DNA from: Lepidodermella squamata
Taxonomy: Eukaryota > Animalia > Gastrotricha
Assembly: GCA_047495785.1 (NCBI GenBank)
Contig: JBLDXI010000031.1
Span: 1,178,001-1,242,000, forward strand
Reading direction: 5' to 3'
Length of the DNA stretch: 64,000 bases
The translations under genes were made by a program, and so were the position numbers. Positions 1-64,000 of this stretch are shown piece after piece. The notes under the pieces are model-generated. The model saw only the letters and a program-made list of their open reading frames with translations. It had not been told where the DNA came from and made no database searches. Positions within the stretch are counted from its first letter, which is position 1, and every line of letters starts with the position of its first letter.

Positions 1-22
1 TTCACTATTTTTTGTTCTGCAG

Positions 23-890
23 ACCAAAGTGAAGCGATTGATGCAGGCTGACAAAGAAGTTGGCAAAATGGTGGCCGAAGTGCCGATTTTGATGGCGTGT
101 GCCGTTGAAATGCTGCTTGCCGACATTCTGAAGGCGGCTAATTCTATTCGGTTGCAAGGCACAACAAAACTTCTCACTGCCGCCCATTTGTAAGTTCCGT
201 AGCCAAAAAATATTTAATTTTCGATTTTTGATCATTATTTTTCCATTGGTACGAAGACTTTATTATGAATCCCAGATTTTTAGCTGTCAGATTTCATTTT
301 TGAAAAGTTATACATAGCCGATTTAAACTTGGAGGATTAGAGATACCTTCTTAAGATCTTTTGATAACTCATCATTTTCTCTGTTTTGTGGGTTGATTTA
401 AAAATCCTTACCATCATGATTCTAAGCTAACGAGCTCAATTTTTCAAGTTTTACGCAAGGTTTAAATTCTATTTACGAATTTTCGTTTAGAGAGCAAATA
501 ATGAACCAAAATCCAGAATACGTCGCAGTTCGACCTCCGCTGAACAGCAACTCAATCCCCCTGCACCCGCACGAATTCATCGCGAAATACAGCAAGCAGT
601 CGTACGCGAATATGCTTCAGCAGCAACAACAGCAGAAACAGCCCGGTTTCGACCCCGCCCTCGGCCACATGCAACAGGTCGCCTACGGCCAGGTCGGCAC
701 AACCAACCCGATGATAGCCGGAACGACGACGCACATGACGCTGCCGGGCGTGGGCGGTCCTCTCGGCCAGCTGGGCCTGGCGCGAGGAGGCATGGTCAAC
801 ATGATGAATATGAGTAACAGCAATGACGATGAGGACGACGAGGGCGCGTCGGATGACGACCAGGACACGGACGATGATGATGCGGCGTGA
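23..890 (+). CDS. DRAP1: Dr1-associated corepressor (NC2-alpha)-like histone-fold protein, 5' part outside window; exons 23-189, 491-890
   Basis: The spliced translation TKVKRLMQADKEVGKMVAEVPILMACAVEMLLADILKAAN...LTAAHL/EQIMNQ resembles the NC2-alpha histone fold ([23 protein letters not shown]...MTTSHL). Splice sites are ctgcag, gtaagt and tttag. The tail is Q-rich then acidic. Confidence 0.75.
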
Positions 891-1585
891 TTGCTCAATT
901 TTTTCTGTCTTATTGCGGCTTTCACATCTTTCAAGCAAGCGCTGCTACGTGTTGTAAATATGTATGATAAATATAATATTACTATCATTACTAATATTAT
1001 GAATTACTTATACCTACGCGTTTGTTTGTTGTTTCTACTTGTTCGTTCGAAAACGAGAGCATTCTGCAAGACTGGGATTTTTTCGAAAAATCCGGATAAT
1101 TATGGGAGATTAATTTATTTTTAGTATAATTTCAAGCTTTAGGCTTAGAGTTTTTCCAAACCTTCTGATTTTCGAAAAATTTAAATAATTAGAAAAAATT
1201 CCTTTGTTTTTAGGAGAAGTTTCTCCTCAAATCCTCTCGTTGTATTAAAAATCCTTGAAATACGAGGATTTCTTTACGATTTTTATTTGATATTCCGTAA
1301 TTTTTCAAAAATGAATTCGGTAAAAATTCATTTTCCGGTTGAAAAATCCAAAAGTTTATAGTGGAATGCTCTCGTATGACGCATCATACCGATAATATTA
1401 TATAATTACCAAGAGCTCTTACCAATATAAAACTACATACTTGAATGCTAAACAATACTGTGACGTCTGATACCACAAGTTATGTCTCGTTTTTTCGTTT
1501 TTTTCAACGGATTTTGCCTATTAAATGAGAGAAAAATTACCGTAATTTCTTCTTATTTATTTTATAGATTTTTTGTTGTTAAAAA

Positions 1586-4500
1586 ATGGCTTCCTCTTCC
1601 CGTCCACGGCTCGGCGCAGGGTTGGCCAAAAACGACAATCGAGCCGTTTTGGACGAATATCAGCAGTGGCAAGAAGAGAAACGGAAGCAGAAGGAACTGC
1701 TGAAGGTGTCTGAATCTATCGAAGAAAAACGCGCCCGTCGACTGGCGAAAAAGGAGGCGAAAGAGCGCAAACGCCTCAAAGAAATGGGCTGGGACGAGGA
1801 GTACATGGGCTACTCGAATTTTGACAACCCCTTCAACGATCAGCAACTTCTAAAGCCGTTTATGTGGCAGAAGAAGAATGAAAAGTTGAAGACTGAAAAG
1901 CAGTTGCGGGATGAAGAAATCGAGCGGAAACGCACGGAAGATCTTGAGAAGCATCGGCACGAACTCGAGCGGGTGAAGCAGCGTCGCCTCGACTGGGAAA
2001 GGCAGCGCGAGGAGTTGGATCGTGAGAAGGAGTCGATTCAGCGGCAGAAGGAGAGCGAGTTCTATCGAGAATGGGAACGGCAGGAGGATTTGTTTCATCT
2101 CCAACAGGCGAAATTGCGGTCTGATATTCGAATTAAGGACCAGCGGGCGAAGCCGATTGATTTTTTGGCCAAATATATCGGGGCTGAGGACGATGACTCG
2201 GCTGTTGAGTTGCATGAGCCGTATTTGTACCTGAATGGGCTGGGCATTGAAGATCTGGACGATTTGTTGGAGGATATTAAGACGTATACGGAGTTGGAGG
2301 AGGGCAAAAATGCCGACTATTGGCGCGATATTACGATTGTGGTCAAGGAGGAGCTGCGGAAACTCAGAAAAATCGACCCTAGAACAAAAGGTAAATTTCT
2401 CAAAAATTTTCATTTTCCAAAAGATATTCATAATTGTAGTAGAGCCCAGGGTATCAATATTGTATGCGCGTAACTCGGCTCTCCAGTATAATTTTGAAAT
2501 TCACAGTCTGAAAATATTTCACAAGTGAAAGATGAATAGGGCGTAAAGTTCGCTTCGGTTCCTTGGTCAACCATTTTCGGCTTTGCTGGTTGACAAAATA
2601 TTCAATAGCCTCTGTGATCCGAGTGAAAGAGCGCCTGGAGTTGCCTGCGTAACTGGTCTCATAGAAACTGATGTTACTTTAATTGGTCTACAATTGTATC
2701 AACACTTGTGTTGAGTTGTGACGGGACATTTGCTGAACCTGGATTCAGAGATAATCCAGCAGCAGACGCTGAGCGCTGCCCAGCAGGGCCGACAGGAGTT
2801 ATGTTGAGTTTCGGATAAGGAACACCCGGCGCAGATAATAGGGGAGAAATCGGCGTTGTATTGTTGCCATTTCGAGATGAACCGACAGCGGCCAGCGTAG
2901 CTGATAGCGAGCTGGTTTACAAACTCACTTAGCGGTAAAGCCGGGGCAGGGGCTATTCCCGCCAGATCAATTTTGTTTAAAAAAATGAATTTTTTTATTT
3001 TATTTCCGATTTGAAATAAAAAATGAAAATTCATATTAAATATTTTCAAGCGCTCAAGGCTAACAAAAGTTGCCCAAGATACGAGCGCATTTAATATTCA
3101 ATAATATCTAAATTAGATCAGCAAAATACATATCAATAAATTACATCATAACATTTGAAGTGTTCTTCCATACATATTGGTCCGAATAAATGGTGCCTTG
3201 AGCAAACTTCTTCTTTCGCACCTCGCAGCTGAAACAAACCAAGACACGGTTTATTTCTTCATCACTCAACGTCCAAACATCATCTTATTCTTTGATTCGC
3301 TTTGACCCGCCAGAGATGCACATTGTACCCTGTGTCTTCGATGTCTATGATTCCGAACGGTGCTTCATTTTTAACCTTGAGAATACCGCCTTGACGAGCG
3401 CGGTCGCGAGCGTTAGCAGCCATTAGCAGTTGCCCGTTGAGGTTGTGGCTTGAGCTGCAAATCGACAGACATTTCAAGGAAAAATCGTCCTCAGCCGTCT
3501 TCACGGCTGATGAAATGACAGCGGAAGCAAAGGCACGATCGTCGACTGGTTCGTCGCCTTGCGGACCTAGCAGGTCTCACAGTCTGGGCAGTACCGCCGC
3601 ACCGCGCTGTAGCAGCCCGGGAACCAGCAATAGTCCCGTATCCTCTCCAACGTCTTGAACCGACCAGACGAGGAGCGAAGCGGATCACCTGCGGCTCGTG
3701 GACAGCGGAAAGAATGAGGCAAAGCCGAGGGAAGAGCCGGTCCTCTACCGACATGTAGAACACGCCGGCTTCGTCTTTCGAGACTGCGTTGCGATTACGC
3801 AAGAGACAGGCTGATCTCGTATTAGAAGGAACAGAAGGAGAAACTAAGGATTCAAACAAATTGTCGCAGGTGAAAGAACGTGAATCAAGCAAACATGAAA
3901 CAGTTTCAGAAGCAGCAACTGCTGAATTTTTAGCGATGTTCGGAGCTGCTGAATGAGATTCAGTGACGAAACCAGAACTGCGGCCGATTTATTGGCAATT
4001 TAGTATTCGGGTATTAATAACGACTGAACGATTTTTGCGTAAAATATATATTAGATCGGCACTTTGAAAATCTGTATCTGGTAGAATAATGGAAAAAGTT
4101 GACTCGTATTGAAGCATCGCATAGGCGAATCAAACTCTGTTATCAGCATCGAAGAGTTCGATTTCTGGTGTATCCAACAGCAAAAATCTGAAATACTGAA
4201 ATCGGCCATTTTTCTACCATTTCGGATGTTGAGGAAATAAGGCACTTGAATGTCCAAATACACCAAAATTGCCTAAATTTTAAATTTAATTTTATGTTTT
4301 TTTTTCTTAGATATAACTGGCGATCGTCGTGAGTCGATCAATAAGGCCGTTGCGACTGATGTTTCGAAAATCTTCGAGGGCAAATCACTCGCGCAGTTGC
4401 AGCTGCTCGAGCAGCAGGTGAAGACGAAGCTGGCGGCTGGTGGCGACGTGGACGTCGGCTATTGGGAGAGTCTGCTCGACCAACTCGGCGCCCACATGGC

Positions 4501-5875
4501 CAGGCAGCGGCTGCGCGAACGCCACGAACAAGTGCTGCGGACGAAGTTGGTGAAACTGAAGCAGGAACAGGGCATTTCGGAGCCGCTGTTTCCATCCGCG
4601 TCTGCATCGAAGGCTGCTACAGCGCCTAGCAAAGCAAAACCTACCTCGTCTTCAGCATCAGGTAATTTTTGCGAATTTGGAATTTCTGAAATTTGCTCGA
4701 AATTAAGGCGAAAAATAATATTGCGATCTTTCGAATTGATTTTCGAAATTTATGGATTTTTTCTACCTCGGGTTTTTGAAAAAGAAGTATTTCCTTTTCG
4801 GTTAACTTTTGAAATCGAATGGAAATTGCAAAATAATGTCTTTTTTCTTGAATTTTTATGATTTTGCAAATTTCCAATTTTATTCTGAATTTTTACACCC
4901 TTTATTTTGTGCCTTACTAATAATTTTTCGTGTTTTTCAGCCGATAAGCCAACTGTGAGTAAACCGAAAAAAAGCTCATCGAGCTCGGCCTCATCGTCAT
5001 CATCAAGCTCGTCATCCTCCGGCTCGAGTTCATCCGACTCGAGCTCGTGCTCCTCATCCTCAGAAGACGAGGCCGATGATAAAACCAAGCCGTCAAAATC
5101 CACCGAAAAATCCGACGAGAAGGCCAAAGCAGCCATGGCGCCGCCCGCTCGGCCCGACCCCAGCCAACCATCGACGAGTTCGAAATCGGCGCCGGAAGAA
5201 AACGAGGAAGAGCTGGAAGCCCGGCGGTGGGCCTCGTGGGACCCGTTCGCCGCCTACCAAGCCGGGCGATACTCGCCGAAACTGCTCGACGCCGCCTCGC
5301 TGGCGATCGACGACGTGGTCGAAGACCCGGAGATGGACCTCAAAAAACTGCAGTACCAGCGCGATTTGGTCGCGAACCAGGGCAAGGACGTGAAAATGGG
5401 CCGGGACGACGAGTTCGAGCGGAAGGCGCGCGAGGGCATGAACGACGACGAGGTGCAGTTTTCGGTTGAAATCCCGTTGGAACAACAACGTTTCTTATGG
5501 TCTGACAAGTACAAACCGCGAAAGCCGCGATTCTTCAACCGTGTCCACACCGGCTGGGAGTGGAATAAGTACAACCAGACGCATTACGATATTGACAACC
5601 CGCCGCCGAAGGTTGTTCAGGGCTATAAATTTTCGATTTTCTACCCGGATTTGATTGATAAGTCGCGCTCGCCCGAGTACACGATCACGCCGTGCCGCGA
5701 CGACCCCGACTACTGCATTTTGCGGTTCAAGGCCGGCGCGCCCTACGAGGACATTGCGTTCAAGCTGGTCAACCGCGAGTGGGACACGTCGCATCGGCAC
5801 GGCTTCCGGTGCCAGTTCAACAACGGCATTTTCCAGCTGTGGTTCCACTTCAAGAAGTTCCGCTATCGCCGTTGA
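1586..5875 (+). CDS. CACTIN: Cactin (spliceosome C complex protein); exons 1586-2390, 4311-4661, 4941-5875
   Basis: The mid domain reads EYMGYSNFDNPFND...EDLFHLQQAKLRSDIRIKDQRAKPID. The C-terminal domain reads WSDKYKPRKPRFFNRVHTGWEWNKYNQTHYD...FQLWFHFKKFRYRR. GT-AG junctions keep the frame. Confidence 0.95.
3130..3500 (-). pseudogene. Decayed Crypton/DUF3504 (tyrosine-recombinase transposon)-like fragment in cactin intron 1
   Basis: Minus-strand pieces EDTGYNVHLW and (frameshifted) DVWTLSDEEINRVLVCFSCEVRK..FAQGTIYS resemble the CryptonA/ZMYM-type motifs 'DTxYxVxxW' and 'ELNxxLxxFxxEVRKxDGxxYxPxTLY'. Stops and frameshifts are present. Confidence 0.45.
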
Positions 5876-6686
5876 TACTAGATACCCTGCTGCTGCTGCT
5901 TTCATTCAATCTTTTTTGTTCTCTGTCTGTGACGTTTTTATTCGAGAAAAATAAAAATTCTTTAAAATAAAAGCAAAAAAAATAATTTGAAATTTTCACG
6001 CGTTTTTTGTTATTATTTTGAGGTATTCAGAATTCTGAGAGCCGAGGATGTGCTTTATTTTACCTGCATGATTTTTTATTGGAAATATAACCGAATTTAC
6101 GGGGAAAACAGCTTAGAAAGGCAAGAAAATGAGCTGAGTATAAACGCCCTATAGGAAATCAGTGCTGAGTTTCGGTTTTTCGAGTTCTACGTCTCGATTT
6201 CAAACCTCAACTGTGGTCGTAAATCGATTCTGATGTCGATTTTACAATTCTCGCAAAATTTTGCGATTTTTCAGACTTGATCAACATGGTTTTTTGCGAT
6301 ACGAAAAATTCTCGACGGCTGCAATCACTATAAGATTTCCGGAAAACAAAAAGCAAATTTTTGCAGTAAATCGATTCGCGTTTTTCGCGGTGAGAATCCT
6401 AATCTCTAATGTTCATCAGCTCGATTTTTCACGCGATATCGTTTAGCTTTTTATCGCTTTATGGCAAAACTATGCGATACCGCCGCGCTTCGCTTTGATG
6501 GTCGGCACCTGTCTTGATCGGATTTTACAACCCAAACGAAACCGCCTATAAGCCGAAACACTCTTAGCCGGGTGCCTGAAATGTGGCAGCGAGTTCGGTG
6601 CGGATCTCAGTATTTTTATTTTCACTTCTCTCATTTTGTGATTTCCATCATAACATTTCGGCTTCGTCGCGCCTTGATCTCCTGCA

Positions 6687-7006
6687 ATGTGCCAAACTGA
6701 TGACTCGAACAGCACCGATGACTCTCAACCCGTGACTGAACATCTTCAAGTAGTGGTCGTCGACGGCGGTAAATATTTACTAATCACTCGAAATGACTTT
6801 CATTTTCTCAATAATTTTAGGAGTAACAATATACCATATGATAATCAACCCAGCCTGTCTAGCCCCACAGCCGTCAGGTAAACCTCATTTTTGAAGTTTT
6901 CAGAAAAATAATCGAATCTTTAAACGAAGGTGGCCAGTGGGTTTACGCTCCTGACCCGGAAAAGGTAGCGATTACGGAGCAACTGGTGAAAATGCTTGAG
7001 AAATAA
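6687..7006 (+). CDS. Possible small orphan protein (~71 aa); exons 6687-6768, 6821-6877, 6930-7006
   Basis: Two 52-nt phase-1 GT-AG introns preserve an open frame: MCQTDDSNSTDDSQPVTEHLQVVVVDGGVTIYHMIINPACLAPQPSGGQWVYAPDPEKVAITEQLVKMLEK*. The second acceptor (AAG) is weak and no homology was recognised. Confidence 0.3.
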
Positions 7007-7619
7007 CACAAAATCGATGAACACGATAGCCTGTAACTGCTCATTTCAGCCACTTCTATACATCCTACTATATTCTATCTTACTATTTATACTGCCGCAT
7101 TGAGGGCACACTTAAAACTAATAAAATTACAGATAATCAAAATGTTTGACTTTTTTGTCATAATTTGATCGATTTTCGAATGACAGATGATTTGTGTGGA
7201 AAAACCGCGCGAAAATCTTGATACGGAATGACGGTTATATATGACCGCAGGGTCAAGGGCAGTGCGTGTGTGAGCGCGCGCGCACTCGCCGCTGAAAACG
7301 TTTGTGTCACCCCGTGATTGCGCACCGATTTTTTGCGCGCGCACATTCTTTTCACGAAAATTATGAAAAAATCAGATTCTCAGATATTCAAGCTTCATTT
7401 CTATATAAAATTTAACGAGGAATTCCTAAGAAAATTCTGAATTTTTCGAGCTCAAAATGACGTTAAATATGAGTGAAAACATTTATTCGCCTTAGGACTG
7501 TATTATCATTACGAATATTTGTCACTTGCTTCTGAAAATTACATCTTTCGATTGGAAATTTATCAGGCTATACGATGGAAAAGAGAAAACTTAAAAATTC
7601 GATATTTAATGCGGATTTT

Positions 7620-7760
7620 TTTAGCGCGCGGTGATGAGGTATCGCACAGTTTGCGCGAGATCGGCTTATCGCACGCGCGCACACGCACACTATTTGAGCG
7701 CTACGGCGAGGTCCGTCGCGCGCACTATAAAACTAACGAGCGAGCTAACGGCGCGCCTAG
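7620..7760 (+). promoter_or_regulatory. Histone H1 promoter: GCGCGC-rich elements plus TATA box (TATAAAA 7726-7732)
   Basis: TATAAAA lies about 85 nt upstream of the H1 ATG, preceded by CpG-rich GCGCGCAC repeats in an otherwise AT-rich spacer. Confidence 0.55.
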
Positions 7761-7811
7761 TAATAAGCATAATTGCACTCTTTTCGACTCATCTTTTCAC
7801 GAAGCATCATC

Positions 7812-8657
7812 ATGTCTGAGGCTCAAGCTACTGCTGCACCTGTTGCCGCCGCGCCGGCCGCCGCTGCGCCCAAGGCGAAGAAGGCATCGACCAAGCCGCG
7901 CAAGCCCAAGGCGCCCGCTGCGCACCCGAAATACGCCGAGATGATCGTTGCGGCTATCAAGGCGTTGAAAGAACGCGGAGGCTCGTCGCGCCAGGCTATC
8001 GCTAAGTACATCATGGCTCACTACAACGTTGGCAAGGACGTCAAGATCGTCAACGCTCATCTCCGCCTCGCTCTCAAGCGCATGGTTGTCGCTCAATCGC
8101 TCAAACAGGTAATCATTATTTTTGATCCATCATTGATTCAAAAATTGATCTCACTGTACAAAACAATACAACCTTTCGTAAAATTTGATACAAAACTGAT
8201 CCACTGCAAAATTTTGAATCATATTTGATCTATTCAACTTAAAAATTGATTTCATGTTGATCCGCCTTGATGACATTTTCTTTTTATTTTCTAGTCCAAG
8301 GGCAAGGGCGCCGCTGGTTCGTTCCGCGTTGGTGAGAAGCCGGTCGTTGCGAAGAAGCCCAAGGTGAAGAAGGCGAAGAAGGTCAAGAAGGCCGCCAAGC
8401 CGAAAAAGGCGACTACTACTGCGAAGAAAACCGGCGCTAAGAAGACCGTCAAGAAGGCCGCGACCGGCGAGAAGAAGGTGAAGAAGGCCGCTGCTGCGAA
8501 GAAGCCAAAGGCTGAGGGCGCCGCTGTTAAGAAAGCCGCCGCCCCGAAGAAGGCCAAGGCCGCTGCGAAGCCGAAAACCGCCAAGCCCAAGGCTGCGAAG
8601 ACCGCCAAGCCGAAAGCCGCGAAGAAGGCTGCCGCGCCCGCCCCGGTGAAGGCGTAA
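7812..8657 (+). CDS. H1: Linker histone H1; exons 7812-8108, 8295-8657
   Basis: The globular domain HPKYAEMIVAAIKALKERGGSSRQAIAKYI...LKQ/SKGKGAAGSFRV is joined by a 186-nt GT-AG intron and followed by a K/A/P-rich tail. AATAAA is at 8787-8792. Confidence 0.95.
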
Positions 8658-10835
8658 TTAATCGCATTCAAATCTCACCCTGCGTATTAACCGTGTTTTC
8701 TAATCATCATCCGCTTTTTGTAACTTATCGACGACTGTTTTGTACTTGACAATGGCCGCTCTTTTTACCGGCCAATTTTTTTCCGAAATAAACCCAGTGT
8801 CATTTCGCAACTATTTTCGCGCCTTTTTGTCTATATACTCGTGGGTGTTTACAGGGTTGCGCAACCAGCCAGACAGTTGCGTGCGTGTTAATTGAACGTT
8901 ATTATTTGGCGCCCACCATGTGGGTGGCTTGAGGCGGTTTTTAATTTCACCCCAGCACGCGGCTGACAGGTAGGTTAACGGACAACACGAGCACTCAAAG
9001 ATAATGCTACTATCAACGCGCGCGCCTCCGTGCGTACAGCAATTGGAAAGCACGAAGCGGGTGGAATATATGTATCTATAGGCGTCACGTGAATTTTAAT
9101 TGCTGTTTAGCCTATAACCGCGGCAATTACTGGGGTTAACAAATGAGTTTAGGTGAAGCGCATGTCTACTAATTATTTTCGGTAATAACAACAATAACAA
9201 TAGTTTTAATTAGCCTCTTGGTGGCTAATCGTCGGTACCGTTTCCGGTTTTGAAGAGAAGAGGGCAATTTTTGGTGAAAGTAAAAATAAAAGTGCATAAT
9301 AATCTTTCATCAAAACCGAAAAAATTCTAACTTGAGACGAAACGCAAAATACCAAGCGAAAATCTCATGACCTCAAAGTGCTCGGAAGCGGCTATGAGGC
9401 CTTGAACAGTAAAACCTCATGAAATTTCCGAGATTTTTGAAACACACTTTTTGCAAATTTAATATTCAAAATTCCGCTTCGCTAACGATTTTTCTGCCCA
9501 AATGCGTAAAATTGCCGTATAGTCACCCATTTTTCATGGAAAAACGGTGAAATTGTGCATTTTCTAACCGTCAAGCGAGCGGTTTCTTTCAAGTGAAAAA
9601 GACAGGTCATAAAATCTGTATTTGTTTATTTTTCTCAAAAAATGATTCCAACTCATAATAATAATATATAACATCATCATAAATATTTTTTCCAATCATA
9701 ATTTTTTGTTGCGTTATAAGGTGAGAAAAGAAATCGACAAAAAACACGAACACATTTTTGACTCCAGGTCAATAATAATACATAAACTAAGAGAATTTCC
9801 GGTGGATAGTACACACCGACTACACAACTGGCCTAATTTTGCGTCACAAGACAATAATTTTTCAAATTTCATCTACCAATGAAAAAGCACCGAAACAAAA
9901 CACGAGTTAACTAATAGGTCCATGGAATAATAAATACATCGTTAATTTTTTTTCAAGATGTGATGATGATGATCAATGTAGAAGGCAAGTGATTAGTAAA
10001 AATCAGGTAAATATTGCTTGAAAAAATCGCACAACCAAGACATTTTTATTGTAATAAATTTCCATCAAGATTACTCGCGAAAAATTGTTTCCATGAGGAT
10101 TTAAACAATATAATAATTTTTCCTCATAAATAATAGAAAGTGAGATATTTGTGCGATTACCAAAAAAGAAGAGGAAAACTGTTATTACTCGAAAATTGCT
10201 TTCAAATATCACGAGACGCTATATAAATGATGGCGATATAACAAACCCGAAAAAATTCGGCTTGGTTCCGTAGTGACAAAATAATGATGAGATATAAACT
10301 GACATGGCCGCCGTAATTTTTTTACATACCTCTACGAGATATATTTTGGCACACTCCGAAACGCAGAAAAAAGGCCGTGAGTTTTGATCGCGCAAATGAT
10401 TAATTTTTCAGGAACTAGAAATAATCGTTATAGGTATTATAGACTCACTTAGTGTACATAATTTTTGATTCCGATCAACAAAAAATGTCGAGCATGATGA
10501 TTGATATCGAGTGGAATGATCGATTCAAGGTAAACGCGTGAGAAAGATGAACTGACGAGATGATGAAACGCAAAAATTTTCGCGGGAAAAATTTCAAAAA
10601 ATTAACTTACAATTTATAAAAAATGAGATTTGTCGAATATGGTAAAATAAATTCAATTTCAAATTTCAAATTTTCAAAATTTTAATCAAAAAATTTGAAA
10701 AATTGTGTTAATTTTTTCTCGCGAAAATTTCCAACGCTGTCGATACAAACAACGGAATGTGTCGTGTTAGAGACGGAGAAAATAATTAAAAAATCAAGAT
10801 CCGACTTAACAGGAAAAAAATCGCAAAAATCACTA

Positions 10836-13800
10836 CTACGCAACATCGATAATTCGCCACAATTGCGAAGTTCGCGCCGCTTCACACGCATCGACCGTCA
10901 ACGTAGCCGCGCCGTCTGTCCGATAGTGATCCGAATCGAGACACAGCGACGCATCGGCCAGCCGCAGCAGCGCATTTCTCGACGCGCTTTCGCCGTCGTC
11001 CAGCTGCGTTTTCGACAGGAGCCACTTTTGAAGGCGAGATTGCGCTACGCATCGCTGCAGAAAGACTTTATCGCCCGGCTTGGACCCGGTCGCGGCCAGG
11101 CACTGGTCGCCGACCCGGATGAGCCCGGTCGACGCGACGGCTAGCGTCCAGTCTTGAGACCCATCGTCTGAGCTGGATTCGAAGCATTTGTCCAGCCGCA
11201 ACTGGCCAGACCGCCAGTGGACACGCGATCGAGCGTCGGTTTTTGTCCCGTTTTTGCCGAGACTAGGCAGATACGCGTATAGGCACCGGCCGCTTTGTTC
11301 GATTTTGCCGTAGCGGTCGCCGCGAACTGCGTCCGAGGAGCCGCCCAGCTCGGGGTACACGTTGTCGATGTACCACTGGAAGCTGTGGCACTGCAGCTGG
11401 TTGCGCAGTTTGCGCCGGCTCGACACGTCGCCGAATGCGATGGAACGCGCCGAGGGCACTTCGCGGTAATACTGCTCGGAATAACGGTCCAGCCATACTT
11501 CAACCATGCGCCGAGTATTTCTGAGAAAAAATAAAGGGATAGTTTAGAAAAATTGGAATTCAAAGCAAATTTTTTTCGGAAAAATGATGTCATAAATTCG
11601 AAAAATGCTAGGCATACAACGACCCTTTATCTTGATGCTAGTAAACATTTTTTCATTTTTAAAATTTTTTATGAAAATAAAAACATGGAGAGAGAAGAAA
11701 AGGTCCACACTTTACCCGAAGTGAACTGAATTTAAAAATTTTAAAATTGTTTCGGGAATTTCAAGTAAATAAGTCAATAAAATAAGGCAAACGCTGCCGC
11801 AATTGTCTGTAAATAATCGTAATAATCGTAATTTTTCGAAAACATATTTTTCAACCTTTTAAAATCTAGTACAAACATTTTCCTTTTGATAAAGGGAAAT
11901 TTCAGAAATTTCAAAATTAAGCTAACCTACTCATTTTAACGCGGGTAAAATAAAATTTTCGCCTGAAAAAATATTCGCGATTAGAAATTGCTAAACGTCG
12001 CTGAGTTCAACGGACCAAATTTTAGCGGACCAGTGTTTCGGACTAGGTTGGAGGTGTGCCATAGGATTAGTCGATTCCCCCTGAAAAGTGCCATCCAATG
12101 ACCTACTATGCACACCTGAGCTAATTAGCCTCACGCATGCGGTTGCAAACATCCAAGTACTACAACTTGATTCGGTCCGCTAAATTGGGTCCGCCGAGTT
12201 CAACAAAGCCAGGGTTTTTGGAACTCAGCGGACCCTGGTTTAGCGGACCGCTCTGTTTAAAGCAACCCCCTATTAAGATGGAATGCCATTTTGGGTCATA
12301 ATTGATCTCATTAGATGCGCCACACCTTGCCGCACTTGGCACTCAAGTGGCACACTTCGATGGTATCCATGATTAGGATATAAGAGGTGATTAGTGTGGT
12401 CCGCCAAGAAATGGTCCGTTGAACTCAGCGATTTCGATTTTTCATTTTACGAAAAATTCGTTATTTATCGAAATTTTTAATTTTTTCTTACTAGTCATAC
12501 TATCATTTCTGTGCCTATATTGCTTCAATTTTAACATTTAGAAAAGTGATCATACTTGAGAAAAACTTCTGATTTTCCGCCCGGAAACGTGTAAGGGTGC
12601 TGCTTTCGAAAGACATGGCCGACGCGTGAACACGGTAGAATTTCCAGACTGCCGCCGCACATCCAGACGCGGAGGGACAACTCGAGATTCTCGCCGCCCC
12701 ACACGTCCATCTCGTCGTCGTAGGCGCCGATTTCGAAAAATCGCTGCTTATTGACAGAGAACAGCCCGCCGGCCATGACTGGCGTGCGAATCGGCTGTGT
12801 TTTGTCCTTGGAATGGCGCCGTTCTTCCTGCTCGTTGAGGTAGTCCCATTTGAAGACGAGCGACCACGAGAAACCGCCCTTGAGATTCGACGCGGCGACC
12901 GTATATTGGAAATTGTCCATATTTATCACATCTGAAATAAAAATTGGAAAATTTACATTTTTTCACAACAACAATTTAAAAATTTTTAATTCTATGATTA
13001 AAACCCCAGACAGTTCGGAATTATTAAACGAAAAATAAATATTCGAGTCGAAAGATAACATCCGAGTTGATAACACGCCTATTATATTTTACTTACAGTG
13101 TTATCATTTTTTAGTTTGGCATTCATACAATGCAGCGCTTGAGGCCACGAAATAACCAGCAGAATACTGAAAACTCAAAAAGAAGCTCAAAACGGTTAGC
13201 GAAAAGAAATTTTGAGGTAAGTACAATTTTTAGCCAGCTTTCAATTTTACATACAAAATTTCAATCTAGCCCAACAAAATATTTTCAAAAAAATCAGAAT
13301 AATTTTTATGCGAAAATTGAAATATTTGTAGATCCGTGACTTTATTTTCAAACTTGAGTCAATCACTGAAAATTATTAAATTAAATTTCAGACGAAATGT
13401 GAGTCCAATGCACTTGGTATAACCGCTCTTCACATAGCAGCCCATCTAGGCGATATCGATGTGTTCAAACACGCTCGGCTACTAGAAACCCCTTATTTCG
13501 AGGCAACGGACCAATATGGTAGGACGCATTTACACGTCGCTGCTGGTTCAGGCCACATCGACATTGTTCGAATGCTAATCGAGCAATTTAAAGCTGATAT
13601 CGAGGCGCTGGACGACCGCGGGTGGACGCCTCTGATGGCGGCGGCTTTCAAGGGACATCATGCGGTGGTTGAGTTGTTGATCAAACAATTCAAGGCACAA
13701 GTGAATGGTAGGAGCTATAGCGGTGAGACAGCGTTGGATGTGGCGAAGAGGGGCGAGTGCACGGAGGCGAAATTCAAGACAATTGATATCCTACGCGAAG

Positions 13801-15939
13801 CAGGGGCAATTTGACCGTCCAGGGCTCACGCCTTGCGACGGTCGATGCGGAAAACGCCCATAAGAATACTTAATTTACTAACATTTCTACGCATTTTGAG
13901 ATCAATAATTTTTTTGAAAAAATAAAACACAATAAAATTCAGCAATTTTCAGAAAAAAAATTCGGAAAAAAATGTTTTTGCTCTCAATTATGGGTTCAAG
14001 TATATGAAGACACAATTCAGGCTCCGGAACTGAATATTTTCGATTTCGGCCTTTTCTTCTGGTGATTTACGATGAAGCCTAACACAAACTAGAATTTTTG
14101 TTTTAGATCTACCTTGAATAGTCAAACAATGGAAAAATCTTCAATTTTCCTTCCAAAACTCGAAATGATATAAAGACAAAGACATAGAATCTATATCAGC
14201 TGTAAAGGCTCAATTTTAAGCTCTATTAGTTAAGATTTAGTTCGGATCAGAATCAGTTAGGCATCATGATGCAAATTCGGATTCTAGGCAATAAAAGACT
14301 CAAAATTAATCTTGTTGGATTCTCCAATTCAGTATAGGAATTCAGTATAGGAACCCTAAATTTAGGTCTTTCACTTGGTGCATCCACTAAGAAGTAAATA
14401 ACAAATGCTAAAAACAATCTTAATAGAGAGAAGAATGAAAGAAAATAGATTTTAACCAGTTGAGCATTTCAACTAAATAAGCCAATTGAATTGCATAGTT
14501 AGTGCCTTTTCATCCCTAGGGAACCACAGCAATCGAGAGTTCAAGATATTCAGCAGTTAAAAAACCAATATCATCAATTTTGCGGTATTTAACGTTAATT
14601 TCACCAAAAAATTAAGAAATTTATCAAAAATTAGCAAAAATAAACACGAGTTTTCAGTTATCTTTCTAGAATTTTAGCTAAAATTCAAAGTTTTTTTCAT
14701 CTACTCTGCACTTGCATTTAATCAAAACTGTTATAATATTTGAGTTTTTAAGTTAATTTAAAGGGTAAAAATATATAATAAAAAACTGGAATTTACCTAT
14801 TACAGGACTGACGACTCGAGACGGGTCTTCGTGGACGCGAATCAACAACGGCTCGAGCCATTTTTTCACACACTCACAATGCGAATCGAGGAAAGTGAGA
14901 ACCGGCGCCGTCGCCGCTTTCGCGCCCTTTATCCTCGACCTAATCAATCCCTCTCGCTTATCATTGCGCAGAACTCGCACTTTTTCGATAACAGCCAACT
15001 GCTGGCCATCTTTCGGATCGTCGCTGAAATCGTCGACTAGAATAATTTCTTTCAGTAGATTCGGCGGGCTTGTTCGGATTACAGAGACAATGGTTCGCAA
15101 CAGCGCCGACCTCGCTTCGTTATGAAACGTAATTATCACAGATGTAGGCGGCACTTCGTTGGTGAAGAATGTCTTTTTACACGCGTCGGCTCGCACGTCC
15201 GGGATCGGCCGGTCGATCGGCGTGTCGTCGCTCGCTTCCTGGTTGAACTGGTAGCGTGAGTATTTTTGACTCTGGGACGGGTTTCGGGGCAGCTTTTGAG
15301 ATGAAAGGTATTTGGATGAATCGAAACGCTCCCATGGCATTTGAGTTTGATTGAGAACAGCTACGACGAAGCCATTTCGGTGGCTGGCACTAGGCTCTAA
15401 AATTCGGGAAAAAAATCATACAAATAATTGAAAAATCGCTGATTTAACAAGAACTAGAATTGTAACAATATTTCAATTTTGAAAAATTAGAAAAATATTC
15501 AAGATTTCTTTAAAAAAGACACAAAGGACGACGCCTTAATTCTTTCAAATTAAAAAATTATTATTTACCTAAAAACGCTGAATTTTAAGACAAATTTGGG
15601 GACAAATTTTTGTAAGATGATTCTCGATTTTTCCGTGATTTTTTTGAGAATTTTTCCATTTTCAGCTGAATTTTAGCGAATGTTGAAATATTCCGCTAAA
15701 ATTTCAAATTTACCCTGATTATCGATTTCCATCAAGCAATTTTTGTTACATTATTCAATTAATTAATAAAAAACTTGAAAAATATTTGGATTATTTTGAA
15801 GAAATTTACCGATATTTGAATTAGCAGACCACCACGGATCTGTGTTGCTGATGCTCGAGTGGTCGATGAGGCTGACTACGATGAGAATGCCCGACAGCAG
15901 GGCGGCGACCGATACGTAGTACCGCAAGCGCCATCGCAT
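10836..15939 (-). CDS. GALNT2: Polypeptide N-acetylgalactosaminyltransferase, GALNT2-like; exons 15939-15810, 15396-14797, 12931-12556, 11520-10836
   Basis: It has an N-terminal TM ([19 protein letters not shown]), GT-A motifs [32 protein letters not shown] and WGGENLELS, and a C-terminal ricin-B lectin with QxW repeats. All junctions are GT-AG and in frame. Confidence 0.92.
11998..12431. mobile_element. Fold-back MITE in GALNT intron 3
   Basis: 20-bp terminal inverted repeats (TCGCTGAGTTCAACGGACCA / TGGTCCGTTGAACTCAGCGA), with internal inverted copies of the same motif at 12174-12250. Confidence 0.75.
13130..13814 (+). CDS. Small ankyrin-repeat protein nested antisense in GALNT intron 2; exons 13130-13216, 13392-13814
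   Basis: Ankyrin repeats [35 protein letters not shown] and GETALDVA. The gtaagt...tttcag intron is phase 0, and AATAAA lies downstream at ~13921. Confidence 0.8.
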
Positions 15940-16443
15940 TCCTTCCGGCTACGCAGCGGCTCAATTACTTTCCCGCCAACCCACAATACACAAAACGTGT
16001 CTAACAAACACCTAAAAATTCCGAGGAAAAATTACAAAATTATGTCATGAGAATTTTTTCCGATCATCGCAATTTTTCTAGCACAAAATTGAAAAGAAGA
16101 GCAAGAAATCAAAAAGGGCGATTATTATTATTATGAATAATTTCAGACGTTTACGACTCGTTTTAGAAATCGTCTGATAATATTGTACAGCGACAATTAA
16201 TATTATTATAATTTTCTCTACGATTCATATCGATAATAAGTATTACAGAATGTGGCGTCTATAAGGATTACACCATATAGCGATGTAGTTGAGACTCGAT
16301 AAAAATTCGCGTGCTCGCAGCGGGACAATATCTGTAGTATGTAATGAGAATATAATGGCTGCAATAATTTGCAATATTTACTCAGTGTCCACGGCTCACT
16401 TTTAAAGTGCTGATAATGATAATGATGATGCCGATGCCGAGAG

Positions 16444-18302
16444 TTACGAGACGACCAGAGCGGCGGACGCGTAGCTGACCGACGAGTCGCGCATCGACTT
16501 GCAGTGATTCGACTGCGCGTACCGCGTGAACTTCAAATCGAACTTGCGCGCGCTGTCCTTCGCCCGCCACGTATCAATCGCCTACAACAATTCAAGAAAA
16601 CAAAATTGAACCGGGAAAAATTCTGAAAAAAATTCAAATTACATCTTTACAAAATTCAAAGTTTTTCTCTATAAAAAGCGGAAGCCAAATTTTGTACCGG
16701 AAAACAATATAAATTGGACGAAATTCAAGTTTAAAACTTGTATGGACCAAAAAATCTCGTAGTCTGGTTATAGCTAATAAATTTTCATAAAAAATTGTAT
16801 AGTCTATTTTTATTTCAATGAGACGATTCAAGGGGCGAAAAAAATATTAATCGCGCATTCGAATTTTTTTTCTAGGTCTTTATGACATAGATACATCCTA
16901 AATTTCTGCTGCGTAGTGAAAATTCAAAAATTAATATTAGCGCTGCGCTCGTTTCTAGCTCATTTGAGCGCGTGAAAAGAGATGTGCGGTGAAGATATCA
17001 CGCTTAAAACTAATGGAAGAATGCCCAGGCTCGTAAACAAATTATCGCGAAATCTGACCTTAAAATAAAATCTAGACTTGGACCCACACAATGCTGGTCA
17101 GTGGAATAATTCATAGCTTTCAGTGGCGTGCCTAACAAGAATCTCATGCAAGTACAACTTTGTCAAATATTTACTTAGAAAGCTAGAATTTTTCCGCATG
17201 AAATTATCGGCCAGAACTAAGCATAATTTTGCTCATTTTCTCAATTAAATTACAACTCACAAGGGATGAAGCGAAACATCATTCGCAATGTCTAAATATT
17301 GTTATTCTGCCCGAATTAACTAAAAAAAAACTAGGTCAGACCTAATTTGTATAAAACGGCGGAGAAGAATTAAGCCTCGTAGCTTGCGGGAAAAATCGTT
17401 AATTTCAACATTTCCGTATGAAAAAAATAATTTCTTACATTAAGAAAGACTCCGATAGGATGGCGACCGCAAATCGTATTGCCTTCATCGGCGAGATATC
17501 TCGCGAAAGGCTCCGGTTTAAGGTCTTCAATCAGCTTCATGCCACGGTTATCCAAATCTTCGATGAATTGCCAAATCTCGCCGATTTGCCGCTTGTAGTA
17601 CGTGTAAGAAAACCGCGATCCCCAGTGGCAGAAATCGCTCGAAATCACAAAAGCTGTGCGCGGGTCTTCGAGATATTCGGCTAGCAACGCGCCGTACTCG
17701 CGCTCAGATCGCGTGCTTATGCTGCCGACTACGATTGGAACGAGGGTGAAACGCTTGCCCTGCATGATTTTGACAAGATAGGGCAGTTGCATTTCAAGAG
17801 AATGTTCACGTTCATCGGCATCTAGTGCGATGCGAACAAACTGCCCGCTGTCGTGCAGTTTATCGCACGTTTTCGTGTCTATTTTAATGTCGCCAATGGG
17901 TGTTTCATACACGTCGGCCTCCGTCACCGCACAGCCGGGGATGTGCAAATGATGCGACGGGCCCAACAAGAAAATTCGGTCTATTTGCGCCGGGTCTAGT
18001 TGCTTGTACGCAAAGGCGGCCGTTGGCCCGCTGTACGAGTAACCCGCGTGCCTATAACATCGTAAATTTCAATTATACGAAGTGCAAACAAAACGCGCAT
18101 AAACTAACGGAGTTATAACGCCTTTCGCCGGGCCGTGGCTCATCGTCGCCGCGGCTAGCCACGAAGTAAGACTCGAATCCAACTCATCAGCTGTGCCATA
18201 AAACACCAATAAAACCATTGAAACAATCAAACATCAACACTTACGATCTTCCGTGTACCAACTGCCGGCATGGGCTGGCTTTCGCATCCGGATAGTACCC
18301 AT
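16444..18302 (-). CDS. MEMO1: Protein MEMO1; exons 18302-18245, 18190-18109, 18051-17439, 16581-16444
   Basis: Motifs RKPAHAGSWY, PHAGYSYSG, LGPSHH, EHSLEMQLP, SSDFCHWG, NTICGRHPI and YAQS...DSSVSYAS. Confidence 0.95.
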
Positions 18303-18361
18303 ATTATTTAAGAACTATCTCTATAAACATGAAATAAATCTGCAATAAAACGATTGTTTAT

Positions 18362-19147
18362 TCATTTCATCCGCTCCGCGTCGACCTGCTTCTGCTTCTT
18401 CGCTTTGATTATCGTCTGCTTAACGGCGTTCAAATAAAAACGAACAGCTGTTGGCGTGTCGTCATTCGCTGGAATCGGGTAAGAAACTAAACGAGGGTCG
18501 CAATCCGAATCGACAAAGCCAAAAGTAGGTATCAACAATTTAGCCGCCTCAATAATGGCATCGTGCTGTTTGAAAATGTTATTTTGCGTTGAGAAAAACA
18601 CCAGGGCGTCGGGTAATCGCGTAACACTGCCGAAAATCATTGAGCTATTTGTGAAAGTGCCGCTTTTCCAATCGCGGCAATGAGCGTATTCACCACACTC
18701 CTTCGCAGCAGCTTCTATCTCTGGAATCATTTGCTTGTTGCGAGACATGAACAAAATGACGCCACCGCGGTAAGCAATATGGGCAAGAACATTCAACGCA
18801 TCTTGAAATAATTCAGTTGTTTTGTCAAGATCGAACACGTCAATACCAAGGCGGGATCCGTACAAATACTGAGCCATGTGAGCATTCCGCAGCGTATTTT
18901 TATGACCGAAATGAGCACCAACTTCAAATAGTTTTTCCATTGAAACAAGCGAGCGTACATTGAAATGATCTGGGGCTTTGAGCTCATTGGAAAGCTCCTC
19001 CTTCACGTAAATGGGAGTGCATGCTGGACGCGACTCTACCCATGATTCAGCCGCAGAAGTACTCGAAAGCGAACGGCACAAGTAAGGAAGCTGTGGTAGC
19101 CGTAAAGCCTGCACAGAACGGATTAGAGTGCGGCTAATCATTGGCAT
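18362..19147 (-). CDS. MRPS2: Mitochondrial ribosomal protein S2 (uS2m), intronless
   Basis: Motifs LFEVGAHFGHK, YLYGSRLGIDVFDLDKT, RLPDALVF and DSDCDPRLVSYPIPANDD. The R/S/L-rich N-terminus from MPMISR resembles a transit peptide; the start codon is inferred. Confidence 0.92.
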   Translation of the reverse strand: MPMISRTLIRSVQALRLPQLPYLCRSLSSTSAAESWVESRPACTPIYVKEELSNELKAPDHFNVRSLVSMEKLFEVGAHFGHKNTLRNAHMAQYLYGSRLGIDVFDLDKTTELFQDALNVLAHIAYRGGVILFMSRNKQMIPEIEAAAKECGEYAHCRDWKSGTFTNSSMIFGSVTRLPDALVFFSTQNNIFKQHDAIIEAAKLLIPTFGFVDSDCDPRLVSYPIPANDDTPTAVRFYLNAVKQTIIKAKKQKQVDAERMK

Positions 19148-20549
19148 GGAATGGTGATTGTGGAATACGAATAATACCAATCTAATTTGAACAACGTAAA
19201 TCGAAAAATGTCGCTTCAGAGCACCTGAAAAATAATGCGAGATGGACGCTCCACCATTCTCGGAACCAGAGAAAGTCGGTGAAAAAGTTTTCAAGAAAGG
19301 CTAATCAAGGATAAAGCATAAAACATAAAACATTAATCGTGGGTAGTGGGCAGTGCTCATTCTGAATGAAGCATATGTATGTATGTTTACGTTTGATTCG
19401 CTTTAAGGCCGTCTTCAATATTTACAGCCACGTGATTAAAGCCCTGATAACTACCCTCTAATTTTACCCGATCTTTATCCGAACCAGGTTTGTTTCGGAA
19501 CTTTTTGATCTGTATTGCTTCAGTGTAATCAATAAGTACGTTCTATTAGAAAAGTCTTTTGATAGTTGAGGGTTCTATCATATGTTATTGCAAGCCGAGA
19601 TGCGAACCGCGATACCCTTCTGTAAAATCATTTTAGACAGGAAACAGGCGAAGTATCTCGCCTACTCATACTTCACACTATTCACGAAGGAGGATTTGAC
19701 AATAGAAACTGAAAAATTTCATATTGATCCACATGCCAAGGCTAGAGCATAATCTGTCATTCATTTGACAAGCAAGGGTTAACAAAATCAAGAAAATGTA
19801 CAGTACCGGCAAGAAAAGGCCAGCGCTTGCCAAACAGAAAACACTTCAGAACAAAGCGATACCCACCGCCAAAAAAAACAAAGCCGATTTTTACGTTATT
19901 TTTGCTTGGAACAACGCTTTCCGATATTCTGTAAGAATCAGAGCATTGCAAGGTTCTCATCGTTAAAATGTAAAATTAAATATATGTCGTTACCAAATAA
20001 TGCGGTGTTTTGGTCATAGCGCTTTTTACGGCTTCCCTTTGTGCGGGCCAAAACTGTGTAAACCTCTGCTACGTATTGCAGGTGCGATGAGTGATGAAGC
20101 TGAGTGACTAGCTGCAGTTGCAACAAGTCGGCGTCATTATGAAGAGGCTGACAAGGCGGCAATATATGTCGATTTGCTTATGATTAGTGACTATCTTTAG
20201 ACTTCACATGGCTCGTGGCTGAAAAGTCAGCTGTAGGGCTTTTCGGCGGTTACGTGGCACAAATACGACGTTATTTCACGATATCTTGGGTTTTCTCAAA
20301 TGAGGCTTTTGATGCTAATCTTTATTTTTTCACAATATTATGACAATTCTTTTGCTTAAGTCAGAATTGTTAATGAATAAGTTGAGCGGAACATCATTTG
20401 AGGTTTGACCAGTTATCTTGGCTTTCAGCAATGTTTTGTTCACATTTTATCATTGATTTCATCTTTTCAATTGATTCTAACATGCCAACTCATTATATCG
20501 TGTTTAGGCCATGTGATTGATTTAAATTTGATAGCGGCATAACTCGGAA

Positions 20550-22323
20550 ATGCCAAACACGCTGCTGATAACTCAAGATTCCATTGACGACGATCAACCG
20601 CCGCCGCCAAACAACTGCAACAAACACGACGACCTTCGTGGCGATTGTCTATCCGGTGGCACATCGATTCCACGCTGGGACGCGTTGCCTGCCCTTGTTA
20701 TCAGAAAAATTTTATGCTATTTCTCCGATCCCTGTGATGTTATTCATGCATCTCAAACTTGCAAGCACTGGTATTCTTTACTCAACGAAGAGGACATCTG
20801 GCGGCATCTATATTACTGCTGCACCGGCACTGAATTCCGTCAGTTTGACCCTCATGTTTCAGTCTACGGTATGTGATTTCGCCACTTCAAGGTTTAGATG
20901 ACGTGTTGTTCTCTCCTTGCAGATGAAGTAGTCAGGCTATGCTACGATTCACCAAAGATTGATATTCTCGTAAAAGATGCTCATGCCGACGAAGTTTTGC
21001 ATGTCAGCTTTTCTCACACGGGCCGATATTTTTGTACAACGTCGAAAGATTGTTCATTCAAAGTGTGGTTAGTTGACAACCCGGTCATGCCAATTGTCTC
21101 CCTTCAAATGCGGCAGCAATTTTCTTGGAAGTATACCCAATATTCCGAGGTAAGATTGAAGGAATAGGGGAGATTTGCGACTAATTTATGTGTTTCAGTT
21201 CAACCCGAATGATACAATGCTGCTAGTTTCTGGTGTTAATTTGGGTACCAACTCGAATTCAGGCCACATTGCCATATTCAGCGTTCCGACCTTCGATCTG
21301 CTTTCACGGGTGCCTAATCAGCCTTACGACGTGTTTGGTTGCTGGTTTTCGACTGAAACGCTACTCTCGGGCCTTCTGCGATGGGGAAACGGCTGGAACT
21401 CTACCTCAGTCATTTATCTCAATCACTCGTTGCAGAAGGTTGAAAGTGCCAATCATGCGGTGAGGGGGCCGTTGTTTCGATTCGAGAACCAAAACGGCTC
21501 ATCTCTGCGCATGCTTCGAGTCATCAACTTCCGACGGCCGGCCTGCCTAGACGCGAATATATGCATGTGTTGCTCAGATGGCCATTTACTTCATTCGAAG
21601 CAGTTATCATGCGGCAAATATCTGGCTTTCACAACAGGTTCACAGACTTTCATGCCACATGAAATTGCGTTGAAGCGGATACCGGAGGACTTTCACGATC
21701 TGCCACCGACGGGCCAGGTGTCGAGCAATTTAGACTCGCCGTTGGTCGGCACTGATTTGTCGATAGATCTACGCGGCCATCTAGTAGGCCTAGCAGTCGA
21801 CCCTGAAAACTCGTCAATTTTCCTAAACGTAAGACGCTGGCCGTCGGATACCATTGTTACGGACCCGTTCCGCCCACCGATGCCTAGTACTGAGTTGGAA
21901 ATCCGAGTTGTCGACCTTGCGACGGCGAGATTGCTAGAAAATCCGGTATACCGCGGCCACCGGGCGCATACCGGCGAAACAGATTGCTTCTTCATTTTTC
22001 TCGACGTTTCCACGCATTTCGTTGCGAGTGGCGCCGAAGATTCCGCGTGCTATTTGTGGGACCGGCAATCGGCTGGCCTGCTGCGGCGCATCGAATTCGC
22101 AAATGTTGTCAACTGCGCTGCTTTCCTGCGTTCTCCGTTTTATAGCTCTTCAAATAACAGTGCTTCTTCTTGTATTTCTTCGTACAGCAATCCCAATGGA
22201 GGTCTTCTGGTCTCAGTTTCTGATGATCGCTCGCTGAAGCTGTCGTTCTCGCAGCGCAGGTTCAAGAGTCTTCCGAAAAGCCTGCGCGAACACGCCGTCG
22301 TCCAGTTGCCGCCTGACCTGTGA
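20550..22323 (+). CDS. FBXW5: F-box/WD repeat protein 5; exons 20550-20868, 20923-21149, 21199-22323
   Basis: The F-box WDALPALVIRKIL...SQTCKHWY is followed by FBXW5-type motifs HADEVLHVSFSHTG, WKYTQYSE/FNPNDTMLLVSGV, PYDVFGCW, CFFIFLDVS and VASGAED. Confidence 0.9.
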
Positions 22324-22525
22324 CAAATCTGCTCTCAGAGAAATGAATTTATTTACAAATTAGCGAGACGTGAAAAAATGATGAAAGAGACTGCTTTTTA
22401 TTACCGTTACTACTACCCAGCTCCAGCCCACTTGTCATTCGAATGAAGATCGTTTTTTTTGAGAGAGATAGAAAAAACTTCTACTTTGATTCGGCTTTTC
22501 TACTTTTAACGAATTTCGCCCATGT

Positions 22526-22778
22526 GGCGTAGAGAAAAAGCGACTTTAAACTCTTAACCACAGCTCACATTTTTAAGAAAAACTGGATTAAATTCATGTT
22601 AGTTAGGAATTTTAGTGAAAATCTCGCGTAAATAAAGTTTTTAAGAATATTTATCGATTGCTAAATTTTTCAATTTTTATGTCGCATTGGGGATTACGGA
22701 ATTTGTGACGGAAAACGGATTATTTTTAAATTTTCCGATGGATTTTTAGCGTTTAATCAGTCGCTTTTTCTCTACGCC
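22526..22778. mobile_element. MITE-like element (~253 bp)
   Basis: A perfect 20-bp inverted repeat (GGCGTAGAGAAAAAGCGACT / AGTCGCTTTTTCTCTACGCC) surrounds an AT-rich core. No clear target-site duplication. Confidence 0.6.
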
Positions 22779-24625
22779 TCGAGTTCATGGTCTACGAGAC
22801 AATTTAACAAAAAATATATATAGTTTGTTATACATCCTTATCATCTATCATTGCTATAATACCTTTACACGTTCATCATCTATCTATATACACGAAGGTT
22901 GGGACTATTGTTACTTCTTTGCAATTCTTTTACCTGATAATTCTTGATGAAGCTATGATAACTATAAATAATGATATCTATATAATATAATTTTTTCTTC
23001 TCTTGTTGACGGATTGATTTATTCTTTCTTTTTTTCTCGTTTGTTGTTGATAATTTTTCCCGCCTTCACTCTGCAAAGAAATACCTGTATTATTGAAGAG
23101 AGAAAAATAACAGAAAATTATGGTGATATTAAAAAAAATGAACACAAATTGACATGTTGAATGTAACGAATGCCTATTTTAATTGAGCCTCTTGCGATAT
23201 GAGATATGAGAAATTATTCTAGAGAGAGAGAAAAAACATGCAAAAAAACGAACCAATTTGATTATTATTATAAAAAAATATGAGAAAAAATTGAACACTC
23301 ATCTTGTGCCGTGCTTCTCCTCGATATAATATGAATAAATGAGAAAAATTATTCACACCTTGTCGCTACGAAAAATCTTATATAATATATCGGTGGTGTC
23401 ATCAATCCATTTAATATCATTATTATTGTTATTATTATGTCATTTAATATTGATTATCATGTGAACAACCGCTATAAAACAAATAAAAGCTGAAGATGTT
23501 TCCTTGAGGGTTTTTAAATTATTTTTTAAATTATTAAAATTCATAATTATTAAATTGTTCAATAATTGTTATTTAAATTACGCAAGACTTATGAATAATT
23601 TAATTTTTTAGCAGCAGCTGAGTGAGCAAACCAACCTCAAAATGACACTTTATAGAGGACACGTCATAGTATTAAGAACGACCGTAAAAAGCGATTGCTA
23701 TCATCATCGTTCACCTCAGGTCTGCATTTCGCGGCTTTGCTGTAGCGTGAAAACCTGTTACAACGCGTTATAACACTTTGTTCATTACCTGAGCTGTGAG
23801 GCCGCACACGGCTCTTTGCTCTTGTCATTGCTTCCATGCTGCTTATAATAATATTATTGAGCGTGGCGCCGGGAATTTTTCGAGTTTAACCCGTTTTCCA
23901 GCTCTGATGCAATTCGTGGTGCTGTGGATGAGCAAAAGACGTGTCTTTTACATTATAGGCTAGCCTGATTTGTATGCACTCAGTTTACCTGACGTTAGAG
24001 AAGGGCGAATCTCGGTGGGGGGTGTACTACTACGAATCATAGAAAATACCGTGTCAAATGACTCGTTTACTGAGTTTGCTGGGAAGCTTATACGGTTTAA
24101 AATGATGCAATTTCCAATTCATTTCCGGTCTCGGAAAACTTTCAGGAAAGGCATGCTTTCATTTTCCGCATGCTTGTTCGTATTATTACTGAAAACAATT
24201 TACTTAGTTATAGCAACACCGCTCTTCGAGATTTTTCTCCTAATTTCTGAGTGCGAATTAGCACATGCATTCCATCTCTTTCTTCAATGCTCCTTGAATA
24301 AAGGTAACTATATTTAACGTGAACGTTCTTTCAAACACCACTTGAGCGTTCTAATTTTTAACCAACGTTTTTCGTGTGGGCGAATCATGTTTCTAGTAAA
24401 CGTGGCGGCCATACAACAGCTGAGTGAAATTCGAAACTTCGAAACTGTTCAGTTTTCATGTTTTCGTTCTCTATATGAATCTTTAGTAACAACACAAGAA
24501 ATTCTTTGTTTATCTCGGACTTCCCTGTCGACAAACGGTTCTCACTATTGCCCGAATTACCAAGCTGTTCAAAATTTATTTTACAGCACAAAACGATAAC
24601 TGTATCGGTTGAAAAACCAGTGTCT

Positions 24626-25637
24626 TCAAGAAGAGTCAGGGCAATAGGGCGAAAGAAACACACTGCATCCTTGCGTTGATGCTCCAGCGCTTTGAAGGAA
24701 TGCCACGATTTCAGGTTGGCCCCAGTAGGCCGCACTCATCAGCGCTGAAACACCGTCATCGTTCCGCGCATTCACATTCGCTCCCTTCGAGACAAGAAAT
24801 TTAACAGCCTCCAAGCTATGAGCAGCTCGAATCAGCACAGTGTCGCCGTCACTCGACCGAGCTTTTATGTCAGCCCCGTTTTCCAAAAGATACCGCATGA
24901 TGTCCACTCGGGCGAAATTCGCCGCGTAGAGCAACGCTGTCCAACCTTCGTTACTCTTGACGTTCACATCAGCCCCACGGAGGACCAAGAGCTTGACCAA
25001 TTCAAGAGATCCGCCATGAACAGCATGCATCAAAACTGTACCCCCTTCGTTGGTCTTGGTGTTACTGCTTGCTCCTTTCCCCATTAGGTATGCTGCAACA
25101 GCGGAATGGCCACCCAGAGCTGCAAGCAGCAGAGCTGTTGCGCCGTCGTTATTTTTCTTATCCAAATCTGCGTTCAATTTCGCGACGAAAAACTTAACCA
25201 TACCTAAATTGCCAGACTTTGCAGCAAGCATTAACGGGGTTATTTCACCCCGGCCGTCCAAGGAGTCGATATCAGCTTTGCGGTCGACCAGCAACTTAGC
25301 GATTTCATGTCTCGAAGAGCTATTGTCGCAGCTTCCATGCGCTACAACATGCAGCAGGGTGAAGTTGGTAGTTTCAAATTTCGAGCCGCATCTTTCCTGA
25401 ATACGGCCATCACGCCAGTTAGCGTTGAATTCACCATCAGTGGAGTCAATTGTTGTGATAAGTTGGCTAACCAAATCGAAGTTGGCAACTGCTACGGCAT
25501 CACTTAGTTGCTGGTACAAAGCTATGTTCCCGATCTGGCGAAATGATTAAATTTGAATGCATTCCTGAGGTTTGCCGTTAACTTACAGTTGATGGAAAGA
25601 TAGCAGCTAAGAGAGAAAGTTTTAGCATCAGAAACAT
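24626..25637 (-). CDS. Ankyrin-repeat protein with putative signal peptide; exons 25637-25587, 25534-24626
   Basis: About 7 ankyrin repeats (e.g. ITPLMLAAKSGN, GATALLLAALGGH, GWTALLYAA). A 52-nt gtaagt...cgccag intron joins MFLMLKLSLLAAIFPST to IGNIALYQQ in frame. Confidence 0.8.
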
Positions 25638-26108
25638 TCTTGGCTTTGATTATGGCATCAGAAAAGAAAAGAGGAGTTGTTGGGTGTTCATGCCCCGCGG
25701 TCTCGGCATGGCTGCATGTTTTTCTACTTATGAAAAGGAAATTTCGCTTTGTATCATGGCTCTTTTTGTTAACCACCAAGAAGGTAATTAGGTTCACGTG
25801 TAGATGAGTTCGTGTCTCCTAATGAACTTCATCAAGCCATACTTGCTTGAGTTAAATTCAAGTTGAGATGAAAGCGAACCTCATAAAGAATGAATAAAAA
25901 ATCTGGATTAGAAAATGAAGAGTTACAAAAATTGGGATTATTTTTATATATTTTATATTTGTTTATTCGAAATTTCGAGCGAGACGCATCTGCAGACAGA
26001 TCAGACAGATACGCATCTGCGCAAACAGTTCAGAACATTTCACGTTGTCAATAAAGCTCATTCACGCTTCGACTCGGCCCTTCTTACTGATTCCGAGCGG
26101 ATCATAGC

Positions 26109-27245
26109 TCAGCCCCCTTGCTCCATCAGCAGAAGCTTGAAGTAAGAAACCAGCGTTTCAACACCGTGCAAGAAATTTTCATCGATCGCTCCATCGGCGT
26201 TGAAAACGTGAGCGAAATCTATGATTTTCACTGAAACCAACTGACTTGAACTAGCTTCGCCAGCTTCGTGGCAAAGAAGCAGAGACGATGCGTAAAAACA
26301 GCATGAACGCTGAGATCGAAACCAGTCGCTAATCTCCTCGAGTTTCTCGATAGTTTTCTCAACGCATCGACGCCGCAAACTCTCGCCGCCAAAGAAGACT
26401 CTGAATACTAAAGAAATATTGATTCCAATGTTCTAGCGTGAAACACTCACCTTTGGAATTTAGCTCACTAGGAGCAACGTTACGAGTGTAGTTCGAGTAA
26501 AATGTTGCCAGCGTGATTTCGCCAGTCTCAACGTCCTTTTGACCAGTCTATAAGTTGATGATAATGATAAATCTGAAGATCTTAACGGTCAGGCGACCTT
26601 ACTTTGAAGCCGATAACTTGAAATCCAGTCTCGGCGGAGTGAGGGCATTTTGCATCAGCTTTTTGCCGTTTTTCCGCCGAAGCAGTTGGATCCCATGTAT
26701 GGCGGCCCATTTTCACGTCCATGACAGCTGATGGCTGAGTAGCAGATAGCAGAGTCACGTCTTCGAGCCGCATGTAGTCCATGCCTTTCTCCGTCTTCCC
26801 ATGGAATTTAGGTATGAACTGACGCAGAGATATAAGGGCTTTGTCGGAACAATCCGCATCGAAAACTCGGCAATAGAACGCGTACTCCAACTTGCCCAAT
26901 GGCGAAGCATGAATTGGCTTCATCACGATACTGCTTTCACTTGGGTCGATTAAAAAGCCGATTTTGTGTTTCCTGAACATATGCCCGCCAACTTGATTTG
27001 GCAAGAGTAAAGTTGCCTGATCGGTTCGATAAAACCTTTTAAGAGTTAAGATAGCATATTAATACAGAGACTTTTACCTCTGGAATGACGAGTTCAGTTC
27101 TTATTTTAATCGTGGAATAGGCAGTAATTGGGGTCGTGTTGGGTCGTGTTGGGAACGAAGCAGAAATTTGACTTTCCTCGCGGAATCGATATTCCCGAGT
27201 GCAGTTTGCTGGTGAATCCAAATTCTGAGCAGTTATAACCGTCAT
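26109..27245 (-). CDS. IPMK: Inositol polyphosphate multikinase; exons ~27245-27078, 27016-26603, 26547-26451, 26407-26109
   Basis: IPK-family motifs NQVGGH, PSAVMDVKMG (PxxxDxKxG), FYASSLL and VKIIDFAH. Exon 1 and the start are less certain. Confidence 0.88.
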
Positions 27246-27689
27246 TGCACCTCAACGCGCGTAGAATGGAAGGGGAACTTGATATGAATGCATTTAAACG
27301 ACAATATCAGTTGTTTTTTATCCGATATTATTCGAATATCGTGTTTCTTCTTAATTTTTTAGGCGGAAAATGCCTGCTGATCCAACAAAGGCGATAGTGC
27401 ACTGGCTATATTTTACTCACTCATTCGACTAATTCGAGAAACGCTTTCGTTCATTTTCCTTCGAATATGGTAGACTGATGATTTACACATGCCCAACATT
27501 TATCTGTCATTCTCGGTTTGAATACCCAGCCCATATGCGCCCATAAAAATGAATCATTGAGCACTGAAGTTTCCTTATCGTGGTGAGAGGCCGTGGGATT
27601 TTTGCATTTTACACCCCTTGTTATCTAAAGTAGCAGAGGATTTCCAGCCTACTTGATGATGTCAATTACCAGTTTGCTCAAACAAAAAC

Positions 27690-29229
27690 ATGCAGCCATC
27701 TACTGAAGAGGAGGTTGATGAAACTGAACAACAACCTCAAAAATGTGAAGGCAAACGGTGTTTGATATGCCTGCCCATCTACTGGCTGTACAAAGCCTTC
27801 GTTAACATCGTCCTCCACTCGATGCGATGGAACAAACGCTCAACGCCACAGTACTTCTACTTCGCTTTCTGCCTGATTCAAGTTTTCGCCGCTGGCTTAC
27901 TTATCGCAGCTCCAATCGCCGTACCGGATGAGAGAGATTTCGATTCGGAATCTTCCAAGCTTTACCGCTACAATCTGTATCCATTCTACTCCGGCGATTA
28001 TCCGATTGCAGTCCCCTTATTCATTGTCTATGTTGCTGCCGCTCTTTGCGGGTGGCTTTTCATTTTCTCGCTGCCAAGCTTTGCGGTGACATCAATGGCT
28101 CTGCTTCATTCATTCATATTTATTTGCTATTGGATATATCTCTCTGTATTTGTTGGCGAAATCATTTATTACAGAATGGAAGAGTTGACGCGCCACCTGA
28201 ATTTAACCAGCTACCTGGAGTCCGACTCAAGCGTCAAGGAGGCTTTATTGAGCGATTTAATATCCAGCTACAAAGACACGGATGTTGTTTCAACATTTTA
28301 TGGCAATTCTTTCACCCTCAACGCAATCATGGTCAAATACGACTGTTGTGGCATTGATGGCCCTGAAGATTTCCAGTTGAACAGAGGATCTTGGGACAAG
28401 TTTTATATAGGCCTGGCCCAGCCAGCTGTGGTTCCAATCGCCTGTTGCAAGTCTACTAGTTTCAGTCATCCTCTTAAATCGCCAGATCCTGAATACTCTT
28501 TCAACTCTTTCTGATACAAATTGCTTGTTAAAAGGCGAGGGAATACGGAGCAAAGGATGCTTCAACGTGATAATGAATGAAATGGCTCATATTGACAGAA
28601 TTGAGACGCACGGCGCTGTTTACGGCTCATTAGCTTTTTGTGGCGTGATTTTGTTGATCATCGGTTATTGTGTCAACTTGAACCTATCGATCAAGTATCA
28701 CTGGCTGATTTTCCATGTTGGAGGCGATACTAAACTTTTTTGTTTCCTGCATTGCAAATGCTGTGCTTGTTGCAATAATTTTGGTCTATGCTGCTGTGGG
28801 CCGAGCCTCAGACGGAAATTTAACCGAGTTACTTTGTACCACAAAACTAGGGTCGAAGCTGCTGAGAATATTCTCAAGTCCCAACAAATGCGGCCTGGCA
28901 GGGAAGGCTTAGCCGGGGGTGGCATGTATTTCGCATCTAAACCGCCATCGACCGAGGACAAAGCAAGGCATATAAAACGAGGCGATGGTACAACAATGCT
29001 GAAGGCTACGGTTGCATTGGGACGAGTTAAAAGATTGCCGCCTAAAGGTGTAACAGAATTGTCGGAGTTTGGCGAGGACTACAATGCGAGGTTTGCGACT
29101 ACTTGCGATGAAATGCGGGAGTATTTGAAGCGGGTCAAGCACGATTCAGTTTGGCTGCCTCAACCACATCCAGAGTTCATTGTTTACGATGCCACCCAAA
29201 TTTCTAGAATTAGGCCAGTCAAATACTGA
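27690..29229 (+). CDS. Tetraspanin-like 4-TM protein fused to a C-terminal Gig2/PARP-like ADP-ribosyltransferase domain; intronless, with a +1 frame break near 28411-28514
   Basis: ORF1 carries three TMs and the EC2 motifs YDCCGIDG and VPIACC. ORF2 (+1 frame) continues with TNC...KGC, TM4 and a Cys cluster, then LYHKT...GGGMYFA...ATVALGRVK...HDSVW...EFIVYD (H-Y-E ART signature). Confidence 0.7.
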
Positions 29230-29265
29230 CAGATAATTGTAGATTTCGCGAGAAATAAAGCTTTA

Positions 29266-30867
29266 ATGTTGAGTGGTGAACATGCTTTTGGTTCCATGTA
29301 CGACACGAGGGTAAATCTCCCTCCTCAGAAACGACTCAGTAGATTACGAAGTTATGTTAGTATTGCAAACAAGGCGCAGGCATCTCACATCTGTGTTATA
29401 AGCTATGTAGACGATGAAACATCTGCGCTCTTTTATTCATACCAATGCTATGATATTTTAGCTTTTGGATCGATTAGCTTACCATTTCAACCTTATAGCA
29501 TGAGAGCCTTTTACAACAATATTTCCAATGCTTGTCAATTTTGCGGTTTTGCTAGCAACCAATGCTGCTGTTACCAGCAGGTACAAATCAGCGAAGCGTT
29601 CAGAGCAGGATCTCCATATTTTTACAGTGTTCTTCCGACAGCGAGTTTGTTCCCTCATTACTCAGCTTCATCGCCTCCGATGACTCCAGAACCGCCACCA
29701 CTACTGCTGCCACCCCAATTCTTGTTTCAAGCTCCTCCACGCGTGGAAAACTTGCTATCATCACGTGTTATCAACGATGGTTTGAATGAGAATCAATTGG
29801 CAGCAATTTTACACGAAATTGCGTTTGACGCTGAGATGCTAGCAGAAGCCGAAATGGTGGCATCTCGCCTAGAGAGTTCAATAAATTCGAATTTGCAGCC
29901 TCAAAAAGGATGCCTAGCTTCTCTGTTCGGTTCAAAAGTTTCGTCTTTCGCACTTCGATCCTCTGCGGATCTCGACTTGGTTCTTCTTTTTGATAACGAC
30001 GAGCAAGTTTTTGTTAAACGATACGCTACTCCTGAGGAGGAAGTTGAGTCTTTGCAATTGAAAGGCGTTTCAAAGACGAAAATTCTTCAACGAATCGATC
30101 TAGTTGCTTCGATTTTACAAAACTCTTCGGAATTTGTTAATGTCACGCCTGTCAGAGGCGCCAGAATCCCGATTGTCCGGTGTTACCATCGACCTACATC
30201 ATTGAATATTGATATTTCAATCGATCAATTGCTGGGTATCAATAATAGCCACTTGCTCAAGTTGTATGCAGCTTACGACCCCAGAATTCGCCCCCTTGTA
30301 CTTATCGTCCGCCAGTGGGCTGGAATCCAGGAAATATGCCCGCTGATTGGTTTCTTTTCGAGCTACGCCTTGACATGGCTGGTTTTATTTTTCCTACAAA
30401 CAAGAAATCCACCGGTTTGTCCGAGTGTGGAAGAATTGTCCATATTTGAGCTGGAATGGAAGATTTATGGATGGCCTGCTGGCTACCCTCGAGATCTGAA
30501 AAGATGGCCCGCTACGAGAAACGCTGAATCTCTCTCGGAGCTTGTCAGATCTTTCTTCACCTTTTTCGCGACTTTCCCGTTTCGGGACGAAGTTATCATG
30601 CTTCGGAATGCTTCACGATTACCGGTTCAACTCTTCTATCAGCAGTTCTCAAAAATTCGAAAGTTGGACAGCTTTTCGATTTCGGAGGTAACCATTCAAG
30701 ATCCGATTGAGCTGAACCGCAATATAACGCGGCTAATTTCTCTGGAACATGCGAAAATCATTCAGGCGACATTTGCGTCAGCCGCTGCCATTTTTTACTC
30801 ATGCGAAACTGATGATGATTCGTTCAAGTTTTTGTTTAGCAAGCACAATCTTTCCACTATTTACTAA
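29266..30867 (+). CDS. Non-canonical poly(A)/poly(U) polymerase (Cid1/TUT1/MTPAP-like nucleotidyltransferase), intronless; probable start ATG 29500
   Basis: LFGS...ADLDL (GS + DxD), ARIPIV, third Asp in NIDISI, SSYAL, and a PAP-associated domain ESLSELVRSFFTFF...IQDPIELNRNIT. Confidence 0.88.
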   Translation: MLSGEHAFGSMYDTRVNLPPQKRLSRLRSYVSIANKAQASHICVISYVDDETSALFYSYQCYDILAFGSISLPFQPYSMRAFYNNISNACQFCGFASNQCCCYQQVQISEAFRAGSPYFYSVLPTASLFPHYSASSPPMTPEPPPLLLPPQFLFQAPPRVENLLSSRVINDGLNENQLAAILHEIAFDAEMLAEAEMVASRLESSINSNLQPQKGCLASLFGSKVSSFALRSSADLDLVLLFDNDEQVFVKRYATPEEEVESLQLKGVSKTKILQRIDLVASILQNSSEFVNVTPVRGARIPIVRCYHRPTSLNIDISIDQLLGINNSHLLKLYAAYDPRIRPLVLIVRQWAGIQEICPLIGFFSSYALTWLVLFFLQTRNPPVCPSVEELSIFELEWKIYGWPAGYPRDLKRWPATRNAESLSELVRSFFTFFATFPFRDEVIMLRNASRLPVQLFYQQFSKIRKLDSFSISEVTIQDPIELNRNITRLISLEHAKIIQATFASAAAIFYSCETDDDSFKFLFSKHNLSTIY

Positions 30868-31177
30868 TTGCTGAGTCGTTGTTGTTGTTTCACTTTTTTA
30901 TCAGTGGAAATGAATAAATTATCGGATTTTGTAGCACTGAACGTTTATGAATCTATTACAGCTATCAAAATTTAATCGAGAATCCGACGGAAAATCCACA
31001 CGGTGGATAATTATATTTGGGCGAAGTAAAACAGAAGAGCACACGACATCAATCCATTCATTTCTTTGGATTTTTTACAATAACGTATTTGTAAAAATCA
31101 AAGTTTATTGTCCTTAAAAAACTTCATTTTTATTGGAAATAGCAAAGAAGAAGGCTTTTGCGTGAGAAATTTCGGAA

Positions 31178-32899
31178 ATGATAGATTCTCCTCAGAAACA
31201 CAAGGGTTTGTTCGCCACTGCGCTTGTCCTTTTAATTACGGCTTCATTTGTTACTTACGAAAAACTTCCGCCGTTCGATTACTCATATTTTACGCTCTCT
31301 TTGGCGAAAAAGGAGGCGCTCACTGCGTTTCAACAAGAGTCATTACGAATTATATCGAATTCCATGTACAGCGAGTTTTACGCCGGATTTTTTGATGATG
31401 CAATTACCAATTTTGGTGACCAGAGTCGCTTCCACAGCACGATTCTGCGACTACTCGAGCAAAATGTTACGACAGGCCACCGGAAAGAACTGAGAGTTGC
31501 TGTAATCGCAGGGTCTAATTCCCACGAGAGGACCAGCAAGGTTTGTAAACAAAGTTGCCATTCAGAGTTTCATTTTGAGGCATTTACGCAGGGACCAAAC
31601 TACTTCGCTCGAGTTTGCAAGTGGCTTTCAAAATCGTTAAAGCCGCTCGATGTCGATGTCATCTGCGAAAATTGGTCAATGGGTGCCACAGGAAGGTAAA
31701 AATAACTTTAGTTTTAATCATAGTGAATTCACCAGGTTAATTTTTTAGCTTTTTGTATAAACTTTGTCTGGATGAGATGATTGATCTCAGCAAATTGGAT
31801 ATACTCTTCACGGAATTCGCCATCAACGAAGGGAGCAATGCCGCTAGCAATGCCACCGAGGATTACACTTTGCTCGTCGAGCACATTCTGATGACTAACC
31901 CGAATGTTCATATCATCAATCTAGAACTCGACAGTGGATGGCGACCTCTTGGCATATGGCCAAAAAATTGGCCTTGGGTGATGTCGCGATGTGAGCCGTA
32001 CTTCAGGCCTCCTTTCCATCGAGCCGTTGCGAAACAATACAATTTCCCTTCAATAACGATGTACCACTTTTTCTGTAGGCATGACTCAAGAAACGTCACC
32101 CTCAATTCTATGAAAGGTATTTTATCTGCAATAAAATGATTTCATGCCCACCGACACTTTTTCAGGTGGTTACTTGTTCTCTGACAGCATCCACCCTGGT
32201 CCGTTGGTACACATAATGGTTAGCGAGTTTGTGGTTGATTATTTCAAGCGATCGATAAACCGGCTCATAGAATCGAACACTTCGCCTGTTGTTCCTAAGG
32301 CAAGGCTGAACATTTTGAGAGACAACCCGTTCCATTCGCAATGCTTTCTATCTGTGACGCCGGGTCATTGCAATTCAACAAATCATAAGCTGGAAGAGGC
32401 TTTTGTTGTAACGCCTCAGCAAACTTTCACGCCCTCGCAGCGAGATGCGCTCCATGCTATACAGACTATGAAGCAAATCAACTCAACGGCTGAATTTGTC
32501 TTTAAAAACTTCACCAAGTTACGCACTGTTCCAGGATTTCCGTCAACCTACTGCCCGCGATTCAATAGATGCTTGGAGCCCCGGGTTGTGTTGGTGTACA
32601 AGGGAGAACCAACGGCAAAAAATAGGTTGCTTTCTATCACGGCACAGTACACCTTTACGTCGAAGCAAGTTGTTAAATCGACGTACAGCGCAGAAATGGC
32701 CGCGCGAGATTTGGGAACGCTTTCAGAGTATGCGAAGCCGGTTGGCCCGAGACAGGTTATCGATTGCTTTGCCAACAATGACACTTTATTGAATGATGTT
32801 GAATCAGCCGAGATGAAATTCGAACAACCTGGTCCGAAGCATTACCTTACGGAGCTGTTATCAATTGTGTTTGTGTTCGATTGCCCCGAGTTCAAATAA
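31178..32899 (+). CDS. Membrane-anchored SGNH/GDSL hydrolase-like protein, copy A (4 exons: 31178-31540, 31592-31695, 31750-32116, 32166-32899)
   Basis: N-terminal TM; block I RVAVIAGSNS, block II NWSMGATG, block III DILFTEFAIN, block V DSIHP. Three ~50-nt introns are conserved among the paralogs. Confidence 0.8.
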
Positions 32900-34151
32900 A
32901 ACTGTTAACTGTATACCATTACTGTTAGACTCAATCTCAATGCGAAAAAGATGATGAGGCCTAAGTCCACTTTTTAAAGCAGAATTCAAATAAACAATTC
33001 TTTGCCTGCTCAGCCACTTGTTGAGTTTAGCGCTGAATTCAAAATGTTAAGCAAAGAATGCCGCGTGAATTATTTTTAATCATTCATATTATGAAAAATT
33101 GCTCAAAACATCAGGCGAAATGTGATAACATAATTTAATTGAAACTTCGGTGATGGCTCAACCGAAGCCGCCATCAAAATAGAAATCGTACGCAAATTTT
33201 CGGATTGCCCTTCTTCCAGGCACCCCACTCAACGGCACCTTGCCATCTTCGATTTTCGGCACGCTTAGTCACTCTATTTTGGCATGTCCCAGTGACCCCA
33301 CTGCCCACAGTCACTCCAGTTGACGGTAGGTCACCCTAGTTGGGAACATCGGTCTGAGAAGGACGCTTGGAAGTGGTATAGCCGGCCTTGAAGTTGATGA
33401 CTTCTTTGTTTATAATTGGCGGTTTCGATTTCTTTGTTTTTTTTCGGCGCCAACTCGCCGTTATCACGGGCGCGGTTAGGGCGAGAAACTAGGCCTCATC
33501 CATTTCGATAACATTGGGTGCCATCCGCCCGCCACGTGGAAAACACTGATCTCCTAGTGAAAGTCAAGCGAAAAGGGCACGGGCTCAGGGCGGGAAGCCG
33601 GACGGGAAGCCGGGCGGTAATAGGGTATTGATGTAATTTTCCTTTCGGCAAAATTTTAGATTTATTGTTTATCGACCTTCCACCCGAAGGTGCTCTCGGT
33701 CCATGAGTCAGAGTTACAAGTTACATTATTGATCATCACATTATTGATATTTAAATATTTTTTTTTTTTTATCGTTCGTTTTTGGAATTTTTTGACGAAG
33801 AAATATAAAAATTTTCCGGTTTTGCCGCTATAAATCGTATGTTGTTTCGATTGATTGTTTTTATTGCCAGAAATTTCGGTTTCTTTGACGTACGAACAGG
33901 TTTCCAAGGGCGACCAAGGCTTTTCTACAACAGGCTCGCAATTAATACTTTATCAATTTTGAAAGCTCACGTTCCCAAGGTCAACAATCCCACAAGGTTC
34001 ACAAGGCTCAAAGGCTCAAGGCTCTCAAGGCTCAGACTCCAAGAATTCCGAAGGTTTTCCTAGGCCTGGAAAAGAGACAGACACGCACGTCATGTAAAAA
34101 AGGGCTTACGGTTGTTGCTTTGCTCCCCTGTGTACAAATGAAAAAAACAGA

Positions 34152-36941
34152 TTAAGTTAGGGTGATATCGCCAACCTCGTCGTTCGTAAATTCTAACCAG
34201 CCGCGCGGGCTAGTTTCGCAAGATGTGATGTTTGAGTCGGCTAAGTGGCGAATGTTCCAAGCCGGCGAATGCTGTTGCATGATGTTCCGGCCGAAGTCGT
34301 CAAAGCTCAATTGCCAGACGTATTTTAGGTATTCAGCCATCACACCACCTGAACGGAGACATCTTTCGCCGTAGCTCACGAGCCGGTCGTGGAAGACGTC
34401 TTCGATAGACTTGACACCCGACAGGTAAAGTACTCCGAACGAGTCCGCGTCGTATGGTAAGTCTAGTGCCGCACGAAGGCTATTGGCTTGCATCTCGAAT
34501 AAGCGGTTTCGAGACGACCTAGGTAAGCAAGCCCATGCTGGTGAGCTGTATGTCATGATGCTTTGGGATAGCGCATTGTGAAACATAATGCCGAGCTTGG
34601 TTGGCAAGACTTTTCGAGCCATAATACCGCGTAACATGCCGGCTCTCGGCCTGGTTTTGGATGAAATTGCCGACAACTGGGTGTCCCAGCTGAGTCGCGG
34701 GTTGAGGTGAAGACCGAGGTACTTCAGTTGCTGAACCTGTTTGATTTTTCGCGGGCCTAACCTAAGTTGAATCGAGGGTAAGGAATTATAAAAACCAAAA
34801 ATCATTGTTTCGCATTTTTCCGGGTGCAGTATTAGGCGCCAGCGGGCGCACCATTTGACAGTGTTGTCCAGCTGAAGCTGCAGTCGACGCGAGCAGTCTA
34901 AAAGCGATTTGCCGTACGCCCAGTTGAGGGCATCATCTGCATAGGTGCCGTTTGCAACTCGACGCTTACCGTCGTCGGGTTCAGCCTTTGTAGGCTGCAT
35001 ATCGGCAGTAAAAAAGATAAACAACAAGGGACTCAGAGGTGACCCTTGAGGTACACCGCAGTGAATTTCGTGTTCGTCACTGAGTTCACCTTCCACTTTC
35101 AGCTTGAAGCAGCGGCCGCGCAGAAAGTCAGCCACCCATCTGACGATGGGCTCAGGCACACCAGCTTCTATTAATTTATACAGAAGTCCGTTGTGCCACA
35201 CAACGTCAAACGCGCTCTTAAAGTCGAGAGCTACTGCGATGAGTTTCCAGTGCCGGGCCAGGGCGATAGCTACGTCATTGACGAGCCTAAAACTGGGGTC
35301 AGTGGCACATTTTCCGCGCCAGAAACCGAACTGATGTTCAGGAAGAAGGCCATTGCTGGTGAGATAATCAAATAAAACTTCCGTCACGAGCGACTCGAGA
35401 CATTTTCCGATAGCAGGAAGAAGGGCGACCGGTCTGTAGGACTCAGCCAGCTCAGGGTCTTTCCCCTCTTTGTAGACGGGGACGACTATTGCGATTTTCC
35501 ATGCCCTGGGCAAGTACCCGCAGTTCAGGCTAAGTTCGAACAGTCGTTTGAGGTGAGAGTTCAAGCTTGGGCCGCCGTTTTTCAACAGCACGTTAGACAC
35601 TTCGTCGTGACCTGGTGCTTTAAAATTCTTCAGTTTTTTAAGCAGACGTTTCAGGGAAGATTTCGGAAGTCGGACTCGAAACTTATCGGGTACCGTAACC
35701 GGCTTGGTGGCCGGGTTTTCATCAATCTCTTCGTCGACTTTCTGCCAAAATTCACGGTCGGCAGTGGCATTCGAGGTTGTCGCTGGCGCAGCTACAACTT
35801 TAGCGAACGTTTTTGCGAGCAGGTCGGCTTTCGCCTTGCTCCCCGTCACCGCTATGCCGTTCCCCGTCTTCAGGCTGACGACGCTGCGTTTCCGCTGTTT
35901 CCTCCTCAGAAGTTTCGAGGCTGCTGCCCAGGCGGGTCGTGAGTTGTTGTTATTGAAGTTTTCCGCCATAGCTTTGAGACAGCGGATGCAGTCTTTTCTG
36001 TTTTCTTCGCCAATTAGATTAGCGATCTCCTTAGTAATCGCATTCAGCGCAGTTTTAACGTACGCACTGTTGGTCGAGTCATGCAGCTTTTGCAGCTTAT
36101 TTCGCTTTTGTAGAGCTGTCGCAATCGGCTTTGTCAGCGTCCATGTTTGGATCTCGCTCGCCTTAGCTCGCGGTATTGACTCCGATGCCGCCTTTTTTAT
36201 CGATTCGACGATAGCTTCTAGGTAAATATCGATAGCACTTGGCGTGTCACCTGGTTTCGGGATCACCGGTTCAGCAAGCTCGCGAAGCCAATAGGTCAGC
36301 CTTTTTCGAAATTTAGACCAATTTGCGTGGTTGAATTTATACCGTTCTTCGTTAGAGTCCGACTTCGGGCGATTTGGTGTGCTAGTAACATTTAGTTCGA
36401 TCCTGATAGCCGCATGGTCGCTGCCGTACTTCGCGTGAACAGTTGGATTCGCGTTCATGAGCGCGCGTCCCTCAGAGTTTGCCAGCCAAATGTCGATTAG
36501 GCGTCCCACCTTGTTCGGCGAGAAATGGGTAGGCTCACCGTTGCTAAGTAGATGGTGGCCTTCTGCTTCGAGCCAGCATGCCAGAGCGGTGCCCGCGGCG
36601 TTGTTGCCTTTGCCGCCGGTTAGAAGACGAGTGTGCCAGGCGTTTAGGTCACCTCCGAAAATCGCTGGTGTGTTGTCGTTATTGTATAACAATCCACCTA
36701 AAGTGCTCTCCAAAAATGTTGTGTCGAGCTCCTCGCTTGGTGAGCGGTAGCCAGTAGCTAAAATGATCTCTTTGCCAGATTTGTCGAGTACTCGCAAGGC
36801 GAGCCATTCACTAGCTTCAGTAAAATAAGAATACATCTCGCCCAGGACGCGGATATTGTTTTTGACTAAAATGGCGACACCGCCATGACTATTTTCATCA
36901 GTTTTATTAATTTCATCTTTCGAGCGGTCAAGTCTAAACAT
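34152..36941 (-). CDS. LINE ORF2 endonuclease/reverse transcriptase (N-terminally truncated)
   Basis: 929-aa ORF with APE and RT motifs; no RNase H was recognised. Confidence 0.9.
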   Translation of the reverse strand: MFRLDRSKDEINKTDENSHGGVAILVKNNIRVLGEMYSYFTEASEWLALRVLDKSGKEIILATGYRSPSEELDTTFLESTLGGLLYNNDNTPAIFGGDLNAWHTRLLTGGKGNNAAGTALACWLEAEGHHLLSNGEPTHFSPNKVGRLIDIWLANSEGRALMNANPTVHAKYGSDHAAIRIELNVTSTPNRPKSDSNEERYKFNHANWSKFRKRLTYWLRELAEPVIPKPGDTPSAIDIYLEAIVESIKKAASESIPRAKASEIQTWTLTKPIATALQKRNKLQKLHDSTNSAYVKTALNAITKEIANLIGEENRKDCIRCLKAMAENFNNNNSRPAWAAASKLLRRKQRKRSVVSLKTGNGIAVTGSKAKADLLAKTFAKVVAAPATTSNATADREFWQKVDEEIDENPATKPVTVPDKFRVRLPKSSLKRLLKKLKNFKAPGHDEVSNVLLKNGGPSLNSHLKRLFELSLNCGYLPRAWKIAIVVPVYKEGKDPELAESYRPVALLPAIGKCLESLVTEVLFDYLTSNGLLPEHQFGFWRGKCATDPSFRLVNDVAIALARHWKLIAVALDFKSAFDVVWHNGLLYKLIEAGVPEPIVRWVADFLRGRCFKLKVEGELSDEHEIHCGVPQGSPLSPLLFIFFTADMQPTKAEPDDGKRRVANGTYADDALNWAYGKSLLDCSRRLQLQLDNTVKWCARWRLILHPEKCETMIFGFYNSLPSIQLRLGPRKIKQVQQLKYLGLHLNPRLSWDTQLSAISSKTRPRAGMLRGIMARKVLPTKLGIMFHNALSQSIMTYSSPAWACLPRSSRNRLFEMQANSLRAALDLPYDADSFGVLYLSGVKSIEDVFHDRLVSYGERCLRSGGVMAEYLKYVWQLSFDDFGRNIMQQHSPAWNIRHLADSNITSCETSPRGWLEFTNDEVGDITLT

Positions 36942-37370
36942 AGTGTATCCGCGAATTTTGAAGGTATAACTTCGGTCTAAATGAGTTTCGTTTAAGAATA
37001 TATTATCACCCCTCTGAAATTATTTATGCCTTGGTCCTAAAATCAGTCGGCCACTGTGTTGACCATTGTTCGGATTAAAATCAGACCGGCGGATTTTATG
37101 AGCGAGCCGCCGGTCTGATTTGTCTTAACTCGAACGAAGGTCAACTCAGAGCCGTCAGATGGCAGAGCAAAAATTAAGACAACCCAAAAAGAGACAGGAC
37201 AAAAAAATAGGTTTAGGAGAAAATGGCGAAAATAGAGCATGCTCCAACAAATTCCTGGCTTAGGTAAAGGTAAAAGGCCACGTTGAAAATAGTAAAAAAT
37301 TAACTAAAATGGCTTGGCTAATGGAATAGAGCTCAATATTGAATCGAGACAATAATTCGTTCTAATTTGA

Positions 37371-38471
37371 CTAGAGCAATTCACCCCGTTTTCTACGCAG
37401 AGATTCAGAATAATCGATGTATTTGTGCGCGCCAGCGCAATGACTGCAGACAAAGGTTTTACTTTTGCATTGGCGGAAGTGGTGTTGATGGGATTGGCAC
37501 TTGCTGCAACGTCCTCCTGTGTCGGGTGCCGGCTTGAGCAGTGTTGCCTCGATAGCGAAGACTCCGATTTGGCCTTCGCCATTCACCAGCCTTTCAGCAT
37601 CGGCCTTTGTTTTCATTAGACATATAAACTGCGCGAAGCTTCTGTTCTTCCTTTTCAGTGGGTAAACATTTTCGACATTACTCCAGTATTGCTTGAGCTT
37701 GTCAGCAGTCATGTAGCTTGGGGCGTTCTTGATCTTGACCGCCCGTAACTCCTTCGTCGCAATTTCCTGGGCCGTTTGATGGCGACCAGGTGGAGCCTTC
37801 TTGTTAGCAATTTCCTCCGGGAAAAGCTCATAGTATTTAGACGAGCGATGGGCTACGGCGTTGCCGTCGAATGCTGATGCCGGTAGGTTATTGAGAAGCC
37901 TTTCAGCATCTTCAGTGGAGCAGCAGATCACCCGGGCGCCACCATTAGGGTAGTCAAAGACGTATTTCACCTTTAGACCTGGCATTTTGTCACCGAGTTC
38001 GGCGCTGATTGCGGCGTTATCGTACTTTTCGGGATCGAAGCCGTCGATTGCGACGGTCAGTTTTTCTCGAGTTTTAACGTCAAGGTTATCTTTCTTAGCC
38101 TGACGCGAGGTCGGCTCGATGGCCGGTGCTTCTGTTTGTGGTTGATTATCTGTGACAGTCGGCTTTTTGGGTTGACCCTGAGTCCTGTAAGGAGTTCGAT
38201 CCTCAGCCGTGCTAGTTTTGACCGGTGGGCTACTTGTGGATGGCGACGAGTTGCTAGCAATTTGCTGCTCTGTCTCGCTGTCTAGACTGCCATTTGCTGT
38301 GGTGTCTGAGCTTGTGGCTTTCCGCTTTTCTGCAGTTTTCGCCACATTGCGGCCCGTGTTCTGCATGGCTGTTTTGATGTCTACTTGTCTTTGGCCGGCA
38401 GGTTTCTTAACATCTTGTTGTCGACTAGAAGCCTGGTTATTGTAGCCTCCGCGACCGCCGTGATGGCCCAT
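37371..38471 (-). CDS. LINE ORF1 gag-like nucleic-acid-binding protein
   Basis: Basic low-complexity N-terminus and a C-terminal CCHC knuckle. The second knuckle CSHCAGAHKYIDY has lost its last Cys. Confidence 0.8.
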   Translation of the reverse strand: MGHHGGRGGYNNQASSRQQDVKKPAGQRQVDIKTAMQNTGRNVAKTAEKRKATSSDTTANGSLDSETEQQIASNSSPSTSSPPVKTSTAEDRTPYRTQGQPKKPTVTDNQPQTEAPAIEPTSRQAKKDNLDVKTREKLTVAIDGFDPEKYDNAAISAELGDKMPGLKVKYVFDYPNGGARVICCSTEDAERLLNNLPASAFDGNAVAHRSSKYYELFPEEIANKKAPPGRHQTAQEIATKELRAVKIKNAPSYMTADKLKQYWSNVENVYPLKRKNRSFAQFICLMKTKADAERLVNGEGQIGVFAIEATLLKPAPDTGGRCSKCQSHQHHFRQCKSKTFVCSHCAGAHKYIDYSESLRRKRGELL

Positions 38472-40245
38472 AAAATCAAATAAAATTGTAATAAATGAAA
38501 CAGTGGGGTGATAATAAATTCAGTAGGGGAGTGCCAAGCTCCTCTTGGCATGAAAGAGGTGGAAAGAAATTAGTCTGTTAATTAAGAACCGATATAAACG
38601 TAAAATAAAATGTTGGCGCCGAGCCAGTATGTTATTCTACGGGGTGTTCTTTTTAAAACCGAACATCCTGCCGTAGTCGCGAAAAATAAATTTGCCGGCT
38701 ATTTTACAAAAATAATTTTTTATCACTTTTAATAATTATTTTTAATTTTATTTTCAATTGCGCGATGCCCTTGAATTTTAGCGCGCGTTGCCACGTCGAC
38801 GCGTCGGTTTTTAAATTTTAGCGGTTAAAACGCCTGAAATCAGGGTTTTCGCGCCTGGTTCCTAAGGTAAACGGCAAGCGCGCGGCTCCTTGCTGCGCAT
38901 CATTCAAGTCAGTTAAGCGAGCTTAATGCGTTTTAGCCGCGCCGTTTTTTCTTATTCGGTCTCAGTTTTCGCAATGTGGTATACCCAAAATCGGTAAAAA
39001 GAGCCTTAAATTGCGGTTCCTTGCCGTTGAAATCCACCGCTGGAATCAAGAAGACGGCGGTGCAACGTGGTTTTCTGCTGTCTTGAGGAGTCTAATGATA
39101 TAACAAGCGGCCTTGAAAACTTGTCGCTCAAGTTTCAGTCCGCGGATCAGAGAAACGCACCCTTTTCTGGGCGAAATGCAATGCAACTAGCTGTTTCACG
39201 ATGAAAAGGGCAGTGGTATCATGTAAATAAACGGAAAGCTGGGGGGAAACATGTCGAATTTACTGGCATAGATGTTGCTGATGCGGAAGACACGTTGCCT
39301 TCCTTCATTATCCTTGATGTTCTCTCATCCTTGTGTGATACTTCGTCGTCCGCAGTGAGGCCGTAACTAACTTCTATAGACTAATTAAAGCTGATCTCAA
39401 AGGCGTTACCACCGTTATCATCAAAGCTGTCTCGTAGAACATGTTCATAATATCAAAAAGAAAAAATACAAGGTATTTTAGATTACGATGATTTAGCCGC
39501 TCAGTTTATTTCGTTTACTGCTGTTCGTAACATCAGTCATGTTCCTTACTTAGGATAGTGGTTTACAAGTCAGCGTAGTTTAGTAAGGACTGTCATCCTA
39601 ATAGTCATAACTATGGACACTCACTCTTCACTCTACGCCGCGTCTTTTAATGTGCACAGGTCCATCTGAGATCAGATCCTTAGATCGCTCAGTCTGAAGC
39701 GGCGAAGTCTGAGTAAGGATTGTTGAGTAAAAGCCATTCCTACCAAGCATACCAGTGACACCGCGTCCTTACTTGGAAGCCATCTTGCTAAGGATGTCTT
39801 GCTTAGTAAGGACATCCTTAGTAAGGAATTCCTTATAGCAAGATTGCTTTCAAGTAAAGAGAGCGCTTAGCATCTATAAATGCATCCTTAACATCCATAG
39901 CATGGAAAATCAACATCGCTAGGCTATGAACAGCCGTTTATTTGCACCATTCAGATCAAGTTGAGTGTTTAACAAAACGTCATGTAAACTTTAACATCAT
40001 TCGCAGCATCCGGCGCGCGGCGTGAGTCGTTAAGAGTGAGAATTTAGCATCATTTTCGGCGAAAAATTCATTGGTATCACTGGATCCGCCGGAGATTTGA
40101 AAACAGCCGATGACTAAGACAACGCTTAGGACTGATAACCGAGATCTTATTCAGACATTGATCACTCGTTTGCGGCGGCGCAGGGCAGCGGCGGGAATAT
40201 TCCGTGGTGATGCCCGTGTCCTGTCATCAATTTCCCTGCGGTAAC

Positions 40246-41449
40246 CAGTGTTCCGAGACCGGGGGCTAAGGGGGAAGAATGATCCCCCAGAGAGCTGCGA
40301 TGAAACTTTGAAGGGGATAAGCTTACCCCCTTGGAGCTAAAAATTTTGGAAAAATTGGCCCACTTTGAAACCAGCAGAATCATGGTTTTCTAGTGGAATA
40401 GACGTCGAAAACTCAGCCTTGTTGAAGGAAATTCCCCTTTCCATGATTCCATCTTATTCCACTAAGTGAAAAGTAACAAGTCACTTTGATCGCTTAAAAA
40501 AAAATTAAGAAATCACTTCAAAATCGATAATCGATATTCGACAATCGATAAAGAGTTGCCAATATCAGAAAATAGACATCACCAATGGATTCCCCGTGAA
40601 AAGTTACCCTAGATGACATGGCTTCGCCGTGATTCCTTATTGAGAAATAAAGATTCACTTTATAATGAAACAAAATTGTTCGTTTGTCTGCTTTCACGGA
40701 CCTATTATAAATTGAAAAAATTAAAATTCCATAAAAAACCTCTTTAAGCTGCTTTTTCCAATACATAATCCCCCTTAACAACCCGAAGGGGTAATTTCTG
40801 TATGCTGATTCCGTTCGCTTTTGCAGAATTTTCATAAAGATCACCGATCTCGAGATGATTAGGGGGTGCAATAAATTTATGACTTAATTGCCAATGACCC
40901 AATTTTTCTTCAAATCCTAACGTGTAACATATATAATTATGCAGAATTTTGCGCTGAATCCAGCGGTGATGTCAGTTTTAAGATCAGACGCATGGTTTTC
41001 AATAAAAAGCTACCTTATTATAAGCGATTTTTACCATTATTTGTTGGCACAATTTATCGTAAACATGCAATTTTAAAGCAATCTTAAACTATTCTCAGCC
41101 ATAATTGTCGAAAAATACCGTCAGCTAAAGCTCGCTTCGCTCGCGTGCCTTATTTATTTTTAGTTGTCGGTGTCCGCGCCGAAGTTTTTGGGGACCTTTG
41201 TATGATCCTTTTTCATTCAAATTTGTACCCGAAAAGTATGGACTATGGCTCCAATTGAGAGTACGATTTGAGATCGCAGAAATTGTTCGTCAAGAACCAG
41301 TGAGTCATCAGCAAGTCATCCTATAGTCATCCTTATAAACATTCTCGAACCAGTGATCAATGCGAGCGAACGCGCTAGCGTTCGCGAGCGATTTTTTTTT
41401 TAAGAAAATTGCCTTATCCCCCTCAGACCAAATCCTTCTCGGATCACTG
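40246..41449. mobile_element. Non-autonomous hAT element nested in the mariner-like element
   Basis: Ends are CAGTGTTCCGAGA ... TCTCGGATCACTG, flanked by a perfect 8-bp duplication GCGGTAAC (40238-40245 and 41450-41457). Confidence 0.85.
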
Positions 41450-41959
41450 GCGGTAACCGCAGTTGCGGGCGGGTGTAACTGTTTGTGAGACTGCGGTAAC
41501 AAAGCAAGTTTAACACCACGCCAGTCTTTGTCTTTTATATGCATCCCTTTGATCTCTGATTCTACGCGTCCTGTAAGAACAGTCCAGCATTCTCGCATAG
41601 ATTTTACGTTTCTTGTAATATTTTAGTGGTAAACTATTTGATTGATGTAACTTCAAGCGCAATAAATCACAATAATAAAACGCGCCCCACCCGCTGAATT
41701 TCCCGGAGAAATAGAAGAATAAGCGAAAACAAACGATTTCAAACCTTAGCCCTAATGCGACCGCTGAAAACCAGTAGCAGCGGCTGAAATGTGTCAACGG
41801 GTAAAGTCTTTTGCAGAATTTTAACATGATTAAAGCAATATATTCACACAATGCCTAAAATTCATGCATCGACGTCATATGGCCCCATAAATCACGAAGG
41901 ATTGCGGCTACAACGCGTTGAAACGTCATCTAACAAGGATGGTGTGGTATCAGAAAGCC

Positions 41960-42965
41960 GACCCAGCGCTCGAGTTAGGGCGGCAACACCAGCATTTTTC
42001 TGCTTTATTGTCAAACTGACATCTTCTCTTAGCAAGTTCACTTGTGTTGGCCAAAATTTAACCGCTAAATTATTTGCTACGACCAAAAATATCCCGAAAA
42101 ACCCGAAAAAACCCGAAAAATGCATGCCAAGCCACTTAAAGCGGAAAACCGCGTTGTCCAACCCAAAAGTAATGGTAACTAAGAAATATGCAGTTTATTC
42201 TACAAGAAAACCATGAGAAAGATTGTTCTTACCAGATTATTTCATGAAATGGGCTATCCTTAAGGTTGCTGATCTGACTCAATGATGACGTCTAACCAGA
42301 GTGTCTAGGGCAGACGAAAGTCGATCCTGCGCTCGAATTACGGCGGCAACACTAGCTTTTTTCTGCTTTGTCGTCATATTGATATAGTCTCCAAGCAAAA
42401 TCCCCCAATTTTACCCATATCTGACCGTTGATTATTCCCCAGCATCAATAAATGTTCCGATAAACCCGAATAACTCCATTTTAACGTCTAAATGCATCCT
42501 AAGCCGTAAAACGAGAAAAACCACGGTGACCCCCCAAAAAGACATGGTAACTAAGAAATTTACACTCTATTCTACCAGAAAACAATGAGTAACAATGCTA
42601 ATTAAGCAAAATTCATGACATGGATCATCTTGAAGATCGTTCATCTGGCCAGAGGATGAGATCTAACACAGCAGGTATGGCAGAAGGAAGTCCCTCCTGC
42701 TCACGAGTTAGTATGGCAACACCGACTTTTTCTTGTTTCATTGTCAAAGTATTTATGTCTCCTAGTGAATTCACTCATTTGAGCCCCCATTTGACCGCTG
42801 AATTGTTTGCTAACATTGTAAATGTTCCGAATATCCCGAAAAACTCCATTTATCGACAGAATGCATCCATAGCAGCAGCAAGTGAAAAACCGCGGTGACC
42901 CTCCAAAAAGTAACGGTAACTAAGTAGTATTTACTCTGCTTTACAAGAAAACAATGAGAGACAGT
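41960..42965. repeat. Three diverged tandem copies of a ~370-bp unit
   Basis: The anchor GGTAACTAAG occurs at 42174, 42546 and 42915. GGCAACAC, ACCG(C/T)TGA/ACCGCTAA and AGAAAAC(A/C)ATGAG recur with the same period. Confidence 0.8.
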
Positions 42966-44976
42966 GTTTTTGACGGGTGATTTGAAAGCATAGACCTCCT
43001 TGAAGATGGTGATAATGAGATCTATGCTCTGAAAGACCGGCTGGCTGTTAGGGCAGACGTGCTAAAAATAACCATCATCCTACAAAAACGGCTGTGGTAA
43101 TCTTGTAGAGAATACATTACTGTACTTAGAAACACTGTTTCCGCAAGGTATAACCGCACTTATGTGAAAGTTTCCGGGGTTAAACGCTTAAGATCTGCGA
43201 AAAACGGCATAAAAATGGCTTGTTTAGGCTTAGCGCATACGTCTAATTGAGCCATATTTAGAAAAAATGACGCCGGCTGCCTTATTAAATGCTTGAAATG
43301 CTATCAGAAAAACCCTAACAAAGGTGTCGTCACCGGTGATAAAATGCGGAATTACGGGGATGAAGTTGCGCGCCGGGGAACTTGCGGTGCGCGGAGCGGC
43401 TACAACGCGAAAACGCGCGGCATCGCGCAGCACGCTTTTCCGTAGCAACAAAATCTTTATTTAAAAAAAATTATTAATATAATAAAATAAAAATATTTTT
43501 AAAAGGATATTTAATTTTGTGCATAAAAATTTGCGGTAGCACGCGATTTTCCAACGCGCGCGGCGGATGTTCGGTTTTAAAAAGAACACCCTGTAGAGGG
43601 GTGTTAAAATTTATGAGAAAAGTTGAGTAGAAAAAGAGAGAAAAGGCACGTGCAATTCAAAACGAAAAACGAAAAACCTTTCGCCGAAGAGCGGCTCGAG
43701 AAGATTAGTGATTAGTGGTGTTGATGAAAGCGAGCGGAAGGCAGCGGCGGTAGTACAGCGCCCAACTCGCCCAACTCTTAACCAGATTGAAGTTGTCCGC
43801 GACATGCGTAGTGTTTAGCGTTCCTGGAAATCGGCCTGCGTGCTCGCGTTCTGCCCTATTTTCCCAGTCGCGAAAACACGACTGGTGAAAATGTACCAGC
43901 GGCACCGGAAAGGCTATTAACTCATTAGGGCGAAATGACTGGCTCTTTAGCCGCCGCGCGCGGTCAAGTGGGTGCAGCGGTTTTCTCCCTACACCCGTGA
44001 TTTCATTACCGTCCTATCAAATGTATTTGGTGTACGTAGCAAAATGGGCGCACCCAGATGTGGCAGCTATTTTCGCGCACCTTCCGGGTGTAACTAGCTA
44101 TAATCCTGCACCCACGGGTGTAGCGAGCAAATTCTATGCACCCAGCGCGCGGGTGCAGCTAGCGACGACCTAATAGTATTAGTGAGTACCACTGGTAATT
44201 TTTAGCGCTATAATGGGCGTATGCTACTTTGAGGCATCAAACTTGATGCTTACGACCATTTTTTTTCCTCGAAAAACGTGACGCATGCAAATTTATTCTT
44301 CGATCAGAGCCATTTTGGCTAACTTTCAAGTCGATCTCAGTTAGTCCCAAGTGTCAATCTCCCTCGCCAGCATGTTTTATTGGCTGACACTGAAGTTACA
44401 TATTTCGAGTTTAGGAATCGTACGAATTAGACAAGGGTATCATTATTGCCCACGTTTCCCGAATCAATCTTCAACATTCAAACCGCCAGGCTGGTTAGCA
44501 TATTTTGCAAAAATCAGTATTTGACGATTTGACGCTTAATTGAATTTGACGGGACCCATGCCTCAACCGAACATTCAAATAAGCTTATATTGCTATCGCA
44601 ACGAAGAAAAACAGAAGACCCTTGTGGAATCGAACTTCGGTTCGTTGATAATTGAGGCTAGTGCTCAACTACGCCCAACAACGCCGCAACTACGCCGCGA
44701 TAAAGTTCTCCCTTTATCAATTATTTTCTGCCGTTGTGATAAACATCGAATTTTTTATTTAGGTATTTTTTTTATTGCGCAACAACGCTCGTTACATGCA
44801 AAAATCGCGCGACTTGAAACAAGTCATGTTTACTCAATGGGTTGAGCACTAGCATCTTTTATCAAAGAACCGATGTGGAGATTTGACACGCGTTTGTGGC
44901 CCGCCCTTTGAGACTATCCTGCGAACTTAAAAAAGCACTTCGATTGAAAGTGTATTAATAGTTGTTTTATATCGGA

Positions 44977-46701
44977 ATGTTAAATTCAATATTTCATCAC
45001 AGGCACCAGTGTTTGTTCGCAACTGTTCTAGCCCTATTATTATTGGGACTGCTTGCGAATTACGAACGACTGAAGTCGTTCAATGAACCATTCCCCTTGA
45101 ATGTGGCGAAAGGCGAGGGTCTAACCGCCATTCAGCAGGAGAGCCTTCGACTAATTTCCAATTCAATGTTCAGCGAATTTTATACCGGGTTTTTCGACGA
45201 TGCAATCGCCAATTATGGCGACCAGAGCCGCTTCCACAGCACCATTTTGCGACTCATTGGTGACAATTCGACTGGTAACCACAAAAAGAGGCTGAGAATA
45301 GCTGTTATTGGAGGGTCTAATTCTAACGGGAGGAGTAACACGGTATTTCACTGTTCACTATATCGACATCGTCATACTTCAACGATTTGATTTGCACAGG
45401 GACCAAACTACTTTGATCGAGTGTGCACGTGGTTTCGAAAAGCTGTTAAACCTTTCAAGGTCGAAGTTGTCTGCGAAAATTGGGCAATGGGTGCAACCGG
45501 AAAGTACGTATAACTGCTTATTTTTTTCAGGAAGCAACGCTTTTATTCATCTTTTCTATAGTTTGTTGTATAAATTTTGCTTGCATGACATGATTGATCT
45601 AAAAAAGTTGGACATACTCTTCACGGAATTCGCCATCAACGACCCCGAAGGAGACATTGGCATGAAGGATTTTACTCATCTTATTGAGCATGTATCGTTG
45701 ACGAACCCGAATGTTCACATAGTTAACGTCGAACTAGATCGTGGTTGGATGCCTCTGGGCATAAATGTGCCGGGATTCAACTTGACAATATGGCGATGCA
45801 AGATGTACTTCAAACCCCCTTTCCACCGTTTGGTTGCAAAGCGATACAACTTTCCATCAATTAAAGTGTACCATTTTTACTGCGGGCATGACTCAAGAAA
45901 CGTTTCTCTAAATGCCATGAAAGGTAACCTAGTCGATAGCAACTCTTTTTCTATTGTTGCTTGTGCGTTTCAGATGGCTATCTGTTTAAGGACGGTGTTC
46001 ATCCTGGCCAATTGGTACACGTCATGGTTGGCGAGTTCTTAGTGGCTTACTTTAAGCGATCGATTAACCAACTAATTGAATCTAACACGCAACCCGTTGT
46101 TTCCGAGCCAAATTTACAACCCTTATATTTCTATTCGCAATGCTTTTTATCGGCAGCACCAGGTCCGCGAAACTCAACAAATCATAAGCTAGAAGAGGCC
46201 TTCATTGCATCGTCTGGGAACAAACTGACCGTCTGGGATCGCGACGCTCTCAACGCTATAGAGATTTTAAAGCCGATCAACTCAACTGATCGATTCGTCT
46301 TTAAAAGGTTTACGAAGTTTCGCTTTGAACCAGGCTTTCCGACTACTTACTGTGCGAGATTGAAGAAATGCTTCGAGCCACGGGTTGTACTGTCACACAA
46401 GGGGGATCCGAAAGCGAACAAGGCGATAACGATCACTGCGAATTATTCCCTATTATCGGGACAAAAGCTTCAATCGATGTACACCTTGCACTTGAGCAAA
46501 CGCATTATTGATGCCACACTCTACGAGTACCCGCTGTTGGCTGGCCCGAGGAAAGCTGTGAAATGTTTTGCTGAGAATTCCACGATTATTAATGACATTG
46601 AGTCGGCAGAGTTGAAGTTTGAGCAGATTAGTGATAAAAACTTGCCTTTTTCGATGTTAACGATTATGTTTGTTTTTGATTGCCCAGATGCAAACGAATA
46701 A
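44977..46701 (+). CDS. SGNH hydrolase-like protein, copy B (4 exons)
   Basis: Motifs RIAVIGGSNS, NWAMGATG, DILFTEFAIND and DGVHP; same intron positions as copy A. Confidence 0.8.
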
Positions 46702-47197
46702 AACAATGAAAAGTGACAAGTTCCTTTTTTTATACGGTAGAATTTTCTGGCCAGTTCTGGAGCAGCTGAAAGCACAACAACAACATACGGACCTTTTGGG
46801 CATAATGATGAAAATGAGCCGTGAGCCGTTTTTGGCAAGGCCAAGATTTAAAACCTGCATGGCGAATGACCCCCCATCGCTGGTACCTTGTCGTTGGTTT
46901 GGGGTTTCGTTTCTACGACCAGTGGGGCTGTACCGATGCGGAGAGGCCGACGGCGAGAAGCAAATCTTCTAGCGCTTTTAGTGCTGGATTCAGTGCTGGA
47001 TGCGTGCCGGTCAATGCTAGGGACTGGTGCTGGATAATTGCCCGAACGAAAATTTTCAGGGTTATTTTGATATTTTTTAACTATTTTTCATTTTTCATTC
47101 TTACACATTAATTTGAAATTACCGGATAAACTCTGAAATAGTGAGAAACCTGAATATCGAAAAAACCCTTATTTATTATGCTCTGAAAAAACCCCGA

Positions 47198-47348
47198 ATT
47201 ATTGCGGAAACTATGGGAATATTCCTGTCACCCACGACTCTAACTCTAATCGGCTCGAGCTGTCGCCATGTGTGAAATGGCGGCAATTCGAGCCGATTAG
47301 AGTTTGAGTCGTGGGTGACAGGAATATTCCCATAGTTTCCGCAATAAT
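47198..47348. repeat. Near-perfect ~150-bp palindrome (hairpin/MITE)
   Basis: ATTATTGCGGAAACTATGGGAATATTCCTGTCACCCACGACTC... is matched by ...GAGTCGTGGGTGACAGGAATATTCCCATAGTTTCCGCAATAAT around a short loop. Confidence 0.9.
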
Positions 47349-48049
47349 CGAGATTGAATAAGTACAATAATAAGGCGCCTGGCGTTATTATACACAGTAA
47401 AATAATTCATACAAACAGCACGCAGATAAATGGCATTTCACAGACAATTGGTGATTATTTAAAAAAGATTCAAATTATGGTATTCAAGTCTATTTATGTA
47501 TTTCAGTTAATGTTGAAGTAAAAGCTAAGGATGGCCGAATATCGCTCCGTAGGTTTTCGTTTCATCGTCGAAACTCACATCAAGTTAAGCCATCAACAAA
47601 TTTCTAAATTAGAGATAAAAATTATTAAAATAATTTTGAGAAATTTCGTCAATTTTAAACGAGATACTTCGTAATTATCCATGTTGATTACTTCGACTGC
47701 TACGTGATCATTTTTACTAAAATTTGCTAAATTTAATTTTTTAACTAAAAGATGAAGGATTCATCGTTAAAAATTTTCATATTATTTAGCTTCAGAGGGT
47801 ACCTATAGATATATAAAATTAATCTAGAATAGGTGATTAGTGGCAAGCTTGCCGCCATTTTAGCTAAGTTTGGGAAAAAATTAGGAAAAAATGTGGTTCC
47901 AATAGCAGCCCAGGGTTGAGAGGTCAAGTCGGTTGATAAACATCATAAAAAAAATGATTTGAATGATTCAAAAAATAATTTTTTGACTTTTGAGGTTAAT
48001 AATTTCGATGTTGAAATAGTAGTAGCCCAGGCTGCTATAGGAACAAATA

Positions 48050-48990
48050 CCGTCAGTTGGGGCTATCCGGACGGCGAAAAAAAATTACCCCCTGATTTTT
48101 TTGCATTTTTACACGTTTCAGAAGGTCCTGATTCCAATGGAACCAGGATTCCGAATAGCCCCACGGATGGGGCTATTCGGACAGGTGTGGGGCTATTAAT
48201 GATACATAAATATTCAATTCAAATATTACTAATATGCTGTGTTCAGTGGTCGAGTGGCTTGGGATGTGCTTCTAGAAAGCATAGCAAAGTACGAAAGCAG
48301 GGTTCGAGTCCACGCCGCGGAGCAATTTTTTTCCGCAAAATTTTTTTATTATCATTTTTATGCCCAAGAATTTGAGCAAACTAAAACACTGATTTTTAGT
48401 TGAATTATTTGTCAATTATAGTCGTAATTAATTAATTGGCACTGTCGTATGACACCAGTAAATTAGTCTTCTGCAGCCTTTCCAGCTCATTCAAAAATTA
48501 AAATGGAAATGAAGTTAAAGTCCGCATTAATCAGTAAGAAACCTTTGAAGAACGCAGTTCATTAGCATATTCAAATGGCAGACCGAATAGCCCCACAACA
48601 TCATTTTTTCGTGGGGCTAAAAGGACGCAATTAATTAGACAAAAGTACGAGTCGGATCGGGGCGTTTTTAATTTTCATGGGTGCCCTAGCGTCTGTAGAT
48701 TCAGGAAAAATTGGGCGCAGGTCCAGCAAAATTCTCTTCGGGTCCAGGTAATTCAACGCAGAACAGTGCTTAAACTGAGTCAAACTTACACCTGAAAGGT
48801 AAGGCCATATCTTTACAACCACTTACTCTCAGGCCATGAAATTTTTATAGCATATGGGTCGTCTTTCCACCTAACTCCGTGCAAAATTTCACTGCCAACG
48901 GCCGGGTAGTTTTCGAGCCATGCTCATTCTCCCGTTTTCATGAACATTCGTCCGAATAGCCCCACTGACCCAGATTACCCCAAGTGACGG
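48050..48990. mobile_element. pogo/Tc1-mariner-type MITE with TA duplication
   Basis: Ends are TA|CCGTCAGTTGGGGCTATCCGG ... CCAGATTACCCCAAGTGACGG|TA, with internal repeated GAATAGCCCCA / TGGGGCTA motifs. Confidence 0.75.
48240..48323 (+). pseudogene. tRNA-like sequence (Pol III A/B boxes), probably a SINE head or pseudo-tRNA
   Basis: A box TGGTCGAGTGG, B box GGTTCGAGTCC, anticodon-like stem GTGCT-TCTAGAA-AGCAT, then a T-run. The D and T stems are imperfect. Confidence 0.5.
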
Positions 48991-49616
48991 TACTGTATAT
49001 TTAGAGGGTAATGGGTGGTAGTTCAATCGCTGACTGGAAAAAGATGCTCTGGCATTGAAAATGAGGGTGAAATCCAAGTGCTAATAAGGTTGCAAAATTG
49101 CAAAGTGTTTTGTTCATTTCTGAAACTAGTTCAAAGACACCGTGACGCAACAATGGTGACTCAACTTGACAGAAAAGTTCAGAAAAACCCGCAAATAAAT
49201 ACTCGATTACGCGCTTTAATAAATCGGAGTTTTTTTTCGCTTTGTACCTATGCACATTTCAAAACCCCTGAAAATATCTAAGACTGTTTTAGCTCGCAAA
49301 CATTAATTTTGCGATGGTCTGAAATATCCTAAAAAACGTCGAGAATTGCCGAAAGATTATTTTGGGTTTTTCACATATTTTAATTAAACACCAGGAAAAC
49401 CCGTCTATATCTGAATGGATGGAAACGTTGCTTCATAAATCGGAGTTTATCAGCTTCGGTTTTTATTAAAAAGCCCAATTAAATTCAGAAAAAACGAGAA
49501 TAAGCTCGGAATATCTCGGAAATGCCAAAACAGTTCTTTAAAAATTTTTGTTCGGGTGTGCTGGATAGTGCGGAAAATTGGTGCTGGATAGGTGCTGAAA
49601 GTCGTGCTGGATACAA

Positions 49617-49967
49617 TTGGAAAAGTCTGGTGTTAGACAAAGATGCGTTATCTCTTCGATGATGTTCTGCATCGCGATCGATTTCGTCATGCGTTGCACG
49701 ACGGAAAAAGCGCACAACGGCATTCAGTGGACGCTATTTCAACAGCTGCACGACTTGGACTTCGCAGACGACCTGGCTTTACTAGCCACTTGCGCGAAAC
49801 ACCAACAAGAAAAAACGGACAAGTTGCAGCGGATAGCTGGCAGTGTAGTTCTCCAGATCAACGTTGCCAAAACCAAGGTGATGCGAATTAATCTACCCAA
49901 TGCACACGACAAGATCAAGATCAACAACGAAGAACTAGAAGAAGTACGCGAATACCTCGTTGACTAG
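49617..49967 (+). mobile_element. RTE-clade LINE reverse transcriptase fragment
   Basis: SGVRQRCVISSMMFCIAIDFVMR...GIQWTL..QLHDLDFADDLALL...INVAKTKVM; truncated at both ends. Confidence 0.85.
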
Positions 49968-51342
49968 GCCTGGCCTGATACCATCATAACATGCGTCAGG
50001 GGGTAGCCGAGCAAACGGGCGTAATTTTTTCCGCCTGGACGATTTTTGACAAACCGCTTCAAGTCGTGTACTTTCAACTTAACTGAAATTTATTAAGTGG
50101 AGTCCAGCAAACAAAATGTCTCAAAAAAATCCTCAAAAATAACCTAATTTTATATGAAAAATAACATTTAGAACCCTGGAGATAAGGCAGTCTCCAAAAA
50201 TGCAATAACATTTCGATGAGATCTGGCTGAAGCTTATGGTACTGCTACATACATAGGCAAGGGGCATCCACGCCTGTAAATAGCCCGAGTCTCGGAAATT
50301 GAGGGTTTACATTACTTTGCCGTCATAAACAAAGCAACAGACCGGAAACTAACAAGCTTGCCATCACTTGGGTGTCGTAATTTTCAAATAAAAAGTTGAA
50401 AGGGTACACTGTAACAAAGGGTGAAGTTGAAAGGGTACGAAGCAGTACACGGTAAAAAATAGGGTGGTGATTACCCAGGATTTACCCTCTTTCAATTGTT
50501 TGAGGTGTGCATGCTCTTGACAATTGCTTTGTGGTAATTCGCTCCAGGGTAAAAGTGGGGTAAATATCCTCTTATTAGGTGGCAATTAACTGTGGCAATC
50601 ACCTTCGCGCCAAACACGCAAACTGTCGCCCAAATGCGAGATGCGTATACAATATGCGCAAACGTGTCACTTTAAATGGATTGTTCGATTTTCAGGCATA
50701 GATGACTATTAAAAGCTAATTAAGTACCAGTTGCTTTTCAAACTGATAGCTTAGGTTGTTTCGGTGATTTTTCAGTGGTATATACTTTTCACAAAATCGG
50801 AAAATATTTCACAGAAATAGCTACCGCCATTTGGAGCAAATGGCCACCACAAAAAATAACCCCAGGTTTTTACGCATTTTACATAGGGTCCTGACTCCGA
50901 GTTTATAAAAAGCTGAATTCGAACAGGTATGGGCCAAATAGGCCTTGTGTTTTCCAATAAATTGACGTCGCCGTCTTATATAATGATTGATTAGCGGGTT
51001 TACTTGGCTATGATGCGCTTCAAGACTTTAATTTTTCGACCAATTAGCCCCAAACTTTGATTTTCCTCAAATGACAGTATTGGTTCACCTTTCCTCGCAA
51101 TATTATTATTTGATAGCACCCGCCATGGCATCTGCTCATTAGCTATATAGATGCTACCCACCAGTAATAGCTAATCATTAAATACTGTTTTATGGTGGCG
51201 ATTAGTTTTTATGCGTAATGAGAGTGCAAGCGCCGGCTACGTGTCATCAGTGCGCGCGTCTAAGATGACCCACATTTTTACCCAGAATTTTATTATACCT
51301 AACCTCCCTATGCAAGTAGTGCAAAGCAAAAAGCAATATAAC

Positions 51343-51791
51343 TGTTACATTGAGAGTGTCGAATCGTTGAAAGTGCACTTTCCACGCACGAATTTCCATT
51401 GAAAGTGAACTTTCAATATTGAAAGTATACTATCCCCCATGGAAAGTATACTCTCAATAAAAAGATATGCATTGAGAGTAGACGCTAACAAATGTCCATT
51501 GTTTCTCCCGTCTGGAGCAGCCGAAAGAGTACTCTCAATAAAAGGATGGAACATCTTTTGCGTGGAAAGTATACTCTCCATGAAATGATCGAGTTTCTTT
51601 AGCATGGAAAGTTCACATTCAATAAGTGATATCGTGGAAAGTAAACTCTCAATGAGCGTCTTTTTATTGAAAGTATACTCTCCATGGGGTAAAGTGTACT
51701 TTCAATATTGAAAGTTCACTTTTTCTCACTTTCAATGAAAAAAGGCCCATTGAGAGTTAACTCTCAACGATTCGACACTCTCAATGTAACA
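51343..51791. mobile_element. Fold-back element with TGT...ACA ends and 4-bp duplication (Ginger-like MITE)
   Basis: Ends are TAAC|TGTTACATTGAGAGTGTCGAATCGTTGA ... TCAACGATTCGACACTCTCAATGTAACA|TAAC. The interior is built of GAAAGTATACTCTC-type repeats. Confidence 0.8.
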
Positions 51792-52452
51792 TAACCAGAT
51801 TTTCTTAGATAGCAAAAGCGACTTGAACCGGATGCCAAAATCTCTCTATGTGGCGCTCCGAGGCTTTTCCACAGCGCGCGGCACTCATGAGTTACCGTGA
51901 TTACCTTAGAGGCGTCGTGTAAGGTGATTACCATATGTACTTAGCAGCGGGGTGCGACATCTTGACGCGCCCCATGACGCGCGGGCTGATCGCCTAGCTA
52001 TACACGTTGTTCGTGTATAGCTAGGCCGCTGCGCAGTTGCGTGAATAAAACAGGCAATATAAAATATGAAGAAAAAAGGGAATAGGTACCTATGAGTTAA
52101 GAAAGGTGATTACCACGGCTTCAATGAAATCAGCACATGAATAAACACAGTAGCCAGTGGTGGAGCGAACGTTGATATTTTCGGGACAAATTTGGTAAAC
52201 AATGTTTGAAGTCAATGTTTGGCAAACATGTTTGCCCGTTTATCCAAATTGCTCGTTACATGCGAAAATCGCGAGACTTGAAACAAGTCAGGTTTACTCA
52301 ATGGGTTGAGCACTAGCATCTTTTATCAAAGAACCGATGTGGTGATTTGACACGCGTTTGTGGCCTGCCCTTTGAAAACATCACGCGAACCTATAAAAAA
52401 CAACTTTGATTGAAATTTTATTAATATGTAGTTGTTTTTATGTTAAATCGGA

Positions 52453-54184
52453 ATGTTAAATTCAATATTTCATCACAGGCACCAGTGTTTGTTCGCAACT
52501 GTTCTAGCCCTATTATTATTGGGACTGCTTGCGAATTACGAACGACTGAAGTCGTTCAATGAACCATTCCCCTTGAATGTGGCGAAAGGCGAGGGTCTAA
52601 CCGCCATTCAGCAGGAGAGCCTTCGACTAATTTCCAATTCAATGTTCAGCGAATTTTATACCGGGTTTTTCGACGATGCAATCGCCAATTATGGCGACCA
52701 GAGCCGCTTCCACAGCACCATTTTGCGACTCATTGGTGACAATTCGACTGGTAACCACAAAAAGAGGCTGAGAATAGCTGTTATTGGAGGGTCTAATTCT
52801 AACGGGAGGAGTAACACGGTATTTCACTGTTCACTATATCGACATCGTCATACTTCAACGATTTGATTTGCACAGGGACCAAACTACTTTGATCGAGTGT
52901 GCACGTGGTTTCGAAAAGCTGTTAAACCTTTCAAGGTCGAAGTTGTCTGCGAAAATTGGGCAATGGGTGCAACCGGAAAGTACGTATAACTGCTTATTTT
53001 TTTCAGGAAGCAACGCTTTTATTCATCTTTTCTATAGTTTGTTGTATAAATTTTGCTTGCATGACATGATTGATCTAAAAAAGTTGGACATACTCTTCAC
53101 GGAATTCGCCATCAACGACCCCGAAGGAGACATTGGCATGAAGGATTTTACTCATCTTATTGAGCATGTATCGTTGACGAACCCGAATGTTCACATAGTT
53201 AACGTCGAACTAGATCGTGGTTGGATGCCTCTGGGCATAAATGTGCCGGGATTCAACTTGACAATATGGCGATGCAAGATGTACTTCAAACCCCCTTTCC
53301 ACCGTTTGGTTGCAAAGCGATACAACTTTCCATCAATTAAAGTGTACCATTTTTACTGCGGGCATGACTCAAGAAACGTTTCTCTAAATGCCATGAAAGG
53401 TAACCTAGTCGATAGCAACTCTTTTATCTATTGTTGCTTGTGCGTTTCAGATGGCTATCTGTTTAAGGACGGTGTTCATCCTGGTCCATTGGTACACGTA
53501 ATGCTTAGCGAGTTCTTGGTGGCATACTTCAAGCGATCGATTAATAAGCTCATCGAATCCAATGTTCAGCCCGTTGTTTCCGAGCCAATTATAGAAGCTT
53601 TCAGAGACAACCCTTTCCATTCGCAATGCTTTTTATCAGCAGCACCAGGTCCTCGAAACTCAACAAATCATAAGCTAGAAGAGGCTTTCATTGAATCGCC
53701 TGGAAACAAATTAACCGTCTGGGATCGCGACGCTCTCAACGCAGTTCAGATATTGAAGCCAATCAACTCTACTGATCGATTTGTTTTCAAACATTTTACG
53801 AAGTTTCGCATTGAACCAGGATTTCCGACTACTTACTGTGCGAGATTGAAGAAATGCTTCGAGCCACAGGTTGTACTGTCTCATAAGGGGGACCCGGAAG
53901 TCAACAAGGCAATAACGATCACTGCGAATTATTCCCTATCATCGGGACAAAAGCTTCAATCGATGTACACCTTGCACTTAAGCAAGCGCGGTACTTCCAC
54001 ACTCTACGAGTACCCGCTGTTGGCTGGCCCGAGGAAAGCTGTGAAATGTTTTGCTGAGAATTCCACGATTATTAATGACATTGAGTCGGCAGAGTTGAAG
54101 TTTGAGCAGATTAGTGATAAAAACTTGCCTTTTTCGATGTTAACAATTATGTTTGTTTTTGATTGCCCCGATGCGAACAAATAA
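52453..54184 (+). CDS. SGNH hydrolase-like protein, copy B' (4 exons)
   Basis: The 5' ~1 kb appears identical to copy B, DGVHP is intact, and intron positions are the same. Confidence 0.8.
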
Positions 54185-54591
54185 AACAATGAAAAGTTTC
54201 TCTCTTCTTTTTACGGTAGAATATTCAGCCCAGTTCTGGAGCAGCAGATGAAAGCACAGCAACAACAAATGTACGGACATGATATAATCGAGGGTTTACT
54301 TTACTTTGCCGTCATAGACAACGCTGTAGCAGTCCTGAAACTATCAAGGGACATCCGGCTGCAAACGGAAAGACGATAGCCATCACAGCACAGTGCAACC
54401 TAACATCACGGCGAGCTGTAAAATCGACAGCCTGGCCCTAAGCACAACCCTGCGGCGTTATTATCAATAGCTATTTGCCCCCATTTAAAATAAAACTAAA
54501 CTCTATCATTCGCCTCTTGGTTGGGAATCTTTGAGTCATCAACTATTATAAATGCATTTCAACCTATTGAAATCAGGCAATTTCGATTAAT

Positions 54592-54840
54592 TGGGGCAAT
54601 TGATCGAAGGTCATTTATTGCTAACACCTCATTTTTTAATTATCTTGCCATGCAAAACACTTATCATAAGTTCCCGCAGAAATATAATAAAAAACACCAT
54701 TTATCGTGCTACTAAATTGCGTGTAAATTCAACGGTGTAATAGTTACGATAATTTCCGTTACCTTGGTAAAAATTATTTTAAATAAACCACAGTTATGAT
54801 AACGTACGTTACAGTAAAGAACGTACGATCAATTGCCCCA
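54592..54840. mobile_element. Small MITE-like element
   Basis: Inverted repeat TGGGGCAATTGATCG / CGATCAATTGCCCCA, extending imperfectly to ~26 bp. Confidence 0.55.
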
Positions 54841-55630
54841 TTGATTTTATTTATGAATCATAATTACGCCATATTTGTAGTTGTAAAAACGTGATTAGCC
54901 GGAAGAAGCTAGAATCTGCACGTGCCTTTTTGGTTCATTCATAGCTATGCTTTTCAAGAATGGCATAATAATTATAAATTTGAAATAAAAAATAATTTGG
55001 GCACAGTCTTACGCGTCTTACAAATGATTTTACAATTGGATTGGAACTCGTCTTTTCGACTCTCATTCTTGCTGCCATCATAATTCGAGCATATAGCAAC
55101 GCAATTAAGCTCTGAGCGCAATTCCAATCCGGTCCATCGATTATAATAGAACATTTCAAATATCTCATCCATCATCAATGCCGGCTAAGTTCCTTCGAAC
55201 GAATCGCCTAGCCATGACCCTTCAAGGTAGACAAGCCATGGGCCATGGCCATCGAGGTTTTTGAAAGCCTTACTATTCTACCGGTTCCCATGTATTTTTA
55301 ATTGGCACCCCGATCAAGTTGGGAAAACCTCCCAATTGAATCCCGATTTAGTTTAATTGCTTGAAACTATCAGTTTTGAATAGTATGAGGTGAAAGATCT
55401 GTGGAATTAAATTTGAGCGTTTGGAGCTGTAATTCGAATAGAATGCGGAATAACGTTAAAAGTTAAACCCGCTTATAAGGACTGGAAATTTCAATTATTG
55501 CCTTATCCTTGGCCTTGTTTATTTCTATTTAAAAGTGAATGAAAAAACAATGGATTTTTTTCAATGACATCGTAATTTTACTAATCCATTGAGAGATTTA
55601 GTCATATTTTTTATTCACATAGATGAAAAC

Positions 55631-57357
55631 ATGCTGGATTCAGCTGTTCATCAAAGGCTGAAATTTTGGCCTATAGCAGTGCTAGCCCTGTTCACTCTTG
55701 GTTTGATTGCCAATTATGACAATTGGAGGCCCTTCAGCGAGCCATTCGCGTTAATTCCGGTTAAAGGCGGAGGACTTACGCCGTTTCAGCAGCAGATACT
55801 CCGTCAAATCTCAAGTTCAAAATTCAGTGAATTTTACGCCGGATTCTTCGCTGATTCAATTGCCAATTATGGCGACCAAAGTCGCTTTCATAACACGATC
55901 CTTCGACTAGTGGGCGGAAATTTCACGGCTGGCCATAGGAAGAAGCTAAGGATGGCTGTAATTGCAGGGTCTAATTCACACGGGAGGACTAGCTTGGTAA
56001 ATAATAACTGTTCCTTTAACCATTGAAGGCTGAAGATATTTTTACAGGCAGCGAACTACTTCGATCGAGTATGCGGATGGTTTTCTAAATCGTTAAAGCC
56101 GTTCAAGGTCGACGTCATCTGCGAAAATTGGTCAATGGGTGCTACTGGAAGGTAAGCTGCTCACGTTATACCAGCACAATTAATCCTCTCAATTTTTCAA
56201 GTTTACTGTATAAATTTTGCTTGGACGAGATGATTGATCTCAAGAAGCTGGACATCCTCTTCACGGAATTCGCCATCAATGATTCGCCTGAGACGCACGT
56301 GCGCATGGAAGACTACGCTCAGCTTATTGAGCACATTTGGAAAGTAAATCCGAACGTTCAAATCGTAAACTTGGAGCTCGATTTCGGATGGCGCCCACTT
56401 GGTATCAAGGCTAACAAATTTATGCATAACCTATGGCGGTGCCAGCTCTACTTCAAGCCTTCCTTCCACCGTAAGGTTGCGGAACGATACGACTTTGCTT
56501 CAATCAGAATGCACCACTTTTTCTGCGGACACGACTCGAGAAACGTCACTCTGAATTCAATGAGAGGTATTTTGAATTTTGAAGTCAAATAGGATAGGCA
56601 TTGTGAAGTTTGTACAGATGGCTACCTTTCCAAGTTGGACAACATCCATCCGGGTCCATTGGTCCACATAATGATTAGCGAGTTCTTGGTGGCTTACTTC
56701 AAGAGATCGATTAACCAGCTTCTGGAATCCGAAGTTCGGACTGTTATCCCCGCGCCATTGCTAGAAGTGGCGAAAACCGGCCCGTTCCATTCGCAATGCT
56801 TCCTATCTGTGACACCAGGCCACTGCAATTCAACAAATCATAAGCTGGAACAGGCTCTCATTCAAACGCCTCAACAAAACGTCACAACCATGCAACGCGA
56901 TGCTCTAAATGCCGTTCTGATATTGAAGGGCGTCAATTCAACCGCACAATTCATGTTTAACAACTTCACGAAGAACCACTTGGTAACAGGATTTCCGGCA
57001 ACTTACTGCCCAAAGTTTAACAAATGCTTCGAGCCAAGATTGGTGCTAGGACACAAGGGTGACCCAGCTGCCAAAAAGATGATAAAGATAACAGCGACGT
57101 ACACCTCAACAACCAGCGAAACATTCCACTCGGTCTTCAACTTGGACTTGGGCAGAAGGAGCAAGAACACAATTTACGAATATCCAGTGCTGGTTGGACC
57201 AAGAAAAGCTATTCCATGCTTTAGTAGAAACACCTCGGTGATTAACGATATTGAATCAGCGGCTGTGAAGTTTGAGCAACTGAGTTTGAGCAAAAAGCGT
57301 TTTCCCCTGTCATTGTTATCGATTGTGTTTGTCTTTGATTGCCCAGATTTGAAATAA
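55631..57357 (+). CDS. SGNH hydrolase-like protein, copy C (exons 55631-55996, 56048-56151, 56202-56566, 56618-57357)
   Basis: N-terminal TM, motifs RMAVIAGSNS, NWSMGATG, DILFTEFAIND and DNIHP, and a C-terminal VFVFDCP like the other copies. Confidence 0.8.
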
Positions 57358-57547
57358 AGCTATCAAATTCAGCATGATGCTTTCTTATTCTAATCATCCA
57401 AAAAACCCTTGAGATAAATTTGGAACCGTTATCATAGCAAGACAGATAAAGAACTCAGCAAGAGATAAGCTTGTGGCGAGAGACAGATCGTGAGCATTTG
57501 AACTTGTTTTCTCCACGTTTTGGTACTCAAAACAACAATTCTGCTGA

Positions 57548-60500
57548 ATGCTCGTATTTGTCTTCACAGCGTTATTTTTATTTGATCTGAGCCCAAAGAC
57601 TTTAGGCTCGTCAATCGATTTATGCCAATTCGATGATGATGCGACATCACGCTGTAAATTACAAAACGATGGCACGGTAAAATGGATAGTTGCTTCGGCA
57701 AACGATGCAATGAAAAGCAATGCAGGGAGGCGAAATCTGTTGCCTCGGGTAGACGCGAATAACTCCCCAGAGGGTTTCTACGTCTACCTAGATAGCGAAG
57801 ACAACAGTGAACCATTCCAACAGGCCTCTATAATCATGCCAGAACTGAAAACGACTGATAGCGTAAACTGCTTGAAGTTGAACTACATCTATTTCGGGAC
57901 ACAACTTCCGGAAATCAAATTGCTTCGCCACTGTGAAAACAGCGAATCGTCTATGCCTGAGCATAGCCTTGGCACTCATATTATGTGGAAACTAAACGGT
58001 CCAAGTCATATTTTATCGAATTCTGATCATATGTGGCGCGAAATCGATATACCATTGCATGATAATGCAATAGACGACTGTTGGCTTGAAATTGTCGCGA
58101 ATTCTAATTTTGCTGATGTTTCTTACGGTGGAGTGGCTTTTGACAATATCATAGCCACTAGTTGCCCTTGGGACCCAAAACAAGACATCTGTACGTTCCA
58201 AGAGCCATGTAACTTTTGGTCCTTCGACAATTCTGATTGGCGCATCGAAACTCCTGTATTTCTACAACAAGTTGAAGAAGATTTCACTTACCGATCATCT
58301 GAGGGGAAATTTCTCGCGATTTTGCCGAAAAGTGATGAAGACTGCAGTTTTTCCCAACTCTATGGCCCCAAAGTTGCGGACTTGCTTACTCCAGCCGTGT
58401 GCTTCAACTTTGCAGCTTACATTATCGTTGAAAGTGGCGCGGCAGATGTTAGCTTTTACCTTAGAATCGAAGGCGCGAATAATCGGACGGTTACAACTAT
58501 TTGGAAAGGTCGAATGCACGATGACGATTCGCATCAATGGCAACAGTTTTATGTTTACGCTGATATTTCAGATGCAATTGGCTTTGCCGATGCTCAATCT
58601 CTAGAGCAGTTTCAGATTGTACTCGAAGCTCGTTTATGCAACGGAAACGGTTTGGCCATTGATGACATAACGGCAGTGGTTAAATCATCGTCCGACTGCC
58701 GTTACATGAGTGATGATGACTTCGAAGGTAAATTCACATCGTGGCAATCCGATGGATCGATTAATATCGCTGTTTTCCCTACGGAGTAAGAATTACCAAT
58801 CTGATTGTCACTATGGCAGAGATTTTTATGTGTTTTTTCAGGAAAATTCAGGGAATGCATGAAGACCACACCTTCCTCCAATCAAACTCTCATGGCAGTG
58901 TTCTCCTAGCTCCTTTCTTTGAAGATGAAGAGTTTGGAACGATTCGAAGTCAGGTTTTGACCCCAACATACGCGCGATGTGTCTCCTTCTGGATTTACTC
59001 TTTTTCTATCGAAAATATGAGGCTCAAAGCCGTTATTACCGAATACGAGTCGTTGAGTGATACTGTTGCATATGAGCTGAATACTTCAATCCAAGTAACC
59101 GGCAACTGGATTTATGCGTCATTTTCCTACTTTTTCGAGAGATCCCATCAAATTTCAATCTACGCTGCTAATTTGGCGATCGATGATGTTAGTTTAACAG
59201 ATGGTCTTTGTGCGTGCCGTCCTGTTGGCGAGATTTCTAGATGTGTTGTGCCAAAGCTTGATAAAATTAACATCGAATCCCTTGGTAAAAATTTAAAATG
59301 AGTGTTCATCACAGTTTTACTATTGTTTTACTTGTAGGGAGCGAATTGGTATCATATTACGAAAGAGTCGGGCTATGCTTAAATCAAGTGGTATTGACAT
59401 ATCATGACAGCTCGATTCTCGAATGTGCCAGGCATTGCGATGTCTCGGAACTCCGTCGCGGAGACGAATGCTCTAGTTTCAGCTTTAACGCAGCAGATTC
59501 AACGTGTAACCTCCAGCTGAATTCATGCTCAAATAATTTGGAGCTGTCGGCTGATGTTAGAACTTTCGAGAAGAAAGAATTCCCGAATTATTTTCCAACG
59601 CTTGGTTACTGCGCAAACAAAGCCGCAGAGGTACTGATAGAAACGGATTCGAAAGCCTGCTCCGAAATTTGCGATTCGAACTCGAAATGCTCGTATTTTG
59701 AGTATAACACTGTAAGTGAAAATTGCTTCATCTACGATTCGTGCTCGTTATCTCCATCCAACATCAATCGGATGATGTATGAAAAAATACGTGAGTTTAT
59801 CTGAGATTAATGTTGAAATTCTGGCCTTAATCTTGATGATTATTTAGGGTTCCGTGGCTTCACCCACCATGCCGGGACGTGCGTTTTCGATCAAGGTAAC
59901 TTCCAACGACTTCCTGATATCACCCGGCGAGAAGTAAATGACTTGTGCACTGCTGATCCCAAATGCTCGGCTTTCATTTTCGATGAAACAAGAAAAAACT
60001 CGTTTCTTCTGCTTGGCGGGGAGTGCTCGGGCTTCGCAGATAATCTAGGCACTCATACTTACATTCGACTCAGCAATCCTCAGTACAGCTGCGATTTCGA
60101 AACGGCTTGCGATTACAAATTTTCAGCGGGAAAATTAGGCTTTCAAGTTCAACAGTCTTCTGATGGATTTATTCAAGGCGGCCCGAAAAGAGATGCTTCC
60201 TTGAACAAAGATTTTGAGGGAAGTTACGCGCTACTAACATACTCAGCCACAACAATCGGTCAAGATTCTTCGAACGTTGGGAGTGCCACCGTAACAAGTC
60301 CTTCAATTCAACCAGATTTTGCGAAGTGCTTATCTTTCCGCTATTTCCTATTCGGAACAAATGTTGGTGAGTTAGTTGTCGAATTCGAGGTCGACGAACA
60401 GATCCTGGAAGCTTCGAGGATATCAGGAACGAAAAGCAACGCTTGGCTAGAACAGCGACTCAATTTAGAAGCCATGAATTTCACCTCACAATACCGAATA

Positions 60501-63500
60501 GTATTTCGAGCCTTTTGGACAACTCATTTTCAGGGCGCCTTGGCAATTGATGATATCTCGGTTTCTTCGAATCCCTGTTCTAGAAGCCTGGATCTAGCCT
60601 GCAGGTTTGAAGGCTTCGACAACTGTGAGGTTAAAACCTCAGAACAGTTTGAAGTTATTAGAGCTGTCGATGCAGATCCAAGAGCTAGAGATCACACTTA
60701 TAACTCAGGTAATGGCCATGCTATAGTTGCCCAGTCTATAACTGTTGAAAACAGCGCAATATTCAGCGTTGAATACCATGCCAAATACGATCGATGTCTG
60801 ACTTTTTGGTACAGACTCAGTTCATTTGGCTGCATGCAACTTCGAGCCGGCTTAAAGACCAACAACTCTGAAATGCTTGAAGTCGTTTCACTCACCGCAG
60901 ATCCCTCTAATCGCTATGAATTCGTCCAGGGCCGAGTTCATCTACCTGGTTTGGAAGAAGATGAACGAGATGCAGAGTTATTTTTCAAGGTCGGCATTCT
61001 ATGCCCGGTTTCCAATGCCGAAGCGTGGCTGGATGATATCATCGTTCTTGAGCAAGGCTGCTCTAGAAAAGGATCGTGTAGTTTTGATTCAACCCTTTCT
61101 CACTGCGGTTTCGAATCAAAGGGTGACGAATTAATGCCGTTTTTATTTGGTTTGTCCAACGGCCCTTCGCCTATACCATCTCCTGAAATCGATAACACGC
61201 TGATGGACTCTCAAACAGGTGGTTTCGTATTTCTCGACCAACACAGCAGCGCCTTGCCTAAAATGGGTTACATAACTTCTCCTTGGCTTATCGCATTGAG
61301 CGACGTTACCACTGTGTCCTTTTTCTATGTGCTGAATGGACCCGATGGCGGATTGCTCAGAGTTGGCCTTCAACCTCAAGGGCACGAAATGCGTGATCTT
61401 TGGCAGTGGACTGTTAAAGATAGAACAACAACTTGGCAGTATGCCAGGTTTTCATTCGATTCATCTGATGTCGAGGCTTTCGAGCTAGTTTTTATTGGGA
61501 CAAGAGGGACAAACAGCTACGCAACTCTTGCTATCGATGATATCGTTATCATGCCCGGTGTTAGCGGAGCTTTCTACCCTCTCGGCTCTGATCCTGACCT
61601 ACCTTTGACTACAGACGCGCCTCCGTCGGGTACAACATTTCCAACTACGCCTTATCCTCCATTTCGTAGGCTTTGGAGTCAATTCTTGAATTGTTATTAA
61701 TAATTTGTTACTAGCTATCGATGGACTTTTGATCGATTGCGATTTCCAAGATTCTGTTTGTGATTTCTCAACGGATAAGAAATACGGCTTATCCTGGGTT
61801 TGCCCAAAGGATGGAACCTGCTCTGATCCTTACGGGCCATTCTTAGACCATACCACGGGAACAGGTTTAACTCAAAAGTATATTTGTTAACCTTATATAA
61901 TCCTGTTTCTATCTTTTAGTTCAAGGTCGTTACGTGTGGAGTGATGTTCAGTATACTGGATCGTTCTCAGTTAGGGCCTCAATCACTCAAAAATACTCTT
62001 CGCTGCAACCCGCCTGCCTAAGTTACTGGTACTTTGCGACGGGTGGGAACTTGCCTTCGATTAAAAGTGGCTACATGTCATCATCAACATCTCAAACCCC
62101 TTCTGATATCTTTCAAAGAACAAGACCACAAACATCATCTTGGACTTATGTAGAGCACTTCATTCCACCTTCTACGTCATATTTGATCCACATAACAGCG
62201 GAGCGTGGTCAGAAAGCTTATGGCGATGTTGCGTTTGACGATGTGAAACTGTGGAATGACAGCTGTCCGGCTCGTCCTAATGAATGCAGTTTCGACGCAG
62301 GCTACGCTGATCCTAACAAACCTTGCGGTATCAAGACCTCCGGAGATGCGTCTTGGAAGTTTGGTCAAAGCAGTCGCACAAACTACGACCACACTTTGCA
62401 AACAGCATCAGGAAGATATGCCTATGTTGACTCTAAATGGTCTGCGAGTTTTCAAAGCGCTAAATTGGCATTTCCTGTGGTGATGGATGGCAGGAATTCT
62501 AAAGCTTGCATCAGTTTTTGGTACCAGTTGAGTGGAACTAAACCTGGAGAATTGAAGCTTTACTACAACGATGAAGCCGCCGAGGAAAATTTTGTTGCCC
62601 AACTCTCCTCGTTTACATCCTGGGCCTTCGCAAAATCTGACGTCAAACTGCAAGGTAACCATCGAATCTCAAAAGCATCATAGCTGAGTTTTCGTTTTAG
62701 GATTTCTGCCCGCTAAATGGCTTGCTGTTTTCATTGCAACCTACAGTTACGATGGGAAAGTACCAACTAACCAAATGATCCATTTGGATGATATCAAAGT
62801 TACACCTGGGCCTTGCGAAACTGAAAGTAATATTGATAAAACTTCAATTTCTTGGCCTAATCGACTCTTCTACAGCAATCTGCACATTTGAAAATGGCCA
62901 ATGCAATTGGGAAAATGATGCAGATAATGTTGACTTTGATTGGCTGTTAGGAAATGGCGCAAATGGTGGCCCAGTTGATCTAGATCATACAGCCGAGTCA
63001 GCCGAGGGTCATTACATGTTCCTTCCGATGAAAAGACCCCTAATCAGAGGATCAAGGGCTAGGTACATTAACCTTACTCCCTACTCAAAGCCTAGCTGCT
63101 TGAGCTTTTACTACTACCTATCAGCAAGCTCATCTTCAACTTACAAAACAGCTCTAAGAGTCCTAGCAGTTACAGATAAAACCCAGCTTACTTTATGGCT
63201 GACATCATTAGATACAAATGGAACATGGGCCTTCGGCCAAGTCGCAATCGATAAGATGTCAGAGCCGTATGAAATTGCTTTTGAGTCATATTTTGACTCG
63301 GACCGTTACGATCCTGTAATTGCTATTGACGATGTAGATGTCACTTTCGACATTGCAAAGTGTAAGACCGCCCCATCTATGAATGAAGCTCCCGAACTCG
63401 GATCAGATTGGCTGACCTGTGATTTCAAAGAAGGAAACCTTTGCCTGTTGAAGCCTAGCAATGAATTCAAGGTTATAATCGATGCTCTTGATTCGAAGCC

Positions 63501-64000
63501 ATCTGCGACATATGAATATAAATCACTGAACCATTCTGTCCATCTGGCAAGTCGATGGATTGCAGCACAGCCTAGCTACTGCATCTCCTTCTTTTATGCA
63601 TTTCACGGCCTCAACCCAGGAATCTTCAGTGTTGGTTTTAGAAATAGAAGAGGGGTGGAGCTTACGGAACTGATGATTAGGGAAGAAGGTCAAGGATACC
63701 GTTATCTCCCGGCTTATTTTGAGGTATCATCCTCGTATGATTTCGAGCTGATGTTTGAAGTCACCCCATTCGATCATAACTTCACAGTTGAGTTGAATTA
63801 CAGCGGAACAATATCACTTCGCGATGTCTCAGCTTCGCCAGGATCCTGTGGCCCAGAGATTACCCCTATCACAGATTTTGAGGCAAACGTTGGAAATTGG
63901 ACTACAGATTACTCATTAGGAGAGCCGAGAGGGTACTGGAACCTACTGACTTACAACGAAGGTCTCATCAAGTCATTTAAAGTTCCTCCATTTGACAATA
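57548..64000 (+). CDS. Large secreted or surface protein with multiple MAM domains and PAN/apple-like modules; 3' end outside window
   Basis: Signal peptide MLVFVFTALFLFDLSPKTLG. Repeated MAM hallmarks (CxF(D/E)..C, DHT..G, CL.FWY, LAIDDI). PAN-like C..C...C.SF.F....C units at ~59340-60070. Short GT-AG introns near 58728, 59285, 59791, 61666, 61865, 62655 and 62828. Confidence 0.88.

Follow-up and report, generated by a model that had tools for sequence, protein, structure and literature searches.

The 64,000-nucleotide stretch of Lepidodermella squamata DNA analyzed here (the window) carries, at positions 27690-29229 of the forward strand, what appears on balance to be a single-copy, transcribed gene for a tetraspanin joined to an ADP-ribosyltransferase (ART), which has been frameshifted and is probably non-functional or decaying. 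The ancestral product would have had an extra N-terminal helix, four transmembrane (TM) helices, an outer loop with six cysteines in the CCG/PxxCC/GC pattern, a Cys-rich start of the tail and an H-Y-E ART of about 140 residues. The allele, although split into a tetraspanin part and a part with TM4 and the ART, is apparently still transcribed.

Organization of the gene

All of the motifs listed in an earlier note, made from the sequence alone, were found in place within 27690-29229 (+). The note treated the joined protein as a single frame and did not state that its halves lie in different frames. ORF1 (27690-28514, on the forward strand like all features below) consists of 274 codons and a TGA and encodes the N-terminal helix, TM1-TM3 and the greater part of EC2, the large outer loop. 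Its terminator is the TGA at 28512-28514, and the continuation from DTNC to the end of the gene is read in the +1 frame. This frame is open from 28411, so that both halves are fully open (274 and 272 codons). Because the +1 frame change lies inside the outer loop, ordinary translation stops at the TGA.

The protein was thought to have four hydrophobic segments, but hydropathy gives five. The additional one (residues 24-42; 27759-27815) precedes the four tetraspanin-type helices and is followed by a basic RWNKR stretch; it is kept in the relatives described below, as seen by alignment and by hhalign to P0001, P0004 and P0030. Hydropathy places TM1 at residues 60-78 (27867-27923), TM2 at residues 110-128 (28017-28073) and TM3 at residues 137-155 (28098-28154), the last also being located by profile alignment to the tetraspanins of this genome. 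Between TM1 and TM2 is the EC1 loop of about 31 residues (27924-28016), which has a haplotype-variable patch at 27994-28008.

The tetraspanin-type EC2 loop (28155-28617) is about 155 residues long and has six cysteines; its reading frame is 0 as far as 28511 and +1 from 28513 onward. NLT at ORF1 residue 171 would be luminal or extracellular. Frame 0 contains the CCG (28344-28352) and PIACC (28434-28448) motifs. Frame +1 contains DTNC (28513-28524, its Cys at 28522-28524) and KGC (28552-28560, with GC at 28555-28560). The required +1 shift falls in the zone 28449-28521, which includes the ORF1 stop. A 9-nucleotide tandem repeat, ACTCTTTCA/ACTCTTTCT (28495-28512), runs into this stop.

TM4 (residues 36-54 of the +1 part; 28618-28674), identified by hydropathy and profile, is followed by a conserved LSIKYHW. 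The juxtamembrane linker CFLHCKCCACCNNFGLCCCG (28741-28800) has 9 Cys per 20 residues and is a candidate palmitoylation cluster. A minimal PARP-type ART domain of 143 residues plus stop (28798-29229), supported by model, fold search and alignment, carries the triad His in LYHKT (28834-28848), the Tyr in GMYFA (28921-28935) and the Glu in PEFIVY (29170-29187). The stop codon is at 29227-29229.

The tetraspanin-like half

The N-terminal half had been described as tetraspanin-like, and several comparisons agree with this. Pfam Tetraspanin (PF00335) matches residues 55-258 of ORF1, which lacks TM4, with an E value of 3e-7 and a score of 30.8 bits; in a six-frame, genome-wide scan the locus scores 29.7 bits. 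Alignment of ORF1 with six tetraspanins of the same genome by hhalign gave a probability of 73.8% (E 2.9e-5), with CCG and VPxxCC aligned. Using a home-made profile of the genome's own tetraspanins, ORF1 scored 18.2 bits, compared with a maximum of 5.8 bits in 300 loop shuffles. The joined protein, with an X at the break, scored 23.1 bits with the same profile, 4.9 more than ORF1, and the alignment runs across the frame break to reach the GC motif and TM4. The full Cys signature of EC2 (CCG, PIACC, DTNC and KGC, the last two past the break) aligns to the six own-genome tetraspanins. All of the Atlas clusters nearest to ORF1 are tetraspanins, with 191 of 256 features in common.

Pfam comparison of ORF1 and the tail, each by itself, recovered both expected families, Tetraspanin with the E value given above and PARP with E values of 1e-4 to 6e-4 (19.9-22.4 bits for the tail), but both scores are just below the curated cut-offs of 32.1 and 26.7 bits, respectively. 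The AF2 model of ORF1 has a pLDDT of 60 and a pTM of 0.30, with values below 50 in EC2, and is too poor to confirm a tetraspanin fold. A VIA wide search with this low-confidence model returned solely long-helix and coiled-coil noise (Z of 7 or less), and a sequence search against solved structures gave no match to either half.

The likeness to tetraspanins such as CD81, CD9 and the TSPAN family lies in the four TM helices, short EC1 and large EC2, a layout matched by hydropathy from which we infer the topology, and in the CCG, PxxCC and GC motifs and juxtamembrane cysteines. The gene differs from them in its extra N-terminal hydrophobic helix, in the distance from CC to C in EC2, which is roughly double that in the other tetraspanins of this genome, in the frame broken within EC2 and in a score just under the Pfam cut-off. 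Whereas tetraspanins have a short tail, the cytoplasmic tail here is about 190 residues long and contains an enzyme domain. That the loop was recently acquired from a paralogous tetraspanin was ruled out, the best own-genome match to ORF1 having an E value of 0.012.

The ADP-ribosyltransferase domain

As the earlier note had proposed, the C-terminal region is modeled with the fold of a PARP-type ART and has an H-Y-E triad. The AF2 model of the 143-residue domain has a pLDDT of 86 and a pTM of 0.81. Foldseek matched it to PARP4, PARP3, PARP1 and tankyrase, each with a probability of 1.00. Superposition on tankyrase-2 by VIA-align gave a Z score of 11.1 and an rmsd of 2.3 Å for 118 of the 143 residues, and the Atlas structure comparison gave a TM value of 0.72 to PARP clusters. 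Across an alignment of 92 sequences H15 and Y44 never vary, and E126 is found in at least 90%; the gene in the window carries all three. Pfam PARP is matched by 58 of these 92 relatives at an E value of 0.01 or better, and the homolog P0004 passes the cut-off with 30.8 bits. ART-PolyVal is also touched by 33 of the 92.

The catalytic domains of tankyrase-2, PARP3, PARP4 and PARP1 share with this domain the ART fold (Z 10-11, rmsd 2.3-3.1 Å) and the triad, and PEFIVYD resembles the strand that bears the catalytic Glu in PARPs. However, the sequence identity is only 18-24%, the tankyrase ART is longer by about 60-70 residues, and the helical regulatory, WGR, SAM and ankyrin parts are all missing from the domain. 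It groups with the broad class of small eukaryotic ARTs.

Gig2 proteins, to which the domain had been likened, are virus-induced in fish. The relation seen is a distant one (25% identity and an E value of 1e-10 to P0019, a frog tandem PARP-domain protein), and a named Gig2 was not among the matches whose names were looked up. The Gig2-like vertebrate PARP-domain proteins and the Tox-ART-HYD and ART-PolyVal clades are similar to the domain in having small H-Y-E/D ART cores, whereas Gig2 proteins are soluble and often tandem, and the identity here is about 25%. The literature puts Gig2 together with Tox-ART-HYD2 in one wide range of PARP-related ARTs (PMC5512222).

The gene is also predicted to resemble PARP16 in having a TM anchor that keeps a PARP-type ART on the cytosolic side of a membrane. 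PARP16 has a single C-terminal TM helix, an N-terminal helical domain and H-Y-I instead of H-Y-E. It is tail-anchored in the ER and ADP-ribosylates PERK and IRE1alpha (PMC8148056, PMC7695420). In contrast, the anchor in the present gene is N-terminal, multi-pass and tetraspanin-like, and the ART is a stripped-down core of 140 residues with Glu.

The ART domain is predicted to use NAD+. The tetraspanin part would hold the enzyme on the cytosolic side of membrane microdomains, where it would draw on cytosolic NAD+ to ADP-ribosylate itself or neighboring membrane-proximal proteins. An immune role is speculative.

A small family with the same layout

Searches of billions of proteins found the layout of membrane anchor, Cys-rich linker and ART in only five other sequences (P0001, P0002, P0004, P0030 and P0152), which are metagenome and run-assembly proteins. 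TM4, LSIKYHW, the linker and the ART are common to all five, with 40-50% identity in one comparison, 33-50% in another, and E values of 2e-45 to 2e-17. The N-terminal helix and TM1-TM3 are also common to the full-length P0001, P0004 and P0030 (hhalign probability 95%, E 3e-8). Homology to the family is found in both the membrane and ART parts, in the same order. The Cys-rich juxtamembrane linker that the earlier note had pointed out is conserved as such a stretch in P0001, P0002, P0004 and P0030. The combination of a multi-pass anchor with the same ART exists elsewhere, for example in P0001 and in P0004, an intact ATG-started gene of 343 residues, which answers the objection that the fusion might have no homolog.

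The relatives differ from the gene in the window in their TM3-TM4 loop, which has about 25-30 residues compared with about 155 and the full tetraspanin Cys pattern here; they have neither the loop CCG nor a tetraspanin match. A word-based homolog search with ORF1 found nothing, and P0152 was the sole gain from queries with P0001 and with the family alignment. Neither paralogs nor an intact second copy were found in the same assembly. On the sequences compared, this appears to be a very small, undescribed family in which only the member in the window has a recognizable tetraspanin loop. The claim that no protein with this architecture had been described agrees with the literature, in which no description of a tetraspanin-ART architecture was found.

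The break in the reading frame

The frame break is real. Contigs identical to the window span 28436-28615 without a joint in two sequencing runs, X1 and X2. X1 is of the cDNA type, carrying the SMART cDNA oligo and covering only the gene, and X2 is DNA; X2 is possibly from the same sample as the window assembly, and X1 alone is certainly independent. The X1 contig starts in the outer loop and continues into the +1 frame. The identical contigs from the two runs rule out that the break is an assembly error. An alternative genetic code was also ruled out, there being several different stops in frame 0 after the TGA.

Local introns are 52-57 nucleotides long with GTA donors and T-rich acceptors. 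A canonical short intron was rejected: no phase-correct GT/GC-AG pair keeps the six-Cys loop, none resembles the local introns and no contig shows a joint. A weak intron from 28459 or 28465 to 28534 (76 or 70 nucleotides), removed in part of the transcripts, would join ...ACCKSTS(FS) to EGIRSKGC..., and the loop of the resulting fused protein would have five Cys. No other phase-correct GT-AG pairs spare both PxxCC and GC, there is a T-rich run at the acceptor (TTGCTTGTTAAAAG) and the contigs of both runs break at 28465. That contig break is also present in the DNA run, however, which points to a sequence variant and not to splicing, and the cDNA-type contig keeps the stretch at exon-like depth. 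The donors, GTTTCA and GTCATC, do not resemble those of local introns (GTAAGA, GTATTT and GTAAAA), the length exceeds that of local introns, and deletion of the DTNC Cys leaves an odd number of cysteines. Partial splicing is very improbable.

A programmed +1 ribosomal frameshift at the last sense codon of ORF1 (UUC-UGA-U) would make the fused protein from this very sequence, alongside a truncated 3-TM product. The site is laid out like the antizyme site UCC-UGA-U, and the ORF1 stop occurs exactly where the +1 frame begins the tetraspanin-like DTNC...KGC...TM4; a shift there would retain all six loop cysteines. Each ORF is intact, and the assembly and the contigs of the two further runs have the break in common. 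In antizyme the +1 shift takes place on the codon preceding UGA, and UUU-UGA and CCC-UGA are among the variants, but UUC is absent from the listed shift codons (PMC1874602). The antizyme of this genome itself uses the classic UCC-UGA-U, and no stable RNA structure that might act as a 3' stimulator was found downstream of the break (z -0.75). The relatives lack this loop, and the prior probability of a +1 frameshift in a cellular gene is very low. Recoding at this site is considered quite unlikely.

The two halves might also be made as separate products. ORF1 would give a tetraspanin fragment cut short after three TM helices, and an ART anchored in the membrane by a single pass would start at ATG 28573 (MNEMAH...) and come from an internal transcript or a trans-spliced mRNA. 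This ATG is in frame, 15 codons ahead of TM4, and relatives with a single TM helix and an ART are known (P0101, possibly P0002). The genome has operon-like gene junctions, and the gene is followed by a 36-nucleotide spacer (29230-29265). Yet an out-of-frame ATG at 28557 precedes the start, neither a 5' loose end nor a leader was found near 28535, and the +1 frame upstream of ATG 28573 still encodes a tetraspanin-like loop, making two products the least credible of these possibilities.

Variation between haplotypes

The haplotypes differ in 22 non-synonymous and 15 synonymous codons, an omega of roughly 0.46, which suggests relaxed constraint. Elsewhere in the gene the divergent haplotype is frame-neutral, a 2-nucleotide loss being offset by a 2-nucleotide gain 10 nucleotides away. 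Over 28472-28538 the X2 depth is that of one contig only, about half the local depth; the other haplotype is therefore not covered exactly there and may differ. In both runs the contig paths branch right after 28465.

It is conceivable, albeit unlikely, that the reference haplotype is null and that the second is continuous at 28466-28538, in which case the fused protein would be made in most individuals. The branching, the halved depth and the frame kept elsewhere by the other haplotype are consistent with this, and an omega below 1 points the same way. On the other side, no contig shows how the other haplotype reads at the break, all three data sets contain the broken version, and the depth argument is indirect in that contigs drop variants.

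Some observations do not sit easily with decay, namely the fully open halves, transcription of the gene and the frame neutrality of the divergent haplotype elsewhere. The sharing of the break by the assembly and two runs would also fit a recoded gene or an intact second allele.

Implications

The relative L021 has a frameshift caused by a 4-nucleotide tandem duplication and a nonsense codon. These lesions, the 9-nucleotide repeat abutting the break and the suggested relaxed constraint between haplotypes speak for a decay-prone family. The copy described here is most likely a transcribed, frameshifted allele of this rare family. The frame break and the lesions of L021 suggest that the family is on its way to loss, and the functional importance of this particular copy is tempered accordingly. 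It may not make the whole protein.

A more tentative reading, which we consider rather doubtful, is that the fused protein is really made, whether a second allele is intact or recoding takes place at UUC-UGA-U, and acts as a receptor-like enzyme. The variable outer loops would bind a partner or pathogen ligand, and a palmitoylated tail with an active ART would mark submembrane proteins. To our knowledge, tetraspanins are regarded as pure organizers of microdomains without enzymatic activity of their own, and intracellular PARP-type enzymes are almost all soluble, PARP16 being the known tail-anchored exception.

The architecture seems to be new, and its function is predicted only. The analysis defines a tiny, unnamed family of six sequences among the billions of proteins searched. 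A tetraspanin with an H-Y-E ART tail would tie the organization of microdomains directly to ADP-ribosylation and add a new membrane-anchored branch to the small ARTs. If the fused protein is made and acts in this way, no earlier tetraspanin would have had a catalytic tail, and membrane microdomains would be coupled to NAD+ signaling in a new way.

Organization of the locus

The gene at 27690-29229 of the forward strand is divided between two reading frames. ORF1 starts at an ATG, spans 274 codons (27690-28514) and ends with a TGA at 28512-28514; the second frame, offset by +1, stays open from 28411 to its end at 29229. Every motif quoted in the earlier note was found in the sequence, split between these frames. 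CCG (28344-28352) and P-I-A-C-C (28434-28448) are in frame 0, and DTNC (28513-28524), KGC (28552-28560), the hydrophobic helix TM4 (28618-28674, by hydropathy), the Cys-rich CFLHCKCCACCNNFGLCCCG (28741-28800), LYHKT (28834-28848), GMYFA (28921-28935) and PEFIVY (29170-29187), all on the forward strand, are in frame +1. The joined protein that the note described, both halves of which are present, thus requires a +1 frame change within 28449-28521, which the note did not state. Four hydrophobic segments had been claimed, but hydropathy gives five, the extra one (ORF1 residues 24-42) preceding TM1 (60-78), TM2 (110-128), TM3 (137-155) and TM4.

The gene is single-copy in a compact animal genome (121 Mb, 151 contigs). 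Its neighbours are a minus-strand inositol-polyphosphate-kinase gene and a Cid1/TUTase-like nucleotidyltransferase gene, a single ORF of 533 aa (29266-30867). A spacer of 36 nt with an AATAAA (29254-29259) separates the stop codon (29227-29229) from the TUTase ATG, and the junction (29227-29268) is operon-like. Coverage by sequencing run X1, of cDNA type, takes in the tetraspanin-ADP-ribosyltransferase (ART) gene but is absent from the TUTase gene's first 125 nt (29276-29400, where the stretch examined ends). Elsewhere in the window are an intact-looking 929-aa ORF of a LINE-type retrotransposon with Exo_endo_phos endonuclease and reverse-transcriptase domains (34152-36941, minus strand) and a series of exons and ORFs for MAM-domain proteins (56128-61700, plus strand), the introns of which are 52-57 nt long and use GTA as donor and a T-rich (C/T)AG as acceptor.

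The two halves of the protein

The N-terminal half is tetraspanin-like, as the note had proposed. Residues 55-258 of ORF1, a piece lacking TM4, match Pfam Tetraspanin with an E-value of 3e-7 (30.8 bits, under the cut-off of 32.1). An alignment of six intronless tetraspanins from the same genome (A4) matches ORF1 over TM3 and the large outer loop EC2 (hhalign probability 73.8%, E 2.9e-5), pairing CCG with CCG and VPxSCC with VPIACC. ORF1 scores 18.2 bits against the A4 HMM, the maximum for 300 loop shuffles being 5.8 bits. When both pieces are joined by an X at the break the score is 23.1 bits and the alignment extends through KGC into TM4, showing that the tetraspanin loop continues naturally in the +1 segment. 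Language-model neighbours of ORF1 are tetraspanin clusters throughout (0.88-0.89, up to 191/256 features). The AF2 model of ORF1 is of low confidence (pLDDT 60, pTM 0.30), and a fold search with it returned only long-helix noise. The genome has dozens of ordinary tetraspanin genes; two matches with equal scores on small contigs (G000:C84:70693-71376 and C99:28477-29160) probably represent haplotigs that were not collapsed, or else a recent duplication.

The C-terminal part matches Pfam PARP weakly (E 1e-4 to 6e-4, under the cut-off), and an exhaustive search with HMMER yields 433 relatives. In an alignment of 92 relatives, 58 match PARP and 33 ART-PolyVal; the His and Tyr of the H-Y-E triad are invariant and the Glu is retained in at least 90%. 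The AF2 model built with this alignment (pLDDT 86, pTM 0.81) has a minimal PARP-type ART fold: Foldseek matches the ART domains of PARP4, PARP3, PARP1 and tankyrase with a probability of 1.00, superposition on tankyrase-2 (VIA-align) gives Z 11.1 and an rmsd of 2.3 Å over 118/143 residues, and an Atlas shape search finds PARP clusters at a TM of about 0.7. In the literature Gig2 stands next to PARPs and the Tox-ART-HYD2/PolyVal clade (PMC5512222). The link to Gig2 that the note proposed is distant: a tandem protein from a frog, named "PARP catalytic domain-containing protein", is matched at E 1e-10 with 25% identity. The genome's only other small-ART profile match is weak (E 0.002), in a 238-aa open frame (G000:C24:1023778-1023987).

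The frame break

An assembly error is ruled out as the cause of the break, because identical contigs span it in runs X1 and X2. In X1, whose coverage is confined to about 27668-29275, a SMART cDNA oligo forms a loose end; X2 is a DNA run and has contigs of up to 130 kb. In each, one jointless contig identical to the window covers 28436-28615. The jointless cDNA-type contig links the tetraspanin loop, unspliced, to the second frame. Of the readings weighed, two separate products are the least probable. A weak intron is highly improbable, since the cDNA-type contig crosses the region without a joint and a scan of every phase-compatible GT/GC-AG pair found none that preserves the six-Cys loop. 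The best of these pairs (28459 or 28465 to 28534) would cost the loop its DTNC cysteine; their donors do not resemble the local ones (GTAAGA, GTATTT and GTAAAA), and they are longer than the local 52-57 nt.

The ORF1 stop lies in UUC-UGA-U, a layout matching the antizyme +1 site. Recoding there is nevertheless very unlikely: UUC is absent from the listed shift codons (PMC1874602), the genome's own antizyme uses UCC-UGA-U instead, and the RNA downstream of the stop is unstructured (z -0.75). That antizyme gene (L025:1177-1758, on G000:C18) has the classic site between a short ORF1 and an ODC_AZ ORF2.

Ordinary translation of the window allele stops at 28514. A 9-nt tandem repeat (28495-28512) extends into the stop, a typical slippage context. 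On balance we favour, with some reserve, a frameshifted, transcribed and probably non-functional copy. A working second allele is rather unlikely, though X2 depth over 28472-28538 is that of a single contig and the contig paths fork just past 28465 in both runs, so that the second haplotype may differ exactly at the break. In the divergent haplotype a loss of 2 nt is offset by a gain of 2 nt at a distance of 10 nt (28288-28298), so that the ORF1 frame is preserved. A partial list of haplotype differences has 22 non-synonymous and 15 synonymous codons (omega roughly 0.46), which suggests that constraint is relaxed but still present.

Relatives and origin of the fusion

Known family members number six among billions of proteins searched. 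The best matches of the ART query, the metagenome or run-assembly proteins P0001 (344 aa), P0004 (343 aa) and P0030 (cut short by an intron), share one layout, in which an N-terminal helix is followed by TM1-3, then by TM4 with its LSIKYHW motif, the Cys-rich linker and the ART domain. ORF1 residues 35-144 are homologous to their N-terminal part (hhalign 95%, E 3e-8). The P0004 gene is intact and intronless and starts at an ATG on a 7.5-kb contig; for the P0001 ORF, the contig contains no ATG in frame. Two members, P0002 and P0152, are partial, P0152 being the sole addition from further family searches. The P0152 locus (L021, 559-1270) carries two lesions. Relative to locus L002, a 4-nt tandem duplication (TGGATGGA) shifts the frame, and between Cys-rich linker and ART domain an in-frame stop replaces the conserved Lys codon of RLKFNN.

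Fused homologs therefore exist, but the tetraspanin loop is present in the window copy only: the TM3-TM4 loop is short in all relatives, and a search for a tetraspanin signal found none in any of them. We favour an ancestral tetraspanin-ART fusion, with loss of the loop in the relatives, over gain of the loop in the window lineage, because it would be highly coincidental for such a loop to have inserted precisely between TM3 and TM4 in an unrelated 4-TM protein. Recent donation of the loop by a paralog was rejected, there being no close paralog in the same genome. Four other proteins (P0084, P0126, P0130 and P0097) carry unrelated multi-TM anchors, none of them tetraspanin, on the same ART class.

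Possible function

The architecture of a tetraspanin-type anchor, a Cys-rich linker and an H-Y-E ART is real and unusual, and no mention of a tetraspanin-PARP/ART architecture was found in the literature. An immune role is speculation, the sole hint being that amino-acid differences between haplotypes cluster in the small outer loop EC1, where six consecutive codons of a hypervariable patch differ (27994-28008, GDYPIA versus DGFYVT). Going by tetraspanin topology, the tail would be cytoplasmic, where NAD+ is available, and the Cys cluster adjoining TM4 would fit palmitoylation. The intact triad would fit an active transferase that modifies itself or its membrane-proximal neighbours, as PARP16 does at the ER (PMC8148056).
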